A stretch of 63,988 nt of DNA, the filler included, from Aduncisulcus paluster (taxonomy: Eukaryota), in assembly GCA_024181965.1 (NCBI GenBank). It is 5 parts of 5 records of this genome, joined end to end, with 100 filler letters (N's around TTAATTAATTAA, not from the genome) between each part and the next. Parts side by side here need not be neighbours in the genome. Positions count along the whole stretch, not along the records: positions 60,375 to 63,988 come from BQXS01010003.1; 4 more parts are not named here. One strand, written 5' to 3'. The translations under genes were made by a program, and so were the position numbers. Below, piece after piece: positions 1-63,988 of the stretch. The notes below the pieces were generated by a model. It had not been told where the DNA came from, ran no database searches, and was given only the letters and a program-made list of their open reading frames with translations. Within the stretch, counting starts at the first letter, position 1; each line of letters begins with the position of its first letter.

Positions 1-2803
1 CCTCATCATTTGCATATATTTCTTCATCCATTCCCTCCTCTTCCTCTTCCTCTTCCTCTTCCTCTTCCTTGCTAGAATGGGAGATATCATGATGATCACG
101 AACACGCCGCTGTTGCTCTTGTCGCTCAATGATATCAGAGGAAGAGGAACGTTCACAACGCACTCGATGATGCTGAGATTGCTTCACAGTATTCATTCCT
201 TCCATAATAAAGACCCACTGAGCGTTTGCATCTTGATCCCCAACGCTACTGCCATTTCTAAAGCTTAGGTCTTTCTGATCTGGATGATGGCCGTCATCAG
301 AGAGAGCCTCATGCTCCATCTGGGCTGAAGTACCAGTACGCATACCAGGTGCAGAAGGTTGAAGAAGATGAGAGTGAGAAGGTGCGCGAGCTTGAGGAGT
401 ACGGGCAATGTTACCCACTCCACTGACTATATGTTGTGATACAGAAGAGCCTGAAGTAGATCTTTGATCTTGTATACTGTACTTTGAATACGTTGTGGAA
501 TCATCAAGAACAGCAGTAATAGGAGGAACACGGGACACAGATGTGATGGATACGTCGTCAAGAGACATTGATTGTCCAACAAGGGCGCTTGTTCCTTGCA
601 TCGAGACGGTTGTATTGCTCACGATCCCTGCATACATGGACGAGGAGACATCTTGATCAGTATATTGACTCGTCCCCGATTGTCCTGGATGTGGGGGAAT
701 ACAAGAGAAGGAACTCATATCAAAATCACCAATTCCACTTTTCTCATCGTGGAGTTCGATTGTAGAGGTGTCGTGATTGATAGTTCCATGATGAGATTGG
801 TGATCAACATCAGTACGGAAGGTAGGAGCATCATTGACGGCGATTGACTGTGGTTGTTTTACACTACGCCTACCTTCTCTTCCTGTAGGTTGGACATCAA
901 AGGCAGTTCGATACCTAATGGGATTTCTTGTTCCTACCGCACCAACCATGGGTCTTCTTGGAGGAATTCCAACAATACCATTCTCCTCTTCCTCCTCTTC
1001 CTCGCCAAAGTCTTGTCTAGCAAGTCTCTTCGCTCTCCTCCTCTTCCTCTTCTTCTTGCTCTCGACATGCATCCCTCCAGAGATACAGTGGAGAATATAT
1101 CTCAGTTCACCGCCTCTGCTCTCCTCGTCTCCTTCTTCCTCAATTGTGCTATAAGGAGAACGGACATTCCGAGCACCATCCATGCCTCCCTCAGTGGTGC
1201 GAGGAGTAACCTCATCCTCGGTTGATTCCCTTCCTTTCCACGGTTTCACTGCAGATGAGGGCAGACTAGTACCTTTTTGTTGAGTGGATGGATATGTTGT
1301 TCCGACCTTATCATCAACACTCGCTCCAACAAGAGAGACACAGTCACACACTTTACGAATGGTAGAGTACAATTCAAGTTCAGTGCTCGAGGTTAGAAGA
1401 GCAGTGAGGACTCTAATCATGACATCGGAATAGGAAGACCTTCTTGGTGATAAAAAGTCATCTCCAAGAATCTTATCGGAGGAAGAGGAAGAGGGTTGGT
1501 AGGTATCTAGGCGTTTAAGACGTTGTTGTAGAACAGCATATAGATTACATGAAAGGTCAGAATCAGAGATACTTGCACTTCCATCGCTGTCGGTTGTTGT
1601 TCCACGTTCAACTGATTGATCGTTGAGATCGGAACCTAGACTATCATCTTTCTCACGTTCTTCTTTATCATACATATCCTTGGAAACTTCCTTGGAAACT
1701 TGAGGGAGGACATTGGAATGCGCATTGGGGATAAAAACTTCATATTTGCCAACGGTGTTATCTTCAGAGGACCACCGACCAGCACTTGTGAGATCCTTGC
1801 CTTTCTCAAGCATCACATCAAACCTTTTCTCTCCCTCTTCTCCCTTAGATGAGCATTTAACATCAGAGAGAAGATCACTACTCATCATGGCAGCACTAAA
1901 AAGAGACTCTTCAGTTCGGGGCTGGATGGACACAGACATAGAGATCGTTGGTGAAGCCTTATCCTTGTCTTTATCGGTATATATGGATGGAGGAGTTTGT
2001 TGGAACTTATTAAGCTTCTCAAATGATGGATATTCACGAGACTCAGGTCTTTTCCTAATCGAAGTTGGGGAAGGACGAATAGGAGTTCTGTCCCGATCTT
2101 TTTTCTCCAATTGACGAGTAATAGCCAATTTCTGTTCAAGAGACATTGATAATAAATTCATGGAACCAATCGAATAAACTTGAGATTTATGGGAATGGCG
2201 AGATCGATCTTTATGTCTTTTTTTAGTCTTTTCTATACTTCTATGCTCCTGTTTAATATATATGTCATCATGTTGATACCCCTGGGAACCAGAACCTCTT
2301 CTTATATCCTCCAATTCAGCGTATAAGGCAGGATCTTGATGCATCACAACTTGGGACGACTCTCTGTGTTTCTCACCCTTAGTATGTTTTGTAAACTTGG
2401 ATTTTGTTCCAATACTATAGGTTGCAGAAAATTGTTTCGGACGTACTTGGACGGAAGGACTGTCATGAAGTGTAACTTGACTGTAACCTCCAGTAACAGT
2501 ATTCCGCTCCCGTAAGCGTTGCTCAAAGCCAGCTAGACCTTCAACATCGGCTTCACTTGAGCCAGGAGTGTGAGATCTTTGGGAAGGAGATTCATATTTT
2601 TCGTAGGCCTCTATTGTCTTATCTTTCTGCAAAGTTCTTGGAAATCTGTCCATTTTCTGGTCTTTTCTATCATAATAAACATCTATAAGAGATTTTGTAT
2701 GCTGTTTGGTAGGATTACTTGGATTTGGCGGTTCTACTTTTCGAAATTTGTGAATATCTGGAAATACATCAGATTTTTTGTGACTATTTCCGGTAATATC
2801 CAT
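1..2803 (-). CDS. Large hypothetical low-complexity (Ser/Asp/Glu/Lys-rich) protein, running off the window start (>930 aa)
   Basis: ATG at 2803 is preceded by an in-frame TGA and reads MDITGNSHKKSDVFPDIHKFRKVEPPNP...; the same frame reads ...EEEEEEGMDEEIYANDE at position 2. It is absent from the ORF track, consistent with no stop before the edge. Confidence 0.8.
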   Translation of the reverse strand, partial: MDITGNSHKKSDVFPDIHKFRKVEPPNPSNPTKQHTKSLIDVYYDRKDQKMDRFPRTLQKDKTIEAYEKYESPSQRSHTPGSSEADVEGLAGFEQRLRERNTVTGGYSQVTLHDSPSVQVRPKQFSATYSIGTKSKFTKHTKGEKHRESSQVVMHQDPALYAELEDIRRGSGSQGYQHDDIYIKQEHRSIEKTKKRHKDRSRHSHKSQVYSIGSMNLLSMSLEQKLAITRQLEKKDRDRTPIRPSPTSIRKRPESREYPSFEKLNKFQQTPPSIYTDKDKDKASPTISMSVSIQPRTEESLFSAAMMSSDLLSDVKCSSKGEEGEKRFDVMLEKGKDLTSAGRWSSEDNTVGKYEVFIPNAHSNVLPQVSKEVSKDMYDKEEREKDDSLGSDLNDQSVERGTTTDSDGSASISDSDLSCNLYAVLQQRLKRLDTYQPSSSSSDKILGDDFLSPRRSSYSDVMIRVLTALLTSSTELELYSTIRKVCDCVSLVGASVDDKVGTTYPSTQQKGTSLPSSAVKPWKGRESTEDEVTPRTTEGGMDGARNVRSPYSTIEEEGDEESRGGELRYILHCISGGMHVESKKKRKRRRAKRLARQDFGEEEEEEENGIVGIPPRRPMVGAVGTRNPIRYRTAFDVQPTGREGRRSVKQPQSIAVNDAPTFRTDVDHQSHHGTINHDTSTIELHDEKSGIGDFDMSSFSCIPPHPGQSGTSQYTDQDVSSSMYAGIVSNTTVSMQGTSALVGQSMSLDDVSITSVSRVPPITAVLDDSTTYSKYSIQDQRSTSGSSVSQHIVSGVGNIARTPQARAPSHSHLLQPSAPGMRTGTSAQMEHEALSDDGHHPDQKDLSFRNGSSVGDQDANAQWVFIMEGMNTVKQSQHHRVRCERSSSSDIIERQEQQRRVRDHHDISHSSKEEEEEEEEEEEGMDEEIYANDE

Positions 2804-2967
2804 AAAATATCAAAAATAATCTCAAAGTAAACGTTGATTCAGGAGGAAACTATCACATTTTGAAAAAATCAGTTTGCTTCCTTGGGGATACTTTTACTTA
2901 ATAAATATAGCGTGTGATAAGCATGAATTATTAAATGAAGAATTTATTTTTTTTGATTAGGAGTCGC

Positions 2968-3850
2968 TCAGAGACTGCCTTCCAACATGGCCATTTCAAT
3001 GTCTTCCAACAAAGCGCTGGTAACAGTTTCATGTCTAAGTTTGAATAATGTTGTGATAGCATTGATTTCTGTGGCAGTAGTACTTGTTCCAACAAAGGCT
3101 GTCCAATCATTAGCAACAATTCCAGCTCCAACCAAAGCACTACCTCTGTTGATTGTTCCCGCTTTAACAGGAACCTGTAGAAGTGTAGCAATTTCTTTTT
3201 GTTCCTCGATTGAGGTCAAAGGATGGACGATAGCACCAACATTCGTACATGAGCAATAAGTCCCAACAAGAGCCTCCCCGGCAACTGTCCGTCTAAAAAC
3301 TTCAACTTCAAGAACATCTGCAATAATTTCTTCCGTTTCTTTCTCAAGACCAGGATGGATTATGGCAACACTATCATTACAGCATATAACATTTCCTAAA
3401 GCAGACAAACGTTCTTCTACACGTTGTACTGTAACTGAGTCCGGTAAAGAATTTCTAAGATGGAGCAATTCTTGATCAGTAGTATTATGTGGTACTAAAA
3501 GACCGTGCTTATTCCCAACACAGAGCCTGCCAATAACAGTACTTTCAGCAATATATGTATGGACAACTGGAATATGACCTTTTAACTCTCTTTCAAAAAC
3601 AGAATAGAAGTTTTCGGTGGCAGCACCTGTTACAAGACAATATGAGTTTGTAAGGAGAGAAAACGCTCCTATTTCATTGGTAGATTCAAAGTGACAACCT
3701 AAAATAGATAAAAAAATGTTTAAAATAACCAGGGATTTGATGGAGAACGGGATATGAGTTGATTGATACAATATTAGAGAAATAAAGGAGAGAAATAGAA
3801 TAAAATATAAGATATAAATATTAGGATTACAATAACATACGATGGGCCAT
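2968..3850 (-). CDS. eIF6: Translation initiation factor eIF6; exons 3850-3841 and 3698-2968, intron 3840-3699 (142 nt)
   Basis: Spliced start reads [16 protein letters not shown]. Hallmark segments are [43 protein letters not shown] and GTINRGS..VGAG..ANDW. The intron is GTATGT...TTTTAG. Confidence 0.96.
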
Positions 3851-3970
3851 CGATAAATGATTTCTTTTACCTTTTTTATCGGGACAGGAGCAAACAAATT
3901 CCCTGTTCAAGCAGTCACAAACACCAGCCAAAATCAAATGAGAAAGATACGGTCTTGGCACACCACAACA
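3851..3970. promoter_or_regulatory. 120-bp divergent intergenic region between eIF6 and the E2 gene; probable bidirectional promoter
   Basis: Head-to-head start codons at 3850 (-) and 3971 (+). Confidence 0.55.
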
Positions 3971-4568
3971 ATGTCAAAAAAAGCTATATTATTATTAGGT
4001 CAACAACTAAGAGGTATGTGTATCTTTAATGTCTTTCTATGTGTTTTACTAAGCCAATAACATTGTTCATCTCATTGGCCTCCTTTATGCTTTTCTTTTA
4101 GATTTTCAAAGAGATCCAATTAGTGGAATTTCGGTTGGACTTATTGATGAGTCTGATATTTTTAAATGGCAAGTCGTAATTATGGGGCCAACTGATACTC
4201 CTTATGAAGGAGGTATTTTCAAAGCTACTCTTCATTTCCCAGAGGATTATCCTAATAACCCACCTAAAATGAGGTTTATTACAAAAATATTCCACCCTAA
4301 TATTTATAAAGACGGGCGTGTGTGTATCTCCATTCTCCACCCTCCTGGAGACGATCCAATGATGTATGAATCTTCATCTGAGAGGTGGCTTCCGGTCCAC
4401 ACACCATATTCCATTCTTGTTTCCATTGTATGTATGTTATCTGAACCAAATATAGAAAGTCCCGCTGATGTTGACGCTGCCAGGTTACTTAGGTCTGATA
4501 AAAAAGCGTTTAACAGAGAAGTTGGTAAATGTGTTCGTGATAGCCTCGAAGATTTCTTTGAAGAGTGA
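3971..4568 (+). CDS. UBC7: Ubiquitin-conjugating enzyme E2, Ubc7/UBE2G (or Cdc34)-type; exons 3971-4013 and 4102-4568, intron 4014-4101 (88 nt)
   Basis: Spliced MSKKAILLLGQQLRDFQRDPISGISVGLIDESDIFKW...; HPNIYKDGRVCISILH active site followed by the PPGDDPMMYESSSERW acidic loop typical of UBE2G/Cdc34. The intron is GTATGT..TACTAAG..TTTTAG. Confidence 0.92.
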
Positions 4569-4756
4569 TAATATCATCATAGAAAGAACAGTCTTTATTC
4601 GATGGAATAATAATAAGATTCTTCAGTGATCTATCGTTCCTTTCGAAAAAAACAATGATATATATGAATAAAATATGAAAATAATTGATACGTTATTATG
4701 TTTAGTCCATTTTCACGACTAAATATGACCTGTCAATTCGTTTGGGTATTAATATG

Positions 4757-5329
4757 TTAATCTTGGGTTATAAATAACATTTCTTGCATTTCTATTGCAT
4801 TATCTGTTTCAGATTCATGTATTATTGAACGGTATATCGGTTGTTCTTGGACAACCATCGTCTGTTTTAGTAATCTAAGGTGATATTTTTCAATAATAAC
4901 TTCTATAATGGATAATATTATTTCTGCCACTGAAAATGATATAATTATTCCAAATACAAATATTAATTCAAACGATAACCATGAATTTGGAATTTGACCA
5001 CACCTCAAACACACATCTCTGGAAGAGTCCTCTATTTTCTCGTGGAGTTCGCACACACAATGACCAAAACATTTTGATTCGAAAACATCCCCATAATATT
5101 GACGTAAATAAGCCTCTGTTTCGGGCGGAAAAGGAGTTATTCCATACATTCCTTGAAATGAAAACGAATAACAATTTAAATCCTCATCACATATGCTTTT
5201 ACACCGCCAAACACATGGAAAATCTCCTAGTTCAACAATAATGACAAAAAGAAAACCAAGAGCAGCCAAAGAAGCAAGGGTAGAATACACACCTTTTCTC
5301 CAACAACCAATACATTGTTCTGGCATCAT
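4757..5329 (-). CDS. Small hypothetical membrane protein: two hydrophobic segments flanking a Cys-rich loop
   Basis: 190-aa ORF with hydrophobic LASLAALGFLFVIIV and FELIFVFGIIISFSVAEIILSII. Confidence 0.6.
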   Translation of the reverse strand: MMPEQCIGCWRKGVYSTLASLAALGFLFVIIVELGDFPCVWRCKSICDEDLNCYSFSFQGMYGITPFPPETEAYLRQYYGDVFESKCFGHCVCELHEKIEDSSRDVCLRCGQIPNSWLSFELIFVFGIIISFSVAEIILSIIEVIIEKYHLRLLKQTMVVQEQPIYRSIIHESETDNAIEMQEMLFITQD

Positions 5330-5453
5330 GAATATGTATTAACGAAGAAAGAATGGCAAAAATAGAACTTTGAAATTTGGTTGAAACCAAGAATCTTACA
5401 AAATAGGCCGCATAGGAAGATGTTACAACTGACAAGAGAATGATGTGTCTTGG

Positions 5454-6174
5454 AAGTACGAGAAAACCTAACAATATGCGATGTTAGAACACAAAATCAT
5501 CAAATTAGCATTGAATTTATAGAATAAACGCGTTCAATTTTTTTGTAATGGCTTCAAATGTGATTTTACAATGATTATTTTTTTTGTCTGGAGAAATCAA
5601 TTAAAATAATTTATCTGGTGTTATTCAAGCATGAAGGTATCGTTTTCGAATAAAAATCTATTTGGTCGTTTCCAATATCTGCGAGGGCATCTTTTCGCCG
5701 ATAAATGCGTAATGACGAAATTTTAAAGGCATTAATCGCCAAATTAGGGATTTATGATGTGCAAGAAAATGCATTTATGGAAATAATTCAGTATTTGCAA
5801 AGCTNNNNNNNNNNNNNNNNNNNNAAGTACGAGAAAACCTAACAATATGCGATGTTAGAACACAAAATCATCAAATTAGCATTGAATTTATAGAATAAAC
5901 GCGTTCAATTTTTTTGTAATGGCTTCAAATGTGATTTTACAATGATTATTTTTTTTGTCTGGAGAAATCAATTAAAATAATTTATCTGGTGTTATTCAAG
6001 CATGAAGGTATCGTTTTCGAATAAAAATCTATTTGGTCGTTTCCAATATCTGCGAGGGCATCTTTTCGCCGATAAATGCTTAATGACGAAATTTTAAAGG
6101 CATTAATCGCCAAATTAGGGATTTATGATGTGCAAGAAAATGCATTTATGGAAATAATTCAGTATTTGCAAAGC
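5454..6174. repeat. 350-bp overlap duplicated across a 20-N scaffold gap (5454-5803 = 5825-6174); assembly artefact or two alleles
   Basis: The copies are identical except G5709 vs T6080. Confidence 0.9.
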
Positions 6175-9100
6175 GATTCGTGTTCTAGGATTGTTTTTTC
6201 AAAAGAGTGCTTTTTCTGGCCGAATCCTTATAATATTGATAAATATGAGATTCAAGTTGATTTAATAGAGAAAGAAAAATTTATTAACGAATTATTTAAC
6301 ATTTTGTTTGAGCATGCCCTCGCTCGAGATCATCATATTTCCAAAGCAAACAAATGTTTGATATTATTTGAATATACCCATAAAATAATCAAATTAGCTC
6401 GACATCTCTCCATATGTCCCTGGGATATTCCTCTCTTTCCTGTTATGTTTAAAAATCTTCTTAAGAATTCGTTTGGGCTGGAACATCTTCAAGAGAAAGG
6501 AATTATAGCTGATTTATATAAAAACCCAACTCTTGGAATTCATTCATTGCTCATTATCGATTTTATTGCTTGGTTAGCTGAAGATGTAATCATTTCTGGT
6601 CTTAAATATCGACGACTCCAATCTATGTTCATTGCTCGTGCAATCAATGAGAAAAAGAAAGCCAAGAAACCTGATATTGTTGAAGTTGGGATGAAACGTC
6701 GATTTGCTGTGGATCCTCTTGAATCTAGCGCCTCTCTCAAGACGGCCTCAACGATACCCCACCAACTCCCTCCACCCTCAGAAATATCCAGCATTTCAGA
6801 GTCATTCGTACCATTATCGCTCTCTTCTTTTTCTGTTTCCCCATCCTTTCCATCCACCCTGATCTTATCTGACCTTTCTGTGATCGATCAAGCCCTCCAT
6901 CCTCCCCAGCATCTCTCTCTGTCTGTAAGAAATAGATTAAATATCATATCTATTTGTGGATGCGTCAGAATGCTGGCTGTGTATGAAGGAGCTTTGGAAG
7001 AAGAACAGGCTAAAAATAGAGCACGCATGAAGAAGGTAGGCAAAACCAAATTCCCAATTAAGAAGAATTCGTCAAATTCTTCCTCACTTCCAAATATAAG
7101 TGTTGATATCCAATTTCGTGGTTCTATCATTCAATTCTACACATTAGCATTGTTCCACTCAATGTTGGGGTGTGCTGAAATTGTTCATCATGAACATGTC
7201 AATGGGATGCCTTTTGTTCATTCCGATATTGATATGATTCTAAAATTAGCACACACATTAATGTATCCATATATAGACAAAGACTCAAAATCCGAACCCT
7301 CATTCTCAAAGTCGCCCGAGCTTATGGAGAGTGATCCCCAACTTGGTGATAGATCTTCATGTATTCCTATGTTTTGGCTTCCAAACAAGAAAGATTTCTC
7401 TTATTTGCCGCCCATTTATATTCCTATTTCCGATAGTAGAGTTATTTCCATGTTCAATCTCACTCTTTCTCTTTGTATTCCTTTGCTAGCATATTCCAAT
7501 CTCTTCCCTTCCTCATGCACATCGTCTGAGTCAACATTTACTATCGCCTTGTCTGATGTCAGTTCTGTCAATAATGGGCGTTGGTTTCATGGGAATGCAA
7601 TCAAAAGGAAAATATCAAAGCATTCCCGAGTGTTTCTCTCCTCCTCACGTGAAATGGGGGGAACTATAATTCCACAAGGTACCGATTCCATGACAAAACT
7701 TTCAACTCCTCAAAAGAATCCCACCAAAATGAATAAGGAAGAAGAGGAGGAAAAGATACCGTTACAATCAAAACAAGAATATATTCAATCCATCAATAGG
7801 AATATTCCCACGTCATTGGTTGATGTTTTATTCCCTCCTCCTTCATTTTCCCTGGATGAAATCCTTATTCTATTGAATGAATCATCATATCGTGATCGTG
7901 TGGCTGTGGGAGAGCAAAGAGATCCACTAATTTTTGCTAATGATGAATGTTTGTATGCTCCACTCAGTACAATTGGAATATACGATCTAAATTTTGATCA
8001 ATTTTCCCATAAAAATCGGTTTATATATGAACATTCGAATGGAAAGTGTTATCTTTTGCGTCGATTGGTTGCTTCTCCTTCTGTTCCCTTGAGTGGCTCT
8101 TTCAAGACATATTGGGAGGAACTTATTTGTTATCTTCCTCCTTCGTATATATTAGAATCCAAGCCACATCGTGTCGCACTGAAACCTAGACTGTGTGATG
8201 GGATCATGACTTTGGTGGTGAGAATGTTAATGGAAATATCCTCTCGAATTTGGGTGAAAGAAGAAAAATGTCGCCGAAAAAAAATATCTTCTTCAAATAA
8301 TGGTAATAAGAAGAAGAAAAGGAAGAAGGTATTCCTTTCTTCAACTCATAACTCGGCACAGATTATTTCCGAGATGTTTTCTTCGGCCATAGATGTATTA
8401 TCTTTCCCCTTTGAGTGTGATTCTGGATATATCCCTCATGATCACACTCCCACAACTGTCACTGATCAGATTGTCGGTGTGAATAACGGATCTACATTAT
8501 TCCACACTGTTTCTTCCCTCAAAAGTATTTCATCGATCATGTCAAGACAAAGATGGTCTCCATTTGCTTCGAATCCACAACTAATGATGATGTATAATCT
8601 CTCATACATTTTATTGCTTCTTGGTCTCAATTCTCTTTCTCAAGAGGATCAAGATTCTATTCCTGGAAGTATAGTTTCTCAAACCAGTTCCACAGATGAA
8701 TCTAAATCTGGACAGAAGGGTGCTTCAGGAAGTGGAACTAAATCTACAAAGGGTAAAGGATCTTCGAAAGGGAAAGAAGAAGAAGAACTCGAGGCCGATG
8801 ATGCTATCATTTCCTCTGACTCAGACTTTTCCTCTTCAAATCCTTTCTCGGTCATCTCTCCTCTGTTTTCACTACTTGAATATATTCCCAATCTTCTTGT
8901 ATCCTTTATTAAGCGAATATGTGGGAACTCGAAGCTGTCCTGGCAGTCAAACAAATCTCTTATCATGTTTTCTTTGTCTTTCTTTATTCTTCCACATCCA
9001 TCTACTTTGTTCTTATTATCTAATGTCTTGGTTCAGAAATATTTCCAGTATTCGAAGGCAAATAGAGAAATCAAGAGGAAGCAACAACGAGAAACCCTTA

Positions 9101-10614
9101 AAACCCGGCCAATATTACGCGCTGGTTTACTATGGCCTGACTTGAATACCCCTTTGTCCAAATACACGTGGTATTCGCATGTAGATGATGCCAATAGGTC
9201 TGAAGATAGTCTTCATTATGCCCATTTGCAGGAGAATATGGCTGTAAGTGAATGCGGAATTTTAATGCAAAGGGAAGAAGCTAAAATACGAAGAGAAAGG
9301 GCTGAAAGGAGAGAATTATGGAGAAAAGAGAGCATGAAGGACCCTGGGACAATGAAAAAACATTCACGATCATCTCATGTTGTTCTACCTGAAGAGGAAT
9401 TAGGAACTTCTGAAGATAGTGATGAGACCTTCTGGGATCCAAAATCATCAAAACAAGGCCTCTCCATACTTCCCTCATTCACTTCACTTGCCAATGTTTT
9501 CTGTTCGTCATCCTTGACTTTTTCTGAATTGGTTAATCGGACCGAAAGAAAATATTCTAAAATTGGACCAAATTTACTAACAATAGATGATCAAGATCCA
9601 TCATATGTTTTGTTCTCTCTTCCGTCAACTACTCTCTCCCTTCTCCTTGTCTCCCTTCTTCTCTCACCCCACCCATACACATACCTGTCGCTGTGTGGTG
9701 TTATCATGGTGTGCATTGTCTCTGATTGTCCAAGGGGATATACACGGGGTAAAATTGTAATTGAAACGCTTTGGAAATGTGGTGAACTGACTGAAAATAA
9801 TCTTGAACATCTTCTTATTCGCGAAGAAAAAGAAAGGCAGAATACTAAAAAGGGTATCGCTTCAAGTTATGTTTGTTCAACCAAGAATCCTGATGGATCT
9901 CGAATAATTAAAGATATTTCAAAAGATACTGTTGCAACTATCCACGATCCAAGGCAAGATAGAACAAAACAAAAGGATGATGGGCATGAAGTGTGCCAAA
10001 ATCGAAGAAGAAACATTCCTCAAAACCAGACATTTATCCACAACTATTGTCATGATCCTCAAGTGCTTCAACGAGACCTGTATCACGAGCATGGGAACTC
10101 GGTCAAAACTCTCAAATATTCGTTGTTTGATAAATCTTTTTCTTCTCTTGGCGATGGAGCTCTGTCATATCCCGTTAATAATATCCAACTTCCACCTTCT
10201 GTGTTCTCTTTACCTTCGATTCCCACAAAGTTCTCCCGGTCTGATGTGACATATCTGCCTCGAGCTTCTTCTGAATTACATAGTGGTTTGGAGACTGGTT
10301 CACTCGAAGCCAGTTCATCTATTCCTTCTGCACCTTCCCTTTCCTCTTCCTCTTCTTCTGCTTTACCAATTGAAGAGATTGTTTCGCTGACGAGGAAAAG
10401 TACGCATTCTGTTACTCATACTCAAGAAGTATTACGTTCCATCTGCTCAATATCCATGAGTCATGCTCAACGTCTGTCTTCAGTCGAGCTTAAGCGGTGG
10501 AATGAAGGGATTGGTATGGTAGCTTGGCTGATGAGGGTAAATGAACTTCACGGTCATCACTCAATCTCTCCTTCTTCCTCCCTTCTTCTTCTTCCTCTTC
10601 TTCTTCTGATGTGA
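6076..10614 (+). CDS. Large hypothetical Ser-rich protein; probably the N-terminal part of one ~2270-aa gene
   Basis: 1512-aa ORF with no recognisable domain; it ends in an out-of-register CTT repeat that overlaps the next ORF. Confidence 0.8.
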   Translation: MLNDEILKALIAKLGIYDVQENAFMEIIQYLQSDSCSRIVFSKECFFWPNPYNIDKYEIQVDLIEKEKFINELFNILFEHALARDHHISKANKCLILFEYTHKIIKLARHLSICPWDIPLFPVMFKNLLKNSFGLEHLQEKGIIADLYKNPTLGIHSLLIIDFIAWLAEDVIISGLKYRRLQSMFIARAINEKKKAKKPDIVEVGMKRRFAVDPLESSASLKTASTIPHQLPPPSEISSISESFVPLSLSSFSVSPSFPSTLILSDLSVIDQALHPPQHLSLSVRNRLNIISICGCVRMLAVYEGALEEEQAKNRARMKKVGKTKFPIKKNSSNSSSLPNISVDIQFRGSIIQFYTLALFHSMLGCAEIVHHEHVNGMPFVHSDIDMILKLAHTLMYPYIDKDSKSEPSFSKSPELMESDPQLGDRSSCIPMFWLPNKKDFSYLPPIYIPISDSRVISMFNLTLSLCIPLLAYSNLFPSSCTSSESTFTIALSDVSSVNNGRWFHGNAIKRKISKHSRVFLSSSREMGGTIIPQGTDSMTKLSTPQKNPTKMNKEEEEEKIPLQSKQEYIQSINRNIPTSLVDVLFPPPSFSLDEILILLNESSYRDRVAVGEQRDPLIFANDECLYAPLSTIGIYDLNFDQFSHKNRFIYEHSNGKCYLLRRLVASPSVPLSGSFKTYWEELICYLPPSYILESKPHRVALKPRLCDGIMTLVVRMLMEISSRIWVKEEKCRRKKISSSNNGNKKKKRKKVFLSSTHNSAQIISEMFSSAIDVLSFPFECDSGYIPHDHTPTTVTDQIVGVNNGSTLFHTVSSLKSISSIMSRQRWSPFASNPQLMMMYNLSYILLLLGLNSLSQEDQDSIPGSIVSQTSSTDESKSGQKGASGSGTKSTKGKGSSKGKEEEELEADDAIISSDSDFSSSNPFSVISPLFSLLEYIPNLLVSFIKRICGNSKLSWQSNKSLIMFSLSFFILPHPSTLFLLSNVLVQKYFQYSKANREIKRKQQRETLKTRPILRAGLLWPDLNTPLSKYTWYSHVDDANRSEDSLHYAHLQENMAVSECGILMQREEAKIRRERAERRELWRKESMKDPGTMKKHSRSSHVVLPEEELGTSEDSDETFWDPKSSKQGLSILPSFTSLANVFCSSSLTFSELVNRTERKYSKIGPNLLTIDDQDPSYVLFSLPSTTLSLLLVSLLLSPHPYTYLSLCGVIMVCIVSDCPRGYTRGKIVIETLWKCGELTENNLEHLLIREEKERQNTKKGIASSYVCSTKNPDGSRIIKDISKDTVATIHDPRQDRTKQKDDGHEVCQNRRRNIPQNQTFIHNYCHDPQVLQRDLYHEHGNSVKTLKYSLFDKSFSSLGDGALSYPVNNIQLPPSVFSLPSIPTKFSRSDVTYLPRASSELHSGLETGSLEASSSIPSAPSLSSSSSSALPIEEIVSLTRKSTHSVTHTQEVLRSICSISMSHAQRLSSVELKRWNEGIGMVAWLMRVNELHGHHSISPSSSLLLLPLLLLM

Positions 10615-12884
10615 CAAAGGATTCACCTTCGGGATCTTCTGGGGGTTGCCATGAAGGAGGGCTTTCGTTGGAGAGTGAGGAAGAACAAGAGGAAATAAGT
10701 CCATTGTCTTCATATTTTGTTCCTTTGAGACATTCATATTATGTTCTTTGCATTAATCTTCAGAAAATCAAAGATTTTGTCCATACAAATCCAGTGGGAA
10801 TGAAAGCCCATATTCATCCTCGTGTTAAAGCAAAGCTGGATCGTTCAATGTACTCTCAGATTCTGAAACCTCATGTAAAAACATTCCGAGTCAACGATTT
10901 TGCATGCTCGACAACAATCCTCACAAGTCTGGATTCTATTTTTGGAACATTTTTCCAGAGTGTGTGGTATATTCGAGAGATGAGAGGCATAATCAATGTT
11001 TCTCACCATGTCCTTGAGCAATACAAGCAATCGTTTGATCCCATTGCAATCAAAGAAATGAAGGATCAAGCCACGGCTGCCCTAGCAATTGACGCCCAAG
11101 GCAGTGAGGATGATGAGGTGGAAGTTGAAAGTGTCGAGGAGGAATTCCATCCTTTACTTGATAATTTACCTCCTTCCTCACCTTCATTCTCTGTGGCAGC
11201 TTTGATATCTTCTTTGTTGGGACTTGTTTCCATCCATTCAAATCAAGAACACGATGTGGATAGAAAAGAGGCAGGGAAAGAGAAAGAAGAAGAAAGTCAG
11301 GAAGGAACAGAAATGTCAGAGAGACCTTTCAAGGTTTTGAGCGGATACAGAAGCCAGTTGTGTGCTTGCCTTTCTCAATTGGTTGAGTTTTGTCATACGG
11401 TATTCATACCAAATGAAATTAATACCATTTATGATGCTGTTAAGGCTAAAGTCAAATCTGAAAGTGACCAGAAAAAGCTTGATAATTCTAAGAAGAAGAA
11501 AAAGAAGAAATCTAAGAAAAAGAGTGAAGAGGAGGAATCTGATATCAGCGGTGCCATTGATGCAGCAAACTCAGCCCTTCCTCTTGGCGATGCATCGGCC
11601 AAATATTCGACCATTTCCAGTGATAATGCTGCCTTGATTATGATCTGTGACTGGATAATCTCTAAAATATCACCGATGAGTTATTACATTATTGAGCAAT
11701 TGGTGGTCAACAAGGTTCAAGATTCCTCGATTGGAATGTCTCCAACATTAACTCAGTATCTCCAACAATGGATACATCCTTCAGAACTGTCTATCTCGAT
11801 ACCTTCAAAGACAGAACTCAAACATTCGGTTGTGAGTTGTATTAAGTTCATGTGTGTTCAGGTTATCAATGGAAATAGACAAGAAGATACGGCCAGGGCG
11901 TGTTATTGTTCGTTATTGAATTGTCTCAGTCTTGTCATGCGGTGTGAGATGAATATCGATGGTATTCGTGAGTATTTGTGGGAAAGAAAAATACATCGAC
12001 AAGCAATTGTAAACATGTGTGCAATGTGTACTGCAACTTCAGAGACTTCTTCAATGCTTGGTCGCACTTCATTGCTTTCGAATACTGATATTGCATTATT
12101 GAATGAGCAAAGGGACAGTATTCTCGAAGAATTTGATGCCAAGACACTGAAAAACACATATGGTGTGTTTCTGGGGGAGGATAGTGGAATTAGTAAGGAT
12201 AAAAGAAGGAAATTACGACAATGCTCAATGAAATTGGCTCTCATGTTTCGTATTGCAAGGAAGATAGAAGGTTCAGTTGGAAATTTCTCTTCTGCAATCA
12301 CTATGATCAAGCGGCGCACAACACATATCGAGCCTGCCGAAGCTTGTTTATTCCTTTCTGAAGGGTATTTTGATATTCGCAGTGATTTTGCTTTCAAAAC
12401 CGCTTTTAATACCTATTTTGAACTTCTTTTCAAGTATCAGAATGGAATTAAATCGTATGGAAATGTGACAAATATGTTCTATATTTTAAGTCTTCTCAAA
12501 TCAAAGTCCCATGAAGTTAAATCGACCATAGATTCGAATGGATATTCCATCATGTTCTTCATTGGTCAATGCATAAAGTGTATCTCAATCATTTCTTCAA
12601 AAACAAATGTTGCGAGCAAGTTGAAGAAACATTCGACAGATCTCTCAGATGTTGAGATTACTGCTCTTTCTGATCTCAAGAGTTGGGTGAAGAATTGTCT
12701 TGCAAGAGTGAATTGGCTCTTGAAAATGATAAAATCGGGAAGAAAAGAACGCGTTGAAGTTATTTCTTTGGCCTCAAAATGGTGCAAGAATATAAATCGA
12801 GATAGCGAACAAAAACAAGTTGATTTGATTTTGAAGCGATGGAAATCCGTTCTTGAAAAGGCTAAAAAGGATTATGTTTCTTAG
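10611..12884 (+). CDS. Hypothetical helical protein; probable C-terminal continuation of 6076-10614 after a frameshift
   Basis: 757-aa ORF with no ATG at its 5' end (GTG call); its frame reads PSSSSSSSSDVTKD upstream of 10611. Confidence 0.75.
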   Translation: MTKDSPSGSSGGCHEGGLSLESEEEQEEISPLSSYFVPLRHSYYVLCINLQKIKDFVHTNPVGMKAHIHPRVKAKLDRSMYSQILKPHVKTFRVNDFACSTTILTSLDSIFGTFFQSVWYIREMRGIINVSHHVLEQYKQSFDPIAIKEMKDQATAALAIDAQGSEDDEVEVESVEEEFHPLLDNLPPSSPSFSVAALISSLLGLVSIHSNQEHDVDRKEAGKEKEEESQEGTEMSERPFKVLSGYRSQLCACLSQLVEFCHTVFIPNEINTIYDAVKAKVKSESDQKKLDNSKKKKKKKSKKKSEEEESDISGAIDAANSALPLGDASAKYSTISSDNAALIMICDWIISKISPMSYYIIEQLVVNKVQDSSIGMSPTLTQYLQQWIHPSELSISIPSKTELKHSVVSCIKFMCVQVINGNRQEDTARACYCSLLNCLSLVMRCEMNIDGIREYLWERKIHRQAIVNMCAMCTATSETSSMLGRTSLLSNTDIALLNEQRDSILEEFDAKTLKNTYGVFLGEDSGISKDKRRKLRQCSMKLALMFRIARKIEGSVGNFSSAITMIKRRTTHIEPAEACLFLSEGYFDIRSDFAFKTAFNTYFELLFKYQNGIKSYGNVTNMFYILSLLKSKSHEVKSTIDSNGYSIMFFIGQCIKCISIISSKTNVASKLKKHSTDLSDVEITALSDLKSWVKNCLARVNWLLKMIKSGRKERVEVISLASKWCKNINRDSEQKQVDLILKRWKSVLEKAKKDYVS

Positions 12885-12922
12885 ATCTAATATTTCATAT
12901 ATATTGATTGTTCTTTATTGGT

Positions 12923-13924
12923 TTAGATGCCGGCACCAGCGACTCTTTCTTCCATTTCATTGCTTTCTTCTTCAATCACCTCTTTCTGTGCACCCCAACG
13001 ACCTCTATCGGCTTCTTCCTCATCGGCAACACTGCTACTGCTTTCTAAATCGTATTCTTCCTGAAATTTCTCGGCGACTTTCTTCTTTATCTGCTCTTGT
13101 TGTTCTCCAGGGGAAGGTTGTTCCATCTCAGCATGTTCTTCCTCTTCTTGCTCTTGATTCTCATCGATATCTTCAAGATGTTCCTTGTGGAACTTTCTTT
13201 TGATGGTGTCTTTAGCCTTGTTTCCAAATTTTTCGGCAAGATACTTCATGTATTGAATACCTTTACGAAAGGTCGGCTTCAACGCATCCATGGCCTTATG
13301 AGGAAGTTTATATGCGAAGATTGGAGGTAATAAGCACAAGGAAATGGACATTAAAAGGAATAAAGCGCTCATAGAAACCTTATATGTGAAGATTAAAGCA
13401 AAGATTAGGGTGGCTCCAGCGATGAGTCTGAATCTTTTAGGTTTGTTTTGTTTCAGTGATTTCATGTTTGCAGAGGAGATGATTGCAGTGGAATATACGG
13501 AAACAAGGCCCTCACAGAGACGGTCATACGAGAGTTGAGCAGGAAGCATGACAGGCTTGGATTGGGAAGCTTCTTCATCCTCATCCTCGGCATACTGACG
13601 TTCCTCTTCCATTTGTCTCTCCTCTTCTTGACGCTGTTTCTCAACATTTGGTAAATCAATCTGCTTTATACCCTTCATAACTCCTCGAGATAAAAGGAAA
13701 AGTAACAAACAAGTAAAAAGAACGTTAAAGTTGGAAAATAAGACAATAACATTTAAAATAACGAGAAATGAAACAATAAAAGCATATCCAATGGGGCGTT
13801 TTGAGGTCAATGATTCTTGAGCAAACATGATGCGATTCCGATGAGGATCGAAAAGCTTGTGAATTCTGTCTCTAAATTTTTTGACCCTGTTTTTGTAATC
13901 AGTTGTGTCTTCGTAGGGGATCAT
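12923..13924 (-). CDS. Reticulon-homology-like ER membrane protein (ARL6IP1/FAM134-like) with an acidic tail
   Basis: Two long hydrophobic hairpins. The segment YDRLCEGLV...MKSLKQNKPKRFRLIAGATLIFALIFTYKVSMSALFLLMSISLCLLPP resembles the ARL6IP1/RETREG second hairpin. The C-terminus is E-rich. First ATG is at 13924. Confidence 0.6.
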   Translation of the reverse strand: MIPYEDTTDYKNRVKKFRDRIHKLFDPHRNRIMFAQESLTSKRPIGYAFIVSFLVILNVIVLFSNFNVLFTCLLLFLLSRGVMKGIKQIDLPNVEKQRQEEERQMEEERQYAEDEDEEASQSKPVMLPAQLSYDRLCEGLVSVYSTAIISSANMKSLKQNKPKRFRLIAGATLIFALIFTYKVSMSALFLLMSISLCLLPPIFAYKLPHKAMDALKPTFRKGIQYMKYLAEKFGNKAKDTIKRKFHKEHLEDIDENQEQEEEEHAEMEQPSPGEQQEQIKKKVAEKFQEEYDLESSSSVADEEEADRGRWGAQKEVIEEESNEMEERVAGAGI

Positions 13925-14542
13925 GTTGTATCTTAGCTTCTCAAATTGCAAACAAAACAAAGTTAGAATGGGATGTCATGCGAGGTATAAGTTTCGCAGA
14001 ACCTGTAAATTCGAATTTAAATAATAAAATGAATTATTAAAAATATTGAAAGAATATTATCATGAAAACAAGATGATAAGCCAAAATAACTGACTAAAGA
14101 TCAAGATGGTAACATGATATTTGGACAAAAGTCTCGTACACAACAAATGGAAGAAGATAGAAAAATAAAATTGCAGTTGATGTAAATATTGAGACATAAA
14201 ATTTAGAAATATAATATCTGAAATACATTAACTCCATATTATGAATGTCAGGGATGTTTTTTTCTGTTCTTGATGAACATAGATTAGAATTCAAATTTTC
14301 CATGGAAAACGCCAATATAAATCTAATTAAATAATAAAATTTGGTGGACGCATTTAATAATGTAGTAGATACACAAAATCAGGGAGATTGGAATTCCCTC
14401 AAGAACTACATGGAATATATATATAATAATAATGAAAATACTTTGCATATATGATATGATGCACTAATTATTATTTCTATAATGATTTATTCTTAAAAAT
14501 ATTTTGCTCTCAATCAACATTGCCTTTTGGTGTCGACTAAAA

Positions 14543-15808
14543 ATGTTACCATCCAAAATGTCCGAGAAAATGTCCCCTCGACGGGAATCTAAGACAAAAG
14601 ATCAAGATGGTAACATGATATTTGGACCAAAACATGTAAACCCCCCAGAAACCATGATCAGGCGGAAAAAGGCGGTCTCATATGGATATTTACAACTTTC
14701 AAGATCTATTTTCTTTGATAGACCACATACTGTTGCTTTTGATAAAAGCGAGCCACTTGTCCTCGAGCCAGAGAACGCAGATGAAGACCCGCCAAGCCCA
14801 AAATTAATTATTCAAACAGCCGGTCCAAAAACAAATGCCATAAGAAATGCATTCCGTAATTCAAGTTTTAAGGTGCTTGAAGATATTCCCAATCCCACTT
14901 TCACTGTGTTCTGGGGTAAAGTTCAGAAATCACCATTTTATTTGAAATTGAGACCATACCAAAAGGTTAACCATTTCCCCGGGACCTTTGAAATGGGTAG
15001 AAAAGATAGATTGTGGAAGAATATTAACCGTGCCGCCAAGAAGTTTGGTTATGACAATTTTGATATTTCTCCTGCCTCCTTTTGCCTCCCCATGGAAGTG
15101 GATCTACTCAAGGCAACGATGAGTCGTTATCCCGATAGAATGTATATCTACAAGCCCAATGCGTTGAGTCGTGGTAGAGGGATTCGTCTGATCACAAGTA
15201 CAAAGCATATTCCTGATAAACCCAATAATGCATTGGTGCAACATTACATCGATAACCCTCTTCTCGTCAATGGGTATAAATTCGACCTTCGTATCTACGT
15301 ATTTGTTACCTCATATGAACCTCTCCGTGCCTATATATATAAAGAGGGACTGGCTCGGTTTGCTACTGAAAAATATAGTTGCGACAAGTCAACTCGGAGA
15401 CACTTATACATGCATTTGACGAATTACAGCCTCAACAAGGGTAGAGAGAAGTTTGTTGAACCTGACTCTGCTACAGGTGATGAAATGAGTTCTAAATGGG
15501 CTCTCACTCAACTCTTGTCCCATCTTGCCACGAATGGTGTCAACACGACCGTGTTATGGTCTAGAATCAAGGATTTAGTTCGTAAGACTCTTATTGCAGC
15601 TGAACCTAACGTTGTGTCCTCCTTGATTGCTGCTACTCCCTCCGGCCGTGAAAGAGATTATCCTGTTGCATTTGAGTTGTATGGTTTCGATGTTTTGATC
15701 GATGACAAACTCAAACCGTGGCTTATTGAGGTCAATACCTCCCCATCTACTGGTTCTCCTTCCCCTCTCGACAAACGGATAAAATGGCCCATGCTGAAGT
15801 ATTCCATG
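14543..15808 (+). CDS. TTLL: Tubulin-tyrosine ligase-like polyglutamylase (TTLL4/5-type), 3'-truncated by the contig end
   Basis: QKVNHFPG..EMGRKD.L, KP..LSRGRGI, VQHYIDNPLL.NG.KFDLRIYV, EGLARFAT, MHLTNYSLNK, FELYGFDVLID..LKPWLIEVN.SPS. Confidence 0.95.
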
Positions 15809-15908
15809 NNNNNNNNNNNNNNNNNNNNNNNNNNNNNNNNNNNNNNNNNNNNTTAATTAATTAANNNNNNNNNNNNNNNNNNNNNNNNNNNNNNNNNNNN
15901 NNNNNNNN
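15809..15908. other. Artificial contig linker (N44-TTAATTAATTAA-N44)
   Basis: All-frame stop linker within N runs; the same 100-nt structure recurs three more times. Confidence 0.98.
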
Positions 15909-16799
15909 ATATTTTTCTCCTCGTTCCAGGAGAGTTAACCCTTTTGAATATAATGCCATGAAAACTCCAGAAATGAATGAAGGAATAAAAGAAAGATAGA
16001 CAAATGTTGCTTTCTTTTCACAACAATGCATCGAAAGAACGGAAATAACAAGAAAACCGAGTCCAACAATGAATACATACATAAAAGTTACATTACCGAA
16101 CGATATTGCTGATCTTTCTGAGTCATCCTTAATATAGCCCCAAATGAGAAATACAATGGTTATACCAATAGAATTTAACATTAAACATGTCACTTCAGTA
16201 TCCTTTTTGTCAATATTCAAAAAGGAGATCGATGAAATGAAAAAAATGATAAAAATAATGAATAACCATGCATTACAATAAAATCCGATTAGAGAAGTGC
16301 AGCCACAGATGAAAAATAAAATAAAATCAATTATAGGAAATTTTATATTTGGATAGTACTGTACTATACTATATTTATCTTGCTTTTTGTTTTTGATGAA
16401 GGAAAATAGCCCAATTCCAAGTCCTGCATTAATTATTCCACCGATGACTCCAAATACACACCATCCACGAATATCTCCCCCTAATTCCACATGAGGTATT
16501 AATGCTTTCGCATATGATGGTATGAAAACTCCCGAAATGGCCGAACTTAACTTTGCAAAAAAGTCATAAGGGAGTTCAATAGCGTCAAAAACTGTCAAGA
16601 TACCAAAAATAACAATCCATCCAACTCCAACAATGGATATACTTACTAAAATCACATCGTTTATCGTTAAAACAGATTTATCTTCCTCATCATCATCATT
16701 ATATGAATCTTCCACAGACGAATTGACTTGATTATGGGATATCCGAATATTTTTGGGATTTGAGTAATAATTATCTGAATTATTTTGAAATTTATACAA
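15909..16799 (-). CDS. Multi-pass membrane protein, truncated by the contig end; 5' end possibly frameshifted from 16792-17133
   Basis: About 8-9 hydrophobic segments; no ATG near the 5' end of the frame. Confidence 0.65.
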
Positions 16800-17133
16800 T
16801 TTCTGTATCTTTCACTGCAATATTATCATCAAGCTCACTAGTATTATCAACAATAGGCTCTTCTCTTCCAAATTGTCTCTCCCCATATTCAATGGAAGAC
16901 TTGAGATAATGGTCAGCCAAATTATGAGTATTATGATGGAATCCACCCATCAAATCATTTTTATCCTGATGTGACCATGATTCAGTATGAGTTTTATGAA
17001 TCCTCTCAGAATAAGCAATATCAGAGGAATGGACAGTATTGATAAGGAGGAAAAGTAGAATAATTCCGATAAGTAATACTTGAAGATGCATTTTATGACG
17101 TTCTAAACCAGAATACATGAAAATATTATTCAT
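16792..17133 (-). CDS. Signal-peptide-bearing, His-rich hypothetical ORF; probable N-terminus of the downstream membrane protein
   Basis: MHLQVLLIGIILLFLLINTVHS is signal-like; the ORF overlaps the next ORF by 8 nt. Confidence 0.5.
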   Translation of the reverse strand: MNNIFMYSGLERHKMHLQVLLIGIILLFLLINTVHSSDIAYSERIHKTHTESWSHQDKNDLMGGFHHNTHNLADHYLKSSIEYGERQFGREEPIVDNTSELDDNIAVKDTEIV

Positions 17134-18180
17134 GAAGGAATACTAAGACTATTATTTGGGATGTAGTAAAATAACAATATAATATACAGAAAAGTCAAAA
17201 TATTACCAACAATGAAATTGAAGAATTGTGACAAAAAGGAACTATTCTTTGGCTCAGCACTGGATATCACTTTTCTCAGTGAGAAATAATAATTTGAATG
17301 GAATTATTGTCAATTTACCTTTTCGTTAACATTAATACCAATATAAATCCCCAATAAAATATTTTTTCCTCCTCCTTATTTTAGATTTTTCCTCAGCTGA
17401 GAAATCTTTTCAATTTCTCTACCATAAAGTTAAACGATTCTTTATGATTTAGATTCAACATAATACCAATTTTACCGTCAACAATGGTGAAGTAGATCGC
17501 ATAAATAACAGTATTTCATAGGTAACAAAGAAATCAAACAAAACACGGCCAAACAATCAGATAGCTGGGTTTTTTTCATAATGCTTCAAGTCAAAACGGT
17601 TTTATATTTCAGTACAAGGAATATTTCATCGACCCACAACACGGGAAAAAGGAATTTATATTCAAAAATTTCAAATTTCGATGGAATATATTAAGATCGG
17701 CATAAAAATTTAATGTTTCCAGTAGAATTGTTTTATATATTATTTTGAAGTTTTTTAAGATCATTGAATGTTTCATTTTGATGGTTTTATCTGCTTTAAC
17801 CAATCACATTTCGTTGAACAAGAATATCAATATATTTCTGCCATTTGATGGAAAGAATATGAATAATCACAAAATAATAAGACCATTTCCAAAAGTGTGC
17901 ATTGTGATGTATATGCCATTATCAAGAAAAACGAGTCGTTTTACAAATCTCATGAATCATCATGCACGTGACATGATATCACGTGATAGATTGGGTAGAC
18001 AGAGAGAGATCATGATTCCATTCGTTGAGAAATCACTTGCCAAGAAATCATGGCGTGATTTAGAAATCCTCCAATTCTTGAGTCAAGAACAAAACAAATA
18101 TTTCTATAAACAAATTTTTACTATCTAAACATAGAAATTAATGAATTTGTGTTTTAATCCAATGTAAGTGAATATTATAA

Positions 18181-20184
18181 CTATTTAAAACCCTTTCCTT
18201 TCGCAGTAGGAAGAGGCAAGTAAAGTTTTTCAGGATCATCACGAAATTGATGTTTAGGACTCTTCCAATTGCTATCAATTTCCCTTCTCAAAAGTCTAAT
18301 AATCTTTGCGCGTTCGAGTGTTCGTTCTCTCCCACTCATCTGTCCGAAAGCATGGTTTGAAGACACTTTGCCGGAAGACACTGGATCCGAGAGCAATGAA
18401 AACTCCTCCTTGGGATATAATTTATGCCATTTATCCGACACGACACCACTAGCACCAATCCCTGTGCCCTTCCCACCTCGTTTCTTGAGTGGAACAGACT
18501 CAGTTCTCCTCTCCAAATCATGTTTCGTTGCCGTGTCTTTTTCTCCTCCCCACACCCTCAGATCTCCTTCATCCTCTCTGCGCTCTCGTGCGGACAGGAC
18601 AGAGTCAAGCTTCTTCGCAGTCTCACTCTGCATCAGTAAGGCTCGGCATTTACGACAGAAGCGAGCTCCAAGAGCACTCGAAGTGAAGATATGGTTCTTG
18701 TCATGGGAAGGATCCGTGGACTTGGCCAAACGCCGGTTGTACTGCAATTCTTTCTTCGAGGGCTTATATTTCTTCCTGGATGGCTTGGGAGTCGTGGTTG
18801 GAACCCTCTCATAATCTTGAACGCCAATCACATCCTCTTCAGTCAACAGAGCTCCACACACACACCTTGCACCATACCCATCTTCCTCCTTCATCCTCTT
18901 CTTCCGCCGTTGCCTCTGGGTCTTCTCCTCTCCAAAGATCACAGAAGTGACAGACGATAATGTTGGATAAAAGGTACTATCGCTCACTGTCGATCTAGGG
19001 ATGCTATCACGATCACTGCGAAGTCCCTCATACAGTCCGTCTGCACTCAGATCAGAACTCACAGTCCGCGAGAAGGGGCGAATATCACGTTCCTGATGCA
19101 TAATGGCATCGATCGAGTGTCGATGTTTGCCAGAGGGTCCCAAGAAAGCAGAAGCATCATAGTCCTTAACTAGAGGATTCCTGGTATCAGTAGCATGTGC
19201 ATGGTGCTCCTCTTCTTCGTCAATGGCGTCTGAGAAGAATCGCATGTCATCAATGGTTTTGGCAGGACGAGTACACCTCTCGGTTACACAGCCACGAGGC
19301 ATGGCTGGAGACGCAGAGATTATCCGACGGTGGCGTGACGACAGGGGCAAAGTCGTGTTCCATGCCATTGGAATGCCCGATTGAGGGGTCAATTCGTATT
19401 TTTCTGGGTATCTAGCGGAAGTGGAATGAGCGAATGGATTCGATTTTAAGAATATTCCTAAATCGGGTGGAACAGACTGCGACATAATCCTCTCAGATGA
19501 TGTATATTGACGTGCACTCGCAGGCTTTCGATCAACTGAGTACGTAGAGCCGTATCTTTCCATACTTTTGGTTCCACGTGCAGTCAAAAAGTTTTGGTCA
19601 ATATTTGAAGATGAACGTGGCTTTGGTGTGTGAATATACGGCGCATCTCCCCGAATAACACGTGCAGAACGGGTACATATATCAAATTTCTCAAGAACAT
19701 CGTCGGAAGCTGATGTTGATGTTTTGGATGGAGAACGTAAAAAACTTGACGATGAAAATAAACGAGGAATATGAACTCCCGAAGAATGGCATGTAGTTGC
19801 TAATAATTCTTCATTTTTCTCTTCTTCGGAAGATTCTACATTCTCTTCAACCACCTGGTCTGGTATTGGGATGGTTTGAGCATCTTTTGTAATAATTTCT
19901 TGAGTATTAACATCTTCTGGAATAGGAATTTCGGAGATAACTTGACTAGTCACGGGAAGAGGGGTGAGCTGATAATCATCCTTTGGCGATTGATCTGAAA
20001 CATCTTTCATAATAATATCTTGCTTTATGGGAATTACTTCTATTTGAGGATTTAAACTAACCTTAGAGCTTGGAGAACTTGATTTGGAAACACGAGAACC
20101 AACAGAATCTTCAAATACACTTATTGGAGAGGAAACTAAGTCGGTTGACAGTTTTATCCGTGGTTTTTCTCCACTAAACGACAT
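18181..20184 (-). CDS. Hypothetical disordered protein with a split CxC...CxxC zinc-finger-like motif
   Basis: Long ORF with likely ATG at 20184 (MSFSGEKPRIK); contains RCVCGALL...FCRKC. Confidence 0.75.
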   Translation of the reverse strand: MSFSGEKPRIKLSTDLVSSPISVFEDSVGSRVSKSSSPSSKVSLNPQIEVIPIKQDIIMKDVSDQSPKDDYQLTPLPVTSQVISEIPIPEDVNTQEIITKDAQTIPIPDQVVEENVESSEEEKNEELLATTCHSSGVHIPRLFSSSSFLRSPSKTSTSASDDVLEKFDICTRSARVIRGDAPYIHTPKPRSSSNIDQNFLTARGTKSMERYGSTYSVDRKPASARQYTSSERIMSQSVPPDLGIFLKSNPFAHSTSARYPEKYELTPQSGIPMAWNTTLPLSSRHRRIISASPAMPRGCVTERCTRPAKTIDDMRFFSDAIDEEEEHHAHATDTRNPLVKDYDASAFLGPSGKHRHSIDAIMHQERDIRPFSRTVSSDLSADGLYEGLRSDRDSIPRSTVSDSTFYPTLSSVTSVIFGEEKTQRQRRKKRMKEEDGYGARCVCGALLTEEDVIGVQDYERVPTTTPKPSRKKYKPSKKELQYNRRLAKSTDPSHDKNHIFTSSALGARFCRKCRALLMQSETAKKLDSVLSARERREDEGDLRVWGGEKDTATKHDLERRTESVPLKKRGGKGTGIGASGVVSDKWHKLYPKEEFSLLSDPVSSGKVSSNHAFGQMSGRERTLERAKIIRLLRREIDSNWKSPKHQFRDDPEKLYLPLPTAKGKGFK

Positions 20185-20435
20185 AAAAACAGACGAAAAA
20201 AATAAAAAATTAAAATGTAGTTGTGGTTTTCCGAAGAAATTCGAGTGTGTTTTCATTTCTGTCAAGAATAGTTAGTTTATTTCGAAATTTCCTGTTTTTA
20301 TATTAATAAAATTACTTTAATTTTCTCGAAAGGTGAAAAAGTAAAACATCTTAATACAGAAAAAAACGATACGAATTAAAAACTTAAAAAACTTCATATA
20401 ATTATTTACTTTATCAATTCGCAATCAAATTAATT

Positions 20436-22175
20436 TTAGACGACAGGGTAAGAAGCCTCGGTAGCAACACCACATCTGTTGACGTTAGGGTCAGCCTTGA
20501 TGTAGATGAAACCGTTGTCACCCCAAAGAGGAGACCAGGAGTTCTTCACAATCCAGTATGGAACAGTCTCAGCATCAGCATCAGTGGGGTCGTTGTATTC
20601 ACCATAACCGACGAGGGTAACAGCGTGAGCAAGGTCAGACTCGGCTCCACCACAGTTTTCATCGTCATAGATACCACTGGCGTAGTAAATGAAACTGTCA
20701 GGGACAGCAACGGCGATGGCAACGGGACCAGAGAGGAGAGCGGTGTAAAGATCATCGAAGTTGTGAGCGGTATCATCTTGGTCCCACCAGTTCTCGACAC
20801 CTTCCCAGTGATCAAAGTTGAACTTGGCATCAACACCTTGGTCAATCTTACAGTAGTCGTTAACACCGAGGTAAGGGTAGTCCTCATCAGCGGTGGATCC
20901 ATTGGAACAGAGCCAGTCAAGGGCGTATCCAGAGTCACCTCCGTTACAACCATTGTTGACACGGTAGTCAGGGTAAGCAGGGCTGTAAGTCCAGACACAG
21001 TCGACAACACGTTGCTCAGAAAGCTGAACGAACTCCTTGTTGGCAATGGCGAGACGACCAGAGAGGGATCCCATGGCACCGAAGGTCCAGCAAGAACCAC
21101 AAGCAGCTTGGTCTCTGACGGGTCCGGCAGCGTTGTACTTGCTCAATCTCCAGTCAATAGGGGCGTAAGAATCATATGTGGGGAAAGTGTGTTCTTTGTA
21201 GTTATCAAGCATGTCCCAGTTGTCTCTGTCATCGTTGGAAGGGCTGTGACCAGTGTACAAGTGTTGAACCTCCTCGTTGGAGAGATCAGCAAGGTGGTTA
21301 AGAGCCATGGTGAAGGTCTTGTTGGGGTTGGCGTTGTGCTCGTTGATCATGGCAAGACGATCAGAGAAAATTCCTTGACGCTTGGCAGTTTCCTTGGCAG
21401 TAGCGTAGTACTTGCCGTATTTGGCTTGGAATTTAGCGAACTGGGCACCAACGGAGTGTTTCTTACCACCGAGGTGAGTCTTGAGAAGGGTCTGGATACG
21501 AGAACCAGCACTTCCTTGAGTGGCATAGGGGTCGACGGGAGTGAAGGGGTTGTCACAAGGAGTGGGCTTGTCAAAGGCGTTGGCCTCGTTGTAGTAAGGA
21601 ATGTATGTGTAGTAATCAATGATGTAAAGGTCAAAGTGAGAACCTCCCCACATGTTGTAACCACGCATCTTCCACTGAACGGGGGTACCAGAATCGGTGA
21701 TGTAGATGTCGTAATATTGGATCTTATCGGTGATCTGTTGTCCGTCAACTTCAGGGATGGAAGTCCATTGGTAGTGTTTGCAAGAAATACCACGAACGCT
21801 CACTCTATCATCCTGCAAAACGAAGTCATCGTAGTTGGTGGGAAGAATGGGGGAGAGTTCAATGTCATCAGCATCCATGTAAGGGGCAATAACACACTCC
21901 TCATGACTGTCAGTGTTATCGACAGATTGAGCAATGTAAACTTCATAATAGATGGGATCATCGTTGGACAAATCAATGATAGTGTAATCAAGATTATCGT
22001 AATAAACGGTCTTTTGCTTCTGATTGTTGTAATAGTTGAAGGTAATAGGGATGTTCAACTCAGCATTCACGACTTGGAATTCAGCCTCAATATAATAGGT
22101 CTCAGGCCAAGTTGGCATGGTAGCGAAAGCAACAGCAATCAAAGAAAGTGTAAATACCAAATATTGGAAATTCAT
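20436..22175 (-). CDS. Papain-family (C1A) cysteine protease of the 26/29-kDa proteinase/CfaD type, with signal peptide, N-terminal extension and I29 prodomain
   Basis: DQAACGSCWTFG catalytic Cys, LAHAVTLVGYG His, YWIVKNSWS Asn; I29 F.MALNHLADL; N-terminal PVQWKMRGYNMWGGSHFDLY motif of the 26/29-kDa type. Strong codon bias suggests high expression. Confidence 0.93.
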   Translation of the reverse strand: MNFQYLVFTLSLIAVAFATMPTWPETYYIEAEFQVVNAELNIPITFNYYNNQKQKTVYYDNLDYTIIDLSNDDPIYYEVYIAQSVDNTDSHEECVIAPYMDADDIELSPILPTNYDDFVLQDDRVSVRGISCKHYQWTSIPEVDGQQITDKIQYYDIYITDSGTPVQWKMRGYNMWGGSHFDLYIIDYYTYIPYYNEANAFDKPTPCDNPFTPVDPYATQGSAGSRIQTLLKTHLGGKKHSVGAQFAKFQAKYGKYYATAKETAKRQGIFSDRLAMINEHNANPNKTFTMALNHLADLSNEEVQHLYTGHSPSNDDRDNWDMLDNYKEHTFPTYDSYAPIDWRLSKYNAAGPVRDQAACGSCWTFGAMGSLSGRLAIANKEFVQLSEQRVVDCVWTYSPAYPDYRVNNGCNGGDSGYALDWLCSNGSTADEDYPYLGVNDYCKIDQGVDAKFNFDHWEGVENWWDQDDTAHNFDDLYTALLSGPVAIAVAVPDSFIYYASGIYDDENCGGAESDLAHAVTLVGYGEYNDPTDADAETVPYWIVKNSWSPLWGDNGFIYIKADPNVNRCGVATEASYPVV

Positions 22176-22685
22176 CTTAAGCAGTGGTCAAGAAAAGATT
22201 TACACGATTCGACTCCAGTCCAATTTAGTCCAATTGTATTTGGAGGTTGTAATTCCAAAATAATCGCCTACAAAAAAAGAATAAAACATGATATTAGAAT
22301 TAATTTTTATCCAAGAATCTTCATTTTTGCTTGTGTTAAAAAATAATCTATTTTTGGGATAAGGGCTTTAACAGAAGAAATCATTTCCATCAAAGCATTG
22401 AATTGATATATTTTTTCATATTGAATGGATTTACAATAGAAAACTGAGAATTACTTGGCGTATGCATGTCGAACACTCAAAAACAAGGAAATTGAACTGT
22501 TACAGGCAAAAAAATCGGATTATTTTATTTAAGTTATGTTTCCTCCATATGAATGTTCAGAATGAAGGATGTTTCTCTTCCCATTCCAACTATGACGAAA
22601 AACACTATCCACAGTTCAGAAAATGATAAATTCCACTCCTGTCTAATGTATTCAAATATTAAGATTAAACAACAATAATGAATGA

Positions 22686-23087
22686 TCACTCTTTGTCTTT
22701 CATCTTCCACTGTTGCATACATAAAGGACATTTGGGTTTAGATTTCACCCATTGATCAATACAATGGAAATGGAAAGCGTGACCACATTCACCCCAAGCA
22801 AGAGGACAACGGCTTGCAGAACCGGCCTTTCCTTGGCATTCAATGCAAGGTTCCATACAACTGTGTTGACAAATGGCACATGTCGAAACATCAATATCAT
22901 ATTCCCATGTAGCAACAGCATGCCAGGCCTTTATCTACAAGAAACAGAATAAAACAACAAAATATCAAAAAATTGACGAGATAAATAAAAAAACAAAAAG
23001 AGGTGATAAATAAGCTTAAAAAAAGATCAAAACGAAGGGGAAAAGTAATGTACATACCTCAAATGTAGGTTTATCTTCTTTGGACAT
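22686..23087 (-). CDS. RBX1: RING-box protein (RBX1/ROC1-like, 92 aa); exons 23087-23058 and 22934-22686, intron 23057-22935 (123 nt)
   Basis: Manual splice gives MSKEDKPTFE|IKAWHAVATWEYDIDVSTCAICQHSCMEPCIECQGKAGSASRCPLAWGECGHAFHFHCIDQWVKSKPKCPLCMQQWKMKDKE*. The intron is GTATGT...TTGTAG. Not in the ORF track. Confidence 0.88.
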
Positions 23088-23778
23088 CAGAGCTGATGGA
23101 TGTATTGTTCAAAAACCAACACGATGGAAGGGCCAACAGAAGAACCAGCCGAAGAAGCAAAAATGATTCAAACAAATTGGAGATACAAGGAATGAAAAGG
23201 AAAAATTAGGCTTAATTATATGGTAAAAATTAATTATTGGACCCATTTTACAATTTATTCTACGTATTTTCTCCGGAGCCAAACGTCAAATCGTGTTCTT
23301 GTCACTCAGCAGATTTGTACAACAATAATGAATCAAATATTTTAATTAAAATATGAAAACGGTCATAATATGTCTTTAAATCAGTATCATTTGATTACGC
23401 CAAGAGATAGTGTAAATGTTCGTGTTTTGAGAGCATTTCAACGTTAATGATGGGATATTCGGAATTTATTTATCGCAAAAAGGACAATTATTGTTTTTTT
23501 AAATTTGTTTGAACTCTACTCTGACCAAATAATTCTCCCCATTTTTTGGGTTTGGATTGCAGTTTTTTTGTATTCAAACATCACCAAAATTTTTCCAGTT
23601 TTGAGCATTCATTTCCTTTTTTGAGCTTTAATTTTTGCTTTTTGATTCATTTTCTGACAAAATAATATTCTCAAAAACAATTTCTTCTCCTAAATCAAGC
23701 TCTTTTGGTCAAATATTTGATAATTAGTTATTTCCAGTTTTTTTAGGAATCATTATTTGATAAAACAATTCAAAACAG

Positions 23779-26700
23779 ATGTTTAAGCAGCTTCCTTCTG
23801 TAATCCAATTTCAATCTCGTTCTTCAATTGGAAATTCCTCAATTTCTTCCCCATCATCTGCAATTTCTCCTTCAAATCCCGAAGTGATGGATTATTTTGA
23901 TGGGTTACATTCCTATAATTCTGATTCTATGTCTCCAAGACATCAGCCAATGCACCACCGCCACTCTTCCTCCATATCTGGTCCAATATCGGATTCTTAC
24001 TCCTTTTCTCTCTCCGATGCAGCCTTTCGAGCACAACATCTCCTGGATATTCATCGATTCAACATGTTGTCACAGATAGGCTCCGGATCTTACGGGACTG
24101 TGTTCAAGTCCTTCGATACTGTCATGAAAAATTATGTTGCAATTAAAAGATTAATGGTGACATGTGAAGCAGAAGCCAATACTATTGCCAAAGAAATTAC
24201 TTTTTTGATGGCATTCAATCATCCCAATATTATAAAATGCTTTGGTCTGGCATCAAATCCAACGATTCATGAAATGTATATTATTACAGAATATGCCGAT
24301 GCAGGTGCTGTTAGCGATGTGATGTTTTCTTTAGAGCGTCCATTTAGTGAGGAAGAGGCATTATCTGTGGTTAAATGTGTCCTAGAAGCCCTAGTTTTCT
24401 GTCACAAACAAAAAGTCCTGCATCGAGATATCAAAGGATCAAACGTTCTTCTCACAATGGATGGAATGGTTAAACTAGTGGACTTTGGTATTGCCACAGC
24501 TGTCGAGCACACTCTTGGGAAACAGTTTAGTCTTTGCGGCACCCCTCTTTGGATGGCTCCTGAGGTTGTGAAAGGTGATGGATCCGGAACAGCCGCAGAT
24601 ATTTGGAGTGTTGGAATTCTTTTGATTGAACTTTTGGAAAAAGTTCCTCCCTTTTCTGATATCCATCCCTCACGTGTTCTGATGACTATTGCACGAATGT
24701 CGACTCCACCCACTCTCTCAGATCCATCTAAATTTACTCCCGAGTTACTTGATCTCCTCCACCGAATTCTACAAATAGATCCCGATGAGAGAAACACTGC
24801 CCAACAGCTTCTTCAGCATTCCGTATTCAAGAAAGTTACTGGCCAAGAACAATCAATTCTTGCAGCCATGATTGAACAAGCCAAGAAGAATATCGATGGA
24901 GATAGTCATTCTGCGTCATACTCCGAATATTCCTCTTCTTCTTCATCATGTCACGAAGAAGTTGATGTTGGCCATCTTAAGGATTTTCCTCCTCAAAGTC
25001 AACCAAAACAGCCATCATGTTCTGCAAGATCAGATCAGTCACATGACAGGGATAGGGAAGAACCCAAGGACAGATCATCTCCTATTCACGATGGAAACTA
25101 TCAAGATATCAGTTCTTCCAGTTCATCGCAATCCACATGCATTGTCCATGCCTTCCATAACTCCTCCTTAGGAATCACAAATCAACATGATACGACCATC
25201 AAACCTGTTGTATCGTCTCATGCTGACATTGTTAAAGATGATATTGTGGAAGATGACATTGTTGAAGTTGATAACCATTACACAGTGGAACAGATATCTC
25301 TGATTTCTTCAAGGAAGGAAGAACAAGAATCCGAGGATGAAACCACAGAAGAGAAGGATAATCCACGACCCACTTCCATGCCAACCTTGCGTCCTTCGCA
25401 TTCGTGTGATCATTTGTCCGTTTCATATGACGATGAACTCGATCGAGATGTTTCCTTCCTGAACAATGTCTCTTCATATGATCTCGGAAGAGGTTCCATC
25501 CCAACCCATCATTCACCAAGATCATGTGATATTGATGGCAATCCTCAAAATTCTACAAATACAATACCCCCTTCCCCATCCATCTCCCCTACTTCTCGTG
25601 TTCGAGCAATCTCCATCACCGAACCATCCAGCAGTGGCACAAATGATATTGATGAAGCACTGATGCTGACAGTATGTTCCCACATGCAGAACAAGATGAA
25701 AACAATCGATCCAACGGATTCTTCTGAAGAGGAAGAGAGAGAAGAACGGGATATTCATGGAGATTTGGGTAGTTTTGATGGTGATAGCAATTGTTTACTA
25801 AAGAAAGGCATGGAAACACTTGGATTGGAAGGTAAAAAACGGCAGGATTCTCTTGTTGAGGATGATCCTTATCCAAAGGATCAATATCAAAGGAATCTAG
25901 ATTCCATTAGATCCGATTTATTGATGAAAACAAGAAGTTTGACTCAGATTCCCAGGCTAGAACCCATTGGTGGTTCTGAACCAATAGGAGTAGAATCTGT
26001 TGGTGTCTTTACTCCTGAAGAATCCAATGGAACAAGTGAGCACCTGTCACGAAAGGATTCAAATCACCAAATGTGTTTCGCAGATGAATCTGGTGATTTT
26101 GTTCATTGTATCGATGAGGAAGATGATTCTGAGCTTGTCGATTGCCAATGCTCAAATCCTCATTCCCCGTCAGATCATTCCCCTAACCAAGGTGAAGATG
26201 TTGGAGATACATTGGAGATTGACCCTGGTATAGCCCAAACTGTCTTATTATCGGACGATGAGCGTGAAAGAGTTGATGGTGAATCATCTTTTTGTCGCGA
26301 TGAAGCTACAAAGAGTGCTTGTGAAATCATTGATCAAATCCATACAAACCAAGAGCCCATCCAGCTTGAATTGAAAGAAAGATCGAGACAGATGGCCGCT
26401 CAAATCCACTCTTCGTATTCTTCATCGCCTGCTTTCTTTCAACGACATGACAGTGTTGAAAGTTATTTTGCCTCCCGCACTCCACAACCGAACAAGAATC
26501 GTTCAGATATTCTTGCGTCTCACCATCGTAGAACTTGTATTAAAACCTCAGTAACATCCCCTTGCCACGAGAATCCATTTTCCTCTCAATCTTCGCTACA
26601 TTCCTCATATCCCTCCTGTCGTGAGTCCTCGAGTTCCTCAAATTCACCAGTCATGCAGATAACAAAAGAACAAGGAAGAGAAGAAGAAGAAGACGGAAAA

Positions 26701-27732
26701 GGAATGACCGTTCAGGATAATAATCCTTTGAGTCCCAACCAACCAAATTCACAGCATTCTTCAGGATATAAGACAGGAGTTCCCATTGAAATGTGTGTTA
26801 ATCTTGGTGACATTTCCTCGGGAACTGATACTGGCCGAATAGCTGGCTTGGAATCTTCTTCAGAAAAGTTATTTAGAATTAATCCAGAAGATGGCATTGA
26901 AAAAACCCTTCACATTGTTGAAGATAGTTCTTCCAAACCTTGTAATTCCACCGACCTTATCTTACAACAGTTACAGAAGCTTGGAAAGTTTATGGTTATC
27001 CGGAGCAAAGAAATGATGTCCATCCATGAAGACCAATCGAATCCTTCAAGAAAGTATCTTGCTGATGTGTTTGATGGAAATGATCCTTCCACAACTGTTT
27101 CCACCCGTACATCCATGAACTCTCACTCAGGTCTCAAGACAAGTATTTCTTCAGTCCCATCCCAACTTTCTTCTATTCATCAAGTTCACACCAAGTTCCG
27201 CAGTTTCAATCCTCCCCGAGAAAAATCCCATTCCATGCGTGGCGATGAAGTGTATTCTTCAGTTCGTTCAAAAGATAATATGGGGGAATTCGAACATTCC
27301 TCAAAAACTCTTCCTTCAAGACCACCTTCATCCATTCCATCTTCATCTCTTATCCACAAAGTGGAGGAATCAACGGTTTCCCCCATTCATCGTCACATTG
27401 AAATACGAGAAGAGGAGGAAGATGTTGGAAGTATTGGAAATATCTCTGACTCATCAAGTACTGCAAGGTCTTGTGCAATTATATCTGGATTTCGCACAAA
27501 ACCGCCGAAAAAATCTCTTCAGCATCCTCAAAAACAAACCGTAAACCAATCCTCCAAATCCGTTATTGGAATCACCCATGAAAAGGGTGATGAAGAAGAT
27601 CGTGTTCAAGTTCTCTCCCTTCTCCCACCAACTTCCTTGACGTCCCATATTAAAGAGTTAGAAAAACAGATTTTAATCCTTGAGAAGGAAAGAAAAATAT
27701 ATCAACGTGCCTTATTTGCTAAATTTGAATAA
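23779..27732 (+). CDS. STE20-family Ser/Thr kinase with a long disordered tail and C-terminal coiled coil
   Basis: IGSGSYGTV, VAIK, HRDIKGSN, KLVDFG and GTPLWMAPEV (STE20 signature GTP.WMAPE). Confidence 0.92.
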   Translation: MFKQLPSVIQFQSRSSIGNSSISSPSSAISPSNPEVMDYFDGLHSYNSDSMSPRHQPMHHRHSSSISGPISDSYSFSLSDAAFRAQHLLDIHRFNMLSQIGSGSYGTVFKSFDTVMKNYVAIKRLMVTCEAEANTIAKEITFLMAFNHPNIIKCFGLASNPTIHEMYIITEYADAGAVSDVMFSLERPFSEEEALSVVKCVLEALVFCHKQKVLHRDIKGSNVLLTMDGMVKLVDFGIATAVEHTLGKQFSLCGTPLWMAPEVVKGDGSGTAADIWSVGILLIELLEKVPPFSDIHPSRVLMTIARMSTPPTLSDPSKFTPELLDLLHRILQIDPDERNTAQQLLQHSVFKKVTGQEQSILAAMIEQAKKNIDGDSHSASYSEYSSSSSSCHEEVDVGHLKDFPPQSQPKQPSCSARSDQSHDRDREEPKDRSSPIHDGNYQDISSSSSSQSTCIVHAFHNSSLGITNQHDTTIKPVVSSHADIVKDDIVEDDIVEVDNHYTVEQISLISSRKEEQESEDETTEEKDNPRPTSMPTLRPSHSCDHLSVSYDDELDRDVSFLNNVSSYDLGRGSIPTHHSPRSCDIDGNPQNSTNTIPPSPSISPTSRVRAISITEPSSSGTNDIDEALMLTVCSHMQNKMKTIDPTDSSEEEEREERDIHGDLGSFDGDSNCLLKKGMETLGLEGKKRQDSLVEDDPYPKDQYQRNLDSIRSDLLMKTRSLTQIPRLEPIGGSEPIGVESVGVFTPEESNGTSEHLSRKDSNHQMCFADESGDFVHCIDEEDDSELVDCQCSNPHSPSDHSPNQGEDVGDTLEIDPGIAQTVLLSDDERERVDGESSFCRDEATKSACEIIDQIHTNQEPIQLELKERSRQMAAQIHSSYSSSPAFFQRHDSVESYFASRTPQPNKNRSDILASHHRRTCIKTSVTSPCHENPFSSQSSLHSSYPSCRESSSSSNSPVMQITKEQGREEEEDGKGMTVQDNNPLSPNQPNSQHSSGYKTGVPIEMCVNLGDISSGTDTGRIAGLESSSEKLFRINPEDGIEKTLHIVEDSSSKPCNSTDLILQQLQKLGKFMVIRSKEMMSIHEDQSNPSRKYLADVFDGNDPSTTVSTRTSMNSHSGLKTSISSVPSQLSSIHQVHTKFRSFNPPREKSHSMRGDEVYSSVRSKDNMGEFEHSSKTLPSRPPSSIPSSSLIHKVEESTVSPIHRHIEIREEEEDVGSIGNISDSSSTARSCAIISGFRTKPPKKSLQHPQKQTVNQSSKSVIGITHEKGDEEDRVQVLSLLPPTSLTSHIKELEKQILILEKERKIYQRALFAKFE

Positions 27733-27822
27733 CCAAATGACAACCATTGTTCAATCATATTTACCATTCTGAGCGATATCCTTGACATTTCTGCAAATGT
27801 CGAGGTGTAACACAAGTTCCAT

Positions 27823-28071
27823 CGGGCCAGTGATGCAGCCCTCCAGAGGTGTGTCTATGAACGGTATAAGAAGGGTACGGTGATTACGATTGCTCATCGA
27901 CTCGATACAGTCATGGGATACGATAAAATCCTTGTAATGGATGCAGGAAGAGTTGGAGAATATGGAAGTCCTGCTGAATTACTAGCTCAAGATGGGCTTC
28001 TCTCAGCCCTTGTGAAGGAAACAGGAGAAGAAAATGAGCAAAAACTTAGAGAAATGGCCGGGTTGAAGTGA
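27823..28071 (+). pseudogene. Orphan 3' fragment of an ABCC/MRP-type ABC transporter
   Basis: SDAALQRCVYERYKKGTVITIAHRLDTVMGYDKILVMDAGRVGEYGSPAELL matches the NBD2 C-terminus. There is an in-frame stop just upstream and only ~90 bp separate it from the kinase stop. Confidence 0.8.
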
Positions 28072-28504
28072 TGATAGGAATCAAATTTCTGTGAAGGAAT
28101 ATAAATCCCTTTCATTTAATTTCAAGCCTGTTGACTCACTGCCATTGATGAGCACAGTCTGAAGACCAAGGAGAGCACTCTGAAGACCTTGAGAGAAATG
28201 GGCAGAAAGTAACATGTTTCGCGTCTTTTTATTCCAATAGAAGCTTGAGAGAAAGGATGTGGGGATGTGAATGAGTACATCTCTTGTGGGGATTTTCAAG
28301 ATTTGGTCTTGATTTTGAAAGAAATAAGCATTGTTGTGTTTCTGAAACCATTATTTAAATATCAGATTTCACGATTTTCGATGAACATTTCCTGTAGTTA
28401 GTAAATTCAAAGGATACTTGAGTTTTGATGTTCTTGTGTTCTTGTTGTTGTCTGAAAGAACACCGCGCTTTGTTGATGGTCTGGAATGTGGACTCACTGA
28501 GGCC

Positions 28505-28740
28505 TCAGTAACTCAGATAGGGGTGAGGTTGGTTTATTCATCTTGAATCGTGAAGATTCTTGACACAATTCAAGGTGGTTGGCTAATAATTTTCGGCACA
28601 ACTTGCCGTGATCAGATCACTTATCTAATCCATTTCCCTTCCTTCTTCCTCTTCTTTCTCTTCCTCTTCTTTCTCTTCTTTCTCTTCTTTCTCTTCTCCT
28701 TCATTTCTTCGAAAGGTTTCTTTATATCATGTTGTGGTTA
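28505..28740 (-). pseudogene. Diverged duplicate of the 3' end and flank of the EGF membrane-protein gene (29816-31614)
   Basis: Encodes ...HDIKKPFEEMKEKRK...QVVPKIISQPP* versus ...HDTKKPFKEMKEKRR...QVVPKIISQLP*; upstream parts of the gene are absent. Confidence 0.75.
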
Positions 28741-29215
28741 TTATCTCAAACGATTATAAAATCCACATTCTCTGATCTCATTCTCGGACTCTGATGATTC
28801 AAAAGAGAAAAACAAAAGATAAATAACCGAAATTATAGATCTAAGTCTTCAATCAAAAAATATCTACAAAGATGATTGATAGACCTTCTATACATGAGGA
28901 GCCCTGAATATCAATAATGAGCTTTCAAAATACAGAATTTTGATCTCAGTCAAAATGATCCATTTCTGACGTATACACTTTAATACTATAACGGATCGTT
29001 TTCCTCTTCTTTTTCTTCTTCTTTTTCTGTATTATCTTAGAAGGAGAAGGACAAGAAGGGTTTATCTCAACACCACGGATTGGGTCTGTCGATATCTCGG
29101 AGATAGGAACGGTAGCAATTTATTGGAAAGTAAACAGAAGGAGACCAGGTCTATAAATAGAACACTGAGAAAACCTACAGAATCAGTAACTCAGATTGGG
29201 GTGAGGTTGGTTTAT

Positions 29216-29332
29216 TGTGGTTTAGCTAGGCCCTAGCTAGGGTATAAAACACGGTCGGATGCAAATCCTTTATTACATGTTATAATATTACAAAAACGGG
29301 CATTTTGGAAGTGGTCTGAAGACTCCGTTACA
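29216..29332 (-). mobile_element. 117-bp solo-LTR-like insertion, copy 1
   Basis: Minus strand reads TGTAACGG...AATAAA...AAACCACA. It is absent from the paralogous site at ~28527-28545 (GGTTTATTCATC) and is flanked by a TAT(T) direct repeat. Confidence 0.6.
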
Positions 29333-29663
29333 TATTCATCTTGAATCGTGAAGATTCTTGACACAATTCAAGGTAGTTGGCTAATAATCTTCGGGACAAC
29401 TTGCCGTGATCTAATCCCTTTCCCTTTCTTCTTCCCTTTCCCTTCCTTTTCCTCTTCTTTTTCTTCTTCTTTTTCTGTATTATCTTAGAAGGAGAAGGAC
29501 AAGAAGGGTTTATCTCAACACCACGGATTGGGTCTGTCGATATCTCGGAGATAGGAACGGTAGCAATTTATTGGAAAGTAAACAGAAGGAGACCAGGTCT
29601 ATAAATAGAACACTGAGAAAACCTACAGAATCAGTAACTCAGATTGGGGTGAGGTTGGTTTAT

Positions 29664-29780
29664 TGTGGTTTAGCTAGGCCCTAGCTAGGGTATAAAACAC
29701 GGTCGGATGCAAATCCTTTATTACATGTTATAATATTACAAAAACGGGCATTTTGGAAGTGGTCTGAAGACTCCGTTACA
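29664..29780 (-). mobile_element. 117-bp solo-LTR-like insertion, copy 2 (carried in the 448-bp duplication)
   Basis: Identical to 29216-29332, with the same flanks. Confidence 0.6.
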
Positions 29781-29815
29781 TATTCATCTTGAATCGTGAA
29801 GATTCTTGACACAAT

Positions 29816-31614
29816 TCAAGGTAGTTGGCTAATAATCTTCGGGACAACTTGCCGTGATCTAATCCCTTTCCCTTTCTTCTTCCCTTTCCCTTCCTTCTTC
29901 CTCTTCCTCCTCTTCTCCTTCATTTCTTTGAAAGGTTTCTTTGTATCATGTTGTGGGTGCAGCTCATCCTCACCACAACCAGAAGAGTCATGAATACTCT
30001 CAGTTGACGATATTCCGGGAGGATCCTTATCCTTGACCTTGATCTTATCGTCTTTTGGCAGTGACTTTTTGGCCTTTGTTAATTTCTTCGATGATTTCTT
30101 CCCTGCTTTCTTCCCTGCTTTCTTCTTCGATTCCTTCTTTGATTTCTTTGAGTCTTGGAGTTCATAACAAGAAGAAGAGTTTATATCTGAACCATGGACA
30201 GGTTGAACCATTATTGGTATTAATGAAGGAAGACCTGAGCCCATTTCTTCTTCAGCATCATGGACTGCCTGTAATGGATGGATCTCATTAATAGACCCAT
30301 CATTCAATAATGTCTTCCTTGTCACGATTTCGATCGGCTTTCGATGATTCCATTTTGCTCCTGAATGACGGATCTTATCATCTCCATCCAATCGATTGCT
30401 GAGGACAAAATTCCCAGATGTTGATCGCTTCATGCGATTAAAGCTACAATACGAGCATATGACACATATAAGAATAATGAGAATAATGAACGATAGGGCA
30501 AAGATGATGATGACAAACAGTGACCAAAATGAGTCCTCTTCTGCACACGATTGTCCATGCCATCCTTCTTCACAAGAGCATTCATAGAACAATGGGAGTG
30601 AAGAAGAGGGCGAAGATACCACGATATTGCATGTGCCATGGGATGAACAAAGGGTATCGGATGATGATTGAGTCTCCACTCCACATACATCCACAGAACA
30701 CATTGACGATGAAGAAGTTGGATTATTTGCATCATTTATATCATTTGTAGCAACACTGCCATCATTACCCCATCCATACTCACACTGACACATGGCCGTG
30801 AGACTATCTTCTCCTTCACCAAGAACACATGTGCCATGACTATCCGTGGTTGTTCCACAGGTCAAGCAAGCAGTGTCATTTCCAGCAATGCCCTTGTATT
30901 TCGGGTGGGTTGCAGGATCAATGCATGTGGATGTGGATGCATCAGTGATGAGACCATAGGAGGAACAGTCACACCAATATGTGTCAGTGTTTGGTGTATA
31001 GATTGCATAGTCTGAATATGATGAAGATGGAATTGTGGTGTAATTGATTCCACATACATAATCAACGATAGTCGGGTTTGTTTCATCATCATCATTCACA
31101 TACTCAACAGTCTCAACAGGATATTGAGTGAAACATGTTGATCCATTCCATCCAGCATCACACTCACAATACAATGCCTCAGAAGAAGAGGAGGAAGAGA
31201 GATCAACAGAACATCGACCGTGCAGACCACATCTTGACAAACTATCACAATAGAGGTTGCATGAAGATCCATAATACCCAGACTCACACACACATGTATG
31301 GGTGGCAGCATCACATGTTCCACGAGATGATCCACTGCACAAACCAAGATCATCAGAAACAGGACAAATGGACGAGCATTCAGTCCCATACCATCCATCA
31401 GAACACTCACAGAATGGCAATGATTCATCACCAGAGTCAGAGTCAGAGTCAGAGTCAGCATCATACACACATGTACCACGCTCACCACCACAATTGGAGC
31501 ATGCAGAAGAAGAAGAAGAAGAAGAAACAACAGTAGCAGCTGAAACACATTCTCCAGATGAAGTGTCTTCATAGTATCCTGACCCACAGACACATACATA
31601 TTCACTTCCATCAT
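29816..31614 (-). CDS. Cys-rich EGF-like repeat type-I membrane protein, 5'-truncated by the contig start
   Basis: Repeated CxC..GWxG..C motifs, TM segment FWSLFVIIIFALSFIILIILICVIC and a basic cytoplasmic tail. The frame stays open upstream of the 31468 GTG to the contig edge (DGSEYVCVCGSGYYEDTSSGEC). Confidence 0.88.
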
Positions 31615-31714
31615 NNNNNNNNNNNNNNNNNNNNNNNNNNNNNNNNNNNNNNNNNNNNTTAATTAATTAANNNNNNNNNNNNNNNNNNNNNNNNNNNNNN
31701 NNNNNNNNNNNNNN
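31615..31714. other. Artificial contig linker
   Basis: N44-TTAATTAATTAA-N44. Confidence 0.98.
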
Positions 31715-32366
31715 TCTGTAAATCATCTCTCTGTACCAATCTTATATATACTGTTTAGTAGTGATAATCATCATGACGTGTATTTTGGTATTATCCGATA
31801 TATCTTGACAATATACTTGAAGAAAGTCTGCACTATGGGAGTTCTGGTCCATTGGATCAGTCCTGGCAGAGTTTGTTTCTTGGATGTAATCATTGATCAT
31901 ATTGGATGGTATGGGCACCATTGGGTTCAATCTGAAGAGTTATTTCATATCATTTTTGACTTTCCACTCCATCGTACCCTCACTACTGGATAGAACAAAT
32001 CGATGTTTCGAGCTAATCATTAACACATATAATACAACTTTAATAAATATCATATTTTTAAATTCAACTGATTATTGGGCAAGAATATACCATTTATTTC
32101 ATTTCAACCGACGTTGGTTTCAAACGGAAGTTCGAATCAGCATTTGCAGCGCCATCAATATCTCCAAACCATTTTTGAAGACAAATATAAAAGAATATGT
32201 TCAGATATTATCGAGATATTTGAATGATTTCAAAAGGATTGAGAGTCATCGAACCCCATGCAAAACATTTAGTACTTTCAGGGAGGCGAACCGGAATACA
32301 ATTAGTATTGGAGTTTTGTTACCCATTAAATCAATTCAACCAAGTAGATTAAACTAATATTGTAAT

Positions 32367-33380
32367 ATGCCCTTGGAAAATAGTGAAATAGATATTGATC
32401 TTTGTGGAGAGCTATCTTCAATGAAATTCTCTTATCTTGTATTTTTACCATTTTTATCGAACATGGATACAAAGGAATGCATTCATGATTTGTGGGCAAT
32501 TTATGATAGTGTTCGTCATTTCTCAGATCGTTGTCCTTTTGCTGAACTTATGAGCAAATGTGAAGGGGATAAATTTCTTCTTCCTCTTCTTAAAAATATA
32601 TGTGACACTTCGGATCAACCGACTCTCACGGGTTCAATTTGTAATCTCATGACTGCTTCCCTATTTTATAGTTATTTCAAGGAATCCAATGTTTTGACAC
32701 AATTACTAGTTCATGATGTTTCTCGGACTTTAAACATGTGTGCTGCTTCTTTTGCTATGCATTTTGCGGAGTCATTCCCTTCTATTTCCGAGAGTCTTGG
32801 ACTCTATCACCATTCCCTTGCTCGAAGTGGTACCAGTGGACGGGCTCTTGCTTCTTATTGTATAATTAGTTATTTCTCACAGCATCCCTTGGCTTGTCCG
32901 GTGTTTTCTATCGCAAAGATGATTGAGTTAGAAAGAATACGAAGGATTCAAGAGAAAGAAGAAGACGAGGAAGTTGGGGAAGATGTTATCGAAATTCATG
33001 ATATGACGGCACAGAAAAGGTCAGAAACCTTTAAAGAACTCTTATTCTCACATTTCTTCGCTCACCATTGCCCATACCCCGAGGATTATTCAGATATGTA
33101 TGAATGTCTGATGCATTCTTTGCCTATTTTGATGTTTATTCGCTTGGAATTGGATGATTTTAGGGTTGAATCATTAAAAAGGGGAATGGAAGAGAGTGAA
33201 ATTGATCAGAAAACTGACTATATGGAAGAATTGGAAGAAATTCACGATCAAGACTCCGAAAAAAGTGAAAAAAGATTTGTGTTTCTGGGGAAAAGAAGGA
33301 AATATGATGACCTTGTTTCAAAAGATACCTCAAAACCAATGGAAACAGCAGAACATGGGGCGGGAATTGGTGGTATTTGA
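32367..33380 (+). CDS. Hypothetical protein
   Basis: 337-aa ATG-initiated ORF with protein-like composition; the true start may be a downstream Met. Confidence 0.7.
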   Translation: MPLENSEIDIDLCGELSSMKFSYLVFLPFLSNMDTKECIHDLWAIYDSVRHFSDRCPFAELMSKCEGDKFLLPLLKNICDTSDQPTLTGSICNLMTASLFYSYFKESNVLTQLLVHDVSRTLNMCAASFAMHFAESFPSISESLGLYHHSLARSGTSGRALASYCIISYFSQHPLACPVFSIAKMIELERIRRIQEKEEDEEVGEDVIEIHDMTAQKRSETFKELLFSHFFAHHCPYPEDYSDMYECLMHSLPILMFIRLELDDFRVESLKRGMEESEIDQKTDYMEELEEIHDQDSEKSEKRFVFLGKRRKYDDLVSKDTSKPMETAEHGAGIGGI

Positions 33381-33448
33381 TTTGACTTTATTACTAATTT
33401 CAAAAGGAATTATATAATTATTATATAATTATTATATGAATCTGGCTA

Positions 33449-33523
33449 TACTGTACTGTACTATACTGTACTGTACTGTACTGTACTGTACTATACTATA
33501 CTATACTATACTATACTATACTG
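33449..33523. repeat. Pentanucleotide microsatellite (TACTG/TACTA)x15
   Basis: Directly visible between two convergent genes. Confidence 0.95.
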
Positions 33524-45662: not shown

Positions 45663-46186
45663 TAAAATATTTTTTTTGAGAATAAAGAGTTCTATTTTGA
45701 TTTTCACAAGCTAAATATCAATATATCTTATATTAACTTGAGATGCTTTATTGTGGCAAAAGATGTTGATTCATATTTGAGCAGAATAATAAAAGAACAT
45801 TGCCTGATATGGCCTTCTTGTATTATTAATATCTTTAAAAACATTTTTTCTTGAGATGGCATTCCATTTATATTCGTAATTCCACCTCAATTTTTCAATC
45901 AATGATCTTCTTCTTATCCAAGAAAGTAGAAGAAAGGATCCGAGAAATGTCTCATATGAAGTGTATATACAATGTAGAAAATGAAATAGAGCCGTATAAA
46001 CCCAAGTACATCAGTCATTATCGATTCGAATCACGAAAATTGTGGCTTTATTTTCAAAAAAAAAACGCAAATTGCAGGTACTTAGCAGACACTTAGCAGA
46101 CAAATTTCGCTTTGGCAGGCAGTCCCTGCCAGAAGTGCATCCCTGGCTTTATTTTCTGCCTATTGAGACTATTTATTGGATATTTG

Positions 46187-49135
46187 ATGGTTGATTTTCA
46201 TGTTTTAGGTCTTTTTATTTTCTTTTTTATCCTTTTATTAAGTTTTTTCGCTAAATCAACAGCTCAAAGTCTCAATGGCGCTATTTCAACAAAAGGTGAA
46301 GAAGAATTGCCATTTTTATTCAATGATTCAAATCTACTGGCACGTCTTTGTATTATATTTTCTCTTGAATCCTCCTGTACTCTCACCATTAGTGACATGC
46401 TAAACTGGACAGGATCACTGATTTTAAGTCACAATGATTCTGATGGAATTGGAAATATCACCAACATTTATGGGTTACAGTATTTTCGTCAAGTTATCAC
46501 TATTGAGCTCAACGATCAGCTTATTGAAGATCTCTCTCCTCTCTCTCAACTATATTCTCTCCAATCTCTAAGTATGGATAATAATTCGATGTTAACTGAT
46601 CTTTCTCCACTGTTTGGTTTGATAAATTTCTCATCTTTTAGCTGTTATGAATGTGTGAATCTTTTGATCAGTTCAATCCAACTTTCTTCAGTCTTTCCGA
46701 ATGGTATTTGGACGAATTGGCGCATTTATAATAATTTGAATTCCGAATCATATTATCCATGTACTCTTACAAACGATACTGCATGTATGTGGTTTTCCTC
46801 ATTATATGATTCATCGAACTGTTCTCCCTTCCAAGATTCGGCTGTGTATGCTTCTCAGATATCTTCTGTTGGTACTGGAATGAATGATATTCCTGATTAT
46901 TGTTATTGGGCTGCTGCTGATCTAATTTCACTTGATTTACCACTATTTTATGGTGGAGAGACCTTGTCTGGTTTGAAGTATTTCAAAGAGCTTCAAAATT
47001 TAACAGTAACTGATTACTACGATTCTTTATTGGATATTTCAGATATTAGTTTTCTAACTTCATTGAATCAGATCACCATCTCTTCCGTGAATACTTTTGA
47101 TCCATTTCCAATATTTTCCTCATCTGCTCCATCATCGGTAACAATCTTAAATTCCTCAATCTGTCATTCTGGGACTCAGAATGAGGCCAATAATTTCTTC
47201 TTAACAACCTTTCCTTCATTGACATTTTGTGATATTTCCATCTCATCAACCTGTGAGTGTGATCCTACGCCGTCCTTAGCTGATTTTAAAGTCTGCAACA
47301 ATGGTGTGATCCAGTGTGCATTTGGATATACAAGGGTGGATAATGAAAATGGATCATCTTCATGTATTAAACAGGAGCTTTCCATTTGTGATATGTGCTC
47401 GATTAATTCACAATGTACTCAAGATGCTGGATCTACCCTGCCCCCTTCATGTGAGTGCAAGAATGGATGGTATGGAGACACATGTCGCGCCGAATGTCCA
47501 ACCGATTCCGATAGTGCCTGTAATGGACAAGGGACATGTGACAATGGGGTGTGTGAATGTGCGGATAATTGGTATGGATATTCGTGTGGGTTTGAATGTC
47601 CAGTCATTGTCTCAGAGGATGATGGATCTGAAGACCAATGTGGTGAATCGAGTGGACATGGAAACTGTGATGTAACATCAAATGTATGTTCTTGTGAGAG
47701 TGAGTATGAAGGAGAAGCCTGTGAATATGTCAGGTTTACAAATAGTACTCTAAAGACAGCAATATGTGATGTGTTATCTCTCTCTACGTGTAATATTATT
47801 CCAAGTCAAATGGAAAATCTGATTTCTTTGAGTATAATCGATGAAATCTCAGTCACTGATCTGTTTGGTCTTAAATTCGCTGTAAACCTTGAAGAATTAA
47901 CTATTTCTGGAGCAGATTTATCTGATTTTGATGCTCTATTGCCTATTTCTGAGTTGTTATACCTTGATTATCTGAATATTAGCGATTCAAATATCACTGA
48001 TTTTGATAATATTCCTTCTTCTGTTTCTGATCTTGATCTCTCTAATTCTTCCCAATTTTTATCAAATTCATTTCAAAGTATTTCTTCTTTATTCCTTTCT
48101 TCGCTAAATATTAGTAATACTGGGATATTTTCCCTTTCTTTTGATTTTTCAGAGTCAAATCTTGTTCATTCTCTTTCAATCTTAAATATTAGTGGTAATT
48201 CACTTGAAAATCTTAGTTTTTTAGGAGATTTTATCGAATTAACTACTCTCAATATTTCTGATGTACAAGTTGGTGACATTCCAACAAGTATTCAAGAAGA
48301 AGATGTTCAATATTGGATTGAAGATTTATTAAATTTAGAATTTCTGTATATTTCCAAAAATAGTATTTCAAATCTCTCGTTTTTATCGGTTTTTAGTTCA
48401 TCATTATCATTTCTTGATCTTTCTGAAAATATAATTTCGGATATTTCTTTCTTATATTTCTTTTCAAATCTAACTGAGTTAATTATTAATAACAATTTCA
48501 TTCATTTTGGAACATTTGATGAATCTCAATGGAATCAAATGTTCCCTAATTTAGTATTTTCGAGCGAATTTTCTATATCTATCGAAGACCAGAATTCTCT
48601 AAAATGTTCTGACCTCTCTTCCATTGATGCCATTAGTTCTGGCAAAGTGTGTGTTGAGTCTGCTCCTGGGTCTGGAGCATGGTATACGACGTGTGCAAGT
48701 GCATTTTCCGCGGTATATTCATCCTCGGGTGAGTTATCATGCGTCATGACTCCTTCGTGCGACGGTGGATGTGCATATGGAGATGAGTGCAAAATAGAAG
48801 ACAATGGAGATGCTTCGTGTCAATCTGTTATTGTTGATCCTGGACTTCGTGCACATGTTGGTTCGTTTATCACTGAGCAGCACAAACTTGACGATATGAC
48901 ATTTTCTATGGCAGCACTGCAGACCCTTACTTCTACAAACTCGTTGTCATATTCCTCTTCTGAGCTCACGGATTTACGTGGTATCGAGCATATGATACAT
49001 CTGACGGAACTTGATCTTAGCGATTGTTCACAACTCTCTAACGTATTTTCGCTTCATTCTCTCGTCGGGTTACAACACCTCGATCTGTCGAACTGTGCCC
49101 TATCATCCTCTGTAAACGGTTTGTCAAATCTGATC
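46187..49135 (+). CDS. Secreted/surface protein with internalin-like leucine-rich repeats and EGF-like repeats, 3'-truncated
   Basis: Signal peptide from ATG 46187; LRRs (IEDLSPLSQLYSLQSLSMDNN; LDLSENIISDISFL) alternate with CxC..GWYG..C EGF units. Confidence 0.88.
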
Positions 49136-49235
49136 NNNNNNNNNNNNNNNNNNNNNNNNNNNNNNNNNNNNNNNNNNNNTTAATTAATTAANNNNNNNNN
49201 NNNNNNNNNNNNNNNNNNNNNNNNNNNNNNNNNNN
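49136..49235. other. Artificial contig linker
   Basis: N44-TTAATTAATTAA-N44. Confidence 0.98.
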
Positions 49236-50685
49236 CAGAGATGATGTAGTTTTACCAATTGATGGGACGATAATATCATCATCTTCTGAGAAAGATCTAA
49301 AAATAGCCGAAGAAAATCCTCAAATATTTATTGATCTTCAACCTACATCAACTGCTGGAGATATCCCAATAACTACTGGAGTGGATCAATCATATCCAGA
49401 CTCGAATAAGACCACTCATCCACTTGTTTCTCAACCCAAGGTTCCCCGTCTTCTATTTTCACAGCCTAATCGGAATTCAATAATTCTCAATTCAAATTCT
49501 TCCACTCCGATTCCTCATCCCCACACCGGATCAACCCTTAATCCGATGCCAGAGAGTTCACAGACATATCTTGACTCTGCTTCACTTTTACTCTCTCCTC
49601 GTTCGCTGGAAGACCAGCAACAATCATCGGTCGTGGGTTCGAGTGTCATATTATCTTCTAAACGGTCGTCGGATGATCGTATTGTGGAAGATATCTTCCT
49701 ACGGGTTAAGAATGAGTATTATGAAGAGAATGTCATCCCTCTTGATCGTCCCTCAAGATCAATGGCCATCTCTTCTGATCATACGGCTTTGTTCTTAGCC
49801 AGGGATAAAGATATAGGCGTTGTGAATCTTTCAAAACAATCTCTATCCGGAGCCAAACTTAAGTGCCATGACTCTTCAATCGTTTCTATGGTATCTGGGC
49901 ATTTTAAACTCCTTTCTGCTGATGAATTGGGCATTCTGAAACTATGGAAACAACGTGGATTGTCTCTTCTGGCTCAAACAAGGGTATCTTCTCCGCCTAT
50001 TGGCATGTATGTTGGCTCTGTATGTTCCTCAATTTCTCAGGATGGGAGCATTCGTGTGTACAACAATAGTGACCTTGAGACTATTGCTGAGATGCATATT
50101 GGTGGGGCTAGAGTTTGTTGTGGAGCCTATGAGTCCGTGTTGACGAGATCCCCTCCTTCTTCTCTCTACCTTTCCCCTTCTTTCACTCGCCAGTCACCTA
50201 TATCGCCCAAAACACCATCTCCTCCTGTGGCATGTTTATGTTGTTGCGAGGATCGTAGTTGCTCTCTGATCGATGTCGAGAGGATGCATGTTAACAGGAT
50301 CATTGATTTTGCATGTGCTTCGACTCCAACGAGCTGTTGTCTCGGTGATAAGTTGATTGGTATTGCTTGCCGTGAAAGAGTTGTGATATACGATGAAAGA
50401 GTGAAGGCTGGAGCTATTATTGAACTGCCGATTGCTGATGTGGATATTATCGAGATGGCCACCGGGGCAGGATGGGTTGCTCTGGCCGATGTCAAGGGAA
50501 AGACAACAATATATGATATTAGAAGAACGGGAATAAGCCATCAAAGCCTGAGGTCAGAAGATATTCCAAGATGTGAATGTTCATTATCATCTAGTTGTAT
50601 ATGTTCGACGATTGAAAAGATCGGGAAAACAATAAGAATTTTTAATATCGATTCTGACAACAATCTTATAACTCATCGGGTGTGA
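49236..50685 (+). CDS. Divergent WD40 beta-propeller protein, 5'-truncated by the contig start
   Basis: The frame is open from the contig edge; WD-like units include CHDSSIVSM...SADELGILKLW, SQDGSIRVY and ADVKGKTTIYDIR. Confidence 0.7.
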
Positions 50686-51112
50686 GGGTGGTCAATATTC
50701 TTTTCTATCGGTTTTTTTCAGTTTTATTATGATTCTAAATTTAGAATTCACAAAATCGGAGTCCAAATATATACTATGGAAACCGATTTTCATGGATTAT
50801 TTGATTTTAGAAAAATATTTACATATTTGATAATATTGTGAATGAAGGACAAAATTTTTTGGTACAAAAACGAGTTTGTCGTATCGTAAAAAACAGACAC
50901 AATATCTATATTATGCAAAAAGAAATATCAAGACAATAATCTATTTTTAGATTCAGAATCTGGTATTTCAATCAAGCAAACTTTTATGGAAATTCACGGA
51001 TCAGAAAGAAAGAAGAGAAAAGGAGAACATCACCTGACCAAAAAATAATTATAAATTATAATGTTAATTAATAAAAACAATACTTTCATTTGTTTTACAG
51101 CTAGTTGTGTCA

Positions 51113-53524
51113 TTACTTCTCTCTTTCTGATAAGACTTTAATAATATCAACATCTCTGCCCTCGTATTTCTGGAAATCTTCCATTGTCTCCCCAATCTTC
51201 ATATTCTTCAAGAACAAACGTCTAGATGCGAGAACAAAGTCGATTTCACTGTCATTTCCACTCCTTTCAGCGTAACTAAGGGCATCATGCCACTTAATGA
51301 GATCAACACACACATCAATAGCAGCATGAATATTCCCATTATTCACAAGCACACTGATAGCCTTGTCATACTTTCCAGAAAGTAGTAGAACATTGATATT
51401 ACTGCCGTATTCCATCCCACAGCTGTACACGCGATCAACGAGGCCAAGGGCACTGTACGCAACTCGAGCGCATTCCATGTTGCCCGCTTTCACAGAAAAC
51501 AGAGCCAAGACACCCCAAGTATGTGAGCTGGCAGCAAACCGGGCGACCTTGAGCACATTCTTCCAAAGTGGACTTGTCTCGGGGGAAGGAGATGCTAAGA
51601 TTTGCTTACATATATCATAGACAAAGATAGAGTTATGGGGCAGAGTAAAATGTTGGTATCCTTCTGACACATGATGAGTGATGATAGTGGGACATGTGGG
51701 AGTTGCAGGGGTGCTGTTGATACGTCCAAAGAACTCAATGGTGGAATTAGGACTCAATCCTTTACAAAGTTCAACAACCATACATTCACAGAGACCTGCA
51801 TCAATATCGGCACATGAGGGGTACAAAGACACGCACAATGATCCACGTGAAATAAATGCAATGATCCCGAGACCTTCGCACCATTTGTGTTCGCTGACAT
51901 CACTGGCCACATACCACCCAGATGAATGCGCAGTAGACCCAGTTGTTGAGGAAGATCCTGCCCCACTCCCTGCAGAGCCACCCATGAGGTTATTGACGAC
52001 ATCGTTGACGAAGCAGCATCTCAGTTCGCCCGTGTTCTCCACCCAAGACATCATGTGAGAAGGAGAGAGTGGCATGGAGTCAATACCAATGGCAGCAATA
52101 GGGGATGGAGAGAGGAGAGGGAATGGGTGGGTCCGACCACTTGTGAGGTCAACGATCCTTCCCAGCCTTGAGTGGCTCTTATCGATGAACACACACTCGG
52201 TCATCCCAATATCAACAGCTACACGTTTGCTCACGTCACAATGAAGTTGTACAGTTCTCAGCTTCTTTCCAACGTGGGAGAAGACATGGGTCTTTTCGCT
52301 GAAATCGAAGACAATGATCTGACTAGCGCCAATACAGACTCTCTTCACACCTTCACCGGTGTACTCCACTTGGAAAGGAGAGGACACGAAGGACATATCA
52401 TCGTCTTCGGACTTACCTCGTGTATTTAAGATAACAAGTTGATGAGAACGAGTGAGAACAGCGACAATGTCGAAACCAGCAGCGAGGGCAACAATTTCTC
52501 CGCGGAGCTCCAAAGTCTCACATAGAGCTTTCTTTTTAACAGATATCACTCTTGGAGAGGTATGTTCAATGAGAAAATCTCCACAAATAACGGGAGAACA
52601 GAGGAAATTGAGGCAAAAGACTGAGGCTCCGCAGACACACATGGCTGTCATACCGTCCTGTGTCACTGAAAGAGCACTGATCGGATGGCGTGTAGAACGA
52701 GTTGAAATCGTACACAGCGAAAAGGAAAGAACAATAACGTGTCCTGTGAGTGTACCAACGACTACAGAACGGTCAGCACTCTCAACGGGGACGAGGCATG
52801 TAATGGGCCCATTTAATACTCTACTTTGAGCAACACAACGATCACCAACGAAATGACGGACGATTCCATCCTCACTTCCAGCATATAGACCGGTAGTTCC
52901 CCAGTAGAGACAAGTAACAGGAGCTGTAGGACCAGTAATTATGGATTCTCCGGCTCCAAGAATAGATAATTGAGTAATTGAATTTCCAGTGCTCACAGCA
53001 ACGTTTGAACAATCAGGAGACATTACAATAGCATATACAGGTGGGCCAAACTTTCTTGGACTTGCTCTTAGTCCTCCATATTGAGAAAATATAGAAACAG
53101 CACCATTTTCAGTTCCAACAGCAATAGATCCACCATCAGCGGCCCAAGCAATACTTGTGATACAACTTGGGTCAGATTTTGATGCATTTACCGATTTTTT
53201 TGAAGTTATGTTTAGATTTAGAGGAGTTTGATGTTTTGGTGGAATAATTTCTAGGGTAATCAAGTGAATAAAACCATTTTCACATCCTATTACAATATCG
53301 TATGAATCAGTTGAATATGAGGAGGCCATATAGGCTGTTGTCGTACTAACACTTGAGCTAGCAGTGGAAACTCTTTTCTTCTTTGTCATACATGTTATAG
53401 GGGAGTCTAATTTCAATTTTGCAGAGGCACTTGAAACAACTTCATCTTTATAATTATAGAGCTCAATATCAAGTTCATCTTTGGATGGTGTTATACAATA
53501 TTGCTCATCAAGCCAGAGTGACAT
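51113..53524 (-). CDS. IFT80: Intraflagellar transport protein 80 (divergent)
   Basis: N-terminal WD40 repeats. The C-terminus (WKNVLKVARF...WGVLA...ARVAYSALGLVDRV; AIDVCVDLIKWHDALSYA...IDFVLASRRLFLKNMKIGET..DF) matches the IFT80 helical tail pattern. Confidence 0.82.
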   Translation of the reverse strand: MSLWLDEQYCITPSKDELDIELYNYKDEVVSSASAKLKLDSPITCMTKKKRVSTASSSVSTTTAYMASSYSTDSYDIVIGCENGFIHLITLEIIPPKHQTPLNLNITSKKSVNASKSDPSCITSIAWAADGGSIAVGTENGAVSIFSQYGGLRASPRKFGPPVYAIVMSPDCSNVAVSTGNSITQLSILGAGESIITGPTAPVTCLYWGTTGLYAGSEDGIVRHFVGDRCVAQSRVLNGPITCLVPVESADRSVVVGTLTGHVIVLSFSLCTISTRSTRHPISALSVTQDGMTAMCVCGASVFCLNFLCSPVICGDFLIEHTSPRVISVKKKALCETLELRGEIVALAAGFDIVAVLTRSHQLVILNTRGKSEDDDMSFVSSPFQVEYTGEGVKRVCIGASQIIVFDFSEKTHVFSHVGKKLRTVQLHCDVSKRVAVDIGMTECVFIDKSHSRLGRIVDLTSGRTHPFPLLSPSPIAAIGIDSMPLSPSHMMSWVENTGELRCCFVNDVVNNLMGGSAGSGAGSSSTTGSTAHSSGWYVASDVSEHKWCEGLGIIAFISRGSLCVSLYPSCADIDAGLCECMVVELCKGLSPNSTIEFFGRINSTPATPTCPTIITHHVSEGYQHFTLPHNSIFVYDICKQILASPSPETSPLWKNVLKVARFAASSHTWGVLALFSVKAGNMECARVAYSALGLVDRVYSCGMEYGSNINVLLLSGKYDKAISVLVNNGNIHAAIDVCVDLIKWHDALSYAERSGNDSEIDFVLASRRLFLKNMKIGETMEDFQKYEGRDVDIIKVLSEREK

Positions 53525-53849
53525 TGTAGTTTGTTCAAAAACTCAAAATTCTTACCCTTCCTCTCTATGGCAAATGCCAAACTGTATACGCAATTGATAA
53601 GTATTAAAATGTAAAAATTCCTTTATTTTTTGTGTTAATCATTTATCAATAACTCAAATACACCGATTAGTTCTTCTGCCAATTTTGTAGGCGCTATTTG
53701 CGAAAACAAAAATCATTTGGAAGTATTTTTTGATAATAAATTAATATATTGAACAAAATGTTTTAATAGATTTATATTTGATCGAATGATTCCATTTCTA
53801 TTCTTTTTTGAGTGAAAGTGGGACATTATTGTCAAACTTATGAATTGAA

Positions 53850-54542
53850 ATGCATTCTCTATTATTGGATGAAATTGATAGTGGATATTTCATGGGCGTT
53901 AAGAAACGCCGTCGCAGTTCTGCTGTAAAAATGCAGATCGGAGATTATATGGATGCTAGGAGTAAGAAACCAGTCCAATCCCTTCTGAAAAAGTACCAAG
54001 AAAAAGATATATTTTTTTGTGATGTTGTTTTAAAGATGAACAGGAGATATAAATTGCAGGAGAGAATTCTTTTGATAACAGAGGGAGCTATTTACAATTT
54101 GGATATGAAATTTCGGATGAGGCGTCGTATATCTCTTTCTCAAATGCTTACTGTTGCCATGTCAAGATATTGTGATAATTTCGTTGTTCTCAGATGTCAA
54201 GATGAATATGACTATGTCTTTGTAAGTGGTAAAAAAATAGAGATAACAACTCAGATCCAAGAAGCATATCATGCAAGCGTGAAAAAACCGTTGAGGATTA
54301 CCCTGACAAACTCTATTTATCTTCGTATTGGAAAGAAATGCCTCCCTCGTGAGATTCTTTTCTCCAGTGCCCGTGGCAAGGTTGTTATCGGTATAAGAGA
54401 GATCTCTGAGGAGGAGGAAGAGTATACCGAGGAAGAGGAAGAGGAAGAAGAGGAGCAATTGGATATGGAAGAAGATTTGGAAGGTACGGATGATATCATG
54501 GAGGTTGAGTACGATGGAGGGGAGGTCCTCGCATCTGAATAG
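53850..54542 (+). CDS. Stand-alone myosin-I tail homology 1 (TH1, PH-like) domain protein with an acidic tail
   Basis: GVKKRRRSS....GDYM; F.D.V.KMNRR.K.QERILLIT..AIYNL; RRI.L.....V.MS...DNFVVL....EYD. There is no motor or IQ region upstream. Confidence 0.85.
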   Translation: MHSLLLDEIDSGYFMGVKKRRRSSAVKMQIGDYMDARSKKPVQSLLKKYQEKDIFFCDVVLKMNRRYKLQERILLITEGAIYNLDMKFRMRRRISLSQMLTVAMSRYCDNFVVLRCQDEYDYVFVSGKKIEITTQIQEAYHASVKKPLRITLTNSIYLRIGKKCLPREILFSSARGKVVIGIREISEEEEEYTEEEEEEEEEQLDMEEDLEGTDDIMEVEYDGGEVLASE

Positions 54543-54858
54543 ACAAATATTTAGCTTTAGAAGGTAGTTTTCTTCTAAATCAATCTATAAAATAATATGC
54601 TGCGTTTGATTACCAGTTCCGTTTACATTTACTCTCTTCATTCGAGATTAGGTAGGAGAATTCTTTACTAAATTCTCTTTTTATCGACTTTTCATTGTTA
54701 TATTTTGTTTTTGATATTCATTTATTGGATTTTTCATTCTTTTATAAAGGAATTTTCAACTCCAAACTATTTCTCATCGATTGATTCATGATGATTTAAA
54801 TATTAATGAATAGTGCATATAGAATACATATGTGACGTTGGGGTGGGTGTTTATATTG

Positions 54859-55412
54859 CAAATATAATGCAACATTCTATGCTGATTGATGTTGTTGTAA
54901 TAAGGCCAATACAGATAATTGGGGAATTTGAGAGACCTTTAAATTCCCTGTTTGCATTTTATTCTGCCTTGAATATTATCAAATGTCGGGTGAATTGGCT
55001 TTTTTTTGTACTACAAATTTAGTATATGATCCTTTTAGAGCTGTACTCCCGTATACACATCAGTCAACTCATAAACTTAACAATAATAAAAAAACTCTTA
55101 TTTTTAGTTTGTTACCCTTCCGATANNNNNNNNNNNNNNNNNNNNCAAATATAATGCAACATTCTATGCTGATTGATGTTGTTGTAATAAGGCCAATACA
55201 GATAATTGGGGAATTTGAGAGACCTTTAAATTCCCTGTTTGCATTTTATTCTGCCTTGAATATTATCAAATGTCGGGTGAATTGGCTTTTTTTTGTACTA
55301 CAAATTTAGTATATGATCCTTTTAGAGCTGTACTCCCGTATACACATCAGTCAACTCATAAACTTAACAATAATAAAAAAACTCTTATTTTTAGTTTGTT
55401 ACCCTTCCGATA
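54859..55412. repeat. 267-bp overlap duplicated across a 20-N gap (54859-55125 = 55146-55412); assembly artefact
   Basis: Identical copies on either side of the N20 gap. Confidence 0.9.
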
Positions 55413-55552
55413 ATTCACCGACTGATGTGTGTGAATCATTCACAGGTTTATGATAAACCAACCTATAATTTACCGGCTTGAAGCCGGTCAAATTGTTCGA
55501 TGATGAGTTGAACTGTTCAACTTGAAGTTGTGAAGGATTTTGCCACACACAC
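55273..55552. ncRNA. Candidate structured non-coding element (palindrome and inverted-repeat cluster); identity unknown
   Basis: Five perfect 6-8 bp hairpin arms within 100 bp, plus three longer-range inverted repeats; no convincing ORF. Confidence 0.3.
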
Positions 55553-55570
55553 TTGTATCATAACTATTGC

Positions 55571-56323
55571 ATGTATAGTATGGAACAACAACAGCAGCAA
55601 ATGGAATTAATATTTCAAGATATCGGCGATTTCCCAATGGAATTTGTTCCTGCTGATACTGAACAATTTAATGTTCGATATGATTTTGAACAACGCGAAA
55701 TTCCATTGGAAGGTTTTGAAATTGAACCGATGGTTCCTGATCCAGCTGATATTGAGCTCAGAATGAAAATTGAAGAATCGCACCCTAGAATCGTTGTTGT
55801 TGCCAATCCATTCTTTTATTATCGTCAGAGTTTTGACATTTTCAGTGAATTATCCCATAAATTTCCTGATTTAGTATCTGTTGCCCCAATAACCACAAAT
55901 GCCCCTCCTACAAAAGGTTGTGTTGAAGGCGAAGAGTTTTTCCACCTAACCCGTCCCGAATTTGCAGCTGAAGAACTGTTATTTTGTGAAGATGCAACTG
56001 CTTACTCGTATGGATTGTCTTCTAAGGTTGTAGAAGACCGGGATCCTGAGAAGTATTTATTTGTAATGTTTGCCGATGTATCTTCCCTTGTCGCTTTGAA
56101 AGATAAGCTTCCTGCAGATACTTTATTCGTTGCTTTGACAATGGATGAGAGGGAGGGTGATGAAGTCCTCAGAAAATGGTTTGGTGATGATTCTGAGGAA
56201 TTCATTCGGAGATCTGCTTCTCACCATGCTATTTTGGAGGATACTGAAACTGATTTTATGATCCTTCCAATTTCGGAGACTGATTCCGAAACCAATGTGA
56301 AGAATTTTGTCGATCTTTTGTGA
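55571..56323 (+). CDS. Degenerate guanylate-kinase-like protein (P-loop lost)
   Basis: PRIVVVANP...TTNAPPTKGCVEGEEFFHLTRPEF...YSYGLS aligns with the GK pattern TTR.PR.GE.DG.DY.F...F...YGTS; GxxGxGK is absent. Confidence 0.6.
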   Translation: MYSMEQQQQQMELIFQDIGDFPMEFVPADTEQFNVRYDFEQREIPLEGFEIEPMVPDPADIELRMKIEESHPRIVVVANPFFYYRQSFDIFSELSHKFPDLVSVAPITTNAPPTKGCVEGEEFFHLTRPEFAAEELLFCEDATAYSYGLSSKVVEDRDPEKYLFVMFADVSSLVALKDKLPADTLFVALTMDEREGDEVLRKWFGDDSEEFIRRSASHHAILEDTETDFMILPISETDSETNVKNFVDLL

Positions 56324-56687
56324 ATGTTTTTGTGACTATCCGTGATGTACATTACAATTCTTTGATAATGTGATTTTTGAACCATTACGTTCTGTTTAAT
56401 ATACCTTTTGTTGATTTAAATGAGGATTGTAATTTTTAATTGAAGAATTTTTACTATTATCTATAGGTTTATGATGGATTGAAACGACATGTAATCTGAG
56501 CAGAATTGTTTTCAATATTTAAAATATTATGTAATGCGAATTGAATAACAAATAATTTAATGTTTTAATACTGTTAATTTTCACTGAAAATTTTTCAGAA
56601 TAAATGATGGAAAATTAAAAAAAATCTTTGAGTTTATATTATAAATAGATATTTTTGATATTATATTCTTATATTCAAGTGTTAGTC

Positions 56688-57683
56688 TTAAGGTTCCTCT
56701 TTCTCTATTTCTTTCTTGGTTATTCCTTTTCCACCAAACCATAAAAAGTTCATGGGAATATAAGATACAATCTCAGTAATTCCTTCTTCTTTAGTTCTTA
56801 AAAACCGCTTTAACTGTGCAATAACCTCCTCTGATCCTCTTAATATGGGTTCAACAATCTCTTTGTCACAAGAACATATCATATGAGTGGCCTCGAACCC
56901 ATTAGAACAGAGAATATCAGCAAGAGGATCATTGGTCCCAAATACAGGCTCTGCTCCCATATCCTTGAAGAATTGCATCAAGTTTACAAGTGGAACTGCA
57001 GCTGGATGCGGTTTTATGGTGGCCATATTGGTGGCAGTCCCACAAATAAAACTTCCTTCACACATAAGGAAAGAACGGGCATTATTCATTATATTACAAA
57101 CACCAGGATACGGAATATACTCTAATAGCCCTTCCAAGACAACAATACTCGGAAGGGAGGAATCAAATCCAGATGTGGACACAAAATTCTCCCAGGAAGC
57201 TGTCTCTCGTAAATCTAGGGGATGATATTCAACTTTCTTAAAATTTTGACATAATAACTCACCAGATTCAGCAAGTTTTGAAGAGATGGCACCACTGACT
57301 TCCGATACAACTGGAGAGAGATCTGTTAGGAACCAAGAAACATTCTGAGCAACAGAATCTGGGAATTTCAGACGAAAGGGCCGAGTATCACACCCACAGG
57401 CCAATATGACAACTTGGGAGATTCCCTTATCGATGATACAATCGCTAACATATTCATCCAATTCTTTAGTGCGAATTCCAGTCCAAGGAACCAATTGAGA
57501 GTGTTCACTAAATGACATAACTTGTTTCAATATTTCAAAACCTTTGCCTTCAGCTAAGTAGCTTGCCATAGGATCATTGATTAGCGCTTGAGGGTGAGCA
57601 CTTTCCCGGGCACGTTCAGCAGCAAGATACAATGAAGTTAAGGATACAGATGCGAATCCAGAAGGGTTTACAATAGATTTCAT
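56688..57683 (-). CDS. SAM-dependent methyltransferase, leucine-carboxyl-methyltransferase superfamily (bacterial ML2640-like type)
   Basis: VSLTSLYLAAERARES....LINDPMA; IRTKELDE; QVVILACGCDTR.FRL; DLR...W; GFD...P..V.LEGLL.Y. Likely ATG is at 57683. Confidence 0.85.
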   Translation of the reverse strand: MKSIVNPSGFASVSLTSLYLAAERARESAHPQALINDPMASYLAEGKGFEILKQVMSFSEHSQLVPWTGIRTKELDEYVSDCIIDKGISQVVILACGCDTRPFRLKFPDSVAQNVSWFLTDLSPVVSEVSGAISSKLAESGELLCQNFKKVEYHPLDLRETASWENFVSTSGFDSSLPSIVVLEGLLEYIPYPGVCNIMNNARSFLMCEGSFICGTATNMATIKPHPAAVPLVNLMQFFKDMGAEPVFGTNDPLADILCSNGFEATHMICSCDKEIVEPILRGSEEVIAQLKRFLRTKEEGITEIVSYIPMNFLWFGGKGITKKEIEKEEP

Positions 57684-58154
57684 TTTTTTTTGGATGTTGA
57701 GCCCTCCAATCGAATTCTGCTTGTGATTCTTTAACATAAATCTCCAATAGGCAAACGAAATATGTTACAATGTATTATTTAGATTTCAAAATGATAATAA
57801 ACATTATTATTCCGTTCAATCTCAACATATTGGAACGATTGGAAATATTTCTGAAAATTAAATATAAAATGCCGTTTTAGAAGTTAATTTAGAATACAAT
57901 ATGAACAATTATAAGAGATTAAATCTGAATAATTTGCATATTATGTTATATTGGAATTGGATATTGCGCCAAGACAAACTCTCGAATCTAGTTATTGGAT
58001 TGCACATCCAAACAGCTTCTCGTGAGTATTTGATAGAATTATCATCAATTTTTATTCCATATTTATTCCTTCCTTTGTCGCCGAAATACAACGAAAAAGA
58101 ACCAATCCAAATTTTCTAAAAATTTCTGTTCTTGCTGATAGTACGAGGATAGAA

Positions 58155-60274
58155 ATGCAATCAATGAAAAAAACGAAATTAGTATGTTTGATTTTGATTA
58201 TTTTGAATTTCTATAAGCATTCTATTCCTGCCTTTCGAAGAGACAACATGATGTTGTCAACATCTGTCCTGGAGGAATGAAATATATCTTAATGTGACTT
58301 TCAATTTATATTATTTCTTTGCTTATTTTTTTAATAGAATACCTATATTGATCCTATTTATATTCATGAGGGTAATCGAGAATCCATCCCTATTCCACGA
58401 GATGACGCCAGAATTATATCTCCTCCATTCTCTTTAATCAAAGCAAAGGGTGAAAAATGGAGCAAAGGGGCTGGATACGATGATAAGAGCATTGGGGCTC
58501 AATCAATGCTGAAAGGAGAATCATCTGTTTCTGTCTCTGATATGTCAATACCCTTCGCTGAGCCCCAAAACATCAATGGTGCATATATTTGCATTTTTAG
58601 TGAATGGAGTTGCCCACCTCTTGTTTTTACATTTTATCATTCAGATGGTACGAGCATGCAGAAAGAGTATATGTTTGCAAATTGTAAGATATCTCATTCT
58701 TGGAACTTTCTCCCTATTTCTTTGGATAATATCACTCGTTGTGAGATAAAAGTTAAAGAAAAGGAAGGAAAAATCACGAATTTTATCTTCTACTCCCTCG
58801 CTTTTATCCGCAGAGAGGAATGTGTGTCTTCTTGGGATTCTAAAAAGAAATTCTGGTCATCAATTCCCTCTATTCCTGCAAAGTTTATTTTTAGATGCCA
58901 AGGAAACACCCTCCCCATCTCCCGAGATGACAAATCTGTGGTTATTCCATCTCTCACCGATGTTTCTGCCTTCGATCGAACAAAAAGTAAGGAATCCCGT
59001 CGCTATGATGTGAGTCTTGAAGCTCAAGAAATGCTTAAAGGGGAGAATTGTCTTGATGAAGTCTCTTTTATGTCTATTCCTTTCTCTTCCCCCTGTGATC
59101 TGTCCGGGGTCTATATATCTTCAAATTATAATAGTTCTCCGTCTCTTATTATCACTTGCACACAGGTGGATGGCAGGGTTCGAACCAAGAAATATGAATT
59201 CGTAAAACCTAAACATTGGACGGAGTGGTTCTTCCTTCATATTGATCTCGAAAATGTGACCAAGTGTGAGGTTGAAGGGAAAGGGACATGGAATGATATG
59301 AACAGTCTTAATTTTGTAATCAGTAATTTCATATGCGTTCAAAAAATGAAGGATTCGCCTGGTACAAAGTCTCTCTCTGATCCTGCTCTTGTTTCCTCTT
59401 CCTCTTCATCTTCCTCCTCTTCCTCAGCATCCTCTTCCTCCTCTTCCTCAGCATCCTCTTCATCTTCCTCCTCAGCATCCTCTTCACTCACTCAGAATCC
59501 AAATATATCTTCTCTTCCTTATTCAGAACAAGATATTATCGATATCGATCATACTGAGGAAGAGCCAAAGCAACCATTGATAAATCGGGATATTGCTCTA
59601 AAGGGTGAAAAGGAAAAGGGAAAAGCCAAAGATAGCCTAGAAGATTCCAGTGAAGATTTTTGGGAGTTTGTCGAGAGTGATAATGATCCAAATTTAGACA
59701 CAGCAGTGGCGCTGCCAAAGCATGACAACGATCAGAATCATATTATTCAACAAAAAGACAAAGAAACTGAAGAACCAAAGAAGAAAGAAGAAGAAGAAGA
59801 AGAAGAAGAAGAAGAAGAGGAAGAAAAGGAAGAAGAAGAGGAAGAAAAGGAAGAAAAACCTAGATTACAAGAAAAACGGACACGAGAGAAGGAAGAGGAG
59901 GAAGAAGACAGTATTCTTGAACTTGATGGATCCTCTTCCTCTCCAATTGAAGCCTCAAATGAGTCAGTGTTTAACCCTGAGTTTATTCATGAAGGTGATT
60001 TGGAGAGTATTCCAATTTCACGAGATGCCCCAATCATTGTACATCCGTGTTATTCTAAGATTAAGGTAACCGATAATTCTTTAAATTCGTCATCGAGATA
60101 TTATGATCTTAATACCCAAGTTCTTGGAATGTTTAGAGGGGAAGATCGATCTGTATTCTTATCCCATCTCTTCATTCCTTTCCAAATAACCAGTGATATT
60201 AAAGGTGCGTATATTTGTGTGAATAAGTATTATAGTTCGCGATCTCTCATATTTACTTTCTCTCGTACTCCCGT
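58155..60274 (+). CDS. Protein with at least 3 copies of an unnamed ~150-aa repeat domain and poly-Ser/poly-Glu linkers; exons 58155-58181 and 58338->60274, intron 58182-58337; 3'-truncated
   Basis: Spliced MQSMKKTKL|NTYIDPIYIHEGNRESIPIPRDD; repeated SIPF...GAYIC...L.FTF...KKYEF...W.FL.IDL.NV..CE; GTATGT...AATAG intron. Confidence 0.8.
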
Positions 60275-60374
60275 NNNNNNNNNNNNNNNNNNNNNNNNNN
60301 NNNNNNNNNNNNNNNNNNTTAATTAATTAANNNNNNNNNNNNNNNNNNNNNNNNNNNNNNNNNNNNNNNNNNNN
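60275..60374. other. Artificial contig linker
   Basis: N44-TTAATTAATTAA-N44. Confidence 0.98.
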
Positions 60375-60393
60375 ATAGATATTTTAGAACACA

Positions 60394-63300
60394 ATGGATC
60401 CAAAACCAACCTCAGAACGTAGCCAAGATATTGTATGTTTCTGAAAGTTTTTGAATTTATACATTTTATGATGTTTGATATCATTAATTTGAAAAATAAT
60501 GCCCATATTGCTTTCATAACCCCTTTTCTGTTTCGGGTGTTTTTTATTGCTTTATTTCCACCAAATGCCCAATTAATTTGTTAGATTCAAGAAGTTAAAC
60601 CAAAGTTTATTCATGAAGGTGACGAATCTAGCTCTCCAATTCCTCGGGATTCCCCGAATGTTAAGAGTCCTGATATAACTGTTATTGAAGCCAAGAATAG
60701 GACCAAGGAAGAAGGTGATGAAGACTATGATCAGAGTTCTAATGCACAAGAGATGATGAAAGGAGAGGAGGTTTCTTGGGAATCATTTAAATTTACAGAT
60801 ATCTCCCTTCCTTTCTCCACCTCTGCTCCCATTAAAGGTGCTTATATTTGTATTGGAGGAAAATATTTCTGTCCACCCTCACACCTTATCTTCTCTCTTA
60901 CATCTTCAAAGGGGGAGAAAATGGTTAAAAAATATGAATTTCCTGAATTAGAAAATGATAGCTGGTTCTTTCTCCCTATTGATCTCTCTGATGTTATTCT
61001 GTGTGAGATTAAAGGGAAAGGGAGAAAGAAAGAGTCTTTTAGAATCTACTCCCTTGTTTTCATTTGTAGAGAAGAAACTCCTGAAGAAATCAAAGCTCAT
61101 GAAGCCAGAGAGAAACTATGGTCTGAAAGTCCAGTTGTGAAACCAGAATTTGTTCAGGAAGGAGATAGAGATTCTATTCCTATTCCACGTGATGATCCAA
61201 AGCTTGTAGATCCTTCATTCTCAATGGTTAAGTGCAAGGATGATTTGGTGAGTAAGGAATCTAAGAAGTATGATCAGAGTTTAAGAGCACAAAGAATGTT
61301 AAAAGGGGAAGATGATGTATGGTTATCCCATATTTCTATCCCTTTCCCATCACCTAGTCCAATGAAAGGTGCTTATATCTGTGTGAATAAGAATGCTAGT
61401 TCACCCTCTCTTCTCTTCACTCTCACTGATTGTGATGGTAAGAAGACATCCAAGAAGTATGAATTCACAGTCCCTGAAGATGAATATGAATGGCACTTCC
61501 TTCCTATTGAATTAGACAATATTGTATTGTGTGAGATTGAAGGGAAAGGAATTTGGATAGAGAAGAATAGTCGATGTTTTATCATCCTCTCCCTCGTATT
61601 CTTTCGAGAAGAAACCCCTGAAGAACGTCATATTCGAGAATCCATTGAGGAGCAATGGTCTAAAGCTGTATGTTCATTATATTTTATTGGTTTAATATTT
61701 TCACATTTCTTTGTTATATTATTTGATACGATTCACGCTAATCTTGTTTTACAATATTATCTCTCAATTTATTTCTAATACCATTATATATCTCTTTTTC
61801 AAAAATGATATGTAGCCCACCATTAAATCAGAGTTTATGAATTCTGGCGATGCATCTGCCATCCCCATTCCACGTGGTAATGCAGCCGTTAATAATCCTT
61901 CTTTTGAGATGGTCAAGGGAAAGAATGATTCGAAGAGTAAGGAATCTGAGGAGTATGACCGAAGTGAAAAGGCTCAAGAAATGTTGAGAGGTGAAGGTAG
62001 GGTGGAATTGTCCCATCTTTTCATTCCTTTCCCATCGCCTAGTCCAATGAAAGGTGCTTATAGCTGTGTGGATAACCGTCATGGTTCACCCTCTCTTCTC
62101 TTCACTTTCACTCTTTCGAATGGTAAGAAGATATCTAAGAAGTATGAATTCACAAGACCTGAACATTACTATGAATGGCACTTCCTTCCTATTGATTTGG
62201 ATAATGTTGTATTGTGTGAGATTGAAGGGAAAGGAATGTGGAAGGGGAAGAATAGTCGATGTTTTGAAATCTTTTCTTTAGTTTTCCTTAAACGGCATAT
62301 TTTATTGGGAATAGTTGAATATATATATAAAGGAAACTTTGAATGCATTCCAATCCCTCGAGATGATCCAACATTTATCAGTCCAGATTTTACTGCAATT
62401 AATGCAAGAAAGAAAACAGAATATAAAAGTGATTACCAAGATTTTGATGATGAGAGAGAAATCTATGTTGATACGAGCGATTCTGCACAAGCGATAATGA
62501 AGGGAGAGTTTGGTCGTTTTCAGTTTTCTCATATATCCATTCCTTTCAAACCATCATCAACATCTATAAAATGTGCATATATCTGTCTACGATTTCATCA
62601 GAAGTTTTCTACGTCTCTATCTCTTCTATTTACATTCACTTCTTCAAATGGAAACAAAATATCATATTTATATAAATTTGATACTGAATCCGAAGATTGT
62701 GGTTGGTTTGAGCTTTCAATTGGTCTCCCTGATGTTGTTTCATGTGATATCAAAGGAGACGAAGAAAAAAGGGAGAATTTTGATATTAATTCCCTTGCTT
62801 TTTATCGAGAAGATACTCCTGATGAAGAGATTGCTCGAGAAAAACAAAGAATATATCTTAAAGAACTCTGGTTGAAATCCCCGCCTGTGATACCAATGTC
62901 TGTAACCAAAGAAATTGTAGATTCTATTGATGATACCTCAATCATAAATCCTTCATTCTCAGATGTTACGTGTAAGAATAATGTATGTTGTAAGGAATCT
63001 GAGTATTATGATCAGAGTTCAAATGCACAAAAAATGTTAAAGGGGGAAGGTATTGCATTCTCCTTATCCCATCTTTCCATCCCTTTTCAATCATTTAATT
63101 CAATTAAAGGTGCATATATTTCTGTTTCTAAATATTTAATTCCTGCCCTTCTCTTCACTTTCACTCTTTTTAATGGAAAGAAGATATCTAAGAAGTATGA
63201 ATTCACAGAAGATCTACATAAATCTGAATATTACTTCTTTCTTCCTATTGAGCTTCCAAAGGTTGTTTTATGTGAGATTCAGGGAGAAGGAAAATCGAAA

Positions 63301-63988
63301 CATGGGAAGGGTCGTCGAAGTTTTCAAATGACATCCCTCTTTTTCATTAAAGGTGAAGAGATTCCTCCCCTTCCTTCAGATTCCACAAAGCTTATCAAAC
63401 ATGACTCTTTCACTCTCACCTCCTCTGCAACCATCACTCCTCAGTGCATCATTGGTCATGGTGGATTTGGTGAAGTTCTTCTTGTTGAAGTTGAAGGTAT
63501 TCCTATTCCTTGTGTTCTGAAGAAAATGCTCCATGAAGCTGATGAAAGGGTTGTTAACGGATGTCAAAAGGAGTTCAAGATGCAACGAAAGTTATTTAAC
63601 AACCCCAAATGTTTCAATCGTATCCCTCGTCCTTTGTATATCCTTGACCTTCTTGATGCAGATATGAAAGGTGAATATGGATTTATCATGGAATATTGTG
63701 CTGGAGGCAGTGTGAGTGCATTTGCTAGAAGTTGGTGTGATGATGGCAAGTATGTGAGTGATATTGGTGATGCTGATGATAGTGAAGATTCTGATTCATC
63801 TTGTATTTCTGATTCTGACTCCAAGTATAATATTGGCACAACTCATTTTGATCCCATGACACTAAATCCTGTGAAAGTATGTTCTCTCTGTGTTGGCATG
63901 ATTGAGTGTCTTGATGATGTGTTTAGAGCAAAGAAAGACCTTGTCCATCGAGATGTCAAACCTGATAACTTCCTTGTTCGTGTTGATC
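60394..63988 (+). CDS. Five tandem ~150-aa repeat domains fused to a protein kinase; exons 60394-60432, 60585-61667 and 61816->63988; runs off the window end
   Basis: Phase-0 introns 60433-60584 and 61668-61815 (GTATGT...AG) restore one frame. The kinase starts near 63430: IIGHGGFGEV, CVLKK, CQKEF, FIMEYCAGGS, LVHRDVKPDNFLV. Confidence 0.88.

Follow-up and report, generated by a model that had tools for sequence, protein, structure and literature searches.

A five-module array of a predicted jelly-roll domain joined to a Ser/Thr-type kinase in the free-living protist Aduncisulcus paluster

What kind of protein is encoded by a gene in which repeats of no named sequence family stand in front of a protein kinase, and what might the repeats contribute to that kinase? 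The question arises at the end of a 63,988-nucleotide stretch of Aduncisulcus paluster DNA (assembly GCA_024181965.1; hereafter the window), in which unrelated contigs are chained through N44-TTAATTAATTAA-N44 joiners. The gene lies on its own contig of 3,614 bases (window 60375-63988). A sequence-only reading had proposed two introns and a single repeat-kinase gene, and the spliced translation bears this out: starting from the ATG at 60394 and removing two GTATGT...TAG introns, the conceptual product has 1,098 residues and is 100% identical to the deposited gene model P0001. A. paluster is a free-living protist, and an array of five modules and a kinase are joined in one of its genes, with the following features:

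60375..60393, + strand: 5' flank; contig start at 60375, immediately following an N44-TTAATTAATTAA-N44 joiner
60394..60432, + strand: exon 1, encoding MDPKPTSERSQDI; the paralogue P0003 opens with the identical peptide
60433..60584, + strand: intron 1, 152 nt, GTATGTTT...TTGTTAG, 72% A+T
60585..61667, + strand: exon 2 (gene model)
60585..61097, + strand: repeat 1, subtype A (family HMM, subtype comparison)
61107..61634, + strand: repeat 2, subtype B (family HMM, subtype comparison); the copy that was folded alone
61668..61815, + strand: intron 2, 148 nt, GTATGTTC...ATATGTAG, 79% A+T; falls within the linker that separates repeats 2 and 3 and causes a frame shift
61816..63988 (window end), + strand: exon 3 (gene model)
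61816..62316, + strand: repeat 3, subtype B (family HMM, subtype comparison)
62317..62835, + strand: repeat 4, divergent subtype A; the helical linker usual elsewhere is missing between it and repeat 3
62857..63372, + strand: repeat 5, subtype B (family HMM, subtype comparison)
63373..63453, + strand: short linker with the conserved pre-kinase segment KLIKHDSFTLTSSATITPQCII
63454..63988, + strand: protein kinase domain, N-terminal two thirds, cut by the contig end
63454-63471, + strand: G-loop GHGGFG, agreeing with the glycine-rich GxGxxG pattern
63514-63525, + strand: VLKK, containing the invariant lysine of the VAIK type
63760-63825, + strand: acidic insert
63946-63969, + strand: HRDVKPDN, a HRDxKxxN catalytic loop of Ser/Thr type

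Removal of intron 2 yields a REETPEE-to-EF spacing of 21 residues, the same as in the linker of repeats 1 and 2, which no intron interrupts. In a presumed RNA run, the bin 61585-61705 is without cover and the alignment of one contig breaks off precisely at 61816, leaving 9 letters unaligned, which fits splicing of intron 2, short of demonstrating it. Among the joints in two read-derived contig sets (one of them presumed RNA), none of the 15 listed, of 23, matches intron 1 or intron 2. The fusion of repeats and kinase is independent of splicing, because a single unbroken frame of 724 codons covers repeats 3-5 and the beginning of the kinase. The layout of intron 1 is also present in the gene on the neighbouring contig. 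An upstream repeat array at 58338-60272 belongs to another contig and another gene, and both the gene described here and the neighbouring gene are cut by contig ends.

The five modules occupy the N-terminal 890 residues. Each repeat spans about 175 residues, K[GC]AY anchors are spaced 173-179 residues apart, and pairwise identity among the five is 38-65%. A family HMM, built from 247 copies including these five, recognises them with E-values from 6.5e-51 to 8.2e-85, and the repeat consensus proposed earlier agrees with the family consensus. Five copies were likewise claimed and found; what did not stand is the single kind of repeat, as the copies fall into two subtypes in the order A-B-B-A-B-kinase, with an A-B pair as the unit. 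Identity amounts to 58% and 66% within the subtypes and 43% between them, in a comparison by position that separated the subtypes where average-linkage clustering did not. In the family at large, 138 proteins read AB, and the linker-free junction of repeats 3 and 4 recurs in P0002 and P0003. The nearest relative of each repeat is the repeat at the same position in a paralogue and not its neighbours within the gene; the array is therefore old and has been maintained.

How large is the family, and how far does it reach? The sequence-only reading had suggested building an HMM from the repeats and counting copies and domain partners. Run on proteins, this shows that the family is not low-copy: at least 317 proteins carry the domain (787 domain hits in the 317 fetched), i.e., at least 317 of 15,316 predicted A. 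paluster proteins or about 2%, with 1 to 15 repeats per protein, in line with the variable copy number expected. Among 1.84 billion proteins searched, 174 representatives were retrieved at E≤1e-3, the best 150 of which were listed; a second search listed 120 of 142 matches. A. paluster is the source of all 112 named matches, of all 120 listed of the 142 and of 20 out of 20 sampled, which supports the proposed large, lineage-specific family as far as named matches go, and matches beyond those listed (the weakest 24 of 174 and 22 of 142) could come from another organism. A profile of a divergent subgroup matched only two proteins, both from A. paluster, and a scan of metagenomes for one repeat hit 106 pattern stretches, none of which was confirmed. 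About 90 members are stand-alone A-B proteins of about 365 residues; they have stereotyped ends, and the proteins are about 60-80% identical. The assembly is fragmented (N50 4.6 kb), and many of the family proteins in it are partial models.

The repeat had been described as lacking a named sequence family, and this description holds for the collections searched. Pfam returned nothing at E≤1, NCBIfam nothing at E≤0.1, and PHROGs only noise (E 0.035-0.083). Against PDB sequences, one repeat profile (A1) gave a single irrelevant match (E 0.44) and another (A2) gave no match at E≤10. The Pfam models of F5/8 type C (PF00754)/CBM32, APC10/DOC and PITH match no repeat at E≤1, and PITH is also without a match at E≤1 in the thioredoxin-fused member P0089. 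UniRef names five members (P0033, P0053, P0067, P0072, P0111) as CS/NudC domain proteins; Pfam finds no CS family in these five at E≤1, and CS chains are absent from the 50 structural matches listed for the single repeat and from those listed for the A-B pair. In the ESM Atlas, which holds no structure of the protein, the best scores are 0.77 and 0.84, under the level that counts as more than a lead. Searches of the Aduncisulcus literature found no paper treating the domain, and the genome announcement does not mention it. The repeat is a new sequence family with a known fold, set in a new architecture.

The fold itself comes from structure prediction. AlphaFold2 models repeat 2 with a pLDDT of 96.0 (pTM 0.90) and the A-B pair with a pLDDT of 95.7 (pTM 0.89), placing a helix after each domain. 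A VIA-align comparison of the repeat 2 model with 48,161 chains returns 71 chains at Z≥8, headed by the CBM32 module 7jnb_A (Z 12.2, 138 residues aligned, rmsd 3.1) and APC10 5a31_L (Z 11.8, 143 of 182 residues aligned, rmsd 3.4, model residues 13-176). Close behind are Doc1 8a3t_A (11.6), F5/8C 3nng_B (11.4), 4lks_A (11.0), the DOC domain of HECTD3 (11.0), muskelin and CUL7 (10.8 each), IFT25 (10.7) and HERC2 (10.5); some 45 members of the galactose-binding-domain-like group superpose at Z 12.2 to 9 over 118-149 aligned residues. Foldseek likewise retrieves APC10 (1jhj, E 3.3e-4) and CBM32 (4lks, E 5.2e-4), and both domains of the A-B pair return the same list of folds. According to these models, the repeat is a galactose-binding-domain-like jelly-roll, tied between CBM32/discoidin, APC10/DOC, PITH and IFT25 (Z 10-12), and the beta-sandwich or jelly-roll of a ligand-binding kind anticipated from the sequence is borne out by models and matches alike. 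The conserved cores and variable loops noticed earlier can be put in numbers, strands being more conserved than loops (1.92 vs 2.74 bits, p 1.5e-7). A two-copy prediction of the A-B complex scored 0.00; it was run without controls and without an alignment and counts neither way. A capsid or viral origin was considered and rejected, as matches in the viral structure library stayed generic (tandem F5/8C or tail-fibre, TM≤0.30).

At the other end of the protein, the GHGGFG, VLKK and HRDVKPDN motifs and the acidic insert were located as claimed. The catalytic-loop motif distinguishes Ser/Thr from Tyr kinases. The contig ends 19 bases after HRDVKPDN, which cuts the kinase just past the catalytic loop and leaves DFG onward outside the contig. 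PF00069 scores 18.5 bits on this fragment, under its gathering cut-off of 31.7, because the fragment is cut; on full paralogues it reaches 42.6-56.7 bits. Kinase motifs occur in 76 of the 317 family proteins, with the kinase C-terminal to all repeats in 75 of the 76, and the last two repeats before it are AB in 51 of 56 proteins. CVLKK is conserved across the clade, DLG follows HRD in 41 of the 48 family proteins that reach HRD, and a likewise conserved GTLVYNSYE stands where APE is expected. Judged by these motifs, about 76 members end in one stereotyped kinase clade whose catalytic residues appear intact. The description of the kinase as apparently active thus stands for the clade, while this gene's own kinase is cut before DFG/DLG. 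Whole P0003 has no match among PDB sequences at 1e-5; its kinase part gives 80 matches, all at E≥3.5e-4 and spread over unrelated families, the best being AAK1, CDPK, CK1 and IRAK4. The kinase is divergent, with catalytic motifs kept. In the other 241 of the 317 members no kinase motif is found, and since these are the majority, the role of the domain is not tied to kinases.

The protein had been read as lacking a signal peptide or membrane segment, and across the family neither a signal peptide nor a conserved membrane segment is seen, hydrophobic peaks sitting in the kinase or in repeat strands. The N-terminus encoded in the window is hydrophilic, and the only hydrophobic peak (1.67) falls inside a repeat strand. 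N-terminal MGxxxS/T and MGC motifs are those of lipid anchoring. Among 287 members that start with M, 26 begin MG, several of them as MGxxxS/T or MGC, and such predicted N-termini fit a cytosolic lipid anchor.

Which function would suit such a protein? We consider it probable, with a good deal of room for doubt, that it is a cytosolic kinase of Ser/Thr type whose DOC/discoidin-like modules bind a partner or ligand that places or controls the kinase. The 3.6 kb at hand are the 5' part of a nuclear A. paluster gene, whose product would be a soluble, multi-domain enzyme. Each module is, as modelled, a galactose-binding-domain-like beta-sandwich followed by a short helix, and the two subtypes form a rigid A-B pair that would act as a recognition module. 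By analogy with intracellular members of the fold, these pairs most likely bind proteins. They may bring the kinase to a partner, a substrate or a cellular site, or gate its activity. Among paralogues, the stretch linking the last B module to the kinase ranges from about 30 to >100 residues, a variation in length that suits a flexible tether more than direct gating. Stand-alone A-B paralogues might serve as adaptors or as competitors for the same ligands. What the analysis shows is the gene model, how the repeats are organised, the fold class, how large the family is and its restriction to A. paluster among named matches, the domain order and the retention of kinase motifs. The binding, the kind of ligand and the regulation of the kinase are the parts of this explanation that we infer; members of the fold bind variously sugars, lipids or proteins, and the shared fold alone does not give the function.

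The same fold would also suit lectin-like or lipid-binding sensors that, in the manner of CBM32 and discoidin C2 domains, bind a glycan or a membrane lipid and in this way pass a small-molecule or membrane signal on to the kinase. The best structural match is indeed a GalNAc-binding CBM32 (Z 12.2), many galactose- and fucose-binding modules follow at Z 9-11, language-model comparison offers weak leads to CBM32, CBM6 and F5/8C (0.78-0.80), and the N-termini of some members look myristoylated or palmitoylated, which would suit membranes. However, the protein-binding intracellular DOC, PITH, IFT25 and muskelin domains score within 1-2 Z units and are thus tied, the language-model scores lie under the tool's level for more than leads, and identity to any CBM is 3-12%, too low for tracing sugar-binding residues. 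Moreover, most CBM32 and discoidin modules are extracellular, whereas these proteins are without signal peptide. Hence, we regard sugar or lipid sensing as unlikely. Size and variability of the family might instead point to a diversifying intracellular recognition repertoire, immune-like or engaged in conflict, in which the kinase and other fused domains act as effectors or co-sensors: PARP catalytic (P0116), thioredoxin (P0089 and P0104), nitroreductase (P0102) and LRR (P0071). The family is very large and found in A. paluster only among the matches listed, several members share a contig, loops vary around a conserved core, partners vary, and copy number varies with recent duplications within genes (repeats 1 and 2 of P0002 are 94% identical, four repeats of P0115 89-94%). 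Yet a conserved core with variable loops is normal in any domain family, some fusions (e.g., importin-beta, DRG1, integrase) are perhaps merged gene models, the roughly 90 stand-alone A-B proteins, with their stereotyped ends and about 60-80% identity, look to be under ordinary purifying selection, and literature searches showed no pathogen or virus of A. paluster. Such a repertoire therefore seems improbable to us.

More doubtful still is the bolder proposal of an intracellular receptor repertoire in this free-living metamonad, with the A-B pair as its variable recognition part: several hundred paralogues, their loops diversifying around a constant jelly-roll core, would detect foreign or prey-derived molecules and signal through kinase, PARP or redox domains, with stand-alone A-B proteins as decoys or adaptors; if it were true, an innate-immune-like system would have been built on the DOC/discoidin fold. 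Least probable is that the family does no work in the cell and consists of ORFs from a repeated or mobile element, or of assembly and gene-prediction artefacts. Its members are many and frequently lie at contig ends, a good number of the models are partial, P0019 carries integrase and chromo domains, and DNA contigs pile up far higher on the conserved cores than on the gene-specific part, a depth that is not copy number. Against this, open frames reach 2,714-3,335 residues, family alignments give a very confident fold prediction, 41 of 48 kinases retain the catalytic motifs, conservation extends to intron positions and protein termini, P0155 and P0227 are present in an independent transcriptome-derived protein set, and the viral structure library yields generic tandem-domain matches only (TM≤0.30).

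The known systems closest to this protein are as follows. DOC domains serve protein recognition. Those of APC10/Doc1, HECTD3, HERC2 and CUL7 share the jelly-roll with the A. paluster repeat and are intracellular, as the repeats are predicted to be, at 3-12% identity and without a Pfam (E≤1) or PDB sequence match (E≤10). DOC occurs once per protein in ubiquitin-ligase contexts, whereas the A. paluster modules are arrayed as A-B tandems, each domain being followed by a helix, and are joined to a kinase. CBM32/F5/8 type C domains, which bind sugars or lipids and are bacterial or extracellular, give the best structural scores and also occur as tandem pairs (ZmpB), but the geometry of the ZmpB pair differs (rmsd 12.0 Å over both domains) and no sequence match exists. 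In DDR1 and DDR2, a discoidin-fold module and a kinase share one polypeptide as here, the DS-like domain of DDR1 matching at Z 8.8 (rank 50). DDRs are tyrosine kinases with a signal peptide and one membrane span; the A. paluster protein has neither signal peptide nor membrane span, its HRDVKPDN is of Ser/Thr type, and it carries five modules and not one or two. PITH domains have the fold in common with the repeat (PITHD1 1xpw, Z 10.5-10.9; TXNL1 9e8o_u, Z 9.6-9.7) but are single-copy. TXNL1 joins PITH to thioredoxin, as P0089 and P0104 join an A-B pair to thioredoxin, in the reverse domain order. As to the kinase, no Nek is among the best 60 of its 80 PDB sequence matches. Nek kinases are linked with ankyrin repeats, while the accessory module here is a beta-sandwich. 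For Giardia, the account in PMC3218828 gives Neks as 198 of 278 kinases, a massive lineage-specific expansion of mostly catalytically dead members. Both are fornicate kinase expansions, and the A. paluster clade differs in keeping its catalytic motifs.

The domain family is among the largest in the A. paluster genome and forms the accessory module of the main expanded kinase clade. Beside the Giardia Neks, it adds a case of a fornicate that has built a huge kinase family specific to its lineage, in this instance of kinases that appear active from their motifs, and it presents the DOC/discoidin fold as an intracellular tandem module fused to a kinase. With the family model and two confident structure predictions, annotators could name about 2% of the proteome, and the same resources would permit a search for the family in related flagellates.

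The repeat-kinase gene lies on the last contig of the window (60375-63988, 3,614 bases) and begins as follows:

60394-60432, plus strand: ATG and exon 1, encoding MDPKPTSERSQDI
60433-60584, plus strand: intron 1, GTATGTT at its start and TAG at its end
61668-61815, plus strand: intron 2, GTATGTT at its start and TAG at its end

A+T content of both introns is 72-79%. The sequence-only reading had proposed a two-intron gene, and the spliced product corresponds in full to the deposited gene model P0001 (1,098 residues, 100% identity in the protein search). Intron 2 shifts the reading frame, and its removal gives the linker ...REETPEE-(21 residues)-EF..., which restores the REETPEE-EF spacing found between repeats 1 and 2, whose linker has no intron, and thus supports this splice. 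Further support for the splices comes from the paralogue P0003, in which the first 13 residues are identical, and from the like layout of a family gene on the neighbouring contig, where a nine-codon first exon is followed by a GTATGTTT...TAG intron directly before the first repeat. Since a single 724-codon open frame spans repeats 3-5 and the kinase start, the repeat-kinase fusion is independent of any intron. The five repeats of that reading are present (mutual identity 38-65%), as are its kinase motifs GHGGFG, VLKK, an insert of 22 residues rich in Asp and Ser, and HRDVKPDN. The contig ends after HRDVKPDN; DFG and the C-lobe lie outside the data and are not necessarily absent from the gene.

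[quoted passage not shown] The window (37.7% GC) is split by four 100-base N44-TTAATTAATTAA-N44 joiners (15809-15908, 31615-31714, 49136-49235, 60275-60374) with stops in all six frames. Hence, it is a chain of separate contigs, and genes across a joiner are unlinked. Three plain 20-N gaps at 5805, 42346 and 55126 are ordinary scaffold gaps. Other contigs carry ordinary eukaryotic genes and further copies of the repeat, which occurs as two subtypes, A and B:

33806-35119, minus strand: HlyIII-family membrane protein
46112-49135, plus strand: LRR+EGF protein
51113-53524, minus strand: IFT80-like WD/TPR protein
53850-54542, plus strand: myosin TH1 tail
56688-57737, minus strand: leucine carboxyl methyltransferase
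37896-39428, plus strand: 510-aa ORF of family protein P0164
37914-38366, plus strand: divergent single domain copy (HMM E 1.5e-12), the N-terminus of P0164, the rest of which is without assignment
about 58155-60274, plus strand: second family gene, on the preceding contig; its first exon is short (MQSMKKTKL) and its intron has the form GTATGTTT...TAG
58338-58838, plus strand: its A repeat
58842-59363, plus strand: its B repeat
about 59364-59939, plus strand: its low-complexity spacer, Ser-rich then Glu/Lys-rich
59940-60272, plus strand: its third repeat, cut by the contig end

The draft genome comprises 29.4 Mb in 25,863 contigs (N50 4.6 kb, 39.1% GC), with 15,316 predicted proteins called by BRAKER2 with RNA-seq hints (PMC9933649).

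The family had been expected to be lineage-specific and high in copy number, and this is borne out by 317 fetched proteins, with all named or sampled matches from A. paluster. A nine-copy window profile searched against 1.84 billion representatives matched 174 proteins at E<=1e-3, of which 104 also pass E<=1e-30; all 20 sampled matches (10 of middle rank, 10 from the weak end) and all 112 other named matches of the protein search with the window's gene are from this species. The family HMM (173 positions) yields 787 domain matches in the 317 proteins, 619 of them spanning at least 120 positions. In two-repeat proteins, identity is 58% between first repeats, 66% between second repeats and 43% between first and second; judged by sequence, the unit of the family is the A-B pair. 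With every repeat typed by A and B profiles, 138 proteins read AB, nine ABAB and four ABBAB (with the window's gene and P0003 among the four), and AB forms the last two repeats ahead of the kinase in 51 of 56 kinase-bearing proteins. Giant members carry 8-15 repeats, among them P0116 (3,335 aa, with a PARP catalytic domain N-terminal to the kinase) and P0115 (2,714 aa, 15 repeats); their length may be real or come from gene models that were merged.

Kinase motifs occur in 76 of the 317 proteins, C-terminal to all repeats in 75, most often behind two repeats (43/76) and in four behind five; Pfam assigns Pkinase in 46 of 228 proteins. Rare partners are PARP catalytic, thioredoxin (two proteins), nitroreductase, LRR, MSP, NYD-SP28, importin-beta, DRG1 and integrase/chromo, and some of these fusions may stem from the merging of gene models. 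About 90 complete stand-alone A-B proteins of ~365 residues have stereotyped ends, with a MSSSTDAVIQTV.PEF... start, an ...PEEIKSREAREKLWSE... linker and an ...EETIAAERLSLLPWK C-terminus. A nearly invariant C-terminal peptide, ...AAERLSLLPWK, in stand-alone proteins (P0229-P0260 and others) resembles a short linear motif or else the helix between the domains in truncated form. A FastTree of the last B domain from 64 kinase-linked and 73 stand-alone proteins requires nine label changes, compared with 36-53 in 200 label shuffles, which indicates mostly separate lineages with few switches.

The kinases joined to the repeats belong to a single stereotyped clade with G.GGFGEV, CVLKK, HRD[VI]KP[DN]N, DLG and then GTLVYNSYE; of the 48 proteins that extend as far as HRD, 41 have DLG 17-20 residues after it. 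The distance from G-loop to HRD, 136-177 residues in most members and 164 in the window's gene, is shorter in typical kinases, and is long here because of the acidic insert. In a 21-member alignment the kinase core is far more uniform than the preceding linker, which varies from about 30 to >100 residues. A PDB sequence search with a clade kinase reached no known kinase group (best AAK1, E 3.5e-4).

The N-terminus is hydrophilic and the family's hydrophobic peaks fall within the kinase or repeat strands, in keeping with the proposed lack of a signal peptide or transmembrane segment; a family-wide hydrophobicity check found no conserved hydrophobic position between kinase and repeats. MG starts occur in 26 of 287 M-starting members (P0163, P0156, P0154, P0005 and P0245 among them) and include MGLGCC, MGCSSS, MGGCQS and MGSTES. 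In several members they fit the N-myristoylation or palmitoylation rule, and starts such as MGLGCC may be signals of this kind. These features suggest that the proteins are cytosolic and that some are anchored to membranes.

The repeat had been left without a named family, and it matched none in Pfam (E<=1) or NCBIfam, nor, as a 37-sequence profile, any PDB chain (E<=10). Five members (P0033, P0053, P0067, P0072, P0111) are named "NudC domain-containing" in UniRef yet consist only of A-B repeats; Pfam found no CS domain in them, and the name probably arose through automatic misannotation. Structure prediction reached a mean pLDDT of 96.0 (pTM 0.90) for repeat 2, based on an alignment of 37 window repeats and single-domain family proteins. 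For the pair of repeats 1 and 2, with 95 stand-alone proteins of two repeats in the alignment, pLDDT was 95.7 (pTM 0.89). In the models, a helix of ~16 residues follows the beta-sandwich of each module, and the high pTM of the pair suggests that its two domains are fixed relative to each other. The pair geometry fits no known two-domain arrangement compared (ZmpB tandem, rmsd 12 A). The suspected beta-sandwich/jelly-roll can be placed more precisely: according to the predicted models, the repeat is of the galactose-binding-domain-like fold class. An all-against-representatives structural search (48,161 chains) with a single repeat matched CBM32 of ZmpB (Z 12.2), human APC10 (11.8), yeast Doc1 (11.6), an F5/8 type C domain (11.4), HECTD3 DOC (11.0), muskelin discoidin and CUL7 DOC (both 10.8), IFT25 (10.7), PITHD1 (10.5), TXNL1 PITH (9.7) and XRCC1-N (9.1), at just 3-12% sequence identity. 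Foldseek agrees (APC10 E 3.3e-4, CBM32 E 5.2e-4).

Within this fold class, APC10 is a degron co-receptor, other DOC domains bind substrate or partner, PITH docks to the proteasome and IFT25 binds IFT27. Because the fold serves as a recognition module inside eukaryotic cells, A-B pairs can be read as binding modules; the analysis establishes architecture and fold, and we infer binding, a ligand and regulation of the kinase. By this analogy, A-B pairs would probably bind and thereby bring a Ser/Thr-type kinase, active by its motifs, to a partner or place; the A-B proteins that stand alone would serve as adaptors or as competitors.

CBM32 heads the structural search with APC10 next, and as the sub-families are tied in score, a fold class but no family is assigned. 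Each repeat of the window's gene has its best match (71-89% identity) at the corresponding position in a paralogue and not among its own neighbours, so the five-module array was inherited rather than recently duplicated. Recent within-gene duplications are found elsewhere (94% identity in P0002, 89-94% in P0115). In a second, word-based search, 120 of 120 among the matches listed were from A. paluster, one of them from an independent transcriptome-derived set. Placement of an active kinase by A-B binding modules is the reading we favour. A-B modules that bind glycans or lipids appear unlikely, a diversifying immune-like repertoire is rather improbable, and a non-functional repeated element or artefact is very hard to believe. 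A search of the literature on Aduncisulcus found no paper on the family, nor does it appear in the genome announcement (PMC9933649). The fold is known; new are the sequence family and its arrangement, with intracellular tandem arrays of A-B pairs on the N-terminal side of an orphan kinase clade.
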